Shown: one piece after another, positions 1 to 15,617 of the stretch
How the letters are laid out: every line of letters begins with the position of its first letter
Numbering within the stretch: position 1 is the stretch's first letter
Assembly (NCBI GenBank): GCA_964473825.1
Contig: CAYYQL010000051.1
Location: forward strand, 1 to 15,617
Reading direction: 5' to 3'
From: an uncultured archaeon
GTDB taxonomy: Archaea > Asgardarchaeota > Thorarchaeia > Thorarchaeales > Thorarchaeaceae
DNA: 15,617 nt
Notes under the pieces: generated by a model
Database searches by the model: none
Seen by the model: only the letters and a program-made list of their open reading frames with translations
What the model was told of the DNA's origin: nothing
Translations under genes and position numbers: made by a program

Positions 1-167
1 GACGGATGAGGTCACTCAATCTGTCAGAAATGGTTCATTATCTAGAAGATAAGATGGGATCACAAGATAGTACCGAATTTGAGATTGTCTTGGAAGTAAA
101 GACTGTAGATGAATGCAAGAAAAATGAGATCAACACTGTCCAATTTGAGACCATACTTCCTGAATAG
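1..167 (+). CDS. 3' end of an unknown protein, truncated by the window edge
   Basis: Frame 3 is open from the window edge to TAG at 165-167 (RMRSLNLSEMVHYLEDKMGSQDSTEFEIVLEVKTVDECKKNEINTVQFETILPE*). The composition is acidic and protein-like. It is absent from the ORF track and overlaps the - strand ORF 60-317. Confidence 0.5.
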   Translation, partial: RMRSLNLSEMVHYLEDKMGSQDSTEFEIVLEVKTVDECKKNEINTVQFETILPE

Positions 168-317
168 GGCATCGTTTATCTGTTCGTATCTATCGAGCGT
201 CTTTGGACTCATCGCCCTCTTTGAACGACGTTTGCAGAAGTTTTTGAATGCCTGCATGACATCTTTAGGAGAACTATTGGTCGTTACAGAGTTACTGCGG
301 CCCTTCATTCCGCGCAC
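60..317 (-). CDS. Small hypothetical protein, weakly resembling the N-terminal SAM-like domain of tyrosine recombinases
   Basis: 85-aa ORF divergent from pncB, with AGGAG upstream of GTG317/ATG308. The segment AFKNFCKRRSKRAMSPKTLDRYEQI recalls the integrase N-terminal 'F..F....R..S..T...Y' pattern. It overlaps the + strand ORF ending at 167 by 108 nt. Confidence 0.3.
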   Translation of the reverse strand: MRGMKGRSNSVTTNSSPKDVMQAFKNFCKRRSKRAMSPKTLDRYEQINDALFRKYGLKLDSVDLIFLAFIYSLYFQDNLKFGTIL

Positions 318-383
318 TCTCCTAACAGGATTTCACTAAAATCATTCTGTTTATTCTCACGTAGCTGTATCGCGTGTATATTG

Positions 384-391
384 TTTTTATG
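384..391 (+). promoter_or_regulatory. Putative TATA box of the pncB-pncA-methyltransferase unit
   Basis: TTTTTATG ~35 nt upstream of ATG426 in an AT-rich intergenic stretch. Confidence 0.35.
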
Positions 392-425
392 GGAGTCTTG
401 GCTTGTTCTACACAGGTGGTTCATC

Positions 426-1622
426 ATGAAGAGGAGATGGCGAATCGCAACAGATGACGAGATACTTGCAGGCAAGACCACTGACATCTACTTCGACCGT
501 ACAGTTGAGGTCCTGAAGGCAGAAAACATCAACCCCGTAGTTCACGCCGAGGTCACGGTTTCAGGAATGCCCAGGAACTTGGAGTGGGGCATCGTAGCCG
601 GCATCGACGATCTTCTCAAGCTATTCGAGGGAAGGGAAGTTGATATTCTTGGACTGCCTGAAGGAACGCTCTTTCATCCACGTGGAAGCCATTCGGTACG
701 CACCCCGGTCATAGCAATAGAGGGTCGCTATCAAGAATTCGCCGCACTAGAAACTCCAATGCTAGGTTTCATCTGCCATTCATCAGGAATGGCCTCCAAG
801 ACGGCTCACCTCAGACGAGCGGCAAAAGACAAGACACTCCTCTCATTCGGAGCCCGAAGAACACATCCTGCTATCACGCCACAGGTCTCCTATGCTGCGT
901 ATATCGGCGGATGTGATGGCGTATCATGTGTGTTGGGCGGAGAGCTCCTTGGCATTGAGGCGCAGGGTACGATGCCTCACGCACTGATCATCGCCTTTCA
1001 GGACCACGTGAAAGCGTGGAACGCCTTCAGCAGAAACCTTCCGAAGAGTGTACCCAGAATAGCTCTCACAGACACATATCTCGACGAAGTGAAGGAATCT
1101 GTTCTAGCAGCAGCTGAAATGGAAGGAATTGACGGTGTCAGACTGGACACACCGAGTAGTCGCAAAGGGGACTTCAAAGAGATCATCGAAGAGGTTCGAT
1201 GGGAGCTGGATGCAAGAGGCTTCAACGATGTCGCGATATTCGTGAGCGGCGGATTGGACGAAGAGGCCATTCGTTGGTTGAATGACTCGCCAGTCAACGG
1301 ATATGGTGTCGGGGGAGCCATCAGCAATTCACCTGCAGTGGACTTTGCCATGGATATAGTTTCAATCAGAAACGGTGAGAGATGGGTCCCGTGTGCGAAG
1401 AGAGGAAAGTTCTCAGGCAGAAAGTTCGCCTGGCAATGTCCAGACTGCATGCAGACGGAGGTAACGCTACGTGACGCAAATCAACCCGACTGCCCAGAGT
1501 GTGGGAAACGCATGAGGCAGACGACACAGACCCTTATGAAACAGGGGAAGATTTTGCAGGAGCCGAAGCCTGTAAAAGAGCTCAGGGAAAAAGTTATCCA
1601 GCAGATAACTATAATGAAGTGA
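426..1622 (+). CDS. pncB: Nicotinate phosphoribosyltransferase, archaeal type with C-terminal zinc ribbon
   Basis: Motifs TTDIYF, SFGARR, GTMPHAL (phospho-His site), VRLDTPSSR, SGGLD, GVG and KRGKFSGRK, plus C-terminal CPDC...CPEC. ATG426, preceded by GGTGG, is preferred over the track start at 381. Confidence 0.95.
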   Translation: MKRRWRIATDDEILAGKTTDIYFDRTVEVLKAENINPVVHAEVTVSGMPRNLEWGIVAGIDDLLKLFEGREVDILGLPEGTLFHPRGSHSVRTPVIAIEGRYQEFAALETPMLGFICHSSGMASKTAHLRRAAKDKTLLSFGARRTHPAITPQVSYAAYIGGCDGVSCVLGGELLGIEAQGTMPHALIIAFQDHVKAWNAFSRNLPKSVPRIALTDTYLDEVKESVLAAAEMEGIDGVRLDTPSSRKGDFKEIIEEVRWELDARGFNDVAIFVSGGLDEEAIRWLNDSPVNGYGVGGAISNSPAVDFAMDIVSIRNGERWVPCAKRGKFSGRKFAWQCPDCMQTEVTLRDANQPDCPECGKRMRQTTQTLMKQGKILQEPKPVKELREKVIQQITIMK

Positions 1623-1625
1623 CAG

Positions 1626-2189
1626 ATGATGAAGCTGAAAGCAGATGAGACGGCAGTAATAGTTGTAGATATGCTCAACGACTTCGTGAGAGAAGACGGA
1701 GCACTGGTAGTTCCGGGTGCAATGAAACTCATTCCGAATCAGCAGAAGATACTGGATGCAGCCCGTAAGAAAGGGGTGAAGGTCATCTATCTGACAGACA
1801 ATCATCTCCCAGATGATGACGAGTTCGAGAAATGGCCCCCACATGCAGTAGTCGGAACAGAGGGCTCTCGGGTCATCGATGATCTCGAACCTCAGGATGG
1901 CGACCGGGTGATTCCCAAGAGAAGATACTCGGGGTTTTTCGGTACAGATCTTGACATAACGCTCCGAGAGGCAGACATCCGGACCATCGTTCTGATAGGA
2001 GTGCTGACAGACATCTGTGTCATGTACACAAGCGCTGATGCATCAGCCAAGGATTACAATGTGGTGGCTGTGGAGGATGCCACGGACAGCTCTAAGAGCG
2101 AGAATCACGAGTTTGCAATCCAACACATGAAGACAGTGCATGGGACAACCATTGCCACCACAGAGGAAGTTGTTGCGGCATTCAAGTAA
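1626..2189 (+). CDS. pncA: Nicotinamidase / isochorismatase-family cysteine hydrolase
   Basis: VVDMLNDF (catalytic Asp), DNH..DDEF..WPPHAV.GT.G (metal-binding lid), KRRYSGF (Lys), GVLTDICV (Cys). It lies directly after pncB. Confidence 0.85.
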   Translation: MMKLKADETAVIVVDMLNDFVREDGALVVPGAMKLIPNQQKILDAARKKGVKVIYLTDNHLPDDDEFEKWPPHAVVGTEGSRVIDDLEPQDGDRVIPKRRYSGFFGTDLDITLREADIRTIVLIGVLTDICVMYTSADASAKDYNVVAVEDATDSSKSENHEFAIQHMKTVHGTTIATTEEVVAAFK

Positions 2190-2192
2190 GCG

Positions 2193-2873
2193 ATGGGAGT
2201 TGCAGATATGAACGACCACACCCCACTCCAGGATACGAAGAGACCAGACCTCATGAAGGCGGTTCAGTACATCGAGGATATCTACCGAGAGAAGAGCAGT
2301 CCGAGCCTTGACGACTTCATCCGGATGTCAGAATACGAGGACTTTGACCCGTTGATTGAAGATGACATCGCACGCCTGTTTCGACTATTGGTCACCTTGA
2401 CCAGACCTAAGAAGATACTTGAGATTGGGACCAGTATAGGATTCTCAACCACAGTACTCGCAAAGGCCGCAAGAAAATGGGGAGGGCATGTCATCTCCCT
2501 TGAAATCGATGCGGAAGTTGCGAAAAACGCCATCAAGAACTTCAAGAGAGAAGGCGTGAAAGACGCAATCGATATCGTAATCGGCGACGCAACACAGACC
2601 GTAAGAGAATTTGAGGACGAGAGTTTCGACATCGTTTTTCAAGACTCATCAAAGCGTATGTATCCGGTCATGCTCGAGGAGTGCTTAAGAGTACTCAAAC
2701 CGGGAGGGCTCTTCTTGGTCGACGACACCCTGTTCCCCGTCATTGTTCCAGAGGATGAATGGAGTGATTCTGACAGAGCCATACACCGTTTTAACAAGGC
2801 GCTTCTTGAGCACGGCCTTGTAAGCACAATCCTCCCAATCGGCGAGGGCTGCACTATTGCCGTGAAAGAGTAA
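2193..2873 (+). CDS. SAM-dependent O-methyltransferase (CCoAOMT / Methyltransf_3-like)
   Basis: ILEIGTSIGFS (motif I), SLEID, GDA, FDIVFQD, LKPGGLFLVDD. An alternative start is ATG2208. Confidence 0.88.
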   Translation: MGVADMNDHTPLQDTKRPDLMKAVQYIEDIYREKSSPSLDDFIRMSEYEDFDPLIEDDIARLFRLLVTLTRPKKILEIGTSIGFSTTVLAKAARKWGGHVISLEIDAEVAKNAIKNFKREGVKDAIDIVIGDATQTVREFEDESFDIVFQDSSKRMYPVMLEECLRVLKPGGLFLVDDTLFPVIVPEDEWSDSDRAIHRFNKALLEHGLVSTILPIGEGCTIAVKE

Positions 2874-2887
2874 GAAGGGGTTAGAGG

Positions 2888-3562
2888 TCATGACTCTGGC
2901 TTTCTGGCTACCGTCCAGATGAAGCCTCGCAGGTCATCTTTCTTGAGAAGGATTTCGTCCTCGCCAAATGAATGAAGAGTCCACTCGCTGAGAAGATGCT
3001 CTAGCTCGTCGCGCGTTATGAATCTGATCGGAGGGTCTGTTTCAAAATGTGGCGGTATGTTCCCGGAATAGGCAAAGAAGCCTCCGGGTTCGATTGCATC
3101 CAGAATCTCTTTTGTCCTCGGTATCGCCCTATCGAAGAGGTATTGCAGACATTGTAGAGCGATGATGACATCATATTCTCCTTTCGGTATTCTCCATCCG
3201 TCAATATTCTCAACCCGCGCAGTGACCCCATCTTCTAGTCCCAATGCCCTCGCTCGCAGTTTTGTCACCTCGACTGCCACCTCAAGAGCATCAACAGCTT
3301 CCACTGTGGCACCAAGCTTAGCAAGGTAGCAGGCGACAGAACCGTCACCTGATGCTAACTCAAGAATATTCATGTCTGATACGTCGACCTCTGCCACCTT
3401 GAATGCACGTTCTAGTTCTCTTGGGACTCGCGAGATGTCAAGGTCGCGCAGCTCATCATCCGAGTGCTCGAGTAGCTCCTTGTAGATCTTGCTCCATCCT
3501 GCCATCCATTGTTTGGGAGCTGGAACAACAGGTGTGTTCTTCTCTTCCATAGGCACACACAA
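2888..3562 (-). CDS. Class I SAM-dependent methyltransferase (TehB-like)
   Basis: ILELASGDGSVACYLAKLG, VEAVD, YDVII and IEPGG motifs. The start may be ATG3550 (MEEKN). Confidence 0.85.
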   Translation of the reverse strand: MCVPMEEKNTPVVPAPKQWMAGWSKIYKELLEHSDDELRDLDISRVPRELERAFKVAEVDVSDMNILELASGDGSVACYLAKLGATVEAVDALEVAVEVTKLRARALGLEDGVTARVENIDGWRIPKGEYDVIIALQCLQYLFDRAIPRTKEILDAIEPGGFFAYSGNIPPHFETDPPIRFITRDELEHLLSEWTLHSFGEDEILLKKDDLRGFIWTVARKPES

Positions 3563-3816
3563 GATACGCAGCTCGAGTTGATGGTTTAAGCAAATCGGTC
3601 AAGTCGCTTTCTCATTTGCTAGAGATGCCATACTATGAAGCATTAACCAGCGGACGGGGGGCAACACTTGGCAAGTGCTGCAGTCTTCTGTGTGACTGTT
3701 AGAGAATAGATTATGATACAATGGGTCAAATGGACCAACAAAGCTCCTGTAAGCATCTAATATGCAGGTTGCATTAGCTTTATGTCGAGGTCTAGCAAAC
3801 CGAATGATGACCAAAA

Positions 3817-4248
3817 ATGAACGATAAAGAGGAACAGCTGGTCTACCTGATTCAGGAGAGAGATGTAAGCTCTGTCCAGGTTCTTAGCGAACGACTGAAG
3901 CTGAACGAAGATGAAGTTGTTTCCCTAATCAAGAGGCTCCAAGATACCGATCAACTACGGGGGACCCTTACCCCTGATCATCAGCGGTTCTTCAAATCCG
4001 ATGCCAGAACATCTGCTGCACCATCCGTCCCAAGAGAAGAGAAGCCACCGGACTTCCTGCAGTTCAATCCGAGACCCGGCCAATTTGTCGCAATACTAGG
4101 CTTTGCCATTCTGGCTACCGGCGTTGGGATTATGTTCTCTGCAGGTGCCAATCTCGAACAAGAGAACCTCGGTACGGTCATAATGCTCTTCGGAACAGCT
4201 ATCATGCTGAGCGGATGCTTCTACCTCGGGCGCAGAAAGACACCATAG
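3817..4248 (+). CDS. Membrane protein with N-terminal PCI/DDRGK-like winged helix, Pro-rich linker and two C-terminal TM helices
   Basis: aa 5-60 follow a winged-helix pattern (LIQERDVSSVQVLSERLKLNEDEVVSLIKRLQDTDQLRGTL). Two hydrophobic segments follow (FVAILGFAILATGVGIMF; LGTVIMLFGTAIMLSGCFYLG), then a basic tail RRKTP. TTTATG lies ~35 nt upstream. Confidence 0.75.
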   Translation: MNDKEEQLVYLIQERDVSSVQVLSERLKLNEDEVVSLIKRLQDTDQLRGTLTPDHQRFFKSDARTSAAPSVPREEKPPDFLQFNPRPGQFVAILGFAILATGVGIMFSAGANLEQENLGTVIMLFGTAIMLSGCFYLGRRKTP

Positions 4249-4310
4249 GGACTACCCAACAGTATTCCTTAAGTATCGTAACCTTGCCAGCAGGCAAAGG
4301 CGAAATAGCG

Positions 4311-5261
4311 GTGCAGGAAATACTCATAGAAATCATCCCAATAGTGATATTCGCTGTTGCTGTAGGAACGATAAGCGCTATGGTCGGAATTGGTGGAGGA
4401 ATCATCAACACACCGCTCCTCATCATCGTCTTCGCATTGACAGGGCAGAAAGCACCGGCGACAGCGCTCGTAGCGGCACTCTTCGTCGCGATTGCCAGTA
4501 CAGCAGCCTATAGCAGACAAAAACCAAGACCAATCGTTCTGAAAGCCGGTCTCTTCTTGGCGCTCACTACAATTCCTGGATCGCTCTTTGGTGTGGCTCT
4601 CCGCGAGCTAATAACTGAGGACTATGTTCTGCGATTGATTTTCGGCATCTCACTCTTCCCTGTGGCTATCAAGATGCTCTTTGCAAGAAAGAGGGAGAAG
4701 GCTGATGATGTTTCGCTTTTCGATTTCAGTGATGTCAGCAGAAATAGACTCCTGCTTTCGCTCCTAGGCGGGTTCGTTGGCGGAGCGGCCGCTGGTCTTC
4801 TAGGCATCGGTGGCGGTGCTGTGGTAGTGCCCGTACTCACAATTCTCATGGGACTGCCAATCCATGCCGCTGTAGCGACCTCAATGTTCACAATGATATT
4901 TACTGCATCGGCAGGCACAGCTAGAAACTATGTAGGAGGGCACATCGACCCGTTTCTCGCCATCGCCTTGGGGATTGGGATGATTGTTGGGGCGCAGATT
5001 GGAGCGCGTCTGGCATGCAAGGTAAACGCAGTGGAACTGAAACGCATCTTTGGTCTGGTACTCGTGTTTCCATTGGTCAAGATGATGAAGCTCGGGCAGA
5101 TTTGGCTGGACCCTCTTGATACGAACTTCCTCCTTGCAACTATTGGTGACATCATCATCTGGCTCGCCATCGTGATACCTGTCGGAATCATACGATTCGT
5201 CTTGATGAATCGGGAACAGAACGGCCTGATAGCAGAGGAATGCGAGCCGGCGACGGCCTAA
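4311..5261 (+). CDS. Sulfite exporter TauE/SafE (TSUP) family membrane protein
   Basis: Two repeats of the signature (MVGIGGG..NTP and LLGIGGG..VP, followed by AVATS) with ~9 TM segments. GTG4311 is preferred because the track start at 4215 overlaps the upstream gene and TTAAGTA at 4269-4275 sits at TATA distance. Confidence 0.92.
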   Translation: MQEILIEIIPIVIFAVAVGTISAMVGIGGGIINTPLLIIVFALTGQKAPATALVAALFVAIASTAAYSRQKPRPIVLKAGLFLALTTIPGSLFGVALRELITEDYVLRLIFGISLFPVAIKMLFARKREKADDVSLFDFSDVSRNRLLLSLLGGFVGGAAAGLLGIGGGAVVVPVLTILMGLPIHAAVATSMFTMIFTASAGTARNYVGGHIDPFLAIALGIGMIVGAQIGARLACKVNAVELKRIFGLVLVFPLVKMMKLGQIWLDPLDTNFLLATIGDIIIWLAIVIPVGIIRFVLMNREQNGLIAEECEPATA

Positions 5262-5381
5262 TCTCCACGATAGTCTTGGAGCAATCCCGCAAACATCTAT
5301 CGACTTGGAACGAACACCTTTTCTTGTCAGAAAGCTACAGCTAATCAAGTGCGGATACTGCCACACCTTGGAGGTCATTGA

Positions 5382-6059
5382 GTGAATGATAGAATGAGCC
5401 AGGAAGACAGACCTTCTGTGAAATGCATATTCTGTGGAAGACCTCTAACGAGGGATGAGATGGTCCGATATCGTGGTGCTATAGCCTGCCGTGAATGCGC
5501 TGACGCAGCCAAGTCAGAACAAGAGAGGTTTACAAGCCCAGCATTCTTCATCTTTGGCGGTATAGGCGCACTGATAGCAGGGATAGGAAGCTTTGGTTAC
5601 ATCCTGGCCCGCCTGTTCCCCCTTCCTCAGTGGATTGTTAGCGGCTTTGGTCTCATATCGGTAGGTCTCGCCTTTATTGCCATTGGCAATCTCGGACTTT
5701 ACTTCAACTGGGATAGAAAGTGGGGATTGGTCTTGTCAGCACTCGCGATAGGAGGATGCTTCGGAGGGCTATCATTTCTTCAGAACTACGTCACTCTTGG
5801 TTTAGCAATACACTTGGAGGAAGTACCTGCAGTCTACAATATTTCCCTCTATGTTTTCGAAGGAGGACTCTATATCATGCTGGCCGTAGATGGTGCATTG
5901 ATGGTGCTCACGAGGGATGACCACGGAATTGAAATACTCACGCTGGCCACTGCAGCAGCGATGCTACTGGCCTCAGCTATCTACTATCTGCTCGTTCCGG
6001 CCTTCACCCTGCTGTCGATATATTTCCTCACAGCAAGAACAGATACGATTGCAACGTAG
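5382..6059 (+). CDS. Hypothetical membrane protein with N-terminal C4 zinc finger and ~5-6 TM helices
   Basis: CIFC-x17-CREC followed by several hydrophobic helices. GGAGG at 5370-5374 precedes GTG5382. Confidence 0.8.
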   Translation: MNDRMSQEDRPSVKCIFCGRPLTRDEMVRYRGAIACRECADAAKSEQERFTSPAFFIFGGIGALIAGIGSFGYILARLFPLPQWIVSGFGLISVGLAFIAIGNLGLYFNWDRKWGLVLSALAIGGCFGGLSFLQNYVTLGLAIHLEEVPAVYNISLYVFEGGLYIMLAVDGALMVLTRDDHGIEILTLATAAAMLLASAIYYLLVPAFTLLSIYFLTARTDTIAT

Positions 6060-6066
6060 TACTACT

Positions 6067-6083
6067 CATGGCTTGAAGCCATG
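6067..6083. repeat. Inverted repeat CATGGCTT-G-AAGCCATG between the Zn-finger gene and the radical SAM gene
   Basis: Perfect 8-bp arms with a 1-nt spacer, read directly from the sequence. Function unknown. Confidence 0.8.
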
Positions 6084-6150
6084 CGTCACAAGCCATATCA
6101 GATGCTGACGACAAAATGATGTGACCCGATTCTGAGGCAGTGGAAGGAAA

Positions 6151-7374
6151 TTGAAATACGAATGCATCCGAGCCAAGTCTATCCTCTCCAAGCCCAGTGT
6201 ATATGACAGCTGGTTTCATGTCACAAGGTCGATGAATGCATACCGTGGCTGTGAATTCGGTTGTATCTACTGTGACGGGATGTCTGAGGGCTACCACGTT
6301 GATGACTTTCTTACCCATGTCAGAGTCAAGACGAATGCACATGAGGTAGTAAGACAGGAGCTCGAAAGAGACGGCTTCATCTCCGAGAGCTCGATGCAAA
6401 CGGAGACTCTAATCCCCTTCTTGGACGACGATGATGCCCAGAAGCTGAAACGGAAACACCCCGTCAAGTACTGTATTGGTGTATCTGGAGGGGTGTCAGA
6501 TGCTTATCAACAGGCAGAGGAGCAGCACAAGGTAACGCGCAATGTGCTCAAGGTTCTACTTGATTTCGGAATGCCTGTGTTCATCCTTACAAAATCAACA
6601 CTCGTGCTTCGTGACCTTGACATTCTTCAGAAAATCAATGAAAGAGCGTTTGCCACAGTTGCCTTCACGATAACGCTGAATGATGAGAATGTCAAGAAGA
6701 TCTTTGAACCAAAGTCACCGACTACTGCGGAACGCTTTGAAGCGCTGAAGCAGGTCAAGGACGTGGGCCTGAAAGGCGGCGTCATGGCCATGCCCCTCGT
6801 CCCCGGCCTAGGTGACACAATGGAGAATATGACTGCACTGGCTAGAAGCACGAAGAAAGCAGGGGGCGATTTCATACAATGGGCAGGGATGACACTGAAA
6901 CCAGGACGTCAGAAGGACTATTTCATGAGAATCATTCACCGAAGATATCCGGACCACTACCCCATGATTCAGAGAATATACCAGAACGATGACCATTACG
7001 GAGAACCTGCTTACAAGCTCCTGCCCTGCAACGTCTATAAACGTGGAAACAAAATCTGCAAAGAGGTTGGCATTCCAGATCGTATGCCAAGACAAACCCC
7101 GCCAGGATATCATCCTATCAATACCCGAATTGTGCAGGTACTGCATGACATATCGTTCTACCGAAGATTTCGAGATGGTGATTCTTGGTATAGAGTAAAA
7201 CCGCTAATGGAAGCAGCAGCAAAGATAATGACTCAAAGAAGGAATCTCAACGAGCTCAGCACTCCTGAAGAGATTCGAATCCTTCTTGATGCCCCACTGG
7301 ATGTCGCAGAAATGATAGCCGAGGTAATAGAGACCGGAACATCGGAATCTCTTGAGGCTCTTCAGGCAGTCTAG
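6151..7374 (+). CDS. Radical SAM protein of the SplB/Rv2578c-like (COG1533) group, with a C-terminal PolX N-terminal-like (HHH_8) helical domain
   Basis: KSIL, MNAYRGCEFGCIYC (CxxxCxxC), VSDAYQ.AE, ILTKS.LVLRDLD.L, FEP, RFEAL, MPLVPGL.D. The C-terminal ~80 aa follow the N..I...L........R......AA..I...A..I.E...TG....LE.L pattern. TTG start after GGAAGG. Confidence 0.9.
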   Translation: MKYECIRAKSILSKPSVYDSWFHVTRSMNAYRGCEFGCIYCDGMSEGYHVDDFLTHVRVKTNAHEVVRQELERDGFISESSMQTETLIPFLDDDDAQKLKRKHPVKYCIGVSGGVSDAYQQAEEQHKVTRNVLKVLLDFGMPVFILTKSTLVLRDLDILQKINERAFATVAFTITLNDENVKKIFEPKSPTTAERFEALKQVKDVGLKGGVMAMPLVPGLGDTMENMTALARSTKKAGGDFIQWAGMTLKPGRQKDYFMRIIHRRYPDHYPMIQRIYQNDDHYGEPAYKLLPCNVYKRGNKICKEVGIPDRMPRQTPPGYHPINTRIVQVLHDISFYRRFRDGDSWYRVKPLMEAAAKIMTQRRNLNELSTPEEIRILLDAPLDVAEMIAEVIETGTSESLEALQAV

Positions 7375-7386
7375 CTCAAGAGATGA

Positions 7387-7740
7387 CCAGTAGATAGGGG
7401 CTCCGTGAACCGAGGAACTAGTTCTTCGCTGTGAGGAGCTCGGAGAACACAAACATACTGCGAAGCAGGATTTCGTGATGTCCACGGAGCTTACCTGGCG
7501 ATTGGAGGAGAGAATCCTTCGAGGGCTACCTCGCTTTCACCTCGATCATTGAGGAGCTGTCGGGTGTCTGTTAGATGTTTCCTCTGACCGGCTAGTGATC
7601 GCCATTTCTATGCAAGAATGCTTGCAAGCATTCCACTGTTGACAAGTCATCATTTGTTTATGAATCATAGGAACTGCGTAACCGAACTCTTTCAGACGCC
7701 TCATGCCCTATAAACAGAGTATCCCTTGAGAGGCAACTGG
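7387..7740 (+). ncRNA. Candidate structured non-coding RNA, unassigned
   Basis: Lies in a 375-nt gap between convergent genes. Shows mutually compatible nested helices, G-U pairs that mostly favour the + strand, and a K-turn-like CCGA/GUGAUG junction. Folded by eye only; see findings. Confidence 0.4.
7616..7633. repeat. Perfect 18-bp palindrome GAATGCTTGCAAGCATTC
   Basis: The sequence is its own reverse complement. Confidence 0.9.
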
Positions 7741-7749
7741 ATCTTAGCC

Positions 7750-9165
7750 TTAGATTTGGACTTGATCTTGTTTTCTCAATAGAAGTATACCCCCATCGTG
7801 GGACTGAATTGCTGAAACATAATGAACAGGAATGATAACCTTAACGCCGCCTTCATCAGGACGACCACCTCTCTGATCTGCATCTTGCCCTGATGAAGCC
7901 GTGGCGAGGAGAGATGCGGGCGCACCTGTGGAATTCCACCGAACGAATGCAGTCACGGCATAGTGATCTGAAGCCGCATCAGCTGGGTCGACATCGACCA
8001 CAGAGGAGTTAACCAGGCCGTCTGTGAAGAAAGAGTTCACAACTATGTAGTCAATCCTGAAAGAAACCGAAGAGTCTTGGTGGCCGTAGGTATGCCCAGG
8101 TTCCGAAGGATTCAGAGTCCTATACACGTCCGTGAAGTTGTGCACTTCTGAAGAACGATTCCCATAGATAGCATCATCCGGAAAGAGCATCATAGTCATC
8201 GGACCGTAGCCAAGCTCCATTCCCTCTGGTGCTAACTCTCCTGTATCAGCGGGTGAGAATGAATTCTGGTCACTCAGATAGATAATAGGTGCCTCACCCA
8301 AAGCATCCATGTAATTGATGATGCCCTCCATCTCTGCCTCCCTGCGCCAGATATTCGTTTCACCGTCGCTAGCCTTCAGGTGGCCTCCAAAGACATGCAC
8401 CTCTGTCCCATTGATGTCCAATACGGCCTCTATGAAGTCGTGGGTGACATAGTAGTCGGACCCGTCATCCATCGGGACCTTCTCAATCTGATTGAACTGG
8501 AGAATGGGGAAACGGCTGAGGATGGCCTCTCCAGTCGTGGAGTATTCCACGTTCTGAGCGCAGTACGCAACATACGGAAAGTCGTCTTCAAAATATGAGT
8601 TAAGCTCGCTTACTGCCGCATTCAAGTCTTCATTCGCATAGTCATCCCAGAGTCCTGTTTCCACTAAGACTAGGATATCTGGGCTCTCCTGCTTCACTAC
8701 AGTTAGCCAATCAGGATTACGACCAGATTCTTTGATATTGTAGACCATGGTCTTAAACAGACCGTCGTAAGGAGGGAGGACATCTTCGACATTGTCAACA
8801 GAGACCTCAAAGCTCCTTCTGTCAAACCACCCAGAGCTGTCGTGGGCCTCAATTCGAAGTGTATGCTTTCCATCCGGGTACTCAGTGGTGTTCCAAGCAT
8901 AGAGATTCGATTTGGTCTTGTTTATCCCATCAATGAAGATTGTTGCACTCAGGTCCTCTTCGTCGATGACAGAAACGTTGATTGTAACTACTCCAGACAG
9001 CGTCGCCCTCGGCTCGGGATTGATGACCTCAATTATCGGCGGTCTATTGCGCTCTTCCTGTGTAGGCGTTGAGGTAAAATGAAGGAATAGAAAGACTGAG
9101 GAAGTAGCTATCAACACGAGTACTAGAACCAGAATGGCCATCTTCTTGGGGTTCATCACGAGCAC
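7750..9165 (-). CDS. Exported or membrane-anchored protein with an Ig-like (Big) domain and an endonuclease/exonuclease/phosphatase (EEP) domain
   Basis: N-terminal KK + hydrophobic helix. Ig-like segment NRPPIIEVINP...WNTTEYPDGKHTLRIEAHD. EEP motifs YNI, DILVLVET, AILSRFP, HLKA, SDQN, RIDYI and SDHYAV. An alternative start is ATG9156. Confidence 0.9.
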   Translation of the reverse strand: MLVMNPKKMAILVLVLVLIATSSVFLFLHFTSTPTQEERNRPPIIEVINPEPRATLSGVVTINVSVIDEEDLSATIFIDGINKTKSNLYAWNTTEYPDGKHTLRIEAHDSSGWFDRRSFEVSVDNVEDVLPPYDGLFKTMVYNIKESGRNPDWLTVVKQESPDILVLVETGLWDDYANEDLNAAVSELNSYFEDDFPYVAYCAQNVEYSTTGEAILSRFPILQFNQIEKVPMDDGSDYYVTHDFIEAVLDINGTEVHVFGGHLKASDGETNIWRREAEMEGIINYMDALGEAPIIYLSDQNSFSPADTGELAPEGMELGYGPMTMMLFPDDAIYGNRSSEVHNFTDVYRTLNPSEPGHTYGHQDSSVSFRIDYIVVNSFFTDGLVNSSVVDVDPADAASDHYAVTAFVRWNSTGAPASLLATASSGQDADQRGGRPDEGGVKVIIPVHYVSAIQSHDGGILLLRKQDQVQI

Positions 9166-9274
9166 CTCTTACGGCAAATGCATCAAATGGATTCGGGAGA
9201 TATGAGTTGTTTGATAGAGCATCAGGTCATCTGCCTCGATGGAATCAGGGTATCTTCTGTTACTCCGATAGGAT

Positions 9275-10528
9275 CTATCTGTATTTGTCAGGTTCTTCAG
9301 CGAAGACTTTCTCCTCCGTCTTTCCGGCGCCAGGAGTATCAAGCTCAACGTTCCTCTTTGCCGATCGGTTCTCTGAGAGTATCTCTTTGAAAACCTCATT
9401 CTGAACGATCAGACGCTGGACTTCGTTGCTGCCGGTCCAGATTGTGGCAAGACGAGCATCTCGAAAGAGCCGTTCAATCGGATAGACATCGGTATATCCA
9501 ATGCCCCCAAGAATCTGCATTGCTTCACTGACAACCTCAAGACCAGCCTCTGTGCAAAATGCCTTCGCTTGAGAGACCTCCTTACGACACCATTTGCCAG
9601 AGTCAGCCACCTTTGCAGCTCTATAGACAAGTCCCCGTGCGGCATCAAGTAGCGTGGCACAGTCAGCCACTTTGAAACTGATCCCCTCGAACTTTCTGAT
9701 AATCCGTCCGAAGGCCTCCCTCTTGTCAGCATAGCGAACTGCAATCTCTAAGGCTGCTCGACCCATTCCGATAGGACCTGCAGCAGATGTCAGGCGCTCA
9801 GGGACCATCATGGCATTGAAGATGTCATTCCCTCCGTGTAAATCGCCAACGAGATTCTCCGCAGGCACTTCCAGGTTCTCGAAGATGATCCGAGCAGCGC
9901 CCATACCACGGCAACCCATGAGCTCGTATTCTTCCTCCACCTTGACCCCCATATCTCGATCTACAAGAAACGCACTGAGCGACTTGTGTGGGGGCGCTTC
10001 GAAGTCAGTCTTGGCATAGATTATGAAGTAGTCAGCACCAACGCCCCCTGCCACAAACCTCTTCTGCCCGTTGATGACAAATGTGTCACCATTCTTCTTG
10101 GCCGTAGTGTTGGTTCCGAAGAAATCGCTGCCACCACGAGGTTCAGTGAGTCCCTCACCACAAATCAGCTTGCCCTCAAGGGTGGGCTTGAGATATTTCT
10201 TCTTCTGCTTCTCAGTTCCGAACTGGTTGATACTCTCTCCCACAATGCTAGGGAGCGAATAGGCACAACCCAGAGCTATTCCCAGTACTCCTATCTCTTC
10301 AATAGCAAGCATCTCAGAGACCCAGCCAAGACCACGACCTCCATATTCCTTCGGAAATCGAAGGCCAAGCAGGTTCTTCTCGGCAGCAGCTTTGATGAAC
10401 TCGTAGGGATACTCTTTCTCCTTTCCATCCATCAACACAAGTAGTTCTGGGTCAATGTCGTCTCTAACGAATGCACGAACCTCATCACGAAGCGTCTTCT
10501 CTTCATCGGTCAACAGGACATCAAACAA
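9275..10528 (-). CDS. Acyl-CoA dehydrogenase
   Basis: FPKEYGG, GLTEPRGGSD, INGQKRF, REAFG..I..F, QILGGIGY, RDARLATIWTGSNEVQR. GAGG precedes the TTG start. Confidence 0.95.
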   Translation of the reverse strand: MFDVLLTDEEKTLRDEVRAFVRDDIDPELLVLMDGKEKEYPYEFIKAAAEKNLLGLRFPKEYGGRGLGWVSEMLAIEEIGVLGIALGCAYSLPSIVGESINQFGTEKQKKKYLKPTLEGKLICGEGLTEPRGGSDFFGTNTTAKKNGDTFVINGQKRFVAGGVGADYFIIYAKTDFEAPPHKSLSAFLVDRDMGVKVEEEYELMGCRGMGAARIIFENLEVPAENLVGDLHGGNDIFNAMMVPERLTSAAGPIGMGRAALEIAVRYADKREAFGRIIRKFEGISFKVADCATLLDAARGLVYRAAKVADSGKWCRKEVSQAKAFCTEAGLEVVSEAMQILGGIGYTDVYPIERLFRDARLATIWTGSNEVQRLIVQNEVFKEILSENRSAKRNVELDTPGAGKTEEKVFAEEPDKYR

Positions 10529-10613
10529 GTCTCTAACCTCGCAATGAACCTGAAGGACAAGGGGGCATAAAGACTCTGCCGATTCCTCTCGTCAATCCTG
10601 TAGCAGACTGGAA

Positions 10614-10946
10614 CTAGCCAAGGAGCGCATCGAGAGTATCGTCAGAACCGACCTCACTCTGGACACATATAGCCTCCGTTGGACAGGCAACCTCACACGC
10701 CAAGCAGAATATGCAGAGTTCTTCTTTGACCGGGTCAACAACCGTGACCTCTTCATAGACAATCTCGATAAATACATCTACGGGGCAGACATCTTTGCAC
10801 TTCATACACGCGATGCATGAATCAAAATGAACGCCAACGATGGTTCCGTGTATTTCATCTCCGGGGATCTCATGCGCCCAGACAGCATGGCCTGCATGTT
10901 GACCGGTGACGTGCCACCGTTGGCGGTAACTCCTATCAATCGTCAC
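10614..10946 (-). CDS. zfx: Zinc-containing dicluster ferredoxin (Zfx-type)
   Basis: CIACMKC...CP and CIFCLAC...CP cluster motifs. The N-terminal extension ID.SYR....GQHAGH.V...IHGTIVGV.FD.C matches the Sulfolobales Zfx pattern. GTG10946 overlaps the MFS stop and is preferred over the track start at 11021. Confidence 0.85.
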   Translation of the reverse strand: MTIDRSYRQRWHVTGQHAGHAVWAHEIPGDEIHGTIVGVHFDSCIACMKCKDVCPVDVFIEIVYEEVTVVDPVKEELCIFCLACEVACPTEAICVQSEVGSDDTLDALLG

Positions 10947-12360
10947 GGCCAAGACCTTGTTCAGTGAAATCTTCATTCTGCTCTGTGGGAGCGGCGGCAC
11001 GCATTTCATTTTCATCCTCATTCACAGTTGGGTCGACAGCGAGCACCGTCTGACCCGCTGCTATTGCTTCGAAGTCTGGGTCCAAGTCGACCTTGAACAG
11101 GACCAGAACTGATAGAAGCACGAATATTCCCGCAACAGGACCCCACAGTATGTACCCCATGGTCACCAACTGCTCTGGACTGCCGACAACAGGAAGATTC
11201 CTTGGGAGATCCAGAATCACGCCCATGAGCATCGCAGAGAAGGCCTGTGATATGTTGAGGGGTATAGAGGGAAATCCGGTATAGATGCCAGCCTTACCCT
11301 CACCTGTTAGGATCTCGTCTTTATGCGCAAAATCTGCATATACTATGTAAGGGAAGAGATAGTATCCCGCAACTGAGGCTGCCACCAAAGCTATGAGAAT
11401 GAAACCAACGAGTTTGCTCGCCACAACCACCGTGAAAGGAAGTGCAATGCCACCTAGAAGCATGGCAGCCTGCAAGGTCACACGCTTGCCCTTGTTCTTT
11501 ATGCCCCAGCGCCAGATTAGGAAGAACACGAAGACGACAAGCAAGAGCTCGACTCCGAAGATAACTAGATCCAGCATTCCAAAGCTTAGGTAGTCGTTCA
11601 CAAATGGGAAGGCTAGAGAGGTCACCATTGCAAACCCGACAGATAGAAGCCCCTGGGCCAACAGCCAACCAAGAAAATCGCGGTTTTCCAACACGACTCC
11701 CAAGTCCTTTTTCAGACCAGGCTGAGGGATGAATTTCCCCTCTTGTTTCAGATTGACCATTGACGGGATAAAACCGACAACCTGAATCACCATGATTGCG
11801 ATGATCATGAAAAGAATCTCAGTGGGAAGACCATATCCTACAGAGAGTCCGGCAAGTAGTGAGGTCATTAGTACACCAACAACAAATCCCAGGAAGTTGG
11901 CCACGTTCTGCCATTGAGAAACCGAGGGGCGCTCCTCTGGCTCCGTCAGTTCGGGCATCCATGACTGGAACGGCGTGGTAACCATGCCATAGAGCATCTT
12001 GAACGCTGCAAGAGTCACTGTTGCATAAATGAATAGTCCAATCACGTCATTCTGGGCCACGAACCAGTGCGGCGTGAAGATGAACAGAAACGAGAGGGCC
12101 ATCAGTGGCGCACCAATGATGACGTAGGGTTTTCTACGGCCCCATCTCTCTGTCGGTGTCCTGTCACTAAGATACCCGAACGCGAATTGAGATGCTGCAA
12201 TAACAAGGTAACTTATTGCCAGTGAGATTCCTGTATAGATTCCTGGAAGATTCTGAAATGAGTAATAGAAAAGCGTAGTTGCAAGCGAGAGCATGTCGAG
12301 CATGATGCTAGGCCCAAGTCGAGCCATACCGAAGTAGATCTTCTGAAGTCGTGTTAGCAA
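10936..12360 (-). CDS. MFS transporter of the glycoside-pentoside-hexuronide (MelB/GPH, MFS_2) family
   Basis: FGYLSDRT..RWGRRKPY, PFQSWMPELT...ER, GKR, YAD...DE..TG...G.Y.G, and ~12 TM segments. TTG12360 follows AGGAGTGAGG. Confidence 0.9.
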   Translation of the reverse strand: MLTRLQKIYFGMARLGPSIMLDMLSLATTLFYYSFQNLPGIYTGISLAISYLVIAASQFAFGYLSDRTPTERWGRRKPYVIIGAPLMALSFLFIFTPHWFVAQNDVIGLFIYATVTLAAFKMLYGMVTTPFQSWMPELTEPEERPSVSQWQNVANFLGFVVGVLMTSLLAGLSVGYGLPTEILFMIIAIMVIQVVGFIPSMVNLKQEGKFIPQPGLKKDLGVVLENRDFLGWLLAQGLLSVGFAMVTSLAFPFVNDYLSFGMLDLVIFGVELLLVVFVFFLIWRWGIKNKGKRVTLQAAMLLGGIALPFTVVVASKLVGFILIALVAASVAGYYLFPYIVYADFAHKDEILTGEGKAGIYTGFPSIPLNISQAFSAMLMGVILDLPRNLPVVGSPEQLVTMGYILWGPVAGIFVLLSVLVLFKVDLDPDFEAIAAGQTVLAVDPTVNEDENEMRAAAPTEQNEDFTEQGLGRDD

Positions 12361-12462
12361 TATCCTCACTCCTTGGAAACCGTATAGGAAGCAAGAATAC
12401 ATTCTACTATTAAGCACTGTCGGGTGAACTCTGAGAGGACGATTGGGGCCCTCAAATCCCTA

Positions 12463-15084
12463 CTACTCTGTGTACTGACTCGGATTCTCGTCGAATGTCT
12501 GCTTACAGTAGGGAGCACAGAAGTAATACCGTTCGCCTTCGTAGTCGGAGTACAGCTCTGCAGTGGCCGGGTCTACTTCCATCTTGCAAATAGGATCGAT
12601 GGCGATGGTGCTCTCGGATTCCTTTTCTGAAACATCCTCCTCTTCAATAGACTCCGTCGGATCGAATCGGTTCAGCAGAAGTGCATTGCTCACCACAGAC
12701 ACACTTGACATTGCCATGGCGAGTCCAGCAAACTCCGGACGTAATGCCAGTCCAAAGAAGGGATAGAATAGACCAGCTGCGATGGGCAGCAATGCCATGT
12801 TGTAGATGAACGCCCAGAAGAAGCCCTGTCTTATCTTGACCATTGTCTTCTTACCGAGTTTTATGGCGGCAACAACATCCATGAGGTCATCGCGGACAAG
12901 CACAATCTCTCCAGTTTCCACGCTTACATCGGTTCCCGAGCCTAGTGCTATTCCTACATCAGCCTGAGCAAGAGCGGGGGCATCATTGACTCCGTCGCCT
13001 GTCATGGCAACAACCTTTCCTTCGTTCTGTAGTTCTTTGACTTTGTCAGCTTTGTCCGCAGGAAGAACTTCAGACAGGACATTCTCAATTCCGATCTTCT
13101 CTGCAACAGCTCTTGCAGTGCGTTCTTTGTCGCCGGTTATCATCCACACATCAAGGCCCATCTTCTTGAGGGATTTCACTGCGCTCATTGACGAAGTTTT
13201 GATGGCGTCTGCGATGCCGATCACCACCAATGGTTTGTTGTTTCTAGAAGCATAGACAGTTGTCTTTCCTTGTTCTTGAAGTCCTGCGCTGTGATGTTCT
13301 AGTTCTGAGATATCAATACCACTAGCGCGAAGATACTCAGCCTTGCCAACGCGTATCTCATTCCCATTGACTATCGCCTGAACTCCGCTACCTTGCTCAT
13401 AGTTGAAGTCTTCACTCGATGGAATATCGACCTCCTCTTTCTGAGCGTATCTTATTATTGCTTCAGCCAACGGGTGCTCGCTGTTCTTCTCAACTGCGGC
13501 AATCTCGGATAGAGCCAGTTCCTTGTCAATGCCTGGAAGCAGAATGAAGTCTGTGACTGTTGGTCTTCCAACGGTGAGAGTTCCTGTCTTGTCAAATATG
13601 ATCGTGTCTATCTTCGGTATAGTTTCAAGCCCTGCACCAGTCTTGATCAAGATACCAGACTGAGCACCCTTGCCTAGTCCCACCATGATTGCAGTGGGTG
13701 TGGCAAGGCCGAGTGCACATGGACAAGCTGCAACAAGAACAGCGATGGTAAAACTCAGAGCCAGAGTCCACTCTGCTGCTCCTATGAACAACCACCCAAG
13801 GAATGTGGCAAGAGCAATCACGTGAACGAATGGAACGAAGACTTCTGCAATAGCGTCAGCCCTTCGTTGAATTGGAGGTTTTTCACTCTGAGCTTCCTCT
13901 ACAAGCTTGACAATCTGAGATAACATAGTGTCCTGGCCCACTTGTGTGGCTTCGATCCGGAGGACACCATTCTTGTTGATGGTAGCACCAACTACCTGAT
14001 TACCCGGGGTCTTGTCGACCGGGATGGGCTCACCAGTGATCATCGATTCGTCCACTTTTGATTCACCTTGGACTACCCTCCCATCGACTGGAATCTTCTC
14101 TCCAGGACGGACTAATATGGTATCGCCAACTTCAACATCTTCAACTGGTAAAGTGATCTCTTCACCATCTCTTACCACTATAGCTATATTGGCCTGCAGG
14201 TCCATGAGGCCTCTGATGGATCTTGAGGTTCTTCCCTTTGCAATGGCTTCCAAGAATCTGCCCAGGATTATGAATGCAATCAGCCAAGCTGAAGTGCTGT
14301 AGAAAGGCACAAAATCAGGGAAGATGAACGTGGCCGCCACAGAGAAGAAATATGCTGCGCTTGTTCCGAGCATTATCAGTGTGTCCATGTTGGTCTTTCT
14401 GTGTACTAAGCCTCTAAGTCCGGATTTGTAGAATGGATAGCCAGCAACAAACTGAACGGGCGTTGCTAGTAAGAACATGAAAATATCTAGGGCAATAAAG
14501 GGCTGAATAAGGGGAGTTAGTAGTCCAAATCCTGCAAGCGCAAGAGGGATTGTGAAGACCAATGAAAACAGCAGAAGAGCCCCGTAATAACGGATCTCTG
14601 TCTCTCTGGCCAGCGTCTCTCTATCGCCGAGAGCCTCAGTGCTGCTTGCAACCTCGAACCCCTGTTCTTCTATGACGCGTTTGACCATCTTTGCAGTCAC
14701 CAAGTCGTCGTCATACTCTACAATCACTCTCCCCGAATCAAGAAAGGTCTTTGTTGACATGATTCCATCTATCGACTCAACTCCTTCTATCAGGGATTCC
14801 CATTGCTTCGTAGTCGGCTTGGGGTCCAATGTAAGTGTCATCGTGGGACGCTTTGGGCTGTACCCCACAGATTCCACGGCATGCTCCAATCTTTGCCTGT
14901 CCACTCGCTCAGGATCGTAGTTGATGACCGCCTTCTCATCAAGAAGACTCACTGTCGCCTTGATCACACCATCTTCATTGAGAAGTGATTTCTCGATGGT
15001 CGCCACACAAGAAGCACAGTGCATGCCTTCGATCTTCATCGACATACGTGACTTGTTGCTCTTATCTTGCTCACTCATACCCAT
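12463..15084 (-). CDS. copA: Cu(I)-translocating P1B-1 ATPase with N-terminal HMA, a second Cys-less HMA-like domain and C-terminal YHS/TRASH domain
   Basis: [56 protein letters not shown]-terminal DPICKM...YYFCAPYC...F.ENP. Confidence 0.95.
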
Positions 15085-15113
15085 CAGCCCAATTCAACGT
15101 GTTAACGATAGTG

Positions 15114-15137
15114 CATCGCGTTATTAAACTTGCGATG
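15114..15137 (-). promoter_or_regulatory. Putative copA promoter: TATA box TTTAATAA (15121-15128, - strand) enclosed by the inverted repeat CATCGC/GCGATG
   Basis: AT-rich box ~37 nt upstream of the copA ATG, flanked by perfect 6-bp inverted arms. Confidence 0.45.
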
Positions 15138-15149
15138 AGTACCTCTGAT

Positions 15150-15617
15150 TCATTCGCCCACGTAATGGTGACTCTTATCGTCCTCAGCGTCAGCCATCAT
15201 TCTCAGGAGCTTGTTAAAGGCCTCCTGAATGTTCTCACCAGTCTTGGCAGATGTTTCGATGAAGACCGCTGGAACGTCGAGTTTCTTCATGAAGTATTCA
15301 GCGAATTGCTTGCCCTCAGCAGTTGAAACCCTTTCAGAATATGGTGCCAAATTTCGGATGTCAATCTTGTTTCCAATGATGATTGTCGGAGGCAGCTTGC
15401 CCATGTTGCGATAGGCTTCGACGAGCCACTTGCTCGCATTGTCGAATGAATCACGGTCAACCACCGAATACACTAGCAACAAGCCGTTGCAGCCATGATA
15501 ATAGTGCCCGCGTACTTTTTCGAAGGTCGGTTGGCCCGCCAGATCCCATATAATGAATTTCACAACTTCATCATCAAAGAGAACCTTCTTGGTCGCCAAG
15601 TCAACTCCGATTGTAGC
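15150..15617 (-). CDS. Rab-like small GTPase (Ras superfamily), 5' end outside the window
   Basis: The frame is open to the window edge. Motifs: ATIGVDL (G2/RabF1-like), KFIIWDLAGQ (G3), YYHGC, LLVYSV, GNKID (G4), ETSAK (G5). The P-loop lies beyond the edge, and there is no C-terminal Cys. Confidence 0.93.
   Translation of the reverse strand, partial: ATIGVDLATKKVLFDDEVVKFIIWDLAGQPTFEKVRGHYYHGCNGLLLVYSVVDRDSFDNASKWLVEAYRNMGKLPPTIIIGNKIDIRNLAPYSERVSTAEGKQFAEYFMKKLDVPAVFIETSAKTGENIQEAFNKLLRMMADAEDDKSHHYVGE

Follow-up and report, generated by a model that had tools for sequence, protein, structure and literature searches.

The locus and its conservation

The window analyzed here, meaning the whole stretch of 15,617 nt, is an entire 15.6-kb contig from a Thorarchaeota (Asgard) genome bin, for which completeness is 95.7% and the assembly size 3.27 Mb. 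Two of its genes converge on a gap of 375 nt that runs from stop codon to stop codon, and the gene coordinates bear out what a first, sequence-only reading had said of it, namely that it is the longest gap in the window and is placed between two 3′ ends. The flanking genes end in TAG or TAA and both ORFs are intact, with neither an internal stop nor an in-frame UGA. The other genes of the window belong to ordinary metabolism and transport, with no mobile-element genes among them. The locus is organized as follows, the strand given for the core being the favored one:

6151-7374, plus strand: radical SAM gene, spore photoproduct lyase-like (protein-domain search)
7375-7749: the gap between the two stop codons
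7375-7393, no strand: spacer past the radical SAM stop codon, poorly conserved (42% identity)
7394-7682, minus strand: conserved non-coding core, 64% identity in the alignment of the two most distant lineages
7691-7749, no strand: spacer past the EEP stop codon, poorly conserved, with deletions in the distant lineage
7750-9165, minus strand: EEP gene, with an Ig-like domain and an endonuclease/exonuclease/phosphatase (EEP) domain (protein-domain search)

Two side observations concern the flanking proteins. The C-terminus of the radical SAM protein (residues 324-397) gave a weak, sub-threshold helix-hairpin-helix match (HHH_8, E = 0.11). In related Thorarchaeota contigs, an EEP homologue adjoins a eukaryote-type topoisomerase IB gene (Topoisom_I_N, Topoisom_I and Topo_C_assoc domains; L072 4075-6099, L073 5053-6401 and L074 4263-5611), and the same neighborhood also holds a PadR regulator and a methyltransferase.

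The convergent radical SAM/EEP pair and its gap are syntenic in three lineages of one Thorarchaeota genus, with a gap of 372-383 nt (372 or 383 nt in the genus's two other species, found by genome search). The few public contigs that carry the same gene pair and gap collapse onto those two other lineages, and the sole find of a genome-contig scan, the MAG TEKIR_12S, is the distant lineage already known; the independent lineages available for comparison are three (n = 3). DNA sequencing runs in which the genus occurs include SRR2187629, SRR8186049, SRR31818008 and SRR7614767, along with the JGI samples 3300035158 and the Tekirghiol sediment that yielded MAG TEKIR_12S. When the window is aligned with the distant lineage, four-fold degenerate sites in both flanking genes prove to be saturated (33-36% identity), whereas the gap retains 61-64% identity and includes invariant stretches of 15-24 nt. 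Full-length comparison of three other intergenic regions from this contig gives 47-52% identity. Because the identity of the gap far exceeds that of the saturated four-fold sites, the gap sequence is under purifying selection. Conservation begins about 20 nt past the radical SAM stop codon and stops 40-65 nt short of the EEP stop codon.

The element has a single copy in the assembly, as in each genome that carries it, and its invariant blocks turn up nowhere else in the genome more often than expected by chance. A blastn search of 86 genomes of the family gave no match outside the genus. Model R1, a covariance model built on the 151 best conserved positions, was run against the same 86 genomes and against 150 genomes sampled from the phylum, and likewise found nothing outside the genus; two weak R1 matches, located inside an ORF or with broken helices, are chance. 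Two exact-pattern scans of metagenome contigs gave no match, and retrieval anchored on the radical SAM and EEP proteins yielded either near-identical versions of the three known lineages or loci free of the element. In other genera, the radical SAM orthologues have a downstream gap of at most ~110 nt in 26 of the 28 genomes that could be scored, and in no case is an EEP gene found downstream of them. EEP homologues of other lineages (66-70% identity) have a different neighborhood and downstream gaps of 160-175 nt, from which the element is absent. In the data searched, the element is confined to one Thorarchaeota genus.

Coding potential

The first reading had seen no convincing ORF in the gap, and the comparison supports this, with no conserved ORF and no protein-family match. 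No reading frame across the element is open in all three lineages, indels among the lineages measure 1, 2, 10 and 26 nt, and substitutions show neither a third-position excess nor codon periodicity. One minus-strand frame is open by chance in all three over ~28 codons; it varies most at second codon positions and its peptides are unrelated among the lineages. A Pfam search of every open frame in the gap gave no match, and gene callers called no gene in the gap of any lineage. A protein-coding gene or pseudogene was rejected since there is no shared frame, no codon-position pattern and no protein-family match; a decayed protein gene, the finding by which the first reading would have given up a structured RNA, also left no protein-family match. 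The element, roughly 250-300 bases long, is non-coding.

Consensus structure

All of the stems drawn in the sequence-only reading are present in the sequence. The minimum free energy (MFE) of the whole gap is not unusual against dinucleotide shuffles (z = −0.92 on the plus strand and −1.60 on the minus strand). With only the window sequence to go by, the listed stems do not exceed chance; it is the comparison with relatives that shows the element to be real. The shuffling check proposed at the outset found an unremarkable energy for the whole gap as a single sequence. For the three lineages together, the RNAalifold consensus energy of the three-lineage alignment was compared with column shuffles within classes of equal conservation. 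Domains 1 and 2 (window 7393-7607) gave a consensus z of −5.0 on the plus strand and −5.4 on the minus strand, as against −1.3 to +1.8 by the same method in twenty coding control windows (ten 241-column windows of the flanking genes, both strands). The consensus structure signal of block 7604-7692 is not significant. The parts of the element, again with the favored strand, are the following:

7394-7634, minus strand: structured portion (comparative folding)
7400-7490, minus strand: domain 1, closed by the 11-bp helix P1 (7400-7410/7480-7490), which is extended by 7397-98/7494-95 and has two compensatory pairs
7421-7448, minus strand: inner hairpin of domain 1 (7421-28/7441-48), with two compensatory pairs and a 12-nt loop in which UCCUCA is conserved (UGAGGA on the plus strand, 7432-7437)
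7458-7468, minus strand: small hairpin CUGC-GAA-GCAG, with one compensatory pair, partly kept in the distant lineage
7488-7502, minus strand: invariant 15-nt inter-domain junction block, AGCTTACCTGGCGAT on the plus strand and AUCGCCAGGUAAGCU on the minus strand, found once in the genome
7496-7604, minus strand: domain 2, closed by the invariant 6-bp helix P2 (7496-7501/7599-7604)
7505-7511, minus strand: invariant unpaired motif UCUCCUC (GAGGAGA on the plus strand)
7521-7532, minus strand: conserved 4-bp hairpin GAGG-loop-CCUC (consensus fold)
7542-7591, minus strand: long hairpin of domain 2 (7542-48/7585-91 and 7551-55/7580-84), with one compensatory pair and a ~24-nt apical loop that has the invariant stretch 7559-7566 (GTCGGGTG on the plus strand, CACCCGAC on the minus strand)
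7616-7633, minus strand: 18-nt palindrome, a conserved hairpin proposed as the 5′-terminal hairpin of the RNA
7648-7682, minus strand: nearly invariant block without significant conserved structure (alignment and consensus fold), with a 5-1-5 palindrome, TATGAATCATA, at 7659-7669

Helices kept in all three lineages are 7400-10/7480-90, 7421-28/7441-48, 7458-61/7465-68, 7496-7501/7599-7604 and 7521-24/7529-32, together with the long hairpin 7542-55/7580-91. In a curated set of 54 minus-strand pairs, 93% of cells are paired; shifting the partners by 1-3 columns lowers this to 39-50%. Both positions of six pairs have changed with pairing maintained (two each in P1 and the inner hairpin, one each in the long and the small hairpin), a count to be read with three lineages only, which give little covariation power and put formal significance out of reach, and with shared ancestry, which inflates such counts. 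Structured RNAs typically grow by added hairpins, and the 26-nt insertion of the distant lineage, which adjoins 7599, is a self-contained hairpin. Compensated helices and a signal above controls, which together we take to define a structured RNA, are both present, on three lineages only. The element folds into conserved helices, with two multi-helix domains and a hairpin kept in three lineages.

Measured against this consensus, the first drawing holds in domain 1, whose stem and inner hairpins are kept in the three lineages (the small hairpin partly in the distant one). Domain 2 had been drawn with a closing stem at 7496-7503/7597-7604, which survives as the six invariant pairs of P2, and with four hairpins, among which 7521-32 is conserved, 7504-20 is not, and 7540-54 and 7555-93 are a single hairpin. 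The 18-nt palindrome is there as described, but in the distant lineage it forms a hairpin on the minus strand only. The two end-closing stems (7387-91/7736-40 and 7394-99/7706-11), the 3′ arms of which fall in the spacer 7691-7749, are absent or deleted in the most distant lineage, and instead of a ~350-nt molecule closed by them the comparison delimits a conserved core at 7394-7682 with a structured part at 7394-7634. The K-turn also falls, as the sole pattern common to the three lineages reuses nucleotides of a covarying Watson-Crick helix.

Two further pairings deserve mention. CUUCGC at 7423-7428 can pair alternatively with CGGAG, in the inner hairpin, or with GCGAAG (7460-7465); in the window sequence and the sister species each folding precludes the other, and the distant lineage keeps only the inner hairpin. 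CCGA (7410-13) and UCGG (7560-63), both invariant, could form a tertiary pairing.

Strand of the element

In the sequence-only reading, wobble pairs pointed to the plus strand; this is reversed once relatives are counted. In the helices that RNAalifold predicts for either strand alike, the wobble events number 11 in favor of the minus strand (being A-C on the plus strand) and 3 in favor of the plus strand, or ~11 versus 5 with the inner hairpin and the insertion hairpin included. P1 has its wobble at a different position in each lineage and is fully paired (100%) on the minus strand every time, with A-C mismatches at four different positions on the plus strand. The palindrome at 7616-7633 is paired in the distant lineage only on the minus strand, via two G-U pairs. 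For the core 7392-7634, MFE z-scores in the three lineages are −2.44, −1.63 and −4.40 on the minus strand and −1.18, −1.65 and −1.71 on the plus strand; in the sister species both strands fold equally well. The consensus helices are reproduced by the minus-strand MFE structure of the window sequence, and RNAalifold energies do not separate the strands. Due to the asymmetry of wobble pairs and the folding z-scores of the core, we favor the minus strand as roughly twice as likely as the plus strand, a call of moderate strength. Stems drawn on a single sequence had given the wrong strand and the wrong ends, and comparative data corrected both, the strand with the moderate confidence just given.

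Known families and identities excluded

The whole window was searched at gathering score against Rfam 15 (4227 models, including RNase P, SRP, C/D, H/ACA, ribozymes, riboswitches, SECIS and U1) and the region 7250-7900 at E up to 10, with no match in either search; no family fits, including the RNase P, SRP, H/ACA and ribozyme models singled out for checking by the first reading. Rfam searches of the two orthologous loci returned a single chance match inside a coding region. Archaeal RNase P and SRP RNAs are like the element in size (~300 nt), in their multi-helix fold and in having a stand-alone gene, but the gap matches neither model even at E up to 10. Both identities were rejected, as the genome has these genes elsewhere, each above the Rfam cut-off: RNase P RNA at G000:C3:138386-138724 (151.9 bits) and SRP RNA at C2:134441-134749 (97.8 bits), both on other contigs. 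A tRNA/tmRNA scan found none. A box C/D RNA was rejected since the distant lineage does not preserve the C-like and D-like strings (7475-81 and 7584-87 on the plus strand, AUGAUGA on the minus strand). A MITE or other mobile remnant, an option offered in the first reading, does not agree with a single-copy element whose candidate terminal stems are not conserved; a scan of viral contigs gave only chance 15-mer matches. An archaeal SECIS element was likewise rejected, the flanking genes having no in-frame UGA and Rfam no SECIS match. Separately, ARAGORN reports a tRNA-Sec in this genome (G000:C35, near 13546), and selenocysteine is probably in use.

One resemblance deserves mention. Within the junction block 7488-7502, CUUACCUGGC on the plus strand is identical over ten bases to the 5′ end of U1 snRNA of eukaryotes, and the block on the minus strand reads like the 5′ splice-site consensus (CAG/GUAAG). 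We regard this as a coincidence, as there is no Rfam match to U1, the block sits at an inter-domain junction and not at a terminus of the RNA, and the U1 resemblance is on the less likely strand.

The first reading had proposed an unannotated structured RNA outside the known families and a search for homologues across related genomes. Its core idea is supported: orthologous loci were found within the genus, their helices carry compensatory changes, and conservation is accompanied by no coding signal and no Rfam match. This is a real, selected, structured non-coding element without a known family, and it is probably a new small structured RNA.

A predicted small RNA gene and its alternatives

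Block 7648-7682 is conserved without structure, contains a TATA-like core and keeps a constant spacing to the palindromic hairpin, and for these reasons we propose it as the putative promoter and operator of an RNA gene. The TATA-like sequence, TTCATA(A/T)A, lies on the minus strand from 7664 to 7657, within the palindrome TATGAATCATA, and is constantly 22-23 nt upstream of the palindromic hairpin; the last 13 nt of this spacer are not conserved. Archaeal TATA boxes are centered near −26, which the spacing here fits. The core resembles elements found 25-35 nt upstream of the tRNA genes of this genome, without the A-rich upstream part present there, and is nearly palindromic, fixing no direction. 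There is no U-tract terminator after domain 1.

We suggest that the gap holds a minus-strand gene for a structured small RNA of ~240-290 nt. Transcription would start near 7634, ~23 nt downstream of the TATA-like element, and would pass in order through the palindromic hairpin, domain 2 and domain 1 to end near 7392, beside the radical SAM stop codon; the palindrome in the invariant block may be an operator for a dimeric regulator. A stand-alone, genus-restricted, minus-strand structured small RNA gene of ~240-290 nt is thus the prediction that we favor, and we give it about an even chance of being right.

The same strand would be transcribed if the element were a structured 3′ UTR of the EEP/Ig-domain mRNA, co-transcribed with it and acting in cis in stability, 3′-end formation or localization. 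The element lies directly downstream of the EEP stop codon with no strong terminator in between, and the evidence of helices and selection applies equally to a UTR. However, the stop codon and the conserved block are 40-65 nt apart, with poorly conserved sequence in between, a promoter better explains the invariant unstructured block and its TATA-like core, and EEP homologues at 66-70% identity have downstream gaps of 160-175 nt without the element. We consider a UTR of this kind unlikely, if still plausible.

A plus-strand RNA is rather improbable, whether as a structured 3′ UTR on the radical SAM mRNA or as a product of its processing. In its favor, the consensus-structure z is equally strong on both strands, G-U pairs occur on the plus strand in the insertion hairpin and in the inner hairpin 7421-48, and in the window sequence alone G-U pairs outnumber A-C in the helices of the first reading. 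It would nevertheless leave A-C mismatches in P1 and the palindrome hairpin in every lineage, its core MFE z is weak (−1.2 to −1.7), and the plus-strand MFE structure of the window fails to reproduce the consensus. Radical SAM orthologues elsewhere, moreover, are followed by short gaps (26 of 28) and no EEP gene, and no conserved TATA-like element lies upstream of 7394.

Function could also reside in the DNA rather than in an RNA, for example in a cluster of protein sites or in cruciform repeats that form a barrier between the converging transcription units. The palindromes at 7616-33 and 7659-69, structure signals that are symmetric between the strands and a most conserved block without conserved structure would suit such an element. 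The asymmetry of wobble pairs would not be expected for DNA, long-range helices (80-100 nt) and an insertion in the form of a hairpin are features typical of RNA, and the motifs do not recur in the genome; we find this explanation quite improbable. That the gap has no function, being a chance similarity, a decaying gene or a mobile-element remnant, would agree with its unexceptional single-sequence folding energy but is extremely improbable and already largely refuted by conservation, controls and pairing data, as the gap is conserved while neutral sites are saturated, is single-copy with no protein-family match or shared frame, and has a structure signal to which the control windows show nothing comparable.

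Possible function of the predicted RNA

In 2038 long ORFs of this genome, GGAGG/GAGGA-like motifs are ~six-fold enriched at −18 to −9 of the first ATG. The same 2038 ORFs show no TATA-like peak close to their start codons. Because Shine-Dalgarno-like motifs are enriched and there is no such peak near the starts, most mRNAs appear to be leadered. The invariant unpaired UCUCCUC is complementary to the Shine-Dalgarno-type motif in use in this genome. If the element is the minus-strand small RNA that we favor, it may act as a trans-acting regulatory RNA, with unpaired UCUCCUC and UCCUCA pairing with GGAGG-type ribosome-binding sites and the conserved helices supplying stability or holding a protein. 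Regulation in trans by such pairing, a mode known from other archaeal and bacterial small RNAs, is our leading guess, made because the unpaired pyrimidine motifs are invariant and the genome heavily uses GGAGG-type sites; it is a speculative and on balance doubtful one, based on short motifs. A role as a scaffold in an RNA-protein particle is about equally possible, and protein binding or tertiary contact could just as well be the use of the invariant CACCCGAC loop and of the 15-nt junction block.

More tentatively than for the gene itself, we suggest that the element could be the founding member of a new Asgard-archaeal class of structured RNA, ~250 nt long and of two domains, with invariant loops and junctions that would bind protein or the ribosome-binding sites of mRNAs. 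If this is true, it would represent a lineage-specific ribonucleoprotein or a global translational regulator in Thorarchaeota.

Relation to other non-coding RNAs

Archaeal intergenic sRNAs that pair with ribosome-binding sites have examples in Methanosarcina mazei and Haloferax volcanii. The element is like these in being intergenic, with a probable promoter of its own, stable helices flanking pyrimidine motifs complementary to Shine-Dalgarno sequences and a narrow range. It is unlike them in that it has no sequence or Rfam relationship to them and, at ~240-290 nt with two multi-helix domains, is larger and more elaborate than most.

Another comparison is with the orphan large structured RNAs that comparative genomics has brought to light, such as OLE, GOLLD, HEARO, raiA and similar (PMC2864571). 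Like them, the element was found by conservation and covariation in intergenic DNA and is multi-domain with invariant unpaired blocks. Those classes are mostly bacterial and spread over many genera with hundreds of representatives, whereas the element is archaeal, is known from three lineages within a single genus and has no match to the Rfam models of those classes.

A literature search found no study of non-coding RNAs beyond rRNA in Thorarchaeota or other Asgard archaea, which suggests that Asgard non-coding RNAs are little explored. The narrow range of the element, one genus and three lineages, limits the weight that it can bear. Nevertheless, a conserved multi-domain RNA unrelated to any Rfam family would offer an entry point to RNA-based regulation in the closest archaeal relatives of eukaryotes, and the small size of the element suits it to structure probing and pull-downs.
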